The notes under the pieces: model-generated
Told to the model about the DNA's origin: nothing
Database searches by the model: none
What the model saw: only the letters and a program-made list of their open reading frames with translations
Assembly: GCA_000182565.2 (NCBI GenBank)
Contig: KQ257455.1
Strand: one strand, 5' to 3'
Origin: Spizellomyces punctatus DAOM BR117
Lineage: Eukaryota
Length of the DNA: 64,000 nucleotides
Made by a program: the position numbers and the translations under genes
Shown here: positions 1 through 64,000 of the stretch, piece by piece
Numbering within the stretch: position 1 is the first letter of the stretch
Layout: every line of letters starts with the position of its first letter

Positions 1-436
1 GAGAACATTTCAGTTGTCCTTCAGAAAATTTCAAAGCTTTCGTATGTGTGCAAGCGCTTTCGTTAAAGACCTGGCATTGTCAGCTAACTGTCGCTTTCCA
101 GGGAAAATCGTACTTCGCTGCGCGAACGCCCGGATCTTGTTCCTCGATTGAAAGCAATAATTGATGGGACAGAGGAAGCATCCATCGTGTCACCACTGTC
201 GGAATTTCTCATGATCAATATACGATCCATCCTGGCCAATGTAGATAATACAATAACTGTAATTTAGAATACTCATTCAACACGTTTCATTTTGATTGCG
301 TAAAACTAATTAGATGACTCACGATCACTGTGATTCAGATTTCAGCCGACCCAGCCGTGCTGTATATCTGCTGTGTATTGTCCCATCGTCTGCCCATCCC
401 ACTGACCGTTTTCGTTGATAAAGACAAATATCAAGC

Positions 437-2332
<1,896 letters not shown>

Positions 2333-2458
2333 GTGTTATTTTTGAATGCACAGGCTCACTGAGTTGGAGCCATACATGCGAGCATTTTGCTACATATACC
2401 GCAACGGCTGATACAATATATTTGGTGGCTATCGTCCTACCAAGGTGACACGATCGCA

Positions 2459-3220
2459 TTACTTGTTCTTCTTGCGCAGATAGTCTGCTGTTTTGTTGTG
2501 GAGGAGTAAACCGCGCCGCAAAACATAGAGCAGGGCCAGAACGCACATAATTGGTTCATGCAGTCGCTGCGCTCCACTTAAAGACTGGCTAAACCTACCG
2601 AGTTTCTCCACTGCTTCCGCAGCTATACTTGCAAACATCCCGCTATCGTATGTACCTATTATATAATATTGCTGCGTCTTAGCTATTATAATCCCGGCTT
2701 TTCCCTGGATGATTCCGAAATCAAGAGTCAGGAGACAGCTTTGAGGTAGTTTGAAGCCATGCACATTTGGTGCCTAACATTTTTCCCATACACTGCCAAT
2801 CTGTCTGCCCTGATTGCTCTATATCCCACATCCATGAGAGTGATGCCAGCATCGTGAGTTCGTACTTCGCGGGGATTTTCAAAACCTTGTTGTATTCGTG
2901 TCCAATCTGACGGGGCCATCTGCATTTCTTGTAAATATCATCAAAAGTTTTTGAACGTCCCAAGCGTTTGATTTTACCCACCACGAACTGCGGCGACCGT
3001 GCCTTGACCACTCCATCCTTTATCCTCACTATTGCGGCATGATTTACATGTCGTGTGGCCAAGACGGCCTCTTCGAGCAGGGAGTTCATATCAATGACTT
3101 ACTATTAGAAAATAAAACCTCCAAGTCGGGTAGAAACATGAATAACTTACGTAATTCAGGGTTTGGCACGTGAGAGGGTATGACTAAAGAGCCTGAAGGT
3201 GTTCCAACGACACTCTCCAT
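2459..3220 (-). CDS. Profilin, profilin-4-like; multi-exon; start either ATG 3089 or upstream ATG 3220 via an intron
   Basis: Spliced product MNSLLEEAVLATRHVNHAAIVRIKDGVVKARS...YRAIRADRLAVYGK...GIIIAKTQQYYIIGTYDSGMFASIAAEAVEKLADYLRKKNK; profilin fold with the PFN4-type YxAxRAD and AVEKLADYLR motifs. Confidence 0.85.
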
Positions 3221-3768
3221 TCCAAGATCTCTCCTGCGATTGTCTATTAGCACACGCAAGCCCAATCAGCATTAATATAGATTCTTCTAGCTCGCCTTTT
3301 GGAATTCGTCTGGATTGCGTATATCCGGTTGAACAAGCTTCGCCAAATTCCTACTGTAAACTTTGAAGATTTTGAGCAGAACTCACCATACGAAATCGCC
3401 GGTGCTGTCGAGCGACAGGATATTAAGGAGTCTTTTGTAAGTGTGTGTGTACTGTTGTCTAAGCTCTTTGCTGGAGGAGATCCATGTTTGAAAAGGGGGG
3501 TATAATGCGTACCGGAAGCACAACGAGGCTCGGGCTCGCTCCCTGCTCAGCTGAGCTCCATGCGGTCAAGAGTCCCAGAGTAACGAGGAGGAAGAGGTGT
3601 ATATGCAGAAGCATTGTGAGATTTTGATATGTGTGCATGTCATTATGAACGAATAACAGCGGAAAAGAATGATGGAGAATTTCCACCTGCCGCAGAACGT
3701 AGCTAACATGGTCCATCTAGAGGTCTGACTGCAAAGGGTTGATACGGTGTACCGGTTGTTGGATCTGT

Positions 3769-5019
3769 ATGGTGGATATGTCGGTTCTCAAAGGGAAGGA
3801 ACATCTCACCTGGTCAACCCTACGAGATAGCCTTGGTCTTCCGGAAGGTGAGCACATTTCACCCACGCCAACGACTCTGTCTAGCGGAACTCGGACATAC
3901 TGCCGTTGTGTCTGATTTCTGTTTTGAAGGCATCTAATTGAATTACAATTCATCAGATTCTGACGAAAACATATCAAGTCCGACAAGTCCGGCTCTCGAG
4001 CAGGACCTATATACATTCGGCTTATCGATAGCCGAGCCCCCAGTAGTAGTCTGCTGTAACAACTGCAATAAATCCATTCTACAAACTGCTTTTGCTGATC
4101 ATTTGAGTAAGTTGTCAAAAGAAAAGAATATAGACAATCCTTCATAACGGAGACCATCATCATTTGATAGAAATCTGCACGAGCACCCCAGTAACTGAAC
4201 CGCACCAACTATCCATGGAGCCTCCAAAACCCATCAGCTTAATACAGAAAAAGCGAAAAAAGCTTGAGACGAATTCAGCAAGTGCGAGCGATGGTATGAA
4301 CCGCGCCACTAGATAACTCTTTCGTTGATGGCGCATCTCAGTATTTGCCTCTTTGACAGCTGAGAAAACTGACAAAGCCGACAAATCCGAGAAAATTGAC
4401 AAACCCATAAAGTTATCGAAAGCCACAAGAGCTGTCAAAGGTCGGGCAATTGACGTTACCTATGATGGACAAGGAATTGACCAGATCTCTACCTTCCAGG
4501 GCCTATTGACCTGGATAAACAGTGCGGAGTTCGTCTGGATTCCGGTGCACTCTGTACCCGATCCATAACATGCAAGATTCACTCTGTTGGTGCCAAACGA
4601 GCAGTTCAGGGCCGATCACAACAGTATGATATTCTGTTTCAGGAGCATCAAGCAAAGAACATGGGGAGAGGTTTCAAGCGTAAGTGCTCAACTTCTGATA
4701 TTATTGAGTATATGAAATCCCTTCCAATGCGGAGACCTTTTTGTGTGCAGCGGGTGATTCTCGAGCTGGCACGCCGGTGGGGAAGTTGAATGGCGTGGCA
4801 AGAATAGGGACGGGGAGCCCGTCAGGGTTTGGTGCCGGGGATCCTGTTTTGGACAAACCTTTGACAAAGGACGAGGAGGCAGACCTTGTCTTCAACGCTA
4901 TACGACTGCACCGGCCGACACCTATGGCGGTGCAGCCTGTCTACGCAGCGGTGGAGGTGGTGTTGGCATTTAAACGACGGCAAGCACTGGTGAATGCCTT
5001 TCAGGGCAAACCAGTGTGA
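3769..5019 (+). CDS. SGF73: SAGA deubiquitination module subunit Sgf73/ataxin-7 family; multi-exon
   Basis: N-terminal Zn finger CNNCNKSILQTAFADHL..C and SCA7 domain GPIDLDKQCGV...CTRSITCKIHSVGAKRAVQGRS (about 4500-4650). Confidence 0.85.
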
Positions 5020-5230
5020 TGAGCGAGTCACCCTTACTTTTCCCCCTAATTTATGCAAAGTCATATAGACTTTAGGAGCATGTCTTTGCACGATACCCCA
5101 AAATACATCTGTAAACAATACGCATAATACAAGACGGACAATAATACAAAAACGTCTACAAAAAAGCTACACACATAACAACAATTTCACGGCGTACAGC
5201 TAACTGCTCTCTATCGGATTGCTATGCTGT

Positions 5231-8200
5231 CTATACTGCGTCGGGTCCAGAATACGTGGGGGCAATGCCATTACCGCGCCCACCTGCCTTCTCCCCAATC
5301 CTCGTTTTCCAATATCCTATCAGATAAATCATGCTGGAAATAAACCGGATGGCACTGAGAACGGCGACACTCCCTAATCGATAGTCTAATCAGCATAACG
5401 GATCCTTAAAGAAGGATAACAAACCAAGCGACTTACAAAAGAGGAATGTCAGGTATGGGTTCACGGAGGTGCCCGATTTGTGGGGGAAGAGTTTGTTCAC
5501 AATTGTTTTGTTCGTGAACAAAATAATGAGTAACGCATTGGTCATCATCCAACACAAAACAACCCGCGTCCGGAAGATTTTAAAATCGTCCTCTTGTTGC
5601 GTTTGCGGATTGGTTGCTGGTTTGTCCGTAGCGGGAGCGTGCAACTCCTCGCGTTGCTTAGTTAGCTGGCGCGCGAATGCCCCGTATGCTTCGTCGAGGT
5701 CGTCATCTGTGAGCGGCATCTCAACTTCCACAATCTGCTTGCCGTCAGCGGTTGTCTTCACCGTGACGCTGCCGAGATCAGGCGCGTTATCTCCCTTCGT
5801 GCCCCATGAAACATCATGCAGGTTGCAGACTAGAGTCCATTCAAAAGTCAGTGTGTCGCCTTATCCGTTAAAGGAGAATAAAGCGCTTACATGCGTAAAT
5901 CATGAAAATATTGATGTAGGTAGGCAGAAGGAGGAGGTATTGGAACATGCACGTGACAACATGCCATGGGTCAAAATGGGCAAGACTCGCAAATATGTAA
6001 AGTCCATATGTTGATCCAAGCGAGATCACAATATCGCGGAATGCAGGCGTATCACGAAAGTACCGGAAGAAGCTAACTCGCTGCTCGTCGATGGTTTGGA
6101 TGGCGAATTTGATAGATACATAAACCGTCCACCCGCCCAGGAAGAGCATCAAGCCCATAATGAGTGTAAATCCGATCACGATTGAAGTATACAGCCATTT
6201 AGAACCTTGAGGTCGATTGCCTAGGATCATTCACAAATGAAGTGTTAACACGCCTCTTCAATTCTCTCCATCACCCATTTACTCACCAAGAGAACTGACA
6301 AATATGCAGACAATAGCAAAAATGTAAAGCTCGCGGACAATCTGGAAGACGATTTCGGAATGTGGGTAGAAAGGATCTGTGTCACTGCTATCGTCCGCGA
6401 CATCGAAAAGAACTGTAGCGAGGACAGCTCGGTAAGTTTAACACGTTTGACATGTTTTTGTACAATCTCACTTACAGTAGAACGCGAGGTAAAAGTTAGC
6501 AAGGGCGAACCAATTGAAAAGAAGATTGATGGCGTTGTAAAAGAACTCCACAAGGAGAGCAGCCTTCCGTCCGGTAGAATGTCCAGACCGCTATGAACGA
6601 GAGATAAACTATACAGCGACACGTAGGAAGACCGTTCACAATACTTACAAATATTTTGCTCCAGTTCCAAGTGGCGTGGAGACCAGCGAAAAATGACCCG
6701 TTTAACCAACGTCGGCGTTGTGAGATGAGCTCCGGAAGCTGGTCCGGTACATCGGTCTCGGCGCGAGCATCCTTCAACACGTGACTATCGTTAGTCACGG
6801 ATTAAAATGTTGGTTGACCTCATGATTTCCGGGACTTACCTTACAGTACTTGAGCAACCAGCTATCTCTTGCTTTTGTTACGAGTTCGAAGCAAAGAATA
6901 CGATCTTCCGCTAAGTACATGTTAGCCTGTGAAGCATAATCGTCTCCTTCAGCATCGTCACGCTTAAAAGCTTTACCAAATGACTTACCGCGAATATATC
7001 CGCACCGCCGTGCATCTGTTCTCCTCTAAAGTACTGCTCCAGGGGAGCACCTTGCAACGCTTTATATCGGTAGGCACTGAAAGCTCCAGGAAGCACAGAT
7101 ATGTATCCGAACACGCTTTCCAGGGGCTTATCGAGGATGTTGCTCATTTTGTACTTTTCAAGCGCGTCACATTAATAAATTCCGTCCAGCAATATCAGCC
7201 GTCGAGATCAAGCGTACCTCAAAATTTTGCGTGGCGACCAAAGGGTTCAATAAGTTCCTCCAGCCAGAACCTAGCTCAGCTTTGATTTCACCACAAGCTC
7301 CGCCCACGTTAGGATCGCGCTCAAACGCTATAGGATCCGTTGATCTTAGCAATAAACATACAGGTGTAAACTGCTTTGACTGGTGATATAATTACCTCTG
7401 TAGAGGTGGTAGAAAGATTCTTTAGAAGGCACGGTTCCAACATCCAATAGGAATGTGACTTCCGGGTCAAGAACCGTACAAATCGCATTGAAAAACCATC
7501 GGTGCGAATTGATCTGTGGACGAATGGAATAATGCGCTTAACACCGGGTATGTTCTTTGAACACTGAAGCAAGTACCTTTTTGGCATTCTTTTCCTTGAG
7601 CAGGAAGATCAACTGTGTAGGAACCAAGTGCTCCTTTGTTTCTGAACGGGGATACAGCTCTTTATCAATGGCGATTTGTGTGGTATACTCAAAAATATGG
7701 GCCTTGACATCTTTGCCGTTGACGGTACTCTTTGCAAGGCCATCAGCATAGGCGCCCATGACTCCCAGAACTGATAAAAAGATGATTCAGCTTAACGAAT
7801 CGAGCCATATCGCGCAGCAAGGGAAAACGCTACATACGTGTCAAAACCTTTGGGTTAACCTTAGAACGTCCATCCGACACTATCACGACGACGAAATTCT
7901 TCCAGCCATCTGGGCCCCATCCGTATTTGCACTCGTCGCTGCACAGGTAGGCAATATTCCTCATCACCGCAAACATGGATTTTGCGAAAAGTACATCAGG
8001 CTCATTATACCTGTAAAAAAAAGCGATGAATTTTGTACAAGATGAGATCAGAAAACGCGTGGACCTACATGGTAACGACGAGAGCAACTTTGGTGAGCCG
8101 TTTGAATTGACGCTGTCGCAAAGTATACGATTGGGCAAAGTCGTTGGGTTCGCAGGTAGCCGCTGTGTAGCGCATGTGTGTGAATTCATCTCCTGTTGTA

Positions 8201-8556
8201 TGAGTGGCATTTTTCAAAAGTTGCTTTGAGACTGGCCTGTAGAGAATCTATGAGCATATGCAGGTTCCCGCATAAAGACATGCCAAACACACGCGACTTA
8301 CTGATCGACGACAAAGTTGCCAGCACGCGTAAGAGCTATCTGCTTGACGGTTCCAGACCGAGTCAAACCTCGGCCGCCTAAATCTCGTGGACGGAACCCG
8401 CTGCTAATGGATGGCCTATATACGAAGGAGTGCGGGTATGAATATACTCGGACATGCGGCGAACGTATTGCAAGAAATAACACGCGCGCCGGAGAGCGAG
8501 CAGATTGAAAGTTCCTCGTACCTTCCCTCTACGAGGGGTTGATAGTGTCCCTCCAT
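5231..8556 (-). CDS. CHS: Chitin synthase (division 1, class I/II/III type); many exons
   Basis: Motifs [76 protein letters not shown]; predicted start [12 protein letters not shown] at 8556, stop at 5231. Confidence 0.95.
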
Positions 8557-8969
8557 CGGATGGTGATGGACAACGCGTTGACTGCTGTAGATGGCAGAGA
8601 GCTAGCTGGAGCGTTCAAGTGTCGGCGGGATGCCGAGCGCGAGACGGCAAATTACAACCAAAGTTTTAGACAAAATCTGCCTGGGGGGGATGCAGCTCGT
8701 TCTTCTCCTGCTAGGGACTTTCTCCCTGGCCGTGCCGATCGCCGTGAGGCGCAGGGCCACTTCGCCTCCGTCTACAAACTCAGCGCGAACTTTTGTAACG
8801 CTGGCCGCAAAGCCTCCTGGATTAGGCTTCCAAAACGGGTTTAATGACGATATTTGGAACCTGCAAAAAGCAATGGCCTACAGACAACACATTTTCCATA
8901 AATTTATAGAACATGCCGATGGAATGACAAAACAAAACATCATCATATTAAACACATTGCGAGACCAAA

Positions 8970-10689
<1,720 letters not shown>

Positions 10690-10922
10690 GGCTGTTAACG
10701 TTAACCTGATGGTAAAAGATCTGCAGTTGAAAGTCTGCTCTCCTTTCCAGACGTGGGCATCGTAAATTGTTTTCTTTTAGTCACTGTGCCAGAAAGTGCA
10801 TTCCATCTGGAAAGCGGCTGGGATCAATCCGGATGCTTGGCGGAATCTTCGAATTTGGACAGTCGTCCAGGTTGTCGCGTTGGTCATCGTGTATCTTGGC
10901 ATTTGCAAAACACCTACTGATC

Positions 10923-12231
10923 ATGTCGTACCCATACCAACAATACCCCGGCGGCTACACTCCTCCTGCCACAGCGCCGCCTCCTGCCGGTGGACAGTAT
11001 AATGCGCCTTCGCAGCCAGGTTACGCAGGATACCCACCCACAACCCAGGCCCCATACGGGGCTCCTCACGGTGGTCCCGCCGGCGGTCCTGCCGGTTATG
11101 CGGCGCCCGGTCAGCACCCGCCCTATGGGGCTGCAGCCCCGACCCAACCTTCCGGAGGTGCACCGTACGGTCAACAGCCTTATTCAACTCCGTCTCAGGG
11201 ACCATACAGCGGAGCGCCGCCTCCTCAGTCTGGCAATGCTCCTCCTCAGAAACCTGGATATGGAGCGCCAACTCAGCCTTATGGTGGAGCTCCTGCATAC
11301 GGTGCACCGTACGGTGGCGCGGCACCAGGCAATCCGCCTCCAGGTAAGCCTGCCATTCACGCGCAATTATAGATTCGCTTCCTGTCGCGCTGAAGCTCGA
11401 TACGCAGGTGCCGATCCACAGTTATGGAACTGGTTCAAAGCTGTAGATGCAGACCGCTCCGGCCACGTTAATCCCCAAGAATTGCAACAGGCTTTGATCA
11501 ACGGTATGACTGTATGAGTTATCTTGTCTCGTTGAAGTGGGTGATTAACTGCGATCAGCAGGAGATTGGTCTCCTTTCTCCTTGGAAACTGTTCAACTGA
11601 TGATGACGCTCTTCGACCGTGATGGATCTGGAACTATCGGTTTTGACGAGTTCACCAGCCTCTGGCGCTACATTGGTATGAATTTTTTCTAGAAATCTCT
11701 TCGATGAGCTAGATGTTTACCGGAGCTTTCTTACGGGCGACAGAGGACTGGAAACGCATCTTCCAGCAATTTGATACCGATCGGTCTGGTAAAATTGATC
11801 GCAACGAGCTGAAGCAGGCGCTTTTGGCGTTTGGATACAATGTATCGGATCGTATCGTTGATTTGATGATACGAAAGTTTGCTCGACGGGGTGGGTTGAG
11901 TTCTTTTGTCCTCGCACCTCCCGCAACATTAAATTTATCTATAGGATCAATAGATATCACGTTTGACTCTTTCATTTCATGTTGCGTTACCGTTAAGTCC
12001 CTGTCAGACGCTTTCCAGAGGCACGACACGGATCGGGTAGGTTAATGTGATGGTGAATACTTGCGCAAACTGCCACTCAATGCAAATTCTATTGTGATAT
12101 AATTTTAGGACGGTTGGGGTAAGATCATTTGTGCGAATCGAAAGTGTTTTCTTCAACTTATTGGGATTCCATTGCTAGTGAATATGAGCCACGATATGTT
12201 TTTGGAGCTCGTCATCAGCACAAGGCCGTGA
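10923..12231 (+). CDS. PEF1: Penta-EF-hand protein (peflin/ALG-2/Pef1) with Gly/Pro/Tyr-rich N-terminus
   Basis: PGY-rich N-terminus, then LWNWFKAVDADRSGHVNPQELQQALIN, FDRDGSGTIGFDEFTSLW, FDTDRSGKIDRNEL, DTDRDGWV (last motif needs a 10-nt micro-exon). Confidence 0.93.
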
Positions 12232-12370
12232 ACGCAGGAAAATGCAATTATAAATGCACTAAATCTATGCGACTCATACATTTAGATGTGAATGCAGTCT
12301 AGATAAAAGGTTTTTGGAACTTGCTAATGCGTTAATACAATAGGTCTACATAATACATCCTGCTATAACT

Positions 12371-14879
12371 TTATATGCCCGCATCTTGTTGGCCCACTTG
12401 TTCTCCAGGAACATTTTCCATCCTGTGGTGCCTGTCAGGACTCAGCTCCTCTTCTTCCTCCTCCCAAAGGTCCTCTAGCGTTCGACTCTCAACCGGAGGC
12501 TCCTCTTCTATGATGATCCCCAATTTGCCGAGCACCTTCTGCAGTCGGTGCTTCTCTTCTTCGTAAATTTCGCTCATAAATTCTTCCATTTCCATCAACT
12601 TGTGTGCCTGCTCGTCGGCTGGGTAGCCGTCCTCCACCATTTCCCGCCACGCATCCACGAATCCTTCATAGACCACACGGAGCGGCCCATCCATTCCAAT
12701 CTGAGCTTCAGCGCCTTTTTCCTCCGCCCGTTTTGCCGCATTGAGCTGTCGCTTCAAGTTTTGGAGATCCTTTGCTTTGACTCGAGTCAAGCCTGATTCT
12801 GCAGTGATTACAGCTTGCTCGGCCATTTCCCGTTGCAAACGAAGACGCTTTTGCTCGCCCGCCAGCTTTCTACCCCAATACGCCTCCAAGCGCGCAGGAC
12901 AAAGCACTTGTTCCAGGAAGAATGCTTTCCCTTCGGCTATACGACCCTTACTTCCTAGAGCACTCGCAACATAACGGAGAACTTTGCGAGAAACGCCTTC
13001 ATAATTGAACCGACCCTTCTCAAATTTCACGGAATCACCAACATCCCCTTGCTCATTCTTCGGTTGAGCAGCCTTGACAGCGCTTTCACTTTTTGAAGTG
13101 TTCAACTTCTTAAGCTCCACGAAAGCTCCCAGTGCGCTCTCCCAATCCCTCAATCGGCTGTACGCCTCTATAAGTGCATCATACGAACGAGAAGTTGGCA
13201 CTACGGTCAGCTCCCTCCCCGCGTTTGCTAAGTCTGTTCTCAGCGCGCTATGCATATTAGCGACACCGGCTCTATCGCCGGCTCCCGCATACGCTAATGA
13301 AATAATTCTGAAACATTCGTCGTCCAGGGCCATATTATTCTTTTTCATCTTTTCGTACGTCCGAATTGGAAGCGACTGCACCCCATTCGTTGGCAGATGA
13401 TCTTGTACTGCACGTAAGTAAAGCTTGTACGCAGTGCTACAGTTACAATAGCATACGTGGTTAGTCATAATACTTGAAACGGTTACAAAACGCAAGTCAG
13501 CCTACGCACAATCCTGGCTCAAATCCTTGCCATGACATTTCGTCGAACAGCCTTTTTACAGCTTCTCGATGTCCACAGGCATCATGGGCGATCATTAGAG
13601 CATCAGTAGCTATTTGCTCCATTCTTTTTTCCTTCTTCAACGTGGACAAAAGCCGGTGGACTTTTATAACCCCTTTAGAATCGACATCGACCTTGCTGTC
13701 ATGTAATCGGTACGCCTCAAGAAACGCGAGACATATGTTGAAAGAAGGCGTTATTCCAGCGTCCTTCATGTCGTTCCACAGGTTTCTTGCACGATGAATA
13801 TAGAGGGGGTATTTTGGACGACGTAGATACACAGCTAACAATGTCCGAAAGGATCTATCGGTTGCCAAAGTGCAACTCTGGGGTAGAGAATTGCTTCGAA
13901 TGCTGTTCATTACAAAGTCATGGACTGCATGAACTTTACGGACGTCGTCCTTCATAGCACGATAGAGGCAGGCGTAAACAAACGCATCAGGATTAATTCC
14001 ACAACGCTTGATCTCTCGCAAAACCGCTGTCGCACGTTTTGAGTCCTGAGGATCTGAGGGCATATCGAATGGACGCGATCCCACCAATCGTTGAAGCAAG
14101 CGATGCCAGTCTACCAAACGAAGCTGGCGTGTTTCGCCGCGAGAAACCAGTTCCTCAAAGATGAGATAGGTTATGTCCGATGTAAGATACTGCAGAATGT
14201 TGTCTTTGTTTCGAACGTAGTCGGCGAGTATGGCTGTCGCAGCTGACTTTGGATCAGCTTCCAACGTCGCCGCAAATTTTACGTGCTTGGCAAAGTTTTC
14301 AGGAGTTAGAGGAGGAGGTGAAGGCAGACTAAGATCCTGCAACCATGAATCACCGGTGCTCGTCACCCCCGGTTCAAGTTGCTCGAATTCGTCCTGTGGT
14401 CGAATTGTCGGAGGTCGCAATTTCGGAGCTATGCGACTCTGAGCCGGCTCTACAGAAACTGACGAAACGATGCTGCCATCACTGTTGCGTGCTTGCCAGC
14501 GTCTAGCAGCAAGTCTACCGCCAGTATCTTTTATAATCTTCACATATGGGGATGATTCGTTGCGTGGACGAGAGTAACATCTTGCTGACTGAAAAATGTG
14601 CGATAAACTTCCCCCAGAACTCCCAGTATAGCCTTGTGCCTCCACGTAGACAGAGAGGAGCCACCTGCCAACATGGCCCTTGCGACAACGCATTTGCCCA
14701 ACACGATCTGCTTTCAACCTGCAGCGCAGCTTGCAGTTAAGTTGCCCGAATAAATGTGGCTCCAACCTATCGGGAATTTTTGTTTTTGTTGACATGACAA
14801 CAGCTGAACTCGTCCACTTGCCTTCCCACCATCTCAGACACTTTTTGCACCAACTTTGGTCACCCAGTGGCTTTCCCAA
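12371..14879 (-). CDS. Pentatricopeptide-repeat protein, probably mitochondrial; start uncertain (about 14693-14962)
   Basis: PPR-like units GINPDAFVYACLYRAM, LWNDMKDAGITPSFNICLAFLEAY, VKRLFDEMSWQGFEPG, PTSRSYDALIEAYSRLRDWESA; two long ORFs joined by an intron near 13440-13505. Confidence 0.75.
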
Positions 14880-15252
14880 CGGTCTTACTCTGGGTTGACT
14901 TCATCGAGGACGTTGTTTCCTGCACAGGCCCTCAAGACTTTGGCAACTCTTCCCTGGTTCATTGTATCCCTTTCTTGTCCGGTCTCCCCTATTTTCTCCC
15001 TTGCTCTGGCGACAAGATACCCACACGTCACCGGTTCACTTTCACACACACTTGTAAAACATGCACAACCTACCCACGATAATATCATGTACAGCCAGTC
15101 GGCAGCCTACGTCGCCCTCGAAATCACAACGGCGCTCGACTGCTTTTACAAAGTTCAGACGATATTCAACCGCAGAACAAAAGTTGCGTGACGGTAGGAA
15201 GAAAACGTCAATTAGTCGACTTGCACGGAAGCACTGGGAGAAAAAGGAAAAA

Positions 15253-15865
15253 ATGGTATGTGGACCTCATTGGGTCCTTGTTTGGCTGTAACCAGAGGGA
15301 CCTTGTGGTGCAAAGCTCACCGCTAGGAACGATCTCTGTTTGCCACAGTCTTGTGTAGGTAAAACCGGTTACGGACTTCGTCGACAGCCCCTTCATGATG
15401 TCCCCTTCAAAAGAAGAAAAACGTGCGCCAGCTCCAGCGAAAGACAAAGATTACAGAGATTGAAAAAGGAAGCATTTCACGAGTTGGATAAGCAAATACG
15501 AAGAGAGCAGATGGCGATTGTTCAAAGGATACGATACTTGGATTCTCTACCAGCAAGAGATCGCGAAATATTATTGCAAGCTGAGATGGAAGTCGAACAA
15601 GAGGACAAGGACATTAAAAGCGAAGACGATTTCCATGAAATTCTAGAAGACATCTGCGCAATCGACATCGCCGAGGATGACTATACTGAAGTTTTACAGT
15701 TTGAGTACGATGAGAATATGGTGCGTGCGCTTGATGATCGTAGTTTTGGTTGTGCTTTTGCGAATCAGGGCTAATATCTCCTTGTTCTGACTTCTCCAGA
15801 ACACAACTCATTGGAACTCGGAATCTTTTGAGATAGCGATGGGTGGACCAGGTGATCTATTCTGA
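15253..15865 (+). CDS. Hypothetical protein of about 150 aa, basic N-half and acidic C-half
   Basis: ATG|gtatgt intron, then an open exon to about 15720 (RLKKEAFHELDKQIRREQ...EDDYTEVLQFEYDENM), a GT-AG intron and a final exon ending GGPGDLF*. Confidence 0.55.
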
Positions 15866-16325
15866 GGGATCACATCATATGTAGCGTGCATTTTGTAGAT
15901 ATTTTCGTACATTCGTTGTCTGTTAAAATATGCATATAAGCTGGGGATCAGACGTTAGCTGCTGGTGGTTGTCTGCGGTTGAAGGGGAAAGAAAGGCTAA
16001 GGACTTAATGTCCCTGAAACCAAGTGCGACAAAGCCTCGCCGGCACATCATCGGGTTCATTGGTAGAACTGCCAGATCTGCATCGCTTGAACAGTCCCCT
16101 CCTTACCGGATGGCCGTCCCTGTGGGCTTGACAAGGACCTTTTGCGAATATTGGGGTGATATGCAATGGGATGGTTTCGCTATGCTTATTCGATAATTCA
16201 CCTCAGTGATCGATTATGCAAGCGACATCACGTGGTGGTCGGATGACGTGAGGAACAACGACCGTCTTCCACTTGATTGTCGAGATCTTTGGGAATCTCC
16301 ACCCATCTGTATCCAATCCCTCGCC

Positions 16326-17444
16326 ATGCCACCTCCGCCAATAGAGAACCTAAGGAGGTATACGCCTCCCCCAGACAACTTTGGACGGTAAGTTATCATC
16401 TATGAAAGATGTTATGGATACGGTGGTTTGACACAGGTGTCTCAAAAGGGAAAGGAGGGCAGCGGTTCTGGTTCCTCTCATAATAGAGCCAAGCAGCGAC
16501 GAAATCCAAGTGCTTCTGACTTTGAGGTCCAAAAATTTGAGAAAGCACGGGGGTGAAGTTGCGCTGCCTGGTGGTGAGGGGTGCCTTAGTTGTCCAAGTG
16601 AGCGGCGATACGAACCCGGGCTTACTTGGCCGTACAGGTAGACATGAGACGGATGACGTAGATTTGCTCGCCACTGCCTTACGCGAAGCCGAAGAAGAAA
16701 TTGGTCTTTCACAGGACAGTGTCCAGGTACGTCATGGGCAGTCGCGACTCGTCCTTGACAGCCGCATTATCGCAGCAAGTGGCGGTGGATGTTTCAGCGA
16801 TTATTTTGGAGGCCTGACGTTGTTGTGCGTAGTGCGTCACAGTGCTCCCGCCTTTCCTCTCGCGATTCCATTTACTGGTCACGCCGGTTGTAGGTGAGAA
16901 TCGCTACCTGTACGGGCCGAGAAAGACGGCCAAACATTGATGGTTTCGATGTGCACATATTTTAACTTGCGCAGGGATGGTACCGTCTGATTTTGTCCCC
17001 CGTCCAAATCCTGAAGAAGTGGCTGCATGTTTCAAAGTACCACTGCGACGATTTTTGAAAGATCAGGCGCACCGATATCTTGATGTTCCCTGGGAGGCAT
17101 GTTCCAGATTTTGCGGCGCAGTAGCGGTTACGGGTCTCATCCCAACTCAATTTAATTATAGGGTGGAATATGGCGAAAACACGCTTTCTGGTGGACAGAC
17201 TCCGTCGGCGATGAGTACAAGATGTGCGTTGCTTTCCCACAGTTGTTGGTAGCATGTTAGGCGTCTGACATGGACTTTTCAAAGTTTTGGATTGACAGCC
17301 GATATAATGATTCAAGTAGCGGTGTTGGCTTACGATGCCAAGCCTGAATTCCAAGTGGATGCCCCAGGTCAAGCAGAAGCTGAGGAGATAATCAAAGCAC
17401 TTGACGCAAAAGGAAAATTCGGTCCGCCGATGGCTAGAATATGA
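16326..17444 (+). CDS. PCD1: Nudix CoA pyrophosphatase (PCD1/NUDT7 family)
   Basis: RAAVLVPL, VLLTLRSKNLRKHGGEVALPG (CoA-diphosphatase motif), Nudix box TALREAEEEIGL, PNPEEVAACFKVPL, IFGLTADI; C-terminus ARI*. Confidence 0.9.
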
Positions 17445-17500
17445 CCTGAATTCTGGATATCACTCATGTATAGGCGGATACACACAGAGTCACGGCTACT

Positions 17501-19358
17501 TTAGAGAGACTTTTCTTTTAAGATATTATCATCTTCATCCTTTAATGCGTTCTGGCCTGCACGTATCTGTGGGAAGCCATTACTGGCAGTGAGAGCTAGA
17601 CCCACCAGCAATGCTAGGTGGCATCCCAACATCAATCCTGATGACAGACTAGTAGATGGGTACTTATTCCAAGCGTACTCTAAAGTCGCTAAAATCAATA
17701 CACTTAAATATAAGTTCTGATCAGTATAATTTCGAAACAGATAATTTTGTGAGAGTCCAATAGCCTTACCGCCCCAGGATAGCTGGCAGCCCGTTAACCC
17801 CTAGTGATGCACGGCCCCTCACTCGCCAGACGAGATACGGCAAACCATGGGCATACCAAGACCAAAATTGGTAATGCAGCGATCGTGCGCATGTAACCCC
17901 TATCAGGTTGGAGGTGAACATGATGAACATGATATCTACGATAGAAACATAGAGAAGTTCGTCACAGCAAGCAGAACCATAAGCACACAAACGGAAAGGC
18001 ATACGATCAGCCGACATCTTCTCGTGAACGCGGCCGGGGCGATTGAATCCGCTCCGCAACACGTTCAGAAGTCCTCCATATGGTTTACACCATTTGACAA
18101 TGAAGAGCGCAAGCCACAAAACATGTGCGGCGAGCAACCCATTCGCGAAGCTCTTGCTCAGAAATGCTGATTCGTCCATGAAGCGCCAGTTTACGGTCCA
18201 GTTGTACAGGAAGACTCGACCAAAATCGAAGGCACGAATAAGGTATGATGAAGGGTGATGGATCAGGAAAGGCACAGCCAATATTACCTGAGAAGGTGGG
18301 TTAGTACCGAACAATCCCTGGAGCGTTTTTCGTCGATAAAACCACGTACTTGCACAAGGAGAGCAAGGAATGCATTTACCACCGACTGTTGAAAACCAAC
18401 AGCTTGAAAGGTCAACAAAGCAAAACCAGGCGCAAAAAGAAGGATGTTCATTTTAATAGATAAGGCGAGACTGGTTGCGAATTTAGCGTTAGGCACATTA
18501 GAATATTAAGGGTCACACGTGGAAGTACCTGTAGAGCACAGCGGCCAACTGCCACCTGCTTTTCACCATGGCCAGCATACAAAGATAGAGAGGGAACATG
18601 GCGACGGGATCGTTGAAAAGCCGGAGAACATATATTGAATGAAGTCGCTTTGAAAACGCCAATAGCGGTAGAATATATGGAGGCATCTAAAAAATGTGGA
18701 ACATCACGGATTACACACAGTTCACCAAACGAAAAGGCTTGTAGACTGCTGACCAGAGTGGACTGGCGGTAAAGCACTAGGACAGCTGTAAGGGTCAACA
18801 AGTAGAGCCCTGCAAAGTAGTACTGAGCCAAACGTATGTCGAATCCCTGGGAAGTCAAATGGTATAGCCCAGAATACACATAAACAAAACCGGCTGGATA
18901 GCTGTGGAGTGAAAAGATAAAGCTGAAATCAAAGGATGATTAAATAATCTCCCAGGTTTGTGTGGAACCTACACCAATGGCCCAGTGTCGCCCTTAAGCT
19001 TGGTGTAATCCCGTTCGCCAGCAAGATACCCTTCCACTTCTTGCATATAGGCTTTCCAGTCGATCTCTGTATCTACTCGCGGATCACGTAAACCTATTGT
19101 TCCACTAAACAGGAAACAGCACAACATACATGGAACTTTCTTGATTATTATTCCAGTCGCGAGGCACTCGAAGGCGAGGACGCTGACTGCCATCACCCAA
19201 TAGTACCTGCGATCGAAAAGCACATTTCTCAAAAGTGTCCCTAGTGAGGCGAGACGTGTAGGAGCTCCAGAATGTGGGTGCGCAGCTTTGACGGGCACGT
19301 CCTCCCAGGTTGCCGTATTCTTGGACGTCGTTCCATCTAGGCGTTTGGAAGATGCCAT
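17501..19358 (-). CDS. ALG3: Dol-P-Man:Man5GlcNAc2-PP-Dol alpha-1,3-mannosyltransferase
   Basis: [76 protein letters not shown]; KxKxx ER-retrieval tail KEKSL*. Confidence 0.96.
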
Positions 19359-19852
19359 GGCTCCACACCCCAGAGCAGATCACAGATAGTGGTCGGCAAG
19401 AGTTGGCAAAGCCGGCGTAAGCGGTGATCACATAAACACGTGACAAAAGCCATTGCTGGTTGATCTCTGGCAGATCTGGCATAAAGGATGGCCACAGATG
19501 AGTTTATAGTAGATAGTGGCATTGAATAGCCCATCAAGACAGATATGCCATCATTGGTTATCTTGGAACGTAAATATTTGTTTATTTAGGGTGAAATTCA
19601 AACATCGATATGCGTGAACATGAATACGTTGCAAACAGTCTTCATCCACAAGTACTTACCTTGAACGTTCTCGCTCAAAACCAGTTCTCCTGTGAACATG
19701 TGCGAAAACGTGCAGAGGTTTTGCTTCTTCAGCAGTCTGCCCAAGTCTCGATTTGACAAACACGCCTTGAGTAAGCGATTACGCGCTCGTGGCGATCTCT
19801 GGCTTGGAGCGATCAGTCCAGTGTGATTACCCGGTAATAGTCCATAAGAACG

Positions 19853-21314
19853 ATGCGAATAACTCCAGACACTCTCGAAATTGGATCCACTCAAAAGCGG
19901 AATAAAAACGAAACTCTGGAGACTTTCCTGAAGCGAATCACCCATGTTTCGCTCGTCGGGAAGGCCATCGTGTTGATGGTATGGTCGCCCGTTTGGAATG
20001 CACGTCCATTTTAATAAAATATGTGCATTCACCATCACCAACAGGAAAATCTGAATTTTTGCAAGAATCTGAATGGTGCGTAACAAAGATGTCTGTGAAG
20101 TAAAAAGCTCATTGCTCACCGATCTAAACCTAATAGTCCTATACCTGTACGATAACAAGATCACCTACATTACAGGCCTTGAATGCTGTCGGAACCTTAC
20201 GCGACTCTATCTACAGAACAATGCCATTGAGGAAATAACAGGCTTGGATGTCGGGCTAGACCGGTTAAACGTTCTGTATGTCTGTCATCGCGAGTCGCGC
20301 GAAGGCAGTGCGATTTCTCAATTTCCTACTCATTGGTCAAGTATAGACATCTCCACAACAATCGCATTCGTCGTATTACAGGCCTGCACCTTCTTCCCTC
20401 CTTGGAGCACCTCAAGTTAGACAATCAGCGGTTGGATCCTGGCGAGCAACTTGAATTTGACGGCGAATGCTTGCTGGCGCTGGCAGTAAGTTGCGAAGAA
20501 GGCAAGACGAATAAACAGTACGATAATAATGAGAATTCGAAAATTGTAGTCGTCCCTGAGATACCTCACACTCACCAACAACCATATCAAAGACATCTCA
20601 CCGCTCGAGAAATTGAAAAGCTTAGAGTCCCTGGATTTGGCAGTAAATAGCATTCAAGATGTGGAGGTAAAAGCCGCCGCATCTATTTGGAGCTGTGTTT
20701 TCTGACTGAGGCATCCTTTTGCGCTGTAGCCATTGGAATCTTTGCTTAGCGCCTGCTCGTATCTTTCGAATGTGAACGTGTTGGGAAACCCAGTTGCTAA
20801 TGCCGGACCTCCAGTGAAACTTCGACAGCGATTAATCTTGGCAAGTCCAACACTAAGTAAGCTCGATTCCTTCCACATCTACCACCATGTTTGAAGGGTG
20901 TCTTACAACCGTCGTCTTACAGCATGCTTGAATGAGAAGGATATACCTCAAGTGGAGCGGATGTTTGTTGAAAACATGCGACATGCACAGCGGAGTCGCC
21001 GATCAGCAAAAGACCACAACCACACCAGAGACCAAACAACATCCCTTGGAGTATCAGGGACGGCAGGAGTCGCGACTCCCGCCTGCCAGGAAGAAAAGCC
21101 ATTCCCCCATTTGCCTCCATTTGCATCGCAATACAGGTACACTATATTAGGAGGTGCATGATTTTATTGCATGTTATTAAATTACATCCGAAGGGACCTC
21201 ATGCTGTCTCAACTGACAAAGAACACTGCAACGGAAAGAAGACTTTCCGACAGCAATCTGCACATATCACCACGAAAGGTGGCTAGTGCCGCTGAGGCAC
21301 TACACCGAGATTAA
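19853..21314 (+). CDS. PPP1R42: Leucine-rich-repeat protein phosphatase 1 regulatory subunit 42 (TLRR/LRRC67) homolog
   Basis: MRITPDTL..KRNKNETLETFLKRITHV, ENLNFCKNLNVLYLYDNKI, LTRLYLQNNAI, family-specific NQRLDPGEQLEFD, RQRLILASPTL, DIPQVERMF. Confidence 0.88.
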
Positions 21315-21479
21315 GTGGGGATAATGTATCTACTTGATTTTACCATGCACAATACCATGCACAATGGCGGTATTGGAAATGAGGACAGCATTGATAAATA
21401 CAAAGACGCCTGCATCACGCAATCCACAGGGGTACAGGACCACCTGATGGTGGGTCATTTATTTATGAGACCAATTAAA

Positions 21480-23406
21480 TCAATGCTTGCGATTGTCAAT
21501 CCACATGTTAATCATTTCCGATGATACCTCGGGTTGATCATACGGCACCTATAAACATGGTTTAACTATTATTCCCTCATCTAAACAAATATCCATCATC
21601 TTGACTTACCATGTGCCCGGCTTCATAGATCCTCAAGAATGTCAAAGCGCCGTAAGTCCTAAACTCACCGGCTTGTTTGCCAGTGGACTTGGCGATCCAC
21701 GGCAAATCCTTTGCCTTTTGGAAACCTGCCGATCCGTCCCATTCCAACTCAATAGACCACGCCTTGTTCCCGATCCAATTGCAGATGAAGTCACTGTCAC
21801 CAGCGTAGATGAGGACACGAATGCCCTTCGCGAGCAAAGGCGGCAAGTCCCGCACGAAAGGACGCATCCAGTCGCCTGCCATCATGAACTTCATGTTGAT
21901 ATCCTGCTTGCAACCTTCATACTGGCGATCCACGCCCAAAGCATCTTGGACATCAGGACGATTGAGATAAGTTTCAATATCCGTCAGAATCGAGTAACAC
22001 AGAGGATTGGATGGGTCGCACTTCTTGCGAATGTCGTAAATATTCAGCCCAGTCTTCTGGAAAGGCTGAATCATGGCATTATTACAGTAAATGGCACCGG
22101 GACTGTAAGGGTAAAATTACTTTATAATCCATGATTGAATAGACAGCGCCATCAATACATACACGCAAGTGAAAGCTGTGTTCCACTTGTAGCAGGATTC
22201 AATAAGGCGTTTACAGGTAGGGTACTTGCTTCGCATCTCCTCGATATCCCTGTCATCCAAGATGGGGCCATCTGTCGAACGATGAGACGATGTGCAGGGT
22301 TCATTTCCACCCTACGAAAACATACTACCAGGTCGTAACATACTACTTACATTTTTCGTCGGCAGCCATATCAGCGTAATACTCGTACTGAACCAATGGC
22401 TGGTAGATAATTTAGCCAGAAGGTTAGACGTCTCAAAGCAATCAAGCCTTTTCCGGTGGAAGTAAACTGATGAACGCAACCTACATCTGTCAATCCATTT
22501 CCAATAGCCAGTCCCTTCAAGTTCACTTCCACTTTCTCACTATTTTTGAGCAGGCGATTGCGCTTGAGAGCATCGTTTTCCTCGGCAATTTTGTGTCCAA
22601 TGGCGGGAACATAGTGACCAGCATACGACTCTCCGGTCACATGGAAGTCCAGGTTAGCGTATTGCTTGTATGTGGTCAAGAAGAGCTGCAGAAACGCATA
22701 AACATCCTCGGCAGCATCTACAGTGTTGCTGACTTGCTCCCCATCGGTATAACTGAACCCCACGTTTATCGGTTGGTCCAAAAAGACAAGATTGGCTTCA
22801 TTGTTCCATGAATCAGGGTTTAGAGTCGTGCCGTTGCCTCCAGGATTGACACGGCATGGACCAAGCTCCATGAGCAGCCCAGTGAGCGATGAGCAGCCAG
22901 GACCGCCGTTCAGCCATAGGACAAGCGGGTCCTTTTCTGGGTTGCGACGGGATTCAAAGAACCAAAAGAAGAACTAGAAACAAACCAAGCAGTTCGTCAA
23001 ATTGTCAGCAAGTCATCTATGAGTATTCCAACGTACATGCTTATCGTCGCTCTTTCCGGTTACATCAACATAACCAACATACTAGAAACATAAGGTTTTT
23101 CAATTAGTCAAGCCAATACGAGAGGTAAAGGCGTTGCACCTGGAGATAACATACCTGCTTTACATTGGGATCACATAGCTTAGTTTCCTCCTTCACGCGA
23201 AGGCGGTAGTTTGGGAACTCTGCAAGAGTATGCACATTCCAAGCTTGGACTTTGTCATCGGACAGAGTTTTTGTGCTAGCTGCAGGAACTGTCAACTGAG
23301 CGTTAGAAGCAAACTGGTTATGAACCAGCTTCTTCCAAGTGCCAGGCATGGACGCCGCCGAGGCAAGCGTCGCAGTCGCCAGGGTAAATAGTGCGGCTAG
23401 ACGCAT
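21480..23406 (-). CDS. PRC1: Serine carboxypeptidase S10 (carboxypeptidase Y type) with signal peptide
   Basis: Signal [39 protein letters not shown], catalytic [34 protein letters not shown]. Confidence 0.95.
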
Positions 23407-24049
23407 TCTTTTGTGGTGCTCTTTGCGGTCAGTCACGAGTAGGAAGTTTGTCGGTCAGTCACAAGTAGGAACTTTGTCCAAACGGTTGAATATGATGTCG
23501 ATGAGCGGCGATGGAAAGGTGAAGCAAACAAGGGGAGGGATCATGGGCAATTTACAACACCCACGACATGATCGGACACGTCATGAGGATATCTAATGGA
23601 TACGCCAGCCACCCGCCACGGGTTTTTGCAGTTGAAAGCGTTTCCGTCCTTTTTTTACGTCTTGTTGCTAGATCATTCTTACTGGCCGAATTTTGGCCTT
23701 GGACTATGGATTGACAAGAAAGCACATTCTGTGATGCCAGCTCGTTCCTCCGACCCTGTACACTGTAAACCTCCTCCAACAAGTACTGGACTGGCCTCGT
23801 TCACTTTCAGTTTTCACCTTGTTATCAAAACAGTCTTGAGCAACGCTGGATCCTTATGGGGATGAAATTGTCAGAATGCAAAGGTCAAAGCGAGCTGGCA
23901 GGACTTGCGCAGTGGAAAATGCTGTCGATTTCCAAGTGGCGCAGATCACTATGGATTATGTCAGCAATTCCGATCTCAGAATCCAAACAATAACTGAATA
24001 ACTTGTATGTGTCAAAGTCAAGCTTGAAATGATCCCCCATGCCCAATAG

Positions 24050-25975
24050 ATGAGCGGTCGCGCCTATCCTTTCCCGTACTCTCTGGTGGTCGGCAGTCGT
24101 CAGCCACCAGAGGCTACGTTACGTCTCAGCGCTGTAGATCCGCTCACGGAACCCATTGAACCGATCATTGCTGAGACCTGTAAACCACTCCTGGAAACCG
24201 ATCTCACATCTTTCAAAAACAGTCAAAGTTACTTGGAACCTACTCAAGAGGTAGAAGGTCAACATGATGACAGCGAAAGACGTCCTGTTGTCCTGCATGA
24301 AGGCAGATCCAGTTCACCTGGATCGGAGCTAGCGGCCAACCAAGGCCATGATTTAGGCCAACTGAGTGAGGAAGCGATGAATGACACTGAGCGTACTCCA
24401 CAAAAGGAAGAGTTTCCATTCCGTCTGCCTAATCTATTGGAGGCACATCTACGAAGGCAGGCTTTACAAGAAGCGCAAAAGCAAAACCCGAGCCTACCTC
24501 ACACTCGAATATTGTATGCCAATTTTTCCCGGGTACAATATAGAAAACCCAACAAGCCGCCATCGCCAAAGCAAGACACTCCCAATGATGTTCAATCTGA
24601 GCCGATCAAGATTGTTCGGGAAGCGAAAAGGCGCAGAGTAAAGCGCGTTGCGAAGTTGGCTCCCATGCGTTTTACAGGTGGTGCCCCGAAGAAAGAAGCC
24701 GTGACTGTTCAGCCGAAGAGTGCATATCGCAGTGCAGAGTCCGAGGGTACAACTGGCAAAGTTCCAGCGAGACCATCTTCTGTACAACTGGCGCATCCCA
24801 AGTCTACCCACCAAGCAGCAGGATCTTCGACTGTCGCCGAACCTCAATCAGTTGCAGAACGCCGCCTGTCGGCCTCACCGCATGCGTTCCGCGGATTCGT
24901 AGCTAGTAACCCTACAGTCTCTAGGCGACCTTCTATCAATCCAACTGAAATCACAATGATTACACAAGGACGCCGCACATCAAATGTCTTTGGGGTGGAC
25001 AGCCAGTTTGGAACAGGTAATCAAAAACAGGAACGGTCAAGGCGAACTAGTCTGTTCAGTTCTCCTAGTAGCGCTCGACGGCGTATGTCGGTAGATAGCT
25101 TTAGCGGAGCCTTCCGGCCGAGATCTACCCGGAGAAGAAGAGGTGGTCCCTCAAATACTCCAGCTCGCGAAGAGCAGCTCCTGGAATGTGATCATATTCT
25201 GTCAGCTTTCGAGGAAAAGTATTTGTTTATTCGACGAGAAGTGGTTGAGCGCGCCATTCTGAGACCAGAAGAAATCATTCGCTTACCACCGACAATGCCA
25301 GCATATGGGGACGCCAGTGAGATAGTAGCATCCTCGGTCGCGACCCGCTCGCAGGCGGCGAATGTCGAGGATAATCGTGATGACGATATCATACAACGAC
25401 CTCCTCGCCGACGAAGTTTACTTGTTAAACCAGCTGTGGTGTTACGAGAGTCCCTCTCGGACATTGATATGTCTAGATCAAACTCTCCGAAGGTGAACTC
25501 TTGGTGGTCACGAGCAGAATTAAAATTGCTACGAGCTCGATTACGAGCATTTAAGGACGGTCATTATCAAAAACCAGCCTTCGTGAAACAAGAAGATGGT
25601 TCAGATGGTGCGCCTTTTTCGCTCTCTTTCGCCAATAGTCGATATTCGCTAGATAGAACTGGCGTAACTTTCACTCCACCTCGAGCGCCATCATCCTTGA
25701 GAGCAAGATCCGCCTTCACCCGACGTTTGCAAGCGAACGTCGGACGACCTTCCCAAGAACCGATGACACAGAATACTTATGCCGCTCGTCGTCGAACAAT
25801 ATCAGTTTTTGATGCGTATGTTTTGCCAATTGCATCGCCTCAACGACCGCGATCAGTGACAGGATCGATTCTTACGGATGGAAGAAATACACCCACAGCC
25901 GAACGTAGGAGTCCCATCTCGGAGCTTCGATCTAAAGGTCAACCGCTGTGGGGTATCACTGTCAAGTTACACTAG
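24050..25975 (+). CDS. Hypothetical 641-aa, mostly disordered Ser/Arg/Pro-rich protein
   Basis: Single 1.9-kb uninterrupted ORF; no family recognised; may have upstream exons. Confidence 0.7.
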   Translation: MSGRAYPFPYSLVVGSRQPPEATLRLSAVDPLTEPIEPIIAETCKPLLETDLTSFKNSQSYLEPTQEVEGQHDDSERRPVVLHEGRSSSPGSELAANQGHDLGQLSEEAMNDTERTPQKEEFPFRLPNLLEAHLRRQALQEAQKQNPSLPHTRILYANFSRVQYRKPNKPPSPKQDTPNDVQSEPIKIVREAKRRRVKRVAKLAPMRFTGGAPKKEAVTVQPKSAYRSAESEGTTGKVPARPSSVQLAHPKSTHQAAGSSTVAEPQSVAERRLSASPHAFRGFVASNPTVSRRPSINPTEITMITQGRRTSNVFGVDSQFGTGNQKQERSRRTSLFSSPSSARRRMSVDSFSGAFRPRSTRRRRGGPSNTPAREEQLLECDHILSAFEEKYLFIRREVVERAILRPEEIIRLPPTMPAYGDASEIVASSVATRSQAANVEDNRDDDIIQRPPRRRSLLVKPAVVLRESLSDIDMSRSNSPKVNSWWSRAELKLLRARLRAFKDGHYQKPAFVKQEDGSDGAPFSLSFANSRYSLDRTGVTFTPPRAPSSLRARSAFTRRLQANVGRPSQEPMTQNTYAARRRTISVFDAYVLPIASPQRPRSVTGSILTDGRNTPTAERRSPISELRSKGQPLWGITVKLH

Positions 25976-26244
25976 TCGGTGGACCGCACACTCCAATTTG
26001 GTAATACATTTAGAAAGGGGGAAATCGATAGTTGCTTCCAAAGGAGATCCTGCCTTAGATAGGGGCAGTCTAGTTGTGGTGTATTGGCCTACAGGCAAAA
26101 CAGTGGGTTGTCATATAGCTTCAGTAGCATGAACCGATAAAGCTGTATTTTCATGGTTTCATTCAATTCATGAGAGACTCCAATATAACCGGATACACAC
26201 TGCAGCAAGCTTTACAAATTGATCACTAAAGTGCCGCAGGACAA

Positions 26245-29200
26245 TTATTGTTTTATCCCACACTCTGCTATATGTTTTTTGAGGCTTGGAATGTTGCGGC
26301 ATTCGGTTTTGCATCGATGGCACAGCAACGGGCCTTTCAACATTGCCTCGTAAGTCGCTTCATTGTACTTGAATAAAACGTCAGTTATAAGGGCCCAGTG
26401 CAGCTGCCGACCCGCTCTAACATATGACGTAACCCTCACCCGCACTTGGCCCTTTGCGTCTAGCATAGATCGAACCGTATCGAAGTCAAGAAAAAACTGT
26501 GAGGTAAATGAGTTCCAGTGCTTCTTGTTCTTCAGCGCCGCCGAGTCGAAATCTTGGCTGATAACATGCATGTGGAGCTGCCTGTTACATTTGATCAAAG
26601 CTAGATATGTGAAAGGCTTCCTTTTGCATCCCGGTATCTGGACCACACACCTCATACTAGGAATGGCGTGAAACCCGATGCGAAATTCTAGCGAAGCATC
26701 TTTCTTACGCATCTCGTTCACGACCTCATCCGCCTTTCGTTTCATGCTATCCAAAAGAGGTAAATCTTCTCTCGATAAGACCGCAAGCCCGTCACGGGGT
26801 TGCCTCGGAAGAATTAAGAGATGCTTTTTTGCCTATCAACCAGTATGAAAATCTCGGAAGTCGAGCTGAAGATGAGATCACAGCGGTTGTCTGCACCTTG
26901 GGATACTTGTCCCGGATGACAACTAAATGATCATCGTAGGATAACACATCCTGGGGGTGCTGTTCGGGATGCAGGCAGTACGGTCTAAGAGCGTCATTCC
27001 ATCTTCCTCCAGATTTGGGCATATCGGCCACATCTGCTTCGTCACCGAGAGATACGGGAGTTCTCGGCTGTGACATTAAAACACTGACTGTATAAAAGTC
27101 TCAACAATGATCCATTAAGATCAATCATCTCAACGCACAACTGTGCACTTACATGCGTTCTTTGTGTCGGTGGTACGATCCGATGTGGTCAATCCCCTCA
27201 GATCAGCGAAGGAGTTGAAGATTGCCTTGTACACCGTCTCAAGCTTTGCAACAGCATCATCGTCATTACTAAGACAATCAGGTCTCTTTGGGTTTAAATT
27301 TGGTCCAACCACATGAATGACCTGTACGACTATCAGCACAGGCTCGGTACTTTGGAGACAGAGAAGATAACCTGTTCAACATGCTCGTCCATGAACAGAG
27401 GCGATGTACTTTCTACAGGTACGGGATACGCTTTGCCAATCTGCACGTCAATCACCAACGTACGTTAAATTGCAAGCTAATGTGCATGAAGCAAGCCGTT
27501 CAAACCTCAGCTGGTTTCGGATAGAGCTGTTTAGCTGACTGCATTAGCTCCACGCCCGCGCGTTCATGCACCGCCTTACAGCTTGCGGTTGCCGCTGCAT
27601 AAATTGATGAGAAGTTTGATCCTTTAAGTGATACTGCAGGGTTTCGCTACATACACGGTTTCCACCTCCATGATGTTTCTACAACAATTGCCCGACATGC
27701 CAGTCCTTGTGATGTGTGCATTCTAGATATGTCGCCTTGAATGACTCGAAAACGCGGTAGGTCTGCCAACCGCTATGACAGACAATTGAGTTGAGTGGCG
27801 GTAAGATTTCATGTCGCACATTGCTGAAATCTAAATGAATGGGAGGAATGTCAACCTTGTTACCTGATGAAATTGATTCAAAATGGCCTCGTTAGCGTCA
27901 ACAAGGACGCATTCAACATTGAGCCATGTGGGGAGGCTAAGAAACTCGCGAATGATTTTCGATGCACACTCTGCTGCTTTATCTACGTCAAATTGGCCTT
28001 CGGTTGTTGAAATTGATGCAACGGCAATTCTATCTAGCAAACCTCGTCAAAAGGCAGCATGTATTTGAAAGATTTCCATTACCCACCAACACCATGATCT
28101 GTGTGGTTGGAATCATCGACTCGTTTGTTATCTGGTAGTCTACTCTGCCGTACATCCCCAAGACTTTGACAGGTCTCACCAGAATCATTGGTGTTGATCG
28201 GTATCTTCTGGTCGGCATCGCCTTGGTCAGCCTCAGTGTCCTTATCCTCGACAGAGGAACGACTCAAAACCGGAGGTAGGTTTGTTACGGGGCTGGAGAT
28301 CTTGATAGGGTTTGGTATATTCGACGATACGTCCTTCTCGTTCACCCCACCATCATCTTCTTCGTCACGGTAACTAACCTTGCGTGTTGCAGACGATCTG
28401 CTCGATCGCCGAGTTTTTACATCCCCTGTTGAGGTACCGCTTTTCGTTAGCTTGGCATTCAACTGGGAGGAGTCTTTATCGAGCCAAGGATGTGCAAACT
28501 CTGCAAAATGCATAGGATTCTTGCGGTAGCATGATTGTCCATACTTGCAGACTCGCCTTGAGTCCACATCATCCAGCAGGTCGTCTGGTCCTTCCATTTC
28601 GTCCTCGTCTTCGTCTTCTTCATATTCAACGTCCTCATCAGAGACGACGAAATCGGGATCATCCGGATCGTAATAGTCGTCCTGATCTTGATCGATGGAT
28701 CTACGCCTCCTGTTACGCAGTGTCGCTTTCACATCCTGTACTTTTGTAGAGGATCGTCCGTGCACACGCCTTTTCGAAACTCGTTCATCATCATCATCCG
28801 TCGTTCCCGGTGGCCGCTTCTTTCCAGCGATGGCCGATGGTTGCCCGTCCAAGAGTTTAACTTCGATCTGGTAGTAATGCTCCCCTTGTAGCTGTCATGC
28901 ATCGTTTAATGAGTCTGAGTACCACAGCTAAACGCATCCGACGAACTGGGCAAAGTAAACACACTAAGAAAAAACCGTCGCCGCTTCGGAGTTCAAATTC
29001 ATTGTCTTTCCCGACAGCTTCTTCAGCAGCCCCGTCAATCCGCACAAATGAGTCATTGGGACCTAGCTGTCGTATAGTGATTGAGCCAGTCTCGTTATTG
29101 TATTTCAATTGTACTGTAAACTCTGTGGTTAGAAAAGAACTGTTTCACGGCCAAGTGTGCATTGCTGTCGCACCCTGCTGTCTGCTGCATCGTTTGGTTT

Positions 29201-29306
29201 CCACGCCCCATATTTTCCGCCCCAAAATGATTATTCCTTCCTTGTCCTTTTCCGCTTCCAAGAGATGGCGTTCGCCATTGTCCTCTATAAGAGAAATTGC
29301 GTACAT
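26245..29306 (-). CDS. APTX: Multidomain aprataxin: FHA - acidic tract - PBZ - circularly permuted macrodomain - HIT - Zn finger
   Basis: FHA IILGRK..KRCSRQQ..RQLGPNDS; PBZ CKYGQSCYRKNPMHFAEFAHP; macro IQGDIS and VIHVVGPNLNPKRPD; HIT VVIRDKYPKAKKHLLILP, GFHAIPSMRQLHMHVISQDF, KHWNSFT; ZnF CHRC..PSLKKHIAEC. All joined in frame by GT-AG introns. Confidence 0.9.
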
Positions 29307-29507
29307 TGCTCCTTCAGCGATCTTCCGGAAGGAAGTTGGCTGGTGACGTTGGATGGGCACATTCGAATGTCCATGGAACTCAATTTCAATCCCTAAAAGG
29401 ATATGGCTACAACCCAGCCAGTCTCACGAAAATCGCGAGGGGGACGCAACGAGCAACATCTTTCATCTCAACGAGCAGAATTTAACCTGAACAGGGGATC
29501 TTCTTTG

Positions 29508-30688
29508 ATGATGGCATACAGCGGTAATTCTGCTCCAATCCCCCCCGCTGGGGATGCCCCTCCGCCTCCTCCAGCACCTTACGGTGCTCCACGAGGTAAT
29601 CGCGATCGGTCCCGTTCCCCGGGCGCTCGCCGCAGATCCATGTCTCCTCGAGGTGGACGTAGATCGCCTTCTCCACGCGGTGGACGTCCTCACCCACAAT
29701 ACTACGACTCTCGTGGGCCTGCGCCCTATGATGGTCGTGGCTACGAACCTCCTTACGAGCGCGGTTACGGTGGTTACGATCGAGGGTATGAGGGTCGAGG
29801 CGGATATCCTCCTAGAGGCAGTTATGGAGGCTACGGTGGACGTTATGAAGAAGGCTATGGAGGCCGCTATGGCGGCGGAGGCGGCGGCTACAGGCGCCGT
29901 AGCCCGCCCCCGAGGAGACGTTATGAAGTGATAAAGTGCGTATACCTGGCTTTTTGTCGCTGCTCCATTCACAATATCAATGATACTTTTTCAGAGGAAA
30001 TGACGAACAGCGACAAACGACGTCCTGTCTGTACGTCGGAAATCTGCCCTACAGTTTCCGTGAAGAAGACGGTAAATTGCATTGAATGAGCTGTCCTGTG
30101 CAGTCGAGGTACTGATCGTTACTTGCATAGTCCAAGATCTTTTCGACCGCTACGGAAGGCTGCGTAGTGTTTCTGTGCCATTCGATCGCTTTACTGGCCG
30201 TAACAAAGGGTATTACCTCAGACGTTTCGTTATTTTTCCCCTCAGCATCTGTCTCATGAGTTCACGTTGCCAGCTTCGCTTTTGTCGCTTACGAAGATCG
30301 CCGCGATGCCGAAGATGCCAAAAATAAGTAAGCAGGAATGACTACCCTAGCAAGCGCAATTACTGTGAAGAATGACCGTGTTGTCCTGGTGTAGGTACGA
30401 TGGATTTCTCGTCGAAGGTCGTCGTTTGAAAATCGACTGGGACATTGGTCTCGACAAGAAGGATGAGATCAAATCCACTACGCGCCCAGCTCGCGGTGCG
30501 CCCGGTGATGACTTTGGCAGGGACCGTCCGCGCTCTCCCCCGCCTGCTCCTGCTGGTGAGTTCAACACGGTTTCCAGTCATTTCGGCGGTCTGCTTATCA
30601 TTGTGTTCATTTAGCAGGCCGGCGTTCACCTCAGTACAGTCCGTACAGAAGGCGGTCTCCGAGCCCCTTCGGCGCTCGTCATCCCTAA
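29508..30688 (+). CDS. RS/RGG-rich single-RRM RNA-binding protein (SR/Tra2-like)
   Basis: RSRSP repeats and GGY/RG tracts; RNP2 LYVGNLPY, RNP1 KGFAFVAY, YDGFLVEGRRLKIDWD; RS tail. Confidence 0.88.
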
Positions 30689-31299
30689 GCAATGATGAAG
30701 TGGGTTGCTTTCCCGATGTGGATATGAATGTATAAATAATCTAGGATGGAGAGTGGTAGCGATGACAACAATGGATGTGGGAGGAGAAACCAGTTGATTA
30801 TGTTTACTCTGAGGAATCGTGCCGTACCTGTCAGTCGACATGGATTAATGTCGTCGGAATGCCGAGTCGAAGGCGTAATTTTTAATTGAGAAAGTAATTT
30901 TGCTGGAGAGCCAAGTAGAGCGGCGACGTGGATTTTTTTGACGAGGCAGAAAATGTGGAATTGAGGCAGAATTCAGCATTTTGGAGTGGTTGCTTAGAAG
31001 CACTTGGACATTGACGAAATACTGTAGCAACGGCCCCCTTCAAAATGTTTTCATGAGGAGGCCCGCATCTATTGCGTAAGTACATTTGTGCATTTCGTGT
31101 ATTTGATTTCATGCAGCCAAGAGAACTTTTTGCCTTGCACCTCATGAGTACAAACTCGAAAATCATGGGAGTGGGACGGCTAGACATCCCTCTATACACA
31201 ACAGCCAGGAAACCCGTGTGTCGACAAAAGATACGCTGTACATGTATTGTTATTATTACAAACCGCTAAAGGCACGAGCTGAGCATATAAAAGCGAAGG

Positions 31300-33287
31300 T
31301 CAAAACCTTCCTCGTCCGAGCGTTGGTCGCCAGTTGATTGGGTGCGTTTCGGGCGTCTACGAAAGACAATTAGCACCACTGCGGTGGTGTCTCCTGCGCC
31401 TCGTCACTTACAGCGTTCTCATCCTCCTTCCAAATCTTTATTGTTTTATCTGCCTCTCCTGTGATCAATCGGGAACCAGTTTTATCAAATGCTGAGCAGA
31501 AAATGCCTGCTTCGCTATCCAACGATCCAGGCTGTACGAGGGACTCTCCGGTTTGGAAATTGTACCCAGTTTTGTAATCCCAAAAGTACATGGAGCCGTT
31601 ATCACCTGTCATATGGGATGCAGTAAGACACTCGCAACCGCAATCCGCGCGAACCATTGCCAACCCGTACCTCCCGAGAATAGTACTCCCTCTTGATTAC
31701 AAGCCAAGGTATTAACAATGGAATTGTGGCCCTCGAGATTCTGGATGAAATTTCCTTCTGGACACTTCCACTGCTTAATGTTATCTGGACTTGCACTTGC
31801 AAAGGTAAACTCCATTGGATTGATCGCAAGGGCTCTGACTGCCTTTTTGTGATGTGTCAGTGTCGTCATTGTTTTCCCAGCAGCAAGATCCCAGAGCCGT
31901 ATTGTCGAGTCCATCGATGCGGAGATGACCTGTGGATCGGCTTCCTGACACTTCACATCAGACACGGTTGATGTGTGCCCCGTCAAAGCAAAGACCTGTG
32001 CTTTCGTACGCATGTCCCAAACCTGGAAGATAGGCGACTCGTCAGTGCTTCAAGCGACAACGGAAGCTATTTGCAGGTCTAACTACTCACCCTAGCAGCG
32101 GAGTCTCTGCCTCCAGTGACAAGGAGATCCAGTGTTGGGTGCAACGCCAATGTGTAAACACCGCTAAGGTGACCGTGATAGTGCCGGATCACCTTGTTGT
32201 ATTCAAGATCCCAACATTTTACCATTTTGTCTTCACCAGCAGAGAAGAGGTATGGATGCCGTGGTGATACCGCCAGGCCGCGCACCGAAGCGATATGTCC
32301 CGTCAAAGTCAATTTCAAAGTGCCTGAAGCCAGGTCCCAAATCTTGCAAGATCCCATCGGATGAGCAGCACGCAAACCCTTGCAACCATTCAAGATAATC
32401 TTACCTTAATCACCCGATCGCCCGCTCCGGTTGCAAACCACTCGTTGCCTGGTTCAATCGCCACAGAACGTACCCATCCCAAATGACCGCTGATAACCTA
32501 CGAACCCAATGCAAATTGTCATCAGTTTGAATCTTCTCAGATTTCAAGAGACAGATACCCACCCGCATAAGCTTCCATGGTGCATGCCACTTTGGTTTTG
32601 GGACTTTCCGCGGTTCCTTGATTCGTATTAGTGCCGATGATGCATCCGAGGTTCTGGGACCGCCAGGTAAAGCTCCCTGGTTCCGAAGTGCAACCACGCC
32701 GGCTGCCGCTTGAGGTACTTGCCTTCTGTAAAAAGGGCTCAGGGTAAGTTTCCATAAAAATTCAACACTTGCACCCGTACTGGAGCCTACCCCTGTTCTC
32801 GGTTGACGGGCAGCGTGTGAATGAGTGTCTGGACAGTACTATCAGACGCTTCGGCAGCGTTCGCTTCTGCGACGCGGCATTAGACTTTACACCTATGCAC
32901 AAGCTACTGACAGCTGCTTACCCCTGACAACCGACTGTGGTTGACTTGCCGAAACAGCCGAACCCGGTGCTCTCGCAGGTATAGGTTTGGCTGTCTGTGC
33001 CTGGACAACCTTGGGCAATTCCCTCACATGGTCCCACTCATCCGCAATCTTCGAACTCAACTTCAAACGCTGACTACAAATGCGCATCAGATTTAAGCTT
33101 CCTCGACCATTCGTTATGAGCAACTAGTTATTCCGGCAACAAACCTTGGGGGATCCGCAGGTGCTGTTATGCCAAAATTGGCCAGGAAGACCTCATGTGT
33201 TCGCTTGATGGAGTGTTCCACAAGATCTTTCAAGGATGGAGCTGACTGATTGTCGTCCGCAGACCCGTTACTTTGTACCTGGGTCAT
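31300..33287 (-). CDS. PRP46: Pre-mRNA splicing factor Prp46/PLRG1 (WD40)
   Basis: [90 protein letters not shown]. Confidence 0.96.
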
Positions 33288-33492
33288 TTCAAACGCAAAG
33301 CTAGAGAATGGATTTGAGTATCCTTCGTGATCTCAACTACCCAACCTCAACAGGGTTGAACACAACAAATGGATCCGGCTCAAAGTTGCACGTGATCTCA
33401 TTCTGACTTTGGTATTATACACAGTGGGAATAAAGGTACGAACGAGTTATTATGAAGATATGATATAAGAAATATTTTATTAGATTAAACTA

Positions 33493-35017
33493 TTACCGTC
33501 GACCAGTGGCCATTAACCACAGCATTGCTAATCTATAGGTAGCCAGCAACCAAGGACGATGTGCAAGAACGACCAGCTCTGGGCACAATCCCACATCCCA
33601 TTTAGTTAACCCCAAGCTCTGAACCACAAGAGGTAGTGTTACAGAGACGGTGAGCAATAGCATAATACTGCCAATGACCTGCCGGGCAGGTGTGTTATGA
33701 ACTTGGAAGACAAGTTTGGGTGCTAGCCTATAGAACCCAACTGTGGTTGCCAGACCAAAGTAGGCCACCGATATAGGCTCTGAGAGAGTCCACCACCTGG
33801 GTGGAGGTTCACCGACTCGCCACAGGATGTTTTGACTTAGAACTTCATCTGCCAAGCTCGATAATATCCTCATCAATACCGAAATCCATCCCACGAGTGA
33901 CATGGAAAAGAGCGAGACAGCGATCAGAATTCGCATCAATGGGCTGTAACGCTCCAGTTGCCGCAATTTGCCTATGTCAGCTCGGAGAGCGGAAATTTTC
34001 CAAACGATTGCCTCGGTGTCCACCTCCCCATCGAGTTGGCCCCTTCGCGCGGTGTCTTTTCTCGTCTCCTGATTATTGTGCAGTTTGTTTTCCAATGCCA
34101 TAATCTCAAATTCCAATTCAGTTATTGAGTCCCTGGTTCTCTTCTTATGATCCAAAGGGAGCGCGAAACTCCCGGGCAATGTAAATAACTGCACCACCCC
34201 ACGTGGTGTAGCTAGGCCAGCAAGTACGCCGCACGGTATACTGACGACAATGTTCAAGGCAGATAGCCACGGGTGTGTTTCTATGAAAGCTTCAACCCCG
34301 AGCGTCTTGGTTATGATGAACAGTAGGCCAGCTCCGAGAGCCCAGAACAGCACCAAAACCTGGAGACATTCTTTAGTTTTTGCCAACCACGTCCTTCCAT
34401 GGGCTTCAAGAATAAAATAGCAAAATGGCATAAGTCCGTAGAGTGAGAGAGAGGAAGCAATGGAGGTATAATTCCAAAATCTATGATTGGCGATACAAAC
34501 ACCAATAGGATCGGATTAGCTTTCTGAAAGGCCAAAAAAACCGGGAGACCAAGCTTTAATGCAAGTACCTATCTAGCATAGATTTCTCTATGTAGTCACC
34601 AAACCCGGCAGTCAGTGGCAGTAACAAAAAGCCTGCTGTAGCGGCACCTAAGCCAGTGCAACAGAACATAACTGCTATGGAGGATTCGGCCAGCTCATCG
34701 TCGTCCTCCGTCGAATCATTGATGCTGCTATAGTTCATGGTGCTCATGGTAGAGTTACTAGCATAATGATCGGAAGTCGACCGGCGTCTTCTTAGAGAGC
34801 TCCCGTCATCTCCAAGATCATCCCGATTCCAGGTTGCCCCACTTTCCCACGAGAAATTCTTTGTTCCATTGCTCACTCTTCGAATGCGATATCTACGTAG
34901 TAACAGCGCTGAGATGCCCTCCAGAGCCAACGCAAAAAGCAGAGCTACAATATTCTCTCGAACGACGCCGTAAAATCCGCTCGCGGGCAAGTCTTCGTCC
35001 TGGTGGATCTCTCGCAT
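33493..35017 (-). CDS. LMBR1/LMBR1L-like multi-pass membrane protein; 2 exons
   Basis: FYGVVRENIVALLFALAL..LLRRYR, GFLLLPLT and spliced DRFWNYTSIASSLSLYGLMPFCYFILEAHG, which resemble LMBR1 VRE..LF, VLLLPFS and LWN..LMPFAFFFLESEG; about 9 hydrophobic segments. Confidence 0.75.
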
Positions 35018-35249
35018 CACGGGACAGAAACACACTACCCCTGCCAAGAACGTGCGCGTCTACGCGCGTACTGAGTCGACAAGTGCTCGAATGCTCCGTG
35101 TTCGCATAATAAATGCTCGACGAGACCAATGTCCGCGCACTAATGTCGCAGTCGCTTCAAAAGTTCGCCACGAACGCCAATCCATTACCAACGCACGTGA
35201 CTGCGCATTAGAACCAGATTTGGGCGAGTTGCGATCCGCCCAGCAAGAA

Positions 35250-36167
35250 ATGCCTGAAATGGCGGGCCTTACTGACGTCTTCCGCAACCATGTGCAAGTC
35301 ATTGAGAGCCACAGTACTCGATATGTCCTGAGTTCGTCCCTTACCGGGGATCTCTGGATCGTCCAGCTTGTGGGAGAGTCGCACCTTTACGAAGCGCGTT
35401 TAGCGAATTCAGACCAAGAAAGTTTGGTATGCCTCTTGTGAACAGAGTTGCACCTTTTGCATTTAGTGGCATACCACTATGAACTGTGTTCTGTGTCTGC
35501 CTGCATATTAGTTATCAGATACGCATCAAAGTACTCGTTTTGAAACTGCCTGGAGGGCCCGAGATATCGCTATTATCGAAAGGAGCGGACGGTCTGCTGA
35601 AGTATGCAGTTCGATTATGACACAGCCTGTTGTACATAACCGTAAATAATGGCGCATAGTTGATAGTCGACCCGATTGCTACATACCCATTCAAAATTCA
35701 ATTGAAAGGAAAGGAGTATGAGACATTTGAAGCTCTCAGGAACTTGCTTCTATTATTGGCTGATGCTTCAATTGGGAGGCCGCATACCGATGCATTTCCA
35801 AGAGCCGGTGTGTTGTATTTCGACATATAGACAGTGTACTATCCATCCATCGTGACCGCTTATCTTAGATGAAAGGATAAGACAGTTGGAAGATGAACTG
35901 CAAGCTGCCAAGAGAGAACTGGAAAGAATAAAAGGAATGGCATCCAACCTGACAATGGACATAGGTATATCCCATGAACCTTCTAATTACATCAGTATGG
36001 AGTCCAGGATACTGATCTTTGTGAACGCCACACTGCATGTAGGCCCGTCAAAACGTAGCGCACCGGTGAAAAAAGCAAGCATGGCAAAGAGCCTGGTAAA
36101 TCCTAGAGTGAAAATGAAGGTTGCAAAGGGCACGGAATTCGGAAGCGACACGGATGACGAAGAGTAA
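35250..36167 (+). CDS. PAXX: PAXX-like (XRCC4/XLF superfamily) NHEJ factor; 5 exons, about 200 aa
   Basis: Beta-rich head (RYVLSSSLTGDLWIVQLVGESHLYEARL), FKIQLKGKEYETFEALRNLLLLLAD, coiled coil, and C-terminal SLVNPRVKMKVAKGTEF matching the PAXX Ku-binding motif SLINPGFKSKKPAGGVDF. Confidence 0.75.
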
Positions 36168-36424
36168 TATCCGCTACAAGAAGATTGACATACTACTTGG
36201 AGAGTATTGCACAGAGCGGGAGAAATGTATTGTGGTTATGAATACATGGGGACGCCATCCCTTCAGTTGCCTCCTCGGTTATCAGCAATAGAAGTCGATG
36301 AGTCGGTATAGACAAGAGGGACACCAATCCCCCTGATATCAGGACACTGGTTGACTCCTCTGAGCGATCGCTACACAGCGATGTGGTCTTGCGATGCAGA
36401 TACACACGCAGCCGCCGCCCCCTT

Positions 36425-37112
36425 TTAGATCTCGTCGATATCGAACTCGACGTTGACCTCTGCAGAAATCGGCGGTCAGGTAAGCCATAATATCTACGAA
36501 CAGAAAGAAGTAAACATTTACCCTCGTCTGAGTCCTCCATGATCTGTGTGTCGTTGATTTTGATGTTGTCGGGTAGTTCTCCATATGATTTCAACATTCG
36601 GGCTTCATCTGGGGTGTATTTCAAAATAACGTCGGCCTTGGAGTCCTGATAGTCTCGCAGACCTAGTAGTACCAAGTCACCCTGTGTAATCCTGTGAATA
36701 GGACAAACATGTGATGAATGGTAAGGACAAACAATGGCGATTAAATGACAACATAGAAACCCACCAAACCTTCTTCCTGAAAGCTCCACGAATGTGGGCC
36801 AATCGCTTCTCCCCATCACAACATTGAGCCTCCACCCAACCATTTCCCAGCATCTTCGTTACAGTGGCATACTCTTGTCCGTCCTCTTTGAACACCAATT
36901 CACGTTTCTCGGACTCGTTCTCATTCTTTCCCCTGAGAGCGATAGTTATATGATTAATGGAGGACAATCGCAAATCAACAAGCATTTCCTTTAAAGTGAC
37001 AATCTCCCACAAGGACTTCGTATCAATACCCTCCAAACCTACTAGACCTTACGTCGGATACTTCGACTCACCTCTTCCTGTTCTTTCCTCCCTTTCCCTT
37101 ATTTTTGGGCAT
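36425..37112 (-). CDS. TIF11: Translation initiation factor eIF1A
   Basis: [69 protein letters not shown], ends FDIDEI*. Confidence 0.97.
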
Positions 37113-37417
37113 AATGAATGTCACTTATTGCTTCGCAATTCCTGCGGCCAAACCCTCCACTAAAATTATCCTTCGGTAACGCAAGTCCGTCAGGCTCCGT
37201 CGAACAGAGATCGTCGATCTATGACCTGATTTGCTTCGTAGAATCTACCGCCACTGGGCCACCAATGAACTGCGAAAGTCGAAACCTTTTAGCTCAACCC
37301 TTCGGCGTTGTCGTAGCAACTAAATCACGTGACCAATGGTTGCGTGTGAATTGTTTTTGGGCTTAGCTCCTGTAGCTAGATCGCAGGCGATTTTCCCAAG
37401 CTTTTCCCTAACGAAAC

Positions 37418-38949
37418 ATGACATCCTCGGCCACACTTGAAGGTCTACTTCCTCTAGTACTAAGATTTCTGGAAGATTCTGGTGCCGCGAAAGCTGCAAA
37501 GGCCTTGAAAAAGGAGCTACCACTATGTGTAAGAACGTTGGTGCCAGCATGCGTCCTCGGACGGGTTCTAATATCTTTAGCTTCCTTCTAGACTAAGGAT
37601 GCTAGTGCCGAGGATGGCAAAACACTTATAGAATTATATGAAGCTTATATCAAGCTGCGGCAGAGGTATGCTATCCCTGACACTCATTACTCCGCGGCAT
37701 GGGCTTATGCACTAGCAGCAGCATTGATCTTAAAGAAGAGCATGAAACATCAGACTCGGAATCAGAGTCGGACTCTGGGTCTGATTCCAGCGAAAGTAGT
37801 GAAAATGAGGAAGCACCGAGAAAATCACAGAAAGTCACTAAAGGTAGTGGTGCACGTGACTCCTCTGGGAGCGACAGTAGTGAGGAAGGATCAAGTTCTG
37901 AGGACGAGCAGGATTACTCAGATAATCAGAGTTCAAAGATATTAAAAGAGGTGAAAAATACAATTTTGGTTAAAATTGATGCGTAATTTTGAATGGTTCG
38001 TGCATTAGAGGGGCAAGGCGAAGACAGCAGCAAAAGCCAAAAAGGAGGAATCGTCGTCTTCAAGCAGTGATTCTTCCGATTCAGATTCAACGGAATCGTC
38101 GTCTTCTAGTAGTGAATCTTCCGATTCAGACTCAACGGAATCGTCTTCGAGTAGCGAGTCCTCCGATTCAGACTCAACGGAATCAACTTCCAGTAGCGAG
38201 TCTTCCGATTCAGATTCAACGGAATCGTCTTCCAGTAGCGATTCTTCTGATTCAGATTCAACGGAATCATCGTCTTCTAGCAGCGAATCCTCAGATTCAG
38301 AGAGTAGTGAAAGCTCCAGTTCTGATAGCGATGCAAAGCGGAAAAAGGTTAAGGCAAAGCGGCGTGAAACGAAAAGGAAGGCTGAAACAAAGTCGAAAGT
38401 TGATAACAAAAGGAAGGTCAAGGAAACTGAACCAGAGACGCCAAAACGCCCGGATAAGAAACGAAAACGAAATGAGGATGCTGAAGCAAACTCTCCTGCT
38501 CCCAATGGCACCTCGAGCTCAGGCCCTTCTACCAAGAAGCAAAAGCAGGTCAATGGCTCTGCACAGAAGACTGAGGTAGAATTTTGATCGCGCCGCTGAC
38601 ATTACCAACTGTGCTAATCGATGTTGCTGCAGCGGTTCCAACGCGTGAAAGAAGAAGAAGTAGATCCGCAAAAGATTATCAACAATGCGTACATGGCAAA
38701 AGGCGGTGCCGATAGCAGTTACGGTCTCAAGGCTCACCAAGATTTGATTGTTACCAGGGGAAAGGGATTCCGTAACGAGAAGAACAAGGTATTTTTGTGC
38801 TTGCTTGCGCGCGATCTGCGTTTCGTCCTCGCAGGATCCATATTCACACTTGTTTATCTTCGCAGAAAAAACGGGGAAGCTACCGAGGCGGTAGGATCGA
38901 TACCGAATCTTATTCTGTCAAATTTGCGCAGAGCTCTGATGAAGACTAA
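37418..38949 (+). CDS. SRP40: Nucleolar phosphoprotein Srp40/Nopp140
   Basis: N-terminal LisH-like LVLRFLEDSGAAKAAKALKKE, Ser/Asp repeats, C-terminal RFQRVK..YGLKAHQDLIVTRGKGFRNEKNKKKRGSYRGGRID. Confidence 0.93.
38048..38300 (+). repeat. Coding tandem repeat, about 6 units of 42-45 nt (ESS(S)SSSD/ESSDSDST)
   Basis: Recurrent GAATCGTC(GTC)TTCnAGnAGnGAnTCnTCnGATTCAGAnTCAACG units starting at 38048, 38093, 38138, 38180, 38222, 38264. Confidence 0.9.
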
Positions 38950-39139
38950 GTGGCTGACCGTGCAAGGAGTTTGGGAGCACATTATCGTGTATAATAATTT
39001 AGATGTGCAGAATATTAGATAAGAGAATCAAAAAACGCGACAATTGATATTTGCATGAAATCCAAAACGCTTGCATATAATACACTTTTGACCAAAAAAA
39101 ATGACGTGCTAGTATCCCAAAACCCATTACAACTATTCT

Positions 39140-40269
39140 CTAAACCATTTGCATTTGTGAAAAATGCCGTTCAAACTTTGACAGCATCCTTTCATACTCT
39201 TTACATGCTGTGTCGTCATTAAGGTCGACACGTCGGCGGGAAGCTCTTCGTCTGCCCAAATCCAATTTGCTTTTGCTTTGGTGGCGCTCGGCAGCAGTGG
39301 GCAAATCGATTGACCTGCTCATGGTGAATTGGTTGGCGTCTGGGGAGGAACGGGTATATGACGTCCTCTTGGCATCGGGCATGCCTAGATATGCTTCGTC
39401 AGCTATGGAACCCATCAACGCTGCCAGCTTTTCTATAGCTGAGTTCGGAGATTCCAGTATCGCATCAGAGAGATCGGATCGGAGGGATGGGGAACGGGGT
39501 GTGGTAGGTGAGAGTCTGTTAGTGTCAAAACCAAATGGATAACTGGTCGGTTCCGTGGATGACGAACGAGGAGTGTAGGTCTCCCACAAATCCAACTTGA
39601 GTTGAGGTCCTTTGCTCAAGTCCAATGGCTCTTTTGGGAGTGGAACAAATTCTTCATCCGGATCATCCACATGTGTGCGAGTAGACCCGTTTGTGTAAAT
39701 GGAAGAAGAGCGACGGCGAAGGTACGTAGGGGTAGAGGTTCCAGAGACGTCCTATATGACACGAATTTGAACACAGGGAGCCATGGGTCGAAAAAGCAGT
39801 TATTACATACCACTTCGTGTTCTTCCATTTTCAAATCCGCAAAAGACAAATCAGAAGGGCCCGATTGACGGTAGGAATGGCCTTTGCTCGGAGATGATAC
39901 CAAGGTCGTATCCCCGTCTGACAAACTGCTTCTGACGAGGCCATCTGAGCTAGTTCGTTCAGATATGTCACTACTTAGACGTCTAACTTGTTCTGCCCAT
40001 ATGTATTCTCTCGAATTACGGTGCTCAATTTCAACCTCTAAAAGATCTGTTGTGATTGAAGAGATTTGCTCCTTTTCGGTAGAGTCGGTGGAAGGCTTTC
40101 GTTCGTGTTTTGACTTGCTCTTGTGTCCAATATGGAGTATCTTCGACAATCTGCGGTGTTTCTTTGATTTCTTTCCAGTAGCGTCGTCAAGGCCATCAGT
40201 GATAGGATTGGCATGGGGGTGCTTGTCTTTGGAGGAAAAGGGCTTTGTGAACACTGAAAGTGGTCGCAT
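39140..40269 (-). CDS. Hypothetical Ser-rich protein; 2 exons
   Basis: ORFs 39616-40347 and 39140-39670 join in frame through a gtatgt...atag intron (EEHEV|DVSGTSTP); no family recognised. Confidence 0.6.
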
Positions 40270-41732
40270 TTTCCCTAACCGGTTGGAGAGTACGTTTTCT
40301 ATGGGATGCAGATGAGGTTCAGATGAGAGCGGTGGCCTTTTCAACAAAGGTGGTAAAGCAAAAACAGGAGGGATGATGTGCCAGGCCGCTCGGCAGCTTC
40401 GGGCCGTCTTCTTCTTCGGAGTTACAAGACATTTAACGTTGCAAGCGCATGCTTAGTAACGATGGCGAGTTGTGCCCCTTGCTCACAAAAAAGGAAGAAA
40501 ATTTAAAGGAGATCGACCCGGCAATGTGGTACCAGGTACGCGTTTCGGTTAAATGACGAAACCCTATTTGGCCCCACAATTTGTCACTCTGCGCTCAGAC
40601 GATGACGATGACGGCCGTTACAACGATTTTACAAAAGGCTCATCTAGTTCAAGTCGTATTGCCACTACGGCGTCCTACGCAGCTCAGAACTGCGGGTTTC
40701 ACCAGAACTCATGGAGGACTTGCAAGCGGACACTGCCCAACATCACATGTCCTTCATAGGCGCCATCTCCTTTTGTCAGCGCCACGGGCCGTAAATTTAT
40801 ATGAGATCTTTGTTGCCCGCGCGTATCAGCCTGTGTGTCATAAGAAGGGGCTCGCGTGCTCGGCTGCCTAGCTAGGGCCCGATTACCGTTAATGATGTCG
40901 GCGGGCGACTCCACAGAAGCTGTTCCCAGAGAATGGCGTATAGATTTCATTGCTTTGATGTCACACTGGTGATCATGATTGGCGGATTGGCGGACGATCG
41001 ACAGGGTGTTAATGCCCTTTGCACAAGCTAGGGCGGCGTAGGTAACGACCCTGCTAATAATGGTCCCCATGGTCAACCAACTTGAAATAGATGTAAATCC
41101 AAGGACAGCACATTCCGCCGGTTCGGTATTTTTTTTTTTGCACTTCGTTGATCGCTGCTTGCATATGAATGGTGAACAATGGATATCATATACTTACCGT
41201 ACAGCAGCCACTGTCTACCTGGCTAGAAAGGCGCCGTATCAGATCTGCTTTTATTAGCTAGTTGCGTCCTAATTTGCCCACTCGCAAATCCATTGTACAT
41301 TATTCACCCCAAGTTTCTAGGGAAAAACCAGCCCGAATGCTGCTGGTAGCATAAGTCTGTTACCAGTAGGCTTTTATCACCAATTGGAGTCTGCCGGGAA
41401 ACCGCAAAGTGGGTTATGCAGGCTCATAACACTATGCGGCGTCGCCAAGAGGTTTGAACGAGAATATCTTAGAGTTTTTCACCCCAAATGGTTCTGATTA
41501 AATGATTGAATGATGCCATGTATTTCAATAAAGTCATCCTTCCTCGGCCTACATCGAGTTTCTGGAGTGAGGATCTCCAAGTCTTCATCGAGCCGAGCAG
41601 AAGCTGGCTGTATCCGGATGGAAACAGAATGAGTCATTCAACACCCAGCTCGTTGCCGTCAGCTGGAACGCTTTTTGAGCGCCTCGACAGATCACATGGT
41701 TAGGTAGAAAACAAGAGTAGGACTTGTTAGTC

Positions 41733-43734
41733 ATGGCGGTAAGTTAATATTCAGGCTAGCAGTCTATGATACAGGAGGTACAACGGGCGCTGTCTTGGTC
41801 GTGGTTCTGTCTCTTCTATCTGACGTTGCCGCGATTTCGGGTAACCGGTAACCCTCATAACTTTATTCCAACCTAGTCTTACTACGACTATGATGACGGT
41901 GTTTCGCATTATGGTGCCACGGGAGAGGTTGGACCGCCCAGTGGTTTGGAGCATACCGGGTGAGTAGTGCGTTAAGAGAGGAAGTTGCGTCGGGATTGCC
42001 AGCGTGATTCACTTGGTCGGAAGGGAAGTCAAAACGCTATCGTCTGAGTTATGATAGAACTGAACAGCATATTGTACGACTGCTTCGAGATTTCGGTCAT
42101 ATGAGCTCAGTAGATTTCACCCCCAAAGAATGGATAAGGGTTATTCATGATGCAATATTCTTAGTTATTCAGATACAGATCTCCTTGACGTCGCTGATGC
42201 GGAGAAGCCTAGATTACTATTGATGGGTCTACGAAGGTACGCTGATGCGTCTCGGTAAGCTGCGGCTATCTGTCAACTTACTAGCGGTCAAAATCATGTA
42301 GAAGTGGGAAGTCGAGCATAGAACGAGTGGTCTTTCATAAGATGTCACCAAATGAAACATTGTTCGTTGAAAGCACGACCAAAATTGAGAAGGATGACAT
42401 AATGTGCGTTCCGAACGGTGTTACATACGCCCGACGGTACTTTGCTCAATACTTCCTGCAGCTCCTTCATCGACTTTCAAATATGGGACTTCCCAGGCCA
42501 ACTGGACTTCTTTGACCCAGCATTCGATTCGGAAATGATCTTTGGGCAATGTGGTGCTTTAGTCTTTGTCATTGACGCACAGGTAACAGTTGCGTCGGTA
42601 GCAAGATCATCCGTCACACATAGATAATCCAGGTTTCCGGAAGGACAGGACGATTACTTGGAAGCACTTCAGCGTCTCTATATGACCGTAACTCGAGCTC
42701 ACAAGGTTAACCCAAATATATCATTTGAGGTTTTTATACATAAAGTGGACGGCCTATCAGACGACCACAAAATTGGTAAAGTCAAATCTCATTCAGCTCT
42801 GGTCAATGGTCGTGTATAAAACTGGTTAAGAACGTCCTGTTTTCTTTCAAAGAAACCCAACGTGATATTCACCAACGCATATCCGATGAGCTTTCTGATG
42901 CTCAACTCGACAATATACATCTTAGCTTCTACCTTACATCGATCTACGACCATTCCATATATGAAGCATTTTCCAAAGTCATACAGAAGCTCATTCCCCA
43001 ACTTCCTACGTTGGAAAATTTGTTGAATATATTATGCTCGGTATGCACCCGTGCTTAAAGGTGTATGATCATCATCAAGGACTTCGATACTGAGTGAACT
43101 TATCGCAGAACTCGGGTATTGAGAAGGCCTTCCTTTTCGATGTACTCTCCAAGATATACATCGCAACGGACAGCTCACCAGTCGACATGCAATCGTACGA
43201 ACTTTGTAGCGACATGATTGATGTCATATTGGACGTTTCTAGCATATACGGGTAATAATCTCAAGCTCACATCCGATCGTCCTGCATCGCACTGACTGGA
43301 AGTGCGTTATTCCCAGAATATCGGACAAAGATTCTCCCTCATCAACCAGCACTCCTACTTCCCCGACTGCCGACGGAGACGCCCACGCACTTATCAGATT
43401 AAATAACGGCATGGTCTTATACTTGCGTGAAGTCAATCAGTAAGTCGGCATTGACACCTTGATTTCCTACTTTTCAGCCGCATATCGTGTACTAATCATC
43501 CGTGTATTGAATAGACATCTCGCGCTAGTCTGTTTACTTCGCGAGGATAACTTTGAGAAGCAGGGATTGATCGACTATAATTTCCGGTGCTTTAGGGAAG
43601 CTATTCTGGAAGTGTTCGAACTCAGAAGAAAAGGGTATAGTAACGGAAACGGTGCAGCGGATGAAAGTCGAAGTACGGGCAAGGCATACGGTACAGTGGA
43701 GGAATCGGATTGGAATAGGAGACGGGCTGGATAG
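41733..43734 (+). CDS. GTR2: Rag C/D GTPase (Gtr2)
   Basis: [92 protein letters not shown]; start inferred as ATG GCG|gtaagt. Confidence 0.95.
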
Positions 43735-44042
43735 GGTTTCACAACAATTTTTGGATCGCGTGGAAACCAGCGTATTAAGAGGGCGTCCGAGCTAATTTTA
43801 TTGATAAAACGACCAATGTCCATCTCGCATGTGAAAGTCATTTTGAATAATATAAACCTTTCCATGTGACGGCCTATTTATCGAGTCCGCTGTTATCAAA
43901 CATTACCCAAACGTACTCCTTTTGAGGACTGTTAGTATACTTAGTATACACACTTCTTTTTTGACCAGAAGTGCCTACTCGGGGTAATCACGTATTGTGT
44001 TGAGTATCATGCCTATTCGCAACTTTCTCATCTACTAACTAT

Positions 44043-46081
44043 CTACAGGTTTGTTTTCACATCTCTCTGTACATAATCTCTATTTCGAGCCACGATATCC
44101 GCTATTCTCGGCCTGTATTTATGGTTACAATCTGGGTCTGATGAATCCTTGATGGCTTGCTTCTCCTCCAAGTAGGTTCTGCATCTTTGTATACACCCAG
44201 CAGCCAGATCCATTGCTCTCATCTTACTTTCCTGCCTCTTCAATTTCATCTCGTTGCTTTCCCAGACCTCTTTGGCAAACTGTAAGACGGGGACTACGTA
44301 TCTCTCGCAACCGACGGGCTTCTCGCAACGGACAGTCACAACGTCCCCGTCCGGAAACGTTACATGTGCAATGGAGGGGGCTTTCTGAGCTTCGACCACT
44401 ACACCGTTTTCATATAATGCTCTGACATATCCCCCAGAATACGCCGTAAAGGTTCCCAAGCCTGGGACAGTTGCCGTCCCTTCCAGTTTCCCGCTTCTTA
44501 CTGGAATAGGATGCTTAGGACGCGCCGCGATGGAACGATACGCAACCTGAACTAGCCTCAGCATCTCTGCGCTTATAACAGAGAGAGGATAGCTAAAGCC
44601 GTATAGTGTCAGCGAAGCGTCACCTCCGGTTTATTTCCAACGTTCCTCACCTGGTGCCTGTATTGGGCTCCCTAATGAAAGGCGGCGCACCTTGTAAAGC
44701 ATACATTTCCCCCTCACCGGACATGTCATCCATTGCAGAATTGTAGTATACCACCATATACTTTAGGTCTTCAATGGCTCTCATCACTGTTCCATCCTCA
44801 GGTAGTGTCGCCTCAACTTGTATATCCAAAGAAGAGAAACTTGGGGATATCGACTGCAAGCACATATCGTTCTTGCCAAGGGCCACGACTCGATACACCG
44901 CCGTAGGTGTCCATAAGATCCGAATGGGTTTAGGATTTGCTATATCATTATGTACTGCACGAGATGGTCGAAATGATGAATTCTCAGCGGCAGATGGAGA
45001 AGATTCACCACATGATGGCAAAATCGTCGTCACATAATTGTCTTCCTCTGCGTTGACACAGATATCCTCATACAGAAGCGTAGAGGAATCTGAATGGACA
45101 ATGAGATGATAAGATTTGGGCACAGGTGAGGTTTTTAAACGGCGACTAAGTACCTCCACACTGCTTCAGCAAGAGAGCTAAAGGGTATTGCCAAAGCTCT
45201 GGTGCATCTCGCACGGAGAATGTTTGCTCAATCCACAGATATACAAATTTGTACGGGACTCGACTTCCCCTCAATTTTGTGACCAAACCATCAGGATCGG
45301 CTACTAGGGACGGAAACTTCACAGTAAATGTTTGCCGGTGCGGTAAAAGTATTAACTGTATGGATCCGTCAATGCTTGCGATTGTCAAACTGCCTTCCGG
45401 TGAACGTGAGATTAGCTCCGAGGATGCGACCGGCCACCGAGAGTATTTTATTTCCGTATTTGTCTGCAGCGTTTGCATTAGGACATCCTTTTCTAGGAGA
45501 GCCGCATGAAGAAAGGGTTTCTCATAGTACGTGTTCCTGAAGTTTAAAAGGTTTAACACCGCGCTCCGAAATTTACTTGTCACAGTTGCTGTCAAATGTC
45601 TTCTCTTTTCCCCGTCACGCTCCCCCCAGTTCATCCCTAAATTAGAAGGCTTATCCAGAGATGTCGGCCCCAGGAAGGATTCGCGAAAATAGCTACTTCG
45701 CCTATCCGGAGATGGAGACCGATTGCGAAAGGCGCGCGTTAAGTCAGCAGATTGAGGACGTGAAGCTAAGCGCGACCGCAATGGCGACAGCTTTGCAGTT
45801 CCTAGGACGCTCGTACGATCCAACCTGCCTTCGTCTTGGTCATATTCGACAACGAAGCAAGCTCCGCCAGGTGACAAGTGCAAGGTGGCCGGAATAAGCT
45901 GTTCAGAGCCAGATGATGGCAACAGCAGGTTCTCTGCCTGACAAGACCCATCCTGATATAGCACGTAGCGTGGAGATGAATAGTCCGGGAAACCTAACGA
46001 TCCTAACGACGATCCGGAGCGGCTTTCCGCACGAGCAAACTCGGCAGTCGAGAAAGGTAAACCCGCGATATAGTTGTCCAT
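44043..46081 (-). CDS. C5orf34-like protein (DUF4524/DUF4520); 3 exons
   Basis: YVLYQDGS..LHLSPGGACF, LLNFRN..PFL, RWP..IASIDG..LILLPHRQTFTVKF, YLWIEQTFSVRDAPELWQYPLALL, GLGTFTAYSGGYVRALY..VTFPDG..ERYV match recalled C5orf34 blocks. Confidence 0.8.
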
Positions 46082-46373
46082 TCCCTACACGCGACCGCCA
46101 CAGTACCAGATGAAACGTTACTTGCAGTGTATTTTGCTACTACGGTACGTGTATAGAGTACATGTCTCCTCCTTGAGCGCCTGTTTACAACTGGGATTGC
46201 TGGGCATGTTTTTGGAAATTGCAGATCGAGCACACCCGGAAAGGGTCCCTTGAAGGTGGCGCAGCCGCTTACATGATCGCCGGAGTCTTCAACTGGTGAG
46301 CAGTGTATTAGGTATTAGTGCCTCCCAACTAGCGCTGCAAACCTTTTGACTCTCACCAACTGGCCATCCCGCT

Positions 46374-47003
46374 ATGGACACCAATTACTTGAAGCAGACA
46401 GTTGGGCCCCTTCTGTCATCAGCCCTTAGCGCCCTTCTGAGCTATGGCTACGATACTTCTCTGGAGGGTCCTCGAGGTCTTGATGCGATTAGTTTTATAG
46501 GAGAATATTTGCTGCATCACGATGCATCACAAAAGACTATTGCAGAACATCATAAAAGACGGGCAAAATTGCAAGCCATGCAGGATGCTCTTGTAGCTGC
46601 GCAACAGACGGAACGTGAGCATCGTCGTCGTTTTGAAGAAGAGGTGAAGGTGCGCATGACGGCCATCTTAGAACAAGAGAAACGGGTGGAAGAGGAGCGG
46701 CAGGCAAAAGAGGCCGAAGCGCTAGAAGCAGAAAAGAAGGCTGCAGCTAGTGAAGAAGAACCTGTTCAGGAGAACGTTGAAATCGAGCCTCGACGAGGTG
46801 TCCCAGAACCCATCCAAGAAGGCGAGGAGGAGAAAGAAGAAGGAGCAGATGCACAAACGGCGCAGCCTACAGAGCCTTCCGAGCCTATTGAGGAAGAGCA
46901 GCCTACTGCCACAGAAGTGTCGGCTGAAGATGAGAATCCCCCGCCCCCAGTCAACATCACCGAGACTACAATAGCTGAGGAGAAGGAGGAGGACGAATAT
47001 TAA
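46374..47003 (+). CDS. DPY30-domain protein with coiled coil and acidic tail (DYDC/radial spoke RSP2-like)
   Basis: MDTNYLKQTVGPLLSSALSAL...DAISFIGEYLLHH is a Dpy-30/RIIa dimerisation motif; followed by an E/R/K-rich coil. Confidence 0.75.
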   Translation: MDTNYLKQTVGPLLSSALSALLSYGYDTSLEGPRGLDAISFIGEYLLHHDASQKTIAEHHKRRAKLQAMQDALVAAQQTEREHRRRFEEEVKVRMTAILEQEKRVEEERQAKEAEALEAEKKAAASEEEPVQENVEIEPRRGVPEPIQEGEEEKEEGADAQTAQPTEPSEPIEEEQPTATEVSAEDENPPPPVNITETTIAEEKEEDEY

Positions 47004-47482
47004 CTTATTAGTTGCTGAACAAAAAGCCAGATTGGGTGATGTCCTGTAAATTCGAGAATACACTGGGTTGCTGATGAAGTTAAGCTGACCCTACCAGATA
47101 TGGCTACTGCGTTCCATGGTGTTTTTATCCCTTTGAGTACAGTGTGAAAGAGGATGCAACGTGAAATTGCGGCAAATGCAGGCATCTCTAGTTATATGTG
47201 CATCATCTGCCCAAGACCTATGCATGTCGTATCCCATCACCTTCAGTAGAACAGATAGATGGCTACCATGAACCGTCAACATCCCGTCCATGGGTCACGT
47301 GAGGGTTGATTACGTTATAAAAATGATTTGTTTTGCGATGCAGGCGACTTGCTTTTTGTCCATTACCTTGCCTTGCAATTTTGCAAGTTTATATCCCGAG
47401 CGCGAGCGTTGTCAAGCTCACACGGCTTCGATATTTCGTTCGCACCGCATACTTATAGTAACGATAGTCTTGACCGAGCAGC

Positions 47483-49149
47483 ATGGTTCGTAATTGCATG
47501 TTCTATGTTGAATGCTCAGGAATTCTCAAACAATTGCTTTCTTTTACAGAAGGTGAAAACGATCAGTAGGGGCGAGAGCTATGCACGAGAGCGCTCTGGG
47601 GATATTTACCGAGTTCAGAGAAACTTGGACCCAACCCTGCACCCGTTTGAACGAGCAAGAGAATACACACGTGCCTTAAATGCAACCAAGTTGGAGCGTC
47701 TGTTCGCCAAGCCGTTTGTTGGAGCTCTTTCTGGACATATTGAGGGTGTATACTGTGTTGCGAAGCATCCGACAAAATTAACCACGATATTTTCTGGAAG
47801 CGCCGATGGAGGTTAGTGGTTCGGTTGTAGATCACTTCGTGACCATTGTGGAATATATGTCTGATTTGCCATCAAACCGCACAGAGGTACGAATATGGTC
47901 TCTCACAAATCAGAAGACAACATGGACCACTAGAGCACATAGAGGATTTGTTCGCGGCATCTGTTCGATACCAGACTCTGACAATTTCTTCACGGTTGGA
48001 GAGGACAAAATTGTGAAGATGTGGTCAACCGAGCAAACAGAGGTAGTTTTCATCGAATACGTGACAGGATGTGAGAGTCTTAGTTGACATCTTCTTCGTG
48101 CAACCAGCCTCTGCAAACATATGTTGCCCGAAATGCGTTCACCGGCGTCGATCATCATCGTTCGAAGAGGACATTTGCCACATCAAGTACCCAAGTTGAT
48201 ATTTGGGATCACGAGAGGTTAGGATCAGTATGTGGTGTGGCAAAGTCTGATCTCTACAAAACTTTCTCATCAATTCGCTTCATCAGGGCCGAGCCGGTAC
48301 AATCATTCTCATGGGGCTCCGAAACAGTAACGGCGGTAAAATTTAATCAGACGGAGACAAGTATATTCGCAAGTTGTGGAACAGACCGTACCATTATTCT
48401 CTACGACCTTCGAACCAGCTCCCCCTTATCGAAGGTCATTATGTCCATGCGAACAAACGCTATCGCATGGAACCCGATGGAGGCCTTCAACTTCACAACG
48501 GCAAATGAGGACCACAATTGCTACACCTTTGATATGCGAAAGATGGACAGTGCAATGAATGTGCATAAAGATCATGTCTCCGCTGTTCTTGACATTGATT
48601 ACTCACCAACCGGAGAAGAGTTTGTGACGGGAGGATACGACCGCACAGTGCGCATCTTCAAGACGCGCGAGGGACACAGCCGGGATGTATATCATACTAA
48701 GCGCATGCAGAGAATTTTCTGCGTCAAGTTCAGCATGGACGCCAAGTTTGTCTTGTCCGGGAGTGATGATGGTAACATTCGGTTGTGGAAAGCGAATGCG
48801 TCGGATAAACTGGGAACGGTAAGCGCAAAGTCTTGGTTTACAAACTATATCATAATTCTCCGTTGTGACCTGGCTAATGTACATAACACATGTCTAGACG
48901 ACGAACCGTGAGCGGAATGCCATGAACTACACCAAAGCAATTAAAGAGCGGTACAAGCATCTTCCCGAGATTCGTAGAATTGATCGTCATCGCAAAGTAC
49001 CGAGATCCATTGCCAAGGCCAAAGAAATCAAGCATACCATGACCGAATCCATTCGGCGGAAGGAGGAAAACGAGCGGAAGCACAGCAAGCCTGGTGCTGT
49101 GCCCTACAAGGCTGACAGGCAGAAGAATATCATTACTCGGGAAAAGTGA
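47483..49149 (+). CDS. SOF1: U3 snoRNP WD40 protein Sof1/DCAF13
   Basis: M|KVKTISR, RNLDPTLHPFERAREYTRALNATKLERLFAKPF, AWNPMEAFNFTTANED, DVYHTKRMQR, SGSDDGNIRLWKA, EIRRIDRHRKVP. Confidence 0.96.
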
Positions 49150-49285
49150 TCTACCTTCAAAGCACCGTTCTTTTATGTACATAGCTAACTTGGAGTATGT
49201 TGCAGATAGTGGATTTATTGTAGTTTTATGTATCTGAATTGAAGCAGCACGCTACTATACACATAACAATAGTCAAGACTTTAAG

Positions 49286-51374
49286 TTAATAGGTCGGAAA
49301 ATCTGGATCGATTTCACTCGCCCATCTCTCTAGACCTCCTGCAATGTCTTTTGCTTGCAGAAATCCATGCTGCCTTAACAATTGCACCGCTACCTGTGAA
49401 TCGTTACCCCGCCGACATACGACGTATACTAAGGGAACTTCTCAATCTACGGCTTTCACACTGTTTAATGACATGATAAGTACTCACTTGGCAAAGCATC
49501 TTTTGCAATGGCAATCGCGCTGCTCTCCAATGCCGCGGCTTGACGTGCGGCTTGCTCGACGTCCGTTAATCGACGCTCAAGGTCCTTCAATGGTACGTCT
49601 AGCACGGGATGCATAATTAATATGAGATATCGGGACAAACTTGTGTCCACATTGATGTGCTACGTACTAAGTGAATTCGGAAGCGAGCATATATTGAACT
49701 GAACTGTTTCCCGCACGTCGAGTAGCAGATGAGGCCAGGCGCCCATTCGAACACTCGAATATTCCTACGGACGCGTATATCATGAGTCCTAGCGAAAACA
49801 GTAATTCACACGTAGATTAGTAGATCATACCCTGCATGTGCTTCTTTCGTCGTCTGGTAGAAGCGTCTGCGCTGGCGTCTATGCAAATGCTTAGAAGGAG
49901 TTCCTGACACATTTAATTCGAAATATCTCACTTTGTCTGTCGGAGCGGCGCCACAAAATTGCACATAGTCAATTAAGTCCGTAATAGTGGGGTTCTTGCC
50001 ACAGATAGCACATGTAGGACTCTGGCCTCGCAATTTAATTGTACGGAAGGCGCCTGACGTTGCGTCAAACAGCAGCATTTTCTGTGAGAAACTAGCTGAA
50101 TATGACAAGGGTGAGCAAGGCGGACAGAAAATAGAAAGCAGCAGTGAAGTTGAATTATACGTACTCCCCAATCCACTCGCTATTTTAATGACTTCCAGCG
50201 CTTGCAGGCAACCGATAATACCCGGTACTGAATAAAATTCACACCATGGTTAGCATCATGCTCCAGAAGGTTACAGTTTTATCTGGGTCATTCTCACCAA
50301 CACCGAGAACACCGCCATCACTGCAGTTGGTAACGGTCTCTGGAGGAGGCGGTGCAGGGAATATACATCGATAACAAGGACCACCAGCATGATTATAAAC
50401 TGTCAACTAACGGGAACTCAGTCGAGTAGCTTCTCGACAGCGGCGGAGAAATGAGAGAAGCTAACCTGGCCGTCCATCCTCAATGCACTACCGGACACTA
50501 GAGGTTTTCCTGCCAGCACACAGGCATCGTTTAATAGGTATCGTGTGGCAACATTGTCAGTCGCGTCGACCACAATATCCCATCTAAGTTTACGATGCTT
50601 TGAATTGGAAATCCAGATTATGCTGAGTCACATGTGAGCCAACATACGGTCTGATGATGTCCATGGCATTTGAACTTTCGATCAAGGTGTTGTACGCAAT
50701 GCAGTCGCAGAAGGACGACAATCTGGTGATTTGAAATCGAAAATACCGGATGTAGAACTCGGAACTGGACTCTAAAAGAACTTGTTACCCACCTGTTGAC
50801 GGTCGCTTTTGCCGATTCTGCTTTCATCATGCCCACCCGAGTTTCGTCGTGCACAATTTGCCGCTGCAGGTTGCTGGCTTCTACCGGATCGTAATCAACT
50901 ATTCCGAGACGGCCTAGATGTTTCTGAACAGAATTAAGATGTATTCAGCAACACGCACACCGAACAAGGCTATTCATACCTATTCCTGCAGCAGCGAGGT
51001 ACATTACAGCGGGTGCTCCTAGTCCTCCAGCTCCGACAACAAGGACGGTAGTATTTCGAAGTTTGAGCTGCCCTAAATGTGGACTAGGTTCAGAACAACC
51101 TTTGTGACGTAGCTTATATACAGTACTGTTGTTCCCGGTCCAGATATAAACCTTGTACTCCAATTTCTCGCATCAACAGCTGTCGACTAAAGCGAGAAAT
51201 CTCGTCATTGTCCAAGGACTCTTTGTGCGTCCACTCGCGAACCGAAGGTAGATCGAATATGGTTCCGTTAGGGGATAGGACTTTTGGCTCTTCATCACGC
51301 CTTGCTGCCGCTTTGAGAGCCTCGTTCTCTTTTTTAAGTGCTTCTATTTCAGCTTTCAATGCATCTACACTCAT
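49286..51374 (-). CDS. UBA4: Adenylyltransferase/sulfurtransferase Uba4/MOCS3 (ThiF plus rhodanese)
   Basis: [74 protein letters not shown], rhodanese [10 protein letters not shown], ends DPDFPTY*. Confidence 0.95.
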
Positions 51375-51548
51375 TGTTGCAGGGAGATCTCCAAATACGA
51401 GGAAACCTGCTAGTCGCTGACTTTGCCATCATTTCACCCAATTATGGTTAAATTACCCGGACATTGTCCACAGCGTTCTTCCCAGTCCCCATTTCTCCTG
51501 GGATTTTACCAATCTCCTCTGATTTTGCTGTAATAGGTAGGATTATTG

Positions 51549-53747
51549 ATGGGTGTTAGTGGTTATTGGAAATGGCTCAAGGGAGTTTTCCCAAATGCCT
51601 TCAGTCACACTCTTCCCCTGGATCAGTAAGTCAACGAGCATTTTATCTTCCACGGTTACCCTGGCTCACAATGCTCGGTCACCATTCAGCGCTTATGATC
51701 ATGTCCTCGTCGATGGAAACCACTTTCTTTACCTGGCAGCTCGATCAACAACCAACGAACGCGATCTTTTCGCCGCTGTGAGTGATCGACTTCGAATGGC
51801 TCTTCGCAGCGCTCCTCCTCAGAAAACCATCTTTATTGGTGTGGATGGGCCTGCTCCTTGGGCCAAACTTTTAACCCAGCGGAATAGGAGGACAGCAAGA
51901 CATGTGCGGCAGGTTAGTGATGGAATATTGCCCAGACCACGTTGAGCTGGCGCCGGTCAGGATGAGAGTCTATAAGAGGACGATATCAATTCTTATTCTC
52001 ACTGCGTTTTAGTCCAGATCGGCGATGCCAATGTTTGACGTGCTGCAGTTTACACCAGGATGCTCGTTGATGAATCGACTAGACCAGCATCTGCAGTGGT
52101 TCGCGTGTGATTACCTGGGTAGAGAGAGGTCCAGTGATTTGAAAATCATCTTCAGCGGATCCCGTGTGCCAGCTGAAGGAGAAGTTAAAGTGTTTGGTCA
52201 TGCTCTGGGAAAGCTTAGAAGTAAAACTGGGTCTAAAGACGATACATTTGCAATTTTGGGAGGAGACGCCGATATTGCCATACAGGGTGCGTTCTTGAAC
52301 GGGTTTTTGGCAGGGCAATATAACGTTCTGCTATCAGTTACTTCCTTGCCACAGACTAACAGGTTCCACCCTTGACAGCCCTAGCCTCCAATATACCACG
52401 GACTACCATTGTCAACCCCGAATCCCCATTCCTCCTACATGTCCCCTCCATCGACGACGAACTGGCTAAATTATTCCCTGGAATAGATATGCGGAGAGTG
52501 CGATTGGATGTGGCACTACTATCCCTAATGGGAGGAAACGACTATATTCCAAAGTTGAGCTGGATTGTACTGGACACCTTGTTTGCGTCGTACCTCGCGT
52601 TTCGGACAAAGTATCAAGGGACGTCCCTCGGCAGTAAACAGCTATCATCCAACGAACCCCGCTTCCTAGTCGATCCAGAGACGATGACTTTGGATCTCGA
52701 GGTACTGCGAGCAGTTGTCATGGGTGAGTTTCAAGACACTGTGCGAAGGCGACCTCCGACCAAGTGGCGAAAGGAGCATTTGGGCTCGGAAGGTTCATTG
52801 CATGAAGCTGGAATTTCTCCCCTCTACAATGTCCGCAAGTATCTAGAGGGGCTGCTGTGGAATTTGGACATGTACATGAACGGCCGCTGCTCCGATTACC
52901 GATTCATGTACCCTTATTCGCATGGACCTGCAGCTACAGATGTTGGAGCATGGATTGACGGGTTGGAAAGAACGGAAGGTATAACGGAACTGTCCCTTCC
53001 TGTAACCAATACCGCAAAGGCGTCAAAGCCGTTGCCACCTCCCTTGTGTGCCGTCGCAGTGAGTCATCCGACTTTTGCATGTTTGTCGAATTATCTTCTC
53101 ATCAAACCTTTGTTCCTTGAAGATGCTACCTTTGGAGAGAATATCCTTGGTTCCTATCGAGTACCAACCCCGCATGCAGCAATTTGATGTAGATATGCAA
53201 TCCGGCCTCCGCTCGGACGATTTGGCGACTGGTAATTCCTTTCTGCCATTGCACCACCTCTTGTCACGTGCTGAAATATTTCTTTGGGCTAACAGCGTTG
53301 CAAATACTGGGTGACAGCCATGAGAGCCAACCAGGTGATTTTGGACATCCTGTCTGCGTGCAGTATGATCCTATACGTGCAGTGAACAGCGATGCAGCGT
53401 CTATACCTGAACCATTACCAGGCTTTTCTTCTCTGCCGGCCAGTAGCTTTTTGATTGAAGCATGGGATGAGACAGTATATGCCGCTTGCGATGCGCAGCG
53501 ACTCAAGAAGGCGACTGTTCCGGGTAGGCTGCACGACAAGAGTGCACCCAGCATAAGGATAAACAAATCAAGCCAACAGCCCGGACCAGGGCCAGACAAA
53601 AACACGTCGCCAAAACTTGCAAAAGCAAAAACCACCGTAACACGTACCAAGAAACAGTCACTTGCAGCCGTCGTAGGGAATCTGCCCTCTCACTCAAAAC
53701 CAGTACAAACCGGTTTGTTTTCTGACAGTCTAAATGCAAATCGATAG
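51549..53747 (+). CDS. Compact XRN-family 5'-3' exonuclease (catalytic core only)
   Basis: MGVSGYWKWL, HVLVDGN, IGVDGPAPWAKLLTQRNRR, FTPG, SGSRVPAEGEVK, GGDAD, MGGNDYIPKL, YLEGLLWNLDMY, YPYSHGP, PLPP..MLP. Confidence 0.88.
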
Positions 53748-55294
53748 AGCAACATGCTATAGTGCTGTGGAACGGCATATGAGAACGGAACTTGTAGATA
53801 TCTTGTGTATAAAGAAAAATGTATATTTCGACCATTGTGTAGTTGTTAACGATCGTGGTGAGATCACGTGTTCCCGACCAACACAACTTCGCCCATCCGA
53901 TAACACAACGCGCAAGCTGATCGGTTTACGCTGCGCTGCCTCGCCATTTGCCACTTGTCATCATTGTGACACGTATACAGTGGAGTGGATGTGTGTCCGA
54001 GGCATGTCATATCGTGGCAAAGCCCAAAAAACACGGCCATCATCCTGCAGGAATAGCAAGCCTGGTACGAGTCAAATTACGGTCAAGCCCAACACAACGC
54101 AAACCCAAGAGACAATTGTGAGCAATGTCATGGAGTGCAGCTGAGCGATCGTGCATCATTGAGCCACATACATGTAAATGCAAAGCCCCAAAAATCAATG
54201 GATATTTATAGATCGCCCACGACCCTGAAGACACGATACAATGCTTAGATATCATTGTCAGGTGTCATTGAAATTAAAATCACTTTTGGTATTCATGTGC
54301 GCGCACAGCTCCTTTATATTTATGGATCCGCCCTAGTATGAATCATTTCCCAGCATTTTGGGGCTAGAAGACGGCATTTGGGACAAGGTAACTAGCATTT
54401 TGCATGGTGGAATGCATTGGCTCTGCACTAGCAGTGAGCGCTCTGCAAATGCCAAAAGAGTGCGGTTCCAACCAAAATTAAAACACAATGGCATGTGATA
54501 TTTGGAACAATGAAATTTTAAAAATTCTTTTTTATTTTTTTGAAACGGGATGTTTTTTGCAAGCGTTATCTGGGGTGGCAAGGCAGGGAGCAAGGATGTG
54601 GTGCGGGCAAAGGGATTGCACATATGGGGGAGATTCAGGAGCTGACTACACAACAAGCGGACGACTCGAATAGGGAAATGGGCGTAGTTCTACAGGGGCT
54701 GAAAGGCGGGCCGAGATATCGTAGGGGAGACTGTATAAGGCATTCAAGGTGTCCTCTCCACCTTCAGCAACGTGTGCCTCCCAAGTACAAAAACTCATCA
54801 CGGGGAGGGTCTTTTGTTTGGGGGTTGCTGTTTAGGTATTTTTGGAGACAAAAAAACACTCTGTTAAATGAGGCCAGCTGATGCCGTTTTACAAGCCTTG
54901 TTTTGGTGCCGTCCCCCAAATAGGATTATCTAATGAAATCCTCGGAGCTCCCCGGAGCAAAAGTCCAGACACGCCGAGAATCGTCTTACACAACAAAATC
55001 AATTTCCTTCCCATTTAAGAATTCCTGGTTTGCGGTCCAGCCCAATAAAAATGCCAAACACACGTAATTAATAGTACGCATTGTCTCCCCCTGAAAAATG
55101 TCCATGATTAAAAAACTTCCGCTGTTTTACCGGTTAATTTTAGCGGACAGCCCTCCAGGACAAAACGACGTTGTTGCCATCTGCTCCATCGATTTCGACA
55201 TTGGGATTGCGAGTCCAAGTTGGTCGCTTACTTACTTTTTGCCTTTTTTTGCATTCCATTGCAAAGCATTAGAAAGAGCTCTGTTGCCTTTTCA

Positions 55295-56602
55295 ATGTAT
55301 CAGCCGATGCCCTCGCTTCACTCGATGCCAGCACCACCGCCTGCAGGTGCTCCTCGTCGAGAGCGACACAGGTCGTCGGTCATGGACCTGGACAATCTGG
55401 TGACTCCAGGGGAGACGCTCTCTACGGAAATGTAAGTATTGCCATTTTGATATGGGCAATCATGCACACAGTCGATTCATGTGGTTGCCAGACACAGACC
55501 CAACGAACCACCTCGACCAGAATATACCCGGCCCTTGTTTCACGCAGGCCATCCGTCTACGCATCCAGAGCACACATACGAGCCATACCATCCGCATCAC
55601 TACCCACAGCATCATCGCTATCCATACTCTCCACGCCACAATTATTATCAGTTTCCTCATCATCAGCCACAGTATTACGACCAGAGTCACTTTCATACCC
55701 AACAAACTTCCTATCCGTATGGACATCGAGAAACATACACAAACCATCCACAGTCTTTTGCTCCCGCCCCCGATCGGCACGCCACTGATTCCCGCTATCC
55801 CCCGAATGAGAGTCATTCCAGTTATGGCTACGACCGTCATCAACAGCAAGAACTTGGTCTTGCAGAACAGGTATATCCGTACACACCGCTCAAAGCCAAA
55901 CGCAAGCGAGCTTCCCCAGCTCAGCTGAATGCATTGAATGCCGTCTTTGAGAAAACTTTTTTTCCATCCACCGAATTGCGCCTTCGTCTTGCACAACAGC
56001 TCGCCATGACGCCTCGCGCAGTACAAATCTGGTTCCAGAACAAAAGGCAGACCTGGAGGTTAAAGAATAAGGGCGGCGCAAAGGGGTCTGGAGCTGGGGA
56101 AGACCTGGATGATCGAGGTGACCGAAGACGAGGGTCGAGAACCGAAGAGTCTCTCGAAGAAGACAGTGGTAGCGACTTTCAGGATCAAACTGGAAACCGG
56201 TTTGCGCATAGATCGCAAAGCGGATCAGATGTCTCTCCGTCGGGTGTAGCTGTGTTTACTCCATCATCACCGGAACAACGTATGGACTACTTTTCATCCA
56301 GCTCGTCTTCTTCATCAGAGCCCAATAACTCAATACCTGCGTCACCTTCAGCAGAGTCGGTACGGCATTTTAAGCTTGCAAGCAGAGATGATACGGCCCG
56401 TGCAGCTCACAGTCGCACCACTTCTGTCGACCCGGACACCTCTGATATTTGGCGGACGCAAGGCCGGTCATCATTACCTCCGCCAGATGCGGCATTCCCG
56501 TCAGAGTCCCTACCGCCAGGTCACGGCACACAGGGGAGCAGCGCACCTGATGTGGTTGCATCGTCAACAAGGTCCCCGCTCAACACGGAAGCACCTTCAT
56601 GA
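55295..56602 (+). CDS. Homeodomain transcription factor (Q50) with His/Tyr/Pro-rich N-terminus; 2 exons
   Basis: KAKRKRASPAQLNALNAVFEKTFFPSTELRLRLAQQLAMTPRAVQIWFQNKRQ; intron at about 55432-55491. Confidence 0.9.
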
Positions 56603-57519
56603 TTGGAAGATGAATTAATCAATACAATTTCAAACTACAGATGAAAAGACACGAGCATATTTGAGAAATATCTGTACATAGTCTGGGAATTGATTTCTTT
56701 CTAATTTGCCTGGGAAGGGGGGTAGTCTGTTGCTTTTATTTTTTTTTTTTTATTTGATGCATACTGGGGACGACACTACATTATCACAATGTTGGACTTC
56801 TTTTTTTTTTGGCCATGGTGCAACCTCGCATAAGCGATTCCGTACTGTACTAGTACAAGTATGGACGACGCAACTACTTTACTCTCAATGATCCCTCTGC
56901 AGGTGACGCAACCGCGTGACCGAGCCTCTTGCATTGTCCATAGTCGTTCATCCCTTTTTGGGGCTCACACAGCCGATGAAGTCAGATGTAGCTGGACTAT
57001 TATTGTATCATTTCGAGTTCTATGAAAATGGTCCATCTTGGACAGTCTATAACGTTGTCTTTCACGGCTTGTTCGTCGTAGCAGAGACAAAAGTCATTGC
57101 CTTTACCATATGAACAAAAAAAAGAAAATGCACTTGTACTCTTGATTCAAAACTCGCTGTTTGGCCATGGCCGTCAATATCCAAAAAAAACCTTTTTTTT
57201 TCATGACGTAAAGCACGGTTAGTCACGCGTTGACCCTGCTTCCCTTGCATCTTGCTTCATTTTTGAGTTCCGGTTGGATGTTGGGGGGTTTCATAAGGAC
57301 AAGCCATAAATAAAAAGGCCCAGTGTTTAGCATCTTTTCCCAATATTTTGCATCAAAACCTTTGATCTTCTTGTTGGTCATTGGTCGGTATCTGGCGAGA
57401 CATTTACCAGTGTTTCCCTACTGCTTAAATCTTGCGATCTGCCCTCCATCGATTTATTATTATCATTTACTGGACCATACGCGACATTTATACCCAACCG
57501 ACACTAAAAAGTATATGAC

Positions 57520-59177
57520 ATGGTCGAACAAGTCAAAAAGGCCAACTACACGTTGGTCGTCGCATTATGTCTGTTTGCCTCAATGGGCGGGTTTCTTTTT
57601 GGATATGACACTGGTGCGTAGACTGTGGTTATACCTAACCTGTCTAAGAAGCTTATGCTCAATCATGTATGATCAGGTACGATTGGCGGCCTCTTGAATA
57701 TGCAAAACTTCAAGGAACACTTTGGGAGCTATAGTCCCGCATCCGGTTATTACTTTAGCAACGTTCGAACAGGTCTCATTGTTGCTGTCGTCTCAATTGG
57801 TTGTTGCATCGGATGTCTTGTTTCGGGAAATATGGCGGATCGGATCGGTCGACGTGGATCCATCATTGTTTGGACCGTCGTATACGCCATTGGTATCGTG
57901 ATTCAAATATCTGCTTCTTGGGCTTGGTATCAGATCATGATTGGAAGGATCATTGCGGGCGGAGGTATCGGTGCTTTATCGACGCTTGTTCCAATGTATC
58001 AGTCCGAAACGTGTCCAAAGCAATTGAGAGGCATCCTCGTCAGTTCCTTCCAACTGTTCATTACACTGGGCATCTTGATTGGCTACTGCGTCGTAAAGGC
58101 GACAGAAGGTACGTGTCGCTCAAGAACTGGTACCAGAGATCACCTCCCCTCATATACATTTGATCGCCAGGCCAAGCGTCTACGAGTGCATGGCGAATCC
58201 CTCTTGGAATTTGCTTCATCTGGGCCGGCGTACTTGGTATAGGCATGGTGTTCATGCCCGAGTCCCCTCGATACCTGTTGAAGCAAGGTGATCAGTCTGC
58301 ATCTACCAATTCTCTGGCCAAGATCTACGCCACAAGCCCAGATGATCCGTTGATCCAAGAAGAGGTGAAAGAAATTGCTGAAGGCATCGAACGAGAAGAG
58401 GCTGAAGGCACTGCATCATGGGGCGAGTGCTTCACAGGAAAACCGAAAATGTTCCGTCGATTACTTATCGGACTGGGAGTAATGATCCTCCAACAACTGA
58501 CCGGCGCCAACTTTTTCTTTTACTATGGAAACTCCATCTTCCAGTCGGTCGGAATAGATGACTCGTACATCACCGCCATTATCCTCGGCGCAGTCAACTT
58601 TGTCTCGACAATACCCGCATTATTCCTTGTACAATATTTCGGTCGCCGCATTCTCCTCATCGTCGGGGCGGTCTGGATGTTCATATGGTTCATGGTCTTC
58701 GCATCGATGGGAACCTTCCATGACTCCAGCGACGCAAATGTCGGCCGAGTCATGATTGCTGCGGCTTGTATGTTCATCTTGGGCTTTGCCACGACCTGGG
58801 CACCATTGGCATGGGTCATTGTCGCTGAAACCTATCCCATCCGCGTCCGATCAAAAGCGATGGGAATTGCAACCAGCGGAAACTGGATGATGAACTTTTT
58901 GATCTCCTTCTTTACGCCGTTCATCACATCCGCGATTGGATATAGATATGGATACGTTTTTGCGGCCTGCTGTCTATTCGCTGCATTCTTTGTCTTTTTC
59001 TTGGTGCCTGAGACCAAGGGACGGAGTTTGGAGGAAGTTGATGAGTTGTACGCGGCTGGAGTGCCGGCATGGCGGAGTGCCAACTGGGACCCCCAAACGG
59101 GTCCTCATGGCAAAAATAACGGACTGGAGTTTCAGCATAAGGAGGTGGTGCGGGGAGATAGTGCTGCAACAGTATAA
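57520..59177 (+). CDS. HXT: MFS sugar porter, hexose transporter (HXT/Ght-like); 3 exons
   Basis: MGGFLFGYDTG, SNVRTGLIV, ADRIGRR, PMYQSETCPKQLRG, PESPRYL, QQLTGANFFFYYG, ETYPIRVRS, NFLISFFTPFI, PETKGRSLEE. Confidence 0.95.
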
Positions 59178-59480
59178 TAACGCGAGACTGTTTTGGCGGC
59201 CCGAATACTGACACAGCAATCTTCTGTTTTTCTACTAGATATATAATATGTAATATGCGCTTCCTCCTATCTGCAACTCTTGATCAGAAATGCACAACAC
59301 TTCTCTAGGTACTTCGGGACCATGAACCATGAGAGCCCAATCATGTCTTGGTTTACAGTTGCAGTTTATAGCGATTGACTAAATCAAACAATGCATCTAT
59401 CCTACTCTATAATCATGTTAAATAATGAACAAGTGCCCTGATATAACGAGTGGTTGGTGAATACGGAAAAATCGCCTCCA

Positions 59481-60127
59481 CTACGATTCCATCTCCTGAA
59501 GTACTTTCTTCACCACGCCTGCCACAGCCTTCCTCGGTGCCAAGGCATCATCCACCTTTGCATTTACCTCCTTCATGACCCTTCCAAGATCCTTGACACT
59601 CTTTGCCCCAACATCAGCGACGATCTGCTTCACAACGCTCTCAATCTCCGCTTCACTCATCTGCGCGGGAAGATATTGTTCCAAAAGCTTGCACTCTGCT
59701 TCTTCCTGTTCAGCCAGATCCGTTCTACCCCCGCTACGGTACGATTCCGCAGAATCGCGCCGCTTTTTTATGGATCGTTGGATAATGGTTGGGATGGATG
59801 GCATGGCAGATGCGGATTTTTCGGCGTAGGTGATGTCCGAGAGAAGGGTTTTGATCACTCCGGAGAGGTTGGTGTCCTTGGCGCGCATGGCGGTCTTTAG
59901 ATCCGTTTTCAGACGGAGGCGAATGGCTGAAAATGAGAGCATACGATCAGATACCCACAGCAACAGTACAGTGAGAACAGTATCTCATTACCTTCATCAT
60001 TAGGAGAGGCAGCAGAAGCAGCAAAGAATCGTAAAGATCCACTTCTCACGACGACTGGCTGCACCGCCCTGGCAATGCTAATGTGCGCTGAGGCACGACA
60101 AGTGGTTCCAGCGATAGAACGAATCAT
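59481..60127 (-). CDS. AIM41: Mitochondrial YqeY/GatB-domain protein Aim41
   Basis: Arg/Ser/Ala-rich presequence; LKTDLKTAMRAKD, IKKRRDSAESYRSGGRTDLAEQEEAE..LEQYLPAQMSE, KDLGRVMK. Confidence 0.88.
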
Positions 60128-60281
60128 TTCGTTCGAAAATTGTTGCACCAAAAATGTTAAAATCGGTCAACCTTGCAGAAATCGCAATTTGGCGATGATG
60201 TTGCATGACTTTGCATGACTCACACTCCTTACGATCAAAAAGGTCGCAACGATTCCGTTGCAAACTCTCCATTCTTCCCTC

Positions 60282-61072
60282 ATGTCAAGCACAATGTCCG
60301 CTTCAAAGCACATATCACGGACCTTCGGGGGACGTCTTTGGATACGCCCAACAACTTCAAAACCTGCTCCACTTGCCCTCTGCTTCCCCATTCGGCACGC
60401 ATGTGCGTCAACTAACGCTCGCATTGCAAATGCTTCACCTTTACCAACTCATTCAAGACCAACGCCTATTTCGGGCAGAAACGGCAACAGCGGGGTTGAA
60501 CATGTGTCGGAAACGTATGATGTTATTGCGTTCTCGCTTCTCTGTATATCCATGGGGTTTCCTTAACTCTTGCATATGCCTTTACAATAGACTTCTGGAC
60601 GAGCGGTTGTACCATAGAATTGCGGACGACACTATGGATAACCTCGTAGAGGTTTTGGAGGAGCTAGGAGAGGAGGTGGACATTGACGGATATGATGTCG
60701 TGTTTGCGGTGAGAAGCATATACCTCTGATGGACGAACATCACCTTTGTTCTTAGCATTGCTTCAACCTCAGAGCGGTGTTTTGACCTTGTCCCTTGGAT
60801 CCTCGGGGACCTATGTCATCAACAAACAACCTCCAAATAAACAAATCTGGCTGTCGTCTCCAGTGAGGTAGGTGTTATGGTAGGGCAAACTGTAATGGTC
60901 ACAATCCAATAACATCACTTGACCACTTGCCAGTGGCCCAAAACGGTTCGATTGGTCCGCCTCGACAGAACAGTGGCAGTGTTTGCGGACAAATGAAGTC
61001 CTTGAGGATATGCTGTCTCGTGAATTATCATCACTACTCAAACTTAAAGTAGATATATCGCCATCCCTGTAG
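60282..61072 (+). CDS. YFH1: Frataxin with mitochondrial presequence
   Basis: [51 protein letters not shown]. Confidence 0.95.
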
Positions 61073-61127
61073 ATATTTGCATCAATACATTTTTGCTGCG
61101 CTCGCAATCACTTCATCGAGGTCATGA

Positions 61128-62903
61128 TCAAGATCCAGATCTGTGAATTTGGTTGCTGACGCGGTAAAGCTCATGTAACAGTTTTAGACAACAATCACCG
61201 TTGTTCTCCATCACCAGCAAGACTATCTATATCACTAGTCCCATTGTCCCCCCGCGTTGGCGCGTCGGCTCGTCTTATTTCTGGAGATTGACTCGCTTGT
61301 ATCGACACGCTTTCATCAATACCCAAATCTTCTTTAACCACTGCTTTTCTCTTATGTCGATCGTCATCGGTTAGTGGTCGTCTTGTCAAGGTCAAGCGTG
61401 TCGGTCGCTCCCATTCTTCCTCCTCCTCGTTGATACCCTGACGGAAACCGAATAAATTGAGTACCAGACGGGGGTATATATGAGCCCATCATACTGGTTC
61501 ATAGTGATTCTTACCCTTGCTCGCTTTCGCTTCAGATTTACGCGTCCCTCCATTCGCTTATAAAAGACGCCTCGATTATCGTTATCGAACCTTAATACCA
61601 ACTGTCGAAGGTGCTCGGTTCTTGCATCATAATGGTAATCTCGAACATGACGGAAGTCGAATTCCTGAAAACCAGCACGCGAATTAGTAAGGAAATTGTT
61701 CTAAATCTTACGAAATGAACGGAAGTACCTCCTCGCCCTCCTCGTCCGACCCAAACTCTTCTTCTCTGTTCCGTTTCGCCCGGATCTTTATTATAGACTC
61801 TTCTGTAGGTGTGTAGTATCCCAATACTGTTTCTTGGGTCTCCGGGTTCTGAAGAGGCTTCAGGACCGCTTCTTCCAAGGCTAATGCTTTATCAGAACCT
61901 GGCTCAATCTACCAATGGAAAGGCATTGAGTCAGAAACCTGGAATAAATATAGTGAACATACGTGCTGACCTTCTTTCTCGTTGTCGCTGATTTTTCCAG
62001 TGGATCACAATCAAATACAGATAAAGTCACACGATCGGGCCACGCCCCGCTGAAGTCAGGGAAAATAGGAAAGATCTCAACCGCTTTCACATCCTTCCCA
62101 TCAGGATGTTTGAGATTATCGATCGAAAATTTCTTAACCGCTTCAAAAGTATTCTCAATCGTCTTGAGCTTATCTTCTTCCGTGTGATGTATGTGTTTTG
62201 CGAGCTTTTCGTCCCGCATGATAGACACGCCCATTCTATGTTACGAAGGAGTAAATAAATGGTCGTCCTTACTGAGGCACCAGTTCAGTCTACCCGCTAC
62301 TCACTGTCTCTCAATACCCATTTGCACTCGTCCGTACGTTTTGGCTTCTCCGGCCATATTGACATTCGTTCTTCTCAAAAACAGGGGTGAATTCGCAAAG
62401 GAGATCTCTTTGGACTTTGCCTTTGCTGTATTTAGTTGATGGGGCTTTGCAAGCAGCTCCTCATCCTCCGGGTCAAGTTGTTGTGGAACCAGCTTTGCTG
62501 CATATCGATGAACAGCTTGTTATTAGCTATACGGGGGCTTTCTCCAAAACGAGAGGAACCATGGACCCACCATCCGGATTACGAAATGAGTCCTCCAAAA
62601 ATCCCATTCCTAGTGGCGCGCATGGAACCCCGTTTTCATTATCTGGTCCGCACACTTCAAAGAAGAACTTGTCGGATAAAGAGTTTGGCTCGTAGCGGTA
62701 AAGCCGGTCTGGCGGAAACGGGTATTCGAGAAGTTTGGGCTGGAAAGGAAGATCTGGGAGGTCGTTCCGATACACGTAACGAAACGCCCAATCGTTGCCG
62801 TATCTGACAGGAAAAATACATTGGGTTTAGGACTATGAAGAGGATCGAAATGAAACATCACGCTATCTAACTTCTTTGTCTCCTGCTGTCGGTGCTTCGA
62901 CAT
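61128..62903 (-). CDS. PAF1: RNA polymerase II-associated factor Paf1; 3' end either 61195 or 61128
   Basis: YRNDLPDLPFQPKLLEYPF, IENTFEAVKK..LKHPDGKDVKAVEIFPIFPDF, FRHVRDY, VFYKRMEGRVNLKRKR. Confidence 0.88.
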
Positions 62904-63399
62904 TATGACCGTGAAAGTGCCCTGAATCCACCGCTGGTTTAAAGCTGGTAGCGCGGAAGCTGAAGGGAAGGTTTAGAGCTGGAATCGACACACACGTAAC
63001 CACACTGCTCTTGATCGCTTGCTGTGACCGGTCACGTGCTCTGGTCGTCGATCTGAATACCCTTCGTAGAGGAATAGATGGATGCTTTTTCCAAACGAGC
63101 TTCCATCTCTGTTTGGATTACATTTCCCATGAAATTTTAAACGTTTCTTGCTGGAATGCAGGGTCCTTCATGTGCCATAACCAAAATCAAATCATACAAC
63201 AGCGTGCTTTGTTTATGTACAATTTATCGACCTTGTCTATTCTGCGGTATTGCGACTGCTTGCTTTCCCAACATTTGGTCCATCCACCGACTGACAAATG
63301 GGGAGGTCGGGGTACATTGGAGTCGCCGCACCTCGCTGTCTGACAGATGAGCAAACTGGCACTAGACAAAACAAGACATCCACTTAGAAAAAACGGTTG

Positions 63400-64000
63400 C
63401 TACGCTCGACAATTATGAATGCAACTTACACTCGTATCCTGACATTGTTTATTGAACCTATAAGCTCGACACCATTTTATTGGTAGTACAGGTTTTCGGG
63501 AAGGTATGCTCGCTTTGGGTATTGGCGTGAAGGTATAGGGGATTTGCAATGGTAAATCCAGACTCCCTTTCCATTCCAGCGGTATGTATGATGCTTCGTC
63601 CGCTCGAAGAGTGATATCTTGATGTTTGCCGTGCAAGTCGTAAAGTTTTAGTCGTGCTTCGTACGGTATGTCCGACGCGCGGTCAAATGAGACGCTTTTC
63701 TTGATAGTGAGGTGATCTGCTCCTTTGCCGTGCCAGATCAGGTATGTCCCGAGGCTCAAGCTGATAGGCGAACCTTGAGTCAGGTTATCTCCATAGTAGA
63801 GAAAACTAAGCAATACCTCTTTGTCGAAGTCAAAATATCATGCAAATATTGGCTGAAGGCCAAAGGCCTAGAAAAAAGCGGGTTGAAGAAAGGCCCTCAC
63901 TAAACTATCTTTTTTCGACCTTACCAGCTGGTCTCGACAGCCATATCTTCCAGTGATCCCCGCTCTATGTGCACCAATTGTGAGTTCATAGGGTTAAATC
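63400..64000 (-). CDS. 3' part of an unidentified gene entering from the right edge
   Basis: 137-aa ORF 63400-63813, preceded by a strong gtaag donor near 63925 and an open frame to the window end. Confidence 0.45.

What the first reader, a model, noticed from the sequence alone, without database searches (positions are those of the whole stretch)
26245..29306. One gene fuses FHA, PBZ, macrodomain and aprataxin HIT-ZnF: a predicted ADP-ribose-guided DNA end-repair protein
Seen: the ORF track shows this as many fragments, but canonical introns join them in frame (GFFL|LQGEHYY, DHGV|DRIAVAS, KNA|FSVLMSQP, YPK|AKKH). The order is FHA (about 28860-29306), acidic tract, PBZ (about 28484-28550), macrodomain (about 27190-28035), HIT (about 26440-27005) and Zn finger. 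Known, from recall: yeast Hnt3 is HIT-ZnF only; animal APTX is FHA-HIT-ZnF; plant APTX has macro-HIT-ZnF; APLF has FHA and PBZ; Dictyostelium APL has FHA-PBZ-macro without HIT. Inference: this protein combines all of these modules. It would couple phospho-XRCC1/XRCC4 binding and two ADP-ribose readers directly to DNA 5'-deadenylation, and may reflect an ancestral architecture that split in other lineages. I do not know of a description of this combination in fungi.
Basis: partly seen in the sequence, partly recalled or inferred. Interest (0 to 1): 0.82.

Follow-up and report, generated by a model that had tools for sequence, protein, structure and literature searches.

The report
Chytrid aprataxin with FHA, PBZ, macrodomain
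This is one real 12-exon gene of the chytrid fungus Spizellomyces punctatus that joins a DNA-end-cleaning enzyme (aprataxin) to three damage-site docking modules, a layout already sitting unnamed in databases, shared by many chytrids and a glaucophyte alga, and apparently never discussed in print.

Summary
Observation confirmed. Window 29306-26245 (minus strand) is a 12-exon, 11-intron (all GT-AG, 50-91 nt) gene. Its translation is letter for letter the 779-aa GenBank protein SPPG_03918 of Spizellomyces punctatus DAOM BR117, which UniRef names 'Aprataxin'.

One chain carries five modules:
- an APTX/PNKP-type FHA;
- one PBZ zinc finger;
- a circularly permuted 'APL-type' macrodomain (E 5.5e-28 to rice 5LW0);
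- an aprataxin HIT domain;
- a zinc finger (E 2.8e-40 to human APTX).

The AlphaFold model shows four confident folded units on disordered linkers.

The layout is not unique. My profiles found it in 17 of 267 pooled relatives: 14 chytrid proteins, one metagenome protein and two transcripts of the glaucophyte Gloeochaete. Partial versions occur in Amoebozoa, plants, Euglena, Rhodelphis and animals.

Its ADP-ribose binding is therefore uncertain.

I found no RNA data. I found no paper describing this architecture, and one survey says PBZ could not be found in Fungi.

Verdict: a real gene, a new variant of a known kind, of moderate interest.

The parts
26245..29306 (-). Whole CDS of the aprataxin gene (SPPG_03918), 779 aa. 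It has 12 exons: 29306-29174, 29113-28965, 28891-28087, 28033-27864, 27772-27655, 27594-27506, 27440-27372, 27321-27153, 27087-26897, 26832-26651, 26581-26440 and 26367-26245 (stop included). The 11 introns are GT-AG and 50-91 nt long.
   Evidence: the spliced translation equals P0121 exactly. One search gives its accession and names.
28853..29306 (-). FHA domain of the APTX/PNKP/APLF type (aa 1-107), split by introns 1 and 2. The phosphopeptide-contact motifs are kept: G-R (LGRK), S-R (CSRQQ) and G-x-N (GPN).
   Evidence: Pfam FHA_2 8.6e-8, above its cut-off. phmmer to human APTX FHA 3kt9 2.5e-6 and PNKP FHA 2w3o 1e-5. Motif columns. Model pLDDT 92-98. Foldseek TMt 0.78-0.86 to the PNKP, APTX and APLF FHA domains.
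28562..28825 (-). Disordered linker 1: a basic stretch (aa 117-160, Lys/Arg-rich) followed by an acidic tract (aa 161-204). The acidic tract holds the conserved short motif YYDPDDPDFVV (aa 167-177, window 28675-28643).
   Evidence: pLDDT under 50 for aa 111-166 and 175-202. The motif was found in 11 of 282 pooled proteins, all Spizellomycetales or Rhizophlyctidales.
28484..28555 (-). PBZ (poly-ADP-ribose-binding zinc finger), aa 207-230, with ligands C209-x5-C215-x6-H222-x5-H228 and the CYRKNP core.
   Evidence: Pfam zf-CCHH 2.5e-12 on the exon alone and 1.4e-11 on P0121. phmmer to the APLF PBZ structures 2kuo and 2kqb at about 1e-11. Sequence printed.
28100..28462 (-). Disordered linker 2 (aa 238-358), Ser/Asp-rich and poorly conserved.
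   Evidence: pLDDT under 50 for aa 241-350 and 352-358. Identity to ten chytrid orthologs (P0002 set aside) is 5-26%.
27187..28099 (-). APL-type (circularly permuted) macrodomain, aa 359-556, spread over exons 3-8. D433 matches rice D175. Gly375 sits at the place of rice F113. S459-A460-T461-A462 replaces the rice GGGG loop.
   Evidence: phmmer to 5lw0_A 5.5e-28 and to 5lw6_A 3.9e-13. Foldseek TMt 0.87, rmsd 1.6 to 5lw0_A. pLDDT 91-98. Pocket columns. Pfam Macro is below its cut-off at 19.9 bits.
26512..27016 (-). Aprataxin HIT domain, aa 592-715. It holds DKYPKAKKH (K631, H635), GFH686 and the triad region Q693-L-H695-M-H697-VIS.
   Evidence: Pfam DcpS_C 9.6e-27 and HIT 1.6e-12. phmmer to human APTX 4ndf 2.8e-40, with the alignment shown. 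Foldseek TMt 0.93. Nearly invariant columns.
26248..26511 (-). Aprataxin C-terminal zinc finger, aa 716-779, with ligands C755-x2-C758-x12-H771-x3-C775.
   Evidence: Pfam zf-C2HE 1.9e-15. Aligned to the human APTX zinc finger. C755 and C758 are nearly invariant.
28595..28597 (-). ATG of Met193, the start of the annotated 587-aa 'variant' product (P0001 / XP_016608849.1), which lacks the FHA domain.

Best explanation
The locus is the single aprataxin gene of Spizellomyces punctatus.

Shown here. One spliced reading frame encodes, from N to C:
- an APTX/PNKP-type FHA domain;
- a basic-then-acidic disordered linker;
- one PBZ finger;
- a second disordered linker;
- a circularly permuted APL-type macrodomain;
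- a short linker;
- a HIT-zinc-finger catalytic core that aligns with and superposes on human aprataxin.

Inferred from the families. The HIT-ZnF core removes 5'-AMP left on DNA (and RNA-DNA) ends by abortive ligation, using His695 as nucleophile. The three N-terminal modules act as independent tethers on flexible linkers that concentrate the enzyme at breaks. The FHA binds CK2-phosphorylated Ser/Thr-acidic motifs of XRCC1/XRCC4-type scaffolds. The PBZ binds poly(ADP-ribose) made by PARPs. The macrodomain adds a second contact. That contact is ADP-ribose or the PAR terminus if the pocket still works, and something else if it does not.

The layout equals Dictyostelium APL (FHA-PBZ-macro) joined to aprataxin (HIT-ZnF). 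It is the standard form in Chytridiomycota and is probably older than fungi.
For: One gene. The spliced product is identical to the 779-aa GenBank protein. Introns are 50-91 nt, and the gene sits between a convergent ORF ending at 25975 and a divergent ORF about 220 nt upstream. The same collinear order was found in 14 chytrid proteins and in two Gloeochaete transcripts assembled from RNA.

Domains. The AlphaFold model has 484 of 779 residues at pLDDT 90 or more, in four folded units. Foldseek gives human APTX TMt 0.93, rice APL macro TMt 0.87 and PNKP/APTX/APLF FHA TMt 0.78-0.86.

Catalytic and ligand residues are kept: K631, H635, H686, H695, H697, C755, C758, H771 and C775; the FHA G-R, S-R and G-x-N motifs; and the PBZ C-x5-C-x6-H-x5-H pattern.

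Selection acts on every module. Against ten chytrid orthologs (P0002 set aside), identity is 21-46% for FHA, 40-67% for PBZ, 30-47% for macro and 44-60% for HIT, but 2-31% in the three linkers.

Function of relatives. The APL macro and PBZ bind PAR in vitro, and the rice macro was crystallised with ADP-ribose (PMC5087659, section 6).
Against: A 587-aa 'variant' that starts at Met193 and lacks the FHA domain is also annotated.

The macro pocket departs from the ADP-ribose-bound rice structure. F113, called 'absolutely conserved' by Gunn et al., is Gly375 here. NAAN reads VETS, and GGGG reads SATA. In three Chytridiales orthologs (P0122, P0123, P0127) the D175-equivalent position is Ser. Pfam Macro stays under its cut-off.

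Whether S. punctatus has XRCC1/XRCC4 partners or PARPs could not be checked, because no genome is held.

No activity was measured. AlphaFold and Foldseek agreement may partly reflect learned structures of these well-known folds.
Confidence: 0.8

Rival explanations
1. The macrodomain of the fungal clade no longer reads ADP-ribose. It is kept as a structural or protein-binding module, or binds another ligand, so the protein has one PAR reader (the PBZ), not two.
For: Gly375 stands at the F113 place, and the Gly-rich loop 1 and the NAAN Asn are lost. The same changes appear in the other chytrid, Glomeromycota, Piromyces and Jimgerdemannia rows. The D175 equivalent is Ser in 3 of the 13 named chytrid rows shown. 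Pfam Macro is below its cut-off.
Against: The domain is as conserved as the FHA (30-47% against linkers at 2-31%). D433 is kept in S. punctatus. The Dictyostelium APL macro also lacks the GGG loop (alignment) yet binds PAR in vitro (PMC5087659, section 6). An aromatic residue (F377) lies two places after Gly375 and might fill the pocket.
Confidence: 0.35
2. The five-module layout is not ancestral. FHA-PBZ was fused to macro-HIT-ZnF separately in chytrids and in glaucophytes, or it moved between them, or the Gloeochaete transcripts come from a contaminant.
For: Domain shuffling among FHA, PBZ and macro is frequent in repair proteins. Outside chytrids the full layout was found only in one glaucophyte and one metagenome protein. 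The Pfam FHA_2 score of the Gloeochaete protein is below its cut-off (19.9 bits). The FHA tree is unresolved and puts the Gloeochaete FHA away from the chytrid FHAs. MMETSP-type transcriptomes can hold foreign RNA (recalled).
Against: The module order is the same everywhere. In the macro+HIT-ZnF tree the 25 fungal rows form one side of a branch (SH-aLRT 95), and Gloeochaete lies on the other side with plants, Euglena and unnamed protists, so it is not a chytrid contaminant. Intermediate layouts occur in Amoebozoa (FHA-PBZ-macro), Rhodelphis (FHA-PBZ-HIT-ZnF), Marchantia and Diphasiastrum (PBZ-kinase-macro-HIT-ZnF) and Euglena (FHA-macro-HIT-ZnF by my profiles, with the FHA not confirmed by Pfam).
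Confidence: 0.35
3. In the cell the locus mainly makes shorter products, so the five-module chain is a minor or artefactual model. Candidates are the FHA-less 587-aa protein from Met193, or separate FHA-PBZ and macro-HIT messages.
For: GenBank holds a 587-aa 'variant'. Several ortholog models lack the FHA (Gaertneriomyces P0004, Cladochytrium P0134) or the C-terminus (Geranomyces michiganensis P0196).
Against: Intron 3 between the two halves is only 53 nt, and the frame is phase-consistent. The variant still joins PBZ, macro and HIT-ZnF. 14 chytrid models and 2 RNA-derived Gloeochaete ORFs hold all modules. The FHA is under constraint.
Confidence: 0.1

Closest known systems
Animal aprataxin (human APTX; PDB 4ndf, 6cv*, FHA 3kt9)
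   Same: Both have an N-terminal FHA_2-type FHA and a C-terminal HIT plus zinc finger. The HIT-ZnF core is 40-42% identical with TMt 0.93. The DKYPKA..H, GxH and HxHVIS motifs are kept.
   Different: Animal APTX has no PBZ and no macrodomain (Pfam lists). The first His of the human triad region is Gln693 here, which is the majority state in the 52-sequence alignment. The fourth zinc ligand is Cys here, where the aligned human residue is His.
Dictyostelium APL (DDB_G0293866 / Q54B72; PDB 5lw6), Gunn et al. 2016, PMC5087659
   Same: Both have FHA, then PBZ, then a circularly permuted macrodomain, in this order. The macro matches at phmmer 3.9e-13 and TMt 0.72. Both lack the GGG loop.
   Different: APL ends after the macrodomain and has no HIT-ZnF. 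APL keeps the aromatic residue at the F113 place, whereas the chytrid protein has Gly375.
Plant aprataxin-like proteins ('bHLH140'; rice Q10MW4, PDB 5lw0)
   Same: Both have a permuted APL macro followed by HIT-ZnF. This is the best macro match (5.5e-28, 34% identity, TMt 0.87).
   Different: Plants carry an N-terminal P-loop kinase domain (AAA_33) instead of an FHA. Marchantia and Diphasiastrum also have an N-terminal PBZ. The plant macro keeps NAAN, GGGG and F113.
APLF (aprataxin and PNK-like factor)
   Same: Both have an FHA_2 domain and a PBZ, with an acidic region.
   Different: APLF has no macro and no HIT-ZnF. Human APLF has two PBZ fingers (the two matched stretches in 2kuo and 2kqb). 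The APLF FHAs form their own starred clade apart from the chytrid FHAs, although the rest of that tree is weak.
Yeast Hnt3 (S. pombe aprataxin; PDB 3spd, 3szq)
   Same: HIT-ZnF deadenylase core (1.4e-20, TMt 0.72).
   Different: The solved S. pombe chains are about 200 aa of HIT-ZnF only. Other non-chytrid fungi in my pool (Glomeromycota, Jimgerdemannia, Piromyces) keep macro-HIT-ZnF without FHA or PBZ.

Membership tests
Aprataxin (APTX/Hnt3) HIT-ZnF deadenylases | HIT / DcpS_C-type domain scoring above the curated Pfam cut-offs | tested here: met
   DcpS_C scores 94.2 bits (cut-off 24) and HIT scores 48.3 bits (cut-off 21.5) on P0121.
Aprataxin (APTX/Hnt3) HIT-ZnF deadenylases | Catalytic histidines of the triad region and the upstream GxH and DKYPK..H motifs | tested here: met
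   H695, H697, H686, K631 and H635 align with the human residues and are nearly invariant in 52 sequences. The human residue numbers used in the report are recalled.
Aprataxin (APTX/Hnt3) HIT-ZnF deadenylases | C-terminal C2HE/C2H2/C2HC zinc finger packed on the HIT domain | tested here: met
   zf-C2HE scores 57.4 bits (cut-off 30.1). The ligands are C755, C758, H771 and C775. The whole HIT-ZnF unit superposes on human APTX with TMt 0.93.
Aprataxin (APTX/Hnt3) HIT-ZnF deadenylases | 5'-AMP-DNA / RNA-DNA deadenylase activity | not testable with these tools
   This needs an enzyme assay.
FHA_2 (APTX/PNKP/APLF-type FHA) | Profile match above the cut-off, and the fold | tested here: met
   FHA_2 scores 32.5 bits (cut-off 23.1). 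pLDDT is 92-98. TMt is 0.78-0.86 to the PNKP, APTX and APLF FHA structures.
FHA_2 (APTX/PNKP/APLF-type FHA) | Phosphopeptide-contact Arg (G-R), Ser-Arg (S-R) and Asn (G-x-N) | tested here: met
   LGRK, CSRQQ and GPN align with the same motifs of human APTX and PNKP.
FHA_2 (APTX/PNKP/APLF-type FHA) | Binding to CK2-phosphorylated XRCC1/XRCC4, and presence of such partners in the organism | not tested
   No genome is held for the window. Binding needs a bench assay.
PBZ (zf-CCHH) PAR-binding zinc finger | C-x5-C-x6-H-x5-H with the C-Y-R-K-N-P core, above the Pfam cut-off | tested here: met
   zf-CCHH scores 44.6 bits (cut-off 22.7). The ligands are C209, C215, H222 and H228. phmmer to the APLF PBZ is about 1e-11.
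PBZ (zf-CCHH) PAR-binding zinc finger | PAR binding | not testable with these tools
   This needs a binding assay.
APL-type circularly permuted macrodomain (Gunn et al. 2016) | Collinear homology to the permuted macrodomains 5lw0 and 5lw6 over the whole domain, with the macro fold | tested here: met
   5.5e-28 over residues 3-188 of the 212 queried, against 38-227 of 5lw0_A; 3.9e-13 to 5lw6_A. TMt 0.87 and 0.72. In relatives, Pfam Macro profile positions 85-118 lie N-terminal to positions 2-87 (P0252; P0075 and P0009).
APL-type circularly permuted macrodomain (Gunn et al. 2016) | Acidic residue equivalent to rice D175 / Dictyostelium E439 | tested here: met
   D433 in IQGDIS aligns with the rice GDIT Asp. 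The mapping of the paper's numbers onto the chain (offset 65) is my inference.
APL-type circularly permuted macrodomain (Gunn et al. 2016) | Aromatic residue equivalent to rice F113 (distal-ribose pocket), called 'absolutely conserved' in PMC5087659 | tested here: not met
   Gly375 aligns with it. In one search the position is Gly in 9 of the 13 named chytrid rows and in the metagenome row P0126; it is Asn in two, Tyr in one and Cys in one.
APL-type circularly permuted macrodomain (Gunn et al. 2016) | Gly-rich diphosphate loop 1, as in the ADP-ribose-bound rice structure | tested here: not met
   Rice PGGGGVN aligns with PSATASC here. Dictyostelium APL also lacks this loop, so it does not define the whole family.
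APL-type circularly permuted macrodomain (Gunn et al. 2016) | ADP-ribose / PAR binding | not testable with these tools
   This needs ITC or a dot blot.
Pfam Macro (PF01661) | Score at or above the gathering cut-off | tested here: not met
   19.9 bits on P0121 and 20.8 on P0001, against a cut-off of 22. This is expected for a permuted domain.
Dictyostelium APL as a protein (FHA-PBZ-macro, no catalytic domain) | The chain ends after the macrodomain | tested here: not met
   HIT-ZnF follows the macro in the same reading frame.

The most novel reading that the evidence does not exclude
FHA-PBZ-permuted macro-HIT-ZnF is the ancestral eukaryotic aprataxin, dating to before the split of Amorphea and Archaeplastida. 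Chytrids and glaucophytes are living holders of it. Animal APTX arose by losing PBZ and macro, amoebozoan APL by losing HIT-ZnF, plant APTX-like by swapping the FHA for a kinase, macro-HIT-ZnF of Glomeromycota, Endogonales and Neocallimastigomycota by losing FHA and PBZ, and yeast Hnt3 by losing all tethers. It would also mean that PAR-guided recruitment of aprataxin existed in early fungi, against the published statement that PBZ could not be found in Fungi.
Probability: 0.4. Interest if true: 0.6.

Novelty: new variant of a known kind. Interest (0 to 1): 0.45.

Why it matters
First, it links two proteins studied separately, Dictyostelium APL and aprataxin, as halves of one chain. That gives a concrete hypothesis for how the differing aprataxin layouts of animals, plants, amoebae and yeasts arose.

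Second, it places a clear PBZ finger in Fungi. Perina et al. [quoted passage not shown] Their main text names no chytrid: 0 occurrences of 'chytrid', 'Batrachochytrium' or 'Spizellomyces'.

Third, Spizellomyces punctatus can be transformed (PMC7213984; title and start of abstract seen in the listing). Recruitment of one enzyme by three different tethers could therefore be dissected in one organism.

Fourth, the fungal form of the APL macrodomain, with its altered pocket, is a natural test of which residues this permuted fold needs for ADP-ribose binding.

It is not a new kind of system. Every module and its general role are known.

Tried and rejected
RNA evidence. The look-up of sequencing runs listed no RNA holder. 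It gave only three small runs of one sample, of unknown kind. Laid on the region, their 7 contig pieces are collinear with the genome through introns (for example 26999-27516 and 27943-28481), at depth about 2 and with no joints. This says nothing about expression or splicing.

Whole genome. None is held, so PARP, XRCC1, XRCC4, PNKP, APLF or a second aprataxin in S. punctatus could not be sought.

Earlier findings.

Pfam on single exon ORFs. It found PBZ, DcpS_C and zf-C2HE, but only a sub-threshold FHA_2 (0.15) and no Macro, because introns split those domains. Full-length database proteins were used instead.

Word-indexed searches. The search with the FHA-PBZ region and the search with the 52-sequence profile each returned 13 proteins. 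These were mostly known chytrids and vertebrate APLF. They added only Thoreauomyces and Borealophlyctis.

FHA tree. Of 38 inner branches, 5 are starred and 19 are open. Chytrid FHAs sit with animal APTX FHAs at SH-aLRT 81 only, so I do not use the tree as evidence of origin.

Rhodelphis. My macro profile found no macrodomain in the 188-398 gap. It may be lost or too divergent.

HGT paper. I considered that PMC5982333 might concern this family. Its 'macro domain' gene is a Macro_2 protein and is unrelated.

Literature. Searches for a description of this architecture found only Gunn et al. 2016, for dictyostelids and plants. Supplementary files were not opened.


Full report
**What is in the sequence**

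The stop-to-stop ORF list for 25500-30200 shows the minus strand broken into many short frames.

A search with the last of these frames (window 26245-26832) returned a 587-aa protein of Spizellomyces punctatus DAOM BR117 (P0001, 'hypothetical protein, variant'). An exact spliced mapping places P0001 on the window as 10 exons joined by 9 GT-AG introns.

I then enumerated GT/AG pairs upstream and kept the model that agrees with the ortholog of Spizellomyces 'palustris' (P0002). That added two exons and gave a 779-aa product. Twenty other open combinations existed. They differ by short insertions or deletions at the two junctions.

The cluster look-up then showed a second member, P0121, with these properties:
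- 779 aa;
- XP_016608850.1, locus SPPG_03918;
- UniRef100_A0A0L0HH69, named 'Aprataxin'.

My model translates to P0121 exactly. The gene runs from the ATG at 29306 to the stop ending at 26245. It has 12 exons and 11 introns of 50-91 nt.

The gene is tightly bounded. A plus-strand ORF ends at 25975. Another plus-strand ORF, rich in Arg/Ser/Gly with a weak RRM hit further on, begins about 220 nt upstream of the ATG.

**The modules**

On P0121, Pfam gives the following:

| Family | Residues | E-value | Bits (cut-off) |
|---|---|---|---|
| FHA_2 | 26-67 | 8.6e-8 | 32.5 (23.1) |
| PBZ (zf-CCHH) | 207-230 | 1.4e-11 | 44.6 (22.7) |
| Macro | 465-546 | 7.5e-4 | 19.9 (22) |
| DcpS_C | 609-713 | 9.6e-27 | 94.2 (24) |
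| HIT | 610-702 | 1.6e-12 | 48.3 (21.5) |
| zf-C2HE | 718-775 | 1.9e-15 | 57.4 (30.1) |

Only Macro falls below its cut-off.

Against solved structures by sequence:
- residues 596-773 match human aprataxin 4ndf at 2.8e-40;
- the macro region matches 5lw0_A at 5.5e-28 and 5lw6_A (DDB_G0293866) at 3.9e-13;
- the PBZ matches the APLF fingers 2kuo and 2kqb at about 1e-11;
- the N-terminus matches the human APTX FHA 3kt9 at 2.5e-6 and the PNKP FHA 2w3o at 1e-5.

An AlphaFold2 model was built on a 52-sequence alignment (A1). Its mean pLDDT is 77.6 and pTM is 0.42. 484 of 779 residues have pLDDT 90 or more. The confident units are aa 1-110, about 203-240, 359-556 and 595-779. The segments 111-166, 175-202, 241-350, 352-358 and 561-594 are below 50. 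The picture is four folded beads on three disordered linkers.

Foldseek against the PDB gives the following:
- human APTX: TMt 0.91-0.94, 40-42% identity;
- 'Oryza sativa APL macrodomain in complex with ADP-ribose' (5lw0_A): TMt 0.87, rmsd 1.6;
- the Dictyostelium macro (5lw6): TMt 0.72;
- S. pombe Hnt3: TMt 0.72-0.73;
- the FHA domains of PNKP, APTX and APLF: TMt 0.73-0.86.

These folds are well represented among solved structures, so part of this agreement may come from what the predictor has learned.

**What kind of macrodomain**

5lw0 and 5lw6 come from Gunn et al. 2016 (PMC5087659; I read the abstract, section 6 and passages of the introduction and discussion). That paper reports the following:
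- Dictyostelium APL is FHA-PBZ-macro, and its macrodomain is circularly permuted.
- The same permuted domain is found in Arabidopsis and rice, where it is fused to aprataxin and polynucleotide-kinase domains.
- Both the macro and the PBZ of APL bind PAR in vitro.
- No hydrolase activity was detected.
- D175 (E439 in Dictyostelium) and F113 are named as key pocket residues, and F113 is called 'absolutely conserved'.

I mapped the paper's numbers onto chain 5lw0_A with an offset of 65. Only this offset puts a Phe at position 113 and an Asp at position 175. The mapping is my inference.

The phmmer alignment and the family alignment then show three things:
- D433 is at the D175 place.
- Gly375 is at the F113 place.
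- Rice NAAN...PGGGGVN reads VETS...PSATASC here.

At the F113 place, 9 of the 13 named chytrid rows shown and the metagenome row P0126 have Gly. Two rows have Asn, one has Tyr (Synchytrium) and one has Cys.

At the D175 place, Phlyctochytrium bullatum, Dinochytrium and P. planicorne have Ser.

Glomeromycota, Piromyces and Jimgerdemannia share the loss of the Gly-rich loop. Plants, Balamuthia, Soliformovum and two unnamed relatives keep the aromatic residue and a glycine-containing loop.

The fold and the family membership are therefore secure. ADP-ribose binding by the fungal form is open. Dictyostelium APL, which also lacks the GGG loop, still binds PAR.

**Other residues**

FHA. LGRK, CSRQQ and GPN align with the phosphopeptide-contact motifs of APTX and PNKP.

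PBZ. The ligands are C209-x5-C215-x6-H222-x5-H228, around CYRKNP.

HIT. DKYPKAKKH, GFH686 and Q693-L-H695-M-H697-V-I-S align with human DKYPKARYH, GYH and H-V-H-L-H-V-I-S. The human numbers are recalled: K197, R199, H201, H251, H258, H260 as nucleophile, and H262. The variant names in the PDB titles agree with some of them. Gln at the first triad position is the majority state in the 52-sequence alignment (consensus).

Zinc finger. The ligands are C755-x2-C758-x12-H771-x3-C775.

**Constraint on each module**

The figures below are identities of P0121 to ten chytrid orthologs, with the near-identical P0002 set aside.

| Region | Identity (%) |
|---|---|
| FHA | 21-46 |
| PBZ | 40-67 |
| macro | 30-47 |
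| HIT | 44-60 |
| ZnF | 15-60 |
| linker 1 | 4-31 |
| linker 2 | 5-26 |
| linker 3 | 2-25 |

**Is it one message?**

The case for one message rests on these points:
- the deposited 779-aa model;
- the 53-nt intron 3 between the 'APL half' and the 'aprataxin half';
- the annotated variant, which still joins PBZ, macro and HIT-ZnF;
- the same order in many species (below);
- two Gloeochaete ORFs that come from transcript assemblies.

The 587-aa variant from Met193 remains a possible FHA-less isoform.

**How widespread is it?**

The pool is not a random sample. It holds:
- the best 120 of 373 hits to the HIT-ZnF ORF among proteins of 343-2000 aa;
- the best 150 of 2322 hits to P0121 in the 50%-identity representative library;
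- a few cluster members.

Single-sequence phmmer with four pieces of P0121 found all four pieces in order in 14 of 256 proteins.

Profiles built from those hits gave the following on 267 proteins:

| Layout | Proteins |
|---|---|
| FHA-PBZ-macro-HIT/ZnF | 17 |
| PBZ-macro-HIT/ZnF | 12 |
| FHA-macro-HIT/ZnF | 11 |
| FHA-PBZ-HIT/ZnF | 4 |
| FHA-PBZ-macro | 2 |
| PBZ-macro | 2 |
| macro-HIT/ZnF | 72 |
| FHA-HIT/ZnF | 90 |
| HIT/ZnF only | 57 |

These profile E-values refer to a small pool, and the seed sequences match by construction.

The 17 full-layout proteins are named, with taxonomy:
- 14 chytrid proteins: Spizellomyces punctatus, S. 'palustris', Powellomyces hirtus, three from Geranomyces variabilis, two from Rhizophlyctis rosea, Zopfochytrium, Irineochytrium, Dinochytrium, Phlyctochytrium bullatum, P. 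planicorne and Synchytrium microbalum;
- one metagenome protein (P0126);
- two transcripts of the glaucophyte Gloeochaete wittrockiana (P0138, P0257).

Pfam checks:
- P0126 scores FHA_2 51.4 bits and PBZ 44.6 bits.
- Synchytrium scores FHA_2 23.5 bits, just above the cut-off.
- Gloeochaete scores PBZ 48.1 bits but FHA_2 only 19.9 bits, below the cut-off.

Partial layouts in named organisms:
- Soliformovum (Amoebozoa): FHA-PBZ-macro.
- Rhodelphis: FHA-PBZ-gap-HIT-ZnF.
- Euglena: FHA-macro-HIT-ZnF by my profiles. Pfam lists neither FHA nor Macro for it, and its zf-C2HE is below the cut-off.
- Marchantia and Diphasiastrum: PBZ-AAA_33-Macro-HIT, with the zinc finger confirmed in Marchantia.
- Balamuthia: macro-HIT-ZnF, with a short FHA-like N-terminal match by my profile only.
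- Glomeromycota, Jimgerdemannia and Piromyces: macro-HIT-ZnF.
- Capsaspora and vertebrates: FHA-HIT-ZnF.

**Trees**

The first tree uses macro plus HIT-ZnF: 46 rows, 390 columns, quick search, SH-aLRT only.
- The 25 fungal rows (16 chytrid, 7 Glomeromycota, Jimgerdemannia, Piromyces) fall on one side of a branch (support 95).
- Land plants form a clade with two unnamed rows inside it (support 100).
- Balamuthia sits with three unnamed rows (support 94).
- Gloeochaete is on the non-fungal side (smallest starred set 21 rows, support 95), on a long branch.

This fits vertical descent of the macro-HIT-ZnF core. It argues against the Gloeochaete sequence being a chytrid contaminant. Seven rows have long branches, and the method was the quick one.

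The second tree uses the FHA alone: 41 rows, 111 columns. It is largely unresolved, and I do not lean on it.

**Reading**

The best-supported account is a single aprataxin whose deadenylase core is tethered by an FHA, a PBZ and a permuted macrodomain.

Shown here: the gene structure, the domains, the key residues, conservation of each module, and the distribution.

Inferred from the families: deadenylation of 5'-AMP ends, FHA binding to phosphorylated scaffold proteins, and PAR binding by the PBZ.

Open: whether the macro binds ADP-ribose, which isoform dominates, and whether the five-module layout is ancestral (my estimate is about 0.4) or was assembled more than once.

**What is known**

The protein itself is in GenBank as 'hypothetical protein' and in UniRef as 'Aprataxin'.

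Eight text searches found no paper that describes this layout in fungi. The only paper on the permuted macrodomain is Gunn et al. 2016. In the passages I searched it mentions dictyostelids and plants, and it has 0 occurrences of 'fungi' or 'chytrid'.

Perina et al. 2014 (PMC4245714, passages read) state that PBZ 'could not be found' in Fungi. Their main text names no chytrid. The library does not hold most subscription journals, and I did not open supplements, so a description elsewhere cannot be excluded.

Lees-Miller et al. 2020 (PMC8021618, passages read) list chytrids among fungi that keep DNA-PKcs. This fits chytrids retaining repair factors lost in yeasts.

**Verdict**

The finding is real and was correctly read. 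The layout is a new variant of known kinds: aprataxin plus APL. It is common in chytrids and already deposited in databases. Interest is moderate (0.45).

Noticed in passing
window 28675-28643 (aa 167-177 of the protein): The acidic linker upstream of the PBZ holds a strictly conserved short motif, [YF][YF]DP[DE]DPxFVV (here YYDPDDPDFVV), preceded by Ser/Asp runs. It occurs in 11 of 282 pooled proteins, all Spizellomycetales or Rhizophlyctidales. It was not found in the Chytridiales, Synchytrium, Gloeochaete or APLF rows I checked. pLDDT rises slightly there. It may be a docking motif; a histone- or partner-binding role is only a guess.
   Followed up: partly
window 28597 (Met193) and upstream exons: GenBank carries a second product of the same gene: 587 aa, labelled 'variant' (XP_016608849.1). 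It starts at Met193 inside exon 3 and lacks the FHA domain. Whether it reflects a real alternative 5' end is unknown.
   Followed up: partly
window 26245-26832: Introns 10 (69 nt) and 11 (72 nt) are multiples of three and contain no in-frame stop, so exons 10-12 read as one 195-aa open frame. Retaining them would insert 23 residues next to the histidine triad and 24 residues before the zinc finger. The sister-species model P0002 appears to read on past the exon 11 / intron 11 junction. Its C-terminus diverges there, and Pfam finds no zf-C2HE in it.
   Followed up: partly
proteins P0009, P0054, P0058, P0118 and others: Many plant proteins, and Rhizophagus clarus P0009, carry the name 'transcription factor bHLH140'. 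Pfam, run on P0009 and P0059, shows macro-HIT-ZnF aprataxin relatives and no bHLH domain. The name looks like a propagated misnomer.
   Followed up: partly
protein P0014 (Gigaspora margarita, 908 aa): A PRKCSH / OS-9-like domain (aa 144-228) precedes macro-HIT-ZnF in one model. This is probably two neighbouring genes merged by the annotation.
   Followed up: no
window 29397-30330, plus strand: The divergent neighbour starts about 220 nt from the aprataxin ATG. It has a Pro-rich start, then Arg/Ser and Gly/Tyr/Arg repeats, then a weak RRM_1 match (0.01, below the cut-off) in the next frame. It is probably an SR/RGG-type RNA-binding protein that shares a short bidirectional promoter region.
   Followed up: partly
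window 24050-25975, plus strand: A long open frame of 641 aa, rich in Ser, Arg and Pro, has no Pfam match. It ends 270 nt from the aprataxin stop codon, in convergent orientation.
   Followed up: no
proteins P0136 (Marchantia paleacea) and P0207 (Diphasiastrum complanatum): Early-diverging land plants have a PBZ finger at the very N-terminus of the kinase-macro-HIT protein (Pfam 2.5e-11 and 9e-12). The angiosperm protein I scanned (Arabidopsis lyrata P0059) shows none. Gunn et al. describe the plant fusion as macro with aprataxin and kinase domains only.
   Followed up: partly

What the first reader, a model, noticed from the sequence alone, without database searches (positions are those of the whole stretch)
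35250..36167. PAXX-like NHEJ factor in a fungus, hidden across five exons
Seen: the spliced product is about 200 aa, with a head domain, a helix FEALRNLLLLLAD, a short coiled coil and the tail KSLVNPRVKMKVAKGTEFGSDTDDEE (about 36087-36167). Known: human PAXX has a similar size and layout and binds Ku70 through SLINPGFKSKKPAGGVDF; budding and fission yeasts have no recognised PAXX. Inference: early-diverging fungi kept an animal-like Ku-PAXX module.
Basis: partly seen in the sequence, partly recalled or inferred. Interest (0 to 1): 0.7.

Follow-up and report, generated by a model that had tools for sequence, protein, structure and literature searches.

The report
Chytrid fungus keeps DNA-repair protein PAXX
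An unnamed five-exon gene in a chytrid fungus most likely encodes PAXX, a helper protein for joining broken DNA ends that is known from animals, plants and protists but missing in budding yeast.

Summary
Five exons with GT-AG introns give a 211-aa protein, identical to a public 'hypothetical protein' record, P0002. AlphaFold models of it and of a 29%-identical chytrid ortholog both show the XRCC4-family head. Both match Arabidopsis PAXX best (Z 13.2 and 13.4, next 10.4 and 10.2); human PAXX only ties with XRCC4. The tail is the most conserved part among chytrids (75 of 100 positions against 78 of 410 in the head). It keeps three of four human PAXX residues needed for Ku70 binding. The genome has separate XLF, SAS-6, Ku70, Ku80, LIG4 and DNA-PKcs genes and an XRCC4 candidate. 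Against: no Pfam PAXX hit for this protein; RNA reads confirm only intron 4; binding is untested. Verdict: probable fungal PAXX ortholog (about 0.85), a new member of a known kind. 'Animal-like' is too narrow, because PAXX is already reported from plants, ciliates, amoebae and Naegleria. I found no fungal PAXX named in the texts searched, but could not see the key survey's figure and table.

The parts
35250..35426 (+). Exon 1 (residues 1-59): strands 1-4 and first helix of the head
35427..35511 (+). Intron 1, 85 nt, GT-AG
   Evidence: matches public model; no read joint listed
35512..35601 (+). Exon 2 (residues 60-89): second head helix, strand 5, start of strand 6
35602..35659 (+). Intron 2, 58 nt, GT-AG; retention would stop the protein at about residue 104
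   Evidence: read depth about 22 inside it and no joint listed in run X7
35660..35807 (+). Exon 3 (residues 90-138): strands 6-7 and first stalk helix 112-127
35808..35868 (+). Intron 3, 61 nt, GT-AG
   Evidence: no read joint listed
35869..35964 (+). Exon 4 (residues 139-170): coiled-coil helix 138-166
35965..36042 (+). Intron 4, 78 nt, GT-AG, in frame and stop-free, but spliced in RNA
   Evidence: 3 junction reads, zero depth in bin 35980-36023
36043..36167 (+). Exon 5 (residues 171-211 and stop): disordered basic linker, Ku-binding motif, acidic end
36090..36140 (+). PAXX-type Ku-binding motif, S187 to F203 (S187, N190, T201, F203 correspond to human S184, N187, V199, F201; spacer one residue shorter)

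Best explanation
The gene encodes the chytrid ortholog of PAXX, a non-enzymatic scaffold of non-homologous end joining. Shown by computation: an XRCC4-superfamily head, a helical stalk, a disordered linker and a conserved terminal motif of the PAXX type. Inferred from human PAXX: two chains pair through the stalk; each tail docks in the groove between the Ku70 vWA domain and the Ku core (S187/N190 at patch 1, T201/F203 at patch 2) once Ku is on a DNA end; the dimer thereby tethers two Ku or DNA-PK complexes, holds the ends together and helps XRCC4-ligase IV seal them, partly redundantly with XLF.
For: Head topology of seven strands with two helices between strands 4 and 5, as defined for the superfamily. 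In the wide search the first 18 rows (Z 6.8-12.7) are XRCC4/XLF/PAXX/SAS-6/CCDC61 entries plus one Toxoplasma conoid-fibre chain not identified here, then Z falls to 4.6; top is Arabidopsis PAXX, Z 12.7, rmsd 3.1 A over 124 residues. Second look: 13.2 against 10.4 for the next entry. Ortholog P0003: 13.4, then human PAXX 10.2 tied with XRCC4. ESM Atlas: best named family by features is PAXX (0.86, ahead of XRCC4/XLF 0.82) and top structural row is PAXX, TM 0.49/0.53. P0003's only Pfam hit is PAXX, E 0.0037. Tail identity 75 of 100 against 78 of 410 in the head; S, L, N, P, R, A, G invariant in 7 of 7. Partners in G000: Ku70 and Ku80, DNA-PKcs, LIG4 XRCC4-binding motif. The other paralog slots are filled by separate genes: XLF, SAS-6, XRCC4 candidate. 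Ku70 keeps R165 and R517, two of the four human contact residues.
Against: P0002 itself has no Pfam PAXX hit at E<=10; only 1 of 8 proteins scanned... of P0001-P0007, 1 of 7 hits PAXX, at 17.3 bits, under the cut-off of 25. No sequence match to solved PAXX chains. Human PAXX (Z 9.4-9.7) ties with XRCC4, CCDC61 and SAS-6 for the P0002 model, and Foldseek by E-value ranks XRCC4 fusions and XLF first. The Atlas feature score for the named PAXX cluster is under 0.9, a lead only. The stalk ends at residue 162-166, against 144 in human PAXX. Ku70 has T at H163; F471 could not be aligned. Introns 1-3 lack read support. The XRCC4 candidate has only weak profile support (E 0.1).
Confidence: 0.85

Rival explanations
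1. A separate XRCC4-superfamily paralog with a PAXX-like tail but another job, for example a CCDC61- or SAS-6-like scaffold at the basal body of flagellated zoospores.
For: CCDC61 head Z 10.2 and SAS-6 Z 9.5 equal or exceed human PAXX 9.4 for the P0002 model. All sequence-level relatives with a name are chytrids. CCDC61 was not looked for in G000.
Against: SAS-6 is a separate gene. The CCDC61-specific helix between strands 5 and 6 is absent from the P0002 model. For P0003 the centriolar proteins fall to Z 8.4 or less. The Atlas look-alike clusters are mostly Basidiomycota and Streptophyta. The tail keeps the Ku70-contact residues.
Confidence: 0.07
2. A shortened duplicate of XRCC4 or XLF.
For: Foldseek E-value ranking puts XRCC4 fusions and XLF first. 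The stalk is longer than in human PAXX. XRCC4 was not found by Pfam in G000.
Against: The recalled ligase-IV-binding stalk motif of XRCC4 occurs once in G000, at another locus, in a gene with a head-sized start and a longer coil. XLF is separate. No fold-back helices follow the stalk. A search of G000 with P0002 finds only itself and one unrelated weak match.
Confidence: 0.05
3. The gene is real but mostly unproductive, because intron 2 is often retained and truncates the protein.
For: Run X7 shows depth of about 22 in intron 2 and no listed joints for introns 1-3.
Against: One run, 6 in 100 read, 60-nt reads, uneven peaks that may be unspliced precursor RNA. The spliced product aligns end to end with orthologs about 30% identical and folds as a complete head only when spliced.
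Confidence: 0.03

Closest known systems
Arabidopsis PAXX (PDB 8p26; Khan and Ochi, 10.1101/2023.05.26.542399)
   Same: Best structural match, Z 12.7-13.4, rmsd about 3 A over 124-125 residues; similar layout of head, stalk, disordered region and terminal Ku-binding motif; like it, found by fold and tail and not by a Pfam hit in the Atlas cluster that probably holds it.
   Different: About 10% identity. Plants lack XLF, and Arabidopsis lacks DNA-PKcs; this genome has both. Head-to-head binding of XRCC4, shown for the plant protein, is untested here.
Human PAXX (C9orf142; Pfam PF15384; PDB 3wtd, 8bh3)
   Same: Similar size (211 against 204 aa), same head fold, tail with S, L, N, P, G and F at the Ku70-binding positions; same cellular company (Ku, DNA-PKcs, XLF, LIG4).
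   Different: 10-13% identity, no Pfam hit, stalk about 20 residues longer with a low-confidence break at 128-137, motif spacer one residue shorter, T for V199, invariant R after the NP, longer acidic end.
XRCC4, XLF, SAS-6, CCDC61
   Same: Shared head fold (Z 7-10).
   Different: Lacks the long ligase-binding stalk of XRCC4, the fold-back helices of XLF, the long coils of SAS-6 and CCDC61 and the CCDC61 insertion; XLF, SAS-6 and an XRCC4 candidate are separate genes in G000.

Membership tests
PAXX orthologs (criteria of Khan and Ochi) | XRCC4-superfamily head: seven-stranded barrel with helix-turn-helix between strands 4 and 5 | tested here: met
   definition
PAXX orthologs (criteria of Khan and Ochi) | Structure closer to PAXX than to XLF, without fold-back helices | tested here: met
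   Plant PAXX leads by 2.5-3.2 Z in two proteins; human PAXX ties with XRCC4; P0003 stalk is one continuous helix
PAXX orthologs (criteria of Khan and Ochi) | C-terminal PAXX-type Ku-binding motif (human S184, N187, V199, F201) | tested here: met
   S187, N190, F203 identical, T201 for V199; S and N in 7 of 7, F in 6 of 7 chytrid tails
PAXX orthologs (criteria of Khan and Ochi) | Short coiled coil that forms a homodimer | tested here: inconclusive
   Helices 112-127 and 138-166, 110-162 in P0003: longer than human; the dimer was not modelled
PAXX orthologs (criteria of Khan and Ochi) | Matching site on Ku70 (human H163, R165, F471, R517) | tested here: inconclusive
   R165 and R517 kept, H163 is T (short-exon alignments at E 0.1-1.4); F471 not aligned
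PAXX orthologs (criteria of Khan and Ochi) | Binds Ku70/80 on DNA and stimulates end joining | not testable with these tools
   Needs pull-down, EMSA and ligation assays
Pfam entry PF15384 (profile score only) | Score at or above the gathering cut-off of 25 bits | tested here: not met
   No hit for P0002; 17.3 bits for P0003. It is therefore not filed under the Pfam entry; the ortholog call rests on fold, tail and paralog accounting
XLF/Nej1 | Fold-back helices after the stalk; XLF head profile | tested here: not met
   separate XLF gene over cut-off
XRCC4/Lif1 | Long stalk with the ligase IV-binding motif (motif recalled) | tested here: not met
   The pattern's single match in G000 is at C6:941368, not here
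SAS-6 | SAS-6_N profile and long coiled coil | tested here: not met
   No hit for P0002; separate gene, E 1.6e-22
CCDC61/VFL3 | Extra helix between strands 5 and 6; long microtubule-binding coil | tested here: not met
   Strands 78-84 and 87-92 are joined by a tight turn; feature. A CCDC61 gene was not sought in G000

The most novel reading that the evidence does not exclude
Fungal PAXX is widespread and overlooked, not a chytrid relic: the two nearest fungal Atlas clusters (scores 0.94 and 0.90; 68 and 105 members, commonest phylum Basidiomycota, no common Pfam family) are PAXX orthologs in Dikarya, which lack DNA-PKcs. The fungal protein is of the plant type, binding XRCC4 by its head as well as Ku by its tail, even where XLF is present. 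The dual function would then be ancestral, and human PAXX the reduced form.
Probability: 0.3. Interest if true: 0.6.

Novelty: new member of a known kind. Interest (0 to 1): 0.38.

Why it matters
Fungal end joining is described from yeasts, and budding yeast lacks both DNA-PKcs and PAXX. This chytrid has Ku, DNA-PKcs, LIG4, XLF, a likely XRCC4 and a likely PAXX, so it is a single-celled fungus with nearly the vertebrate set. It would let one ask whether PAXX and XLF redundancy predates animals, and whether the XRCC4 binding of plant PAXX is ancestral. It also names a hypothetical family in at least seven chytrid records. The surprise is limited, because PAXX is already known across eukaryotes.

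Tried and rejected
Pfam on single exons: no PAXX, XRCC4 or XLF hit. PF15384 against G000: no candidate, and no control genome rang, so uninformative. PF06632 and PF21924 against G000: nothing. Sequence searches of the PDB with P0001, the chytrid profile, the tail exon and P0003: no PAXX chain. Atlas search with the tail alone: no usable hit. Metagenome scan with the tail patterns: 73 stretches matched, none confirmed. The weak second match of P0002 in G000 (C1:990822, E 1.63) lies in an unrelated reading frame. PDB sequence searches with two XRCC4-candidate exons found no XRCC4 chain. Ku70 F471 region did not align. No RNA holder was listed by the index; runs X1, X2 and X4 gave unspliced contigs from one sample. 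The complex predictor was not available, so there is no verdict on the dimer or on Ku binding. Viral fold library: best rows are giant-virus proteins with TM 0.34 or less by query and high rmsd; not pursued. Earlier scan findings: none. Paper searches were dominated by papers without PAXX and are weak. Rejected: intron 4 retention as the main form; the 706-aa P0004 as a true fusion (probably two genes merged in a partial model on a 3.6-kb contig; not tested).

Full report
Observation. The window holds a five-exon gene on the + strand at 35250-36167. Exons 35250-35426, 35512-35601, 35660-35807, 35869-35964 and 36043-36167, separated by GT-AG introns of 85, 58, 61 and 78 nt, give 211 aa. This is identical to P0002, a public record named hypothetical protein SPPG_03921 of Spizellomyces punctatus. 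A 92%-identical record from a second Spizellomyces has the same splicing. The gene is single-copy in G000. Its neighbours are an LMBR1-like gene and eIF1A, both on the - strand.

Expression. RNA run X7 (about 6 in 100 read, 60-nt reads, 1948 laid, most on eIF1A) gives sense-strand reads over the gene. The one listed joint is intron 4 (3 reads, 3 starts), with zero depth in the bin inside it. This matters because intron 4 is in frame and stop-free. Introns 1-3 have no listed joint, and intron 2 has depth of about 22, like its flanks. Their splicing therefore rests on the public models, on end-to-end alignment with distant orthologs and on the fold, not on reads.

Relatives. A full phmmer scan of 1.84 billion representatives gave 6 proteins at E<=0.001, and a profile search added one more. 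The six with a name are from Spizellomyces, Powellomyces, Borealophlyctis, Phlyctochytrium, Thoreauomyces and Geranomyces, all chytrids (phylum assignment from my own knowledge); P0007 is an unnamed fragment. Against five non-Spizellomyces sequences, identity to P0002 is 78 of 410 aligned positions in the head, 42 of 138 in the coil and 75 of 100 in the tail motif (P0007 left out because it lacks the tail). S, L, N, P, R, A and G of the tail are invariant in 7 of 7. Pfam gives P0002 no PAXX hit. Of P0001-P0007, only P0003 hits PAXX, as its sole family, at E 0.0037 and 17.3 bits, under the cut-off of 25.

Structure. The AlphaFold2 model (mean pLDDT 71.5, pTM 0.53, head blocks 79-91) has strands at 14-20, 23-32, 35-41 and 46-51, helices 53-59 and 63-74, strands 78-84, 87-92 and 100-107, then helices 112-127 and 138-166 and a low-confidence tail. 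This is the XRCC4-superfamily head as described in PMC7267773. Against 48,161 representative chains the top match is Arabidopsis PAXX (Z 12.7, rmsd 3.1 A, 124 residues), followed by CCDC61 10.2, XRCC4 10.0, SAS-6 9.5 and human PAXX 9.4; after rank 18 Z drops to 4.6. A second look gave 13.2 against 10.4. A model of P0003, built from a largely shared alignment, gave Arabidopsis PAXX 13.4, human PAXX 10.2, XRCC4 10.1-10.2 and centriolar proteins 8.4 or less. Foldseek by E-value ranks XRCC4 fusions and XLF first; among the listed rows the best target-normalised TM is a PAXX-entry chain in both runs (0.55 and 0.54). The ESM Atlas puts PAXX first among named families by features (0.86, a lead only) and first by structure (TM 0.49/0.53); its nearest clusters are unnamed, mostly Basidiomycota (0.94, 0.90) and Streptophyta (0.92). 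So superfamily membership is firm, and the subfamily call leans on plant PAXX and on the tail.

Tail. In human PAXX, S184 and N187 (patch 1) and V199 and F201 (patch 2) are needed for Ku binding (PMC10413649). The chytrid tail has S187, N190, T201 and F203, with a spacer one residue shorter; F is kept in 6 of 7. On the Ku70 side, the G000 gene keeps R165 and R517 and has T for H163 (short exons, E 0.1-1.4, 9 of 10 hits Ku70 in each); F471 could not be aligned.

Paralog accounting in G000. XLF scores over its cut-off at C8, SAS-6 at C5, Ku at C1 and C10 (C10 is Ku70, C1 taken as Ku80), DNA-PKcs at C1 and the LIG4 XRCC4-binding motif at C1. Pfam missed XRCC4. A recalled stalk motif matched once in 24 Mb, with 0 matches for the reversed control, at C6:941368, in a multi-exon gene with a head-sized start and a coil; profile support is weak (XRCC4_CC E 0.1), so it is a candidate. 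CCDC61 was not sought. The PAXX slot is the one left open.

Mechanism. Most likely (0.85) this is a PAXX ortholog. Shown by computation: fold, layout, conserved tail, presence of partners. Inferred from human PAXX: dimerisation through the stalk, docking of each tail on Ku70, and bridging of two Ku or DNA-PK complexes to help ligation. The complex predictor was not available, so neither dimer nor Ku binding was modelled. Rivals are a centriolar-type paralog (0.07), a shortened XRCC4 or XLF duplicate (0.05) and a mostly unproductive gene (0.03).

What is known. Khan and Ochi (10.1101/2023.05.26.542399; parts 1-3 of 4 read, term search) report PAXX in plants, ciliates (Die5p), amoebozoans, Naegleria and C. 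elegans (NHJ-1). The main text names no fungal PAXX but says most opisthokonts have the set; Figure 1 and Table S1 were not visible and the journal version is not held, so a fungal entry there cannot be excluded. The alignments in PMC10413649's supplement are metazoan (also seen: abstract, results part 1 of 3, sections 9 and 10). PMC8549938 (passages) places DNA-PKcs in Chytridiomycota and Mucoromycota but not Dikarya. A 2026 preprint (passages) says budding yeast lacks DNA-PKcs and PAXX. A 2026 fungal DNA-repair review has 0 occurrences of PAXX (passages), as does PMC9779921 (listing only). PMC12636532 and 10.1101/763235 (passages) add nothing on fungi. Searches for PAXX with fungi, chytrid, Spizellomyces, Mucoromycota, fungal and Filozoa showed no paper naming a fungal PAXX, judged mostly from listings; subscription journals are largely outside the library.

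Verdict. A real gene and a probable fungal PAXX, a new member of a known kind. Interest 0.38. The boldest open reading (probability 0.3, interest 0.6) is that PAXX runs through Basidiomycota as well and is of the plant, XRCC4-binding type.

Noticed in passing
window about 26250-29420 (-): Multi-exon aprataxin-like gene 6 kb from the PAXX gene: PBZ finger (E 2.5e-12), HIT-like DcpS_C and C2HE finger, with FHA-like and macro-like stretches seen by eye only (no Pfam hit). It joins aprataxin and APLF-type parts.
   Followed up: partly
window 36167-36290: Convergent overlap: eIF1A (-) poly(A) ends map to 36205 and 36207, about 38 nt past the PAXX stop, while + strand reads continue to about 36290.
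   Followed up: no
window 35602-35659: Intron 2 is covered by reads as deeply as its flanks in run X7 with no joint listed; retention would truncate the protein.
   Followed up: partly
L016:534-1567 (G000:C6, about 940400-941430, +): XRCC4 candidate missed by Pfam, found by one motif match.
   Followed up: partly
ESM Atlas rows: Two giant-virus (Nucleocytoviricota) clusters of 180 and 193 aa resemble this head (TM 0.39-0.50), and the top viral fold matches are uncharacterised giant-virus proteins: possible XRCC4-type heads in giant viruses, weak.
   Followed up: partly
ESM Atlas rows 1 and 3: Two unnamed clusters, commonest phylum Basidiomycota (68 and 105 members), score 0.94 and 0.90; their sequences could not be retrieved.
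   Followed up: no
P0004: 706-aa partial model in which the PAXX-like first 214 residues run into an unrelated membrane-protein-like region; probably a merged gene model.
   Followed up: no
L001 (G000:C8:1157184-1160345, +): The XLF gene appears to end in a basic and hydrophobic tail like the XLF Ku80-binding motif (motif recalled).
   Followed up: no
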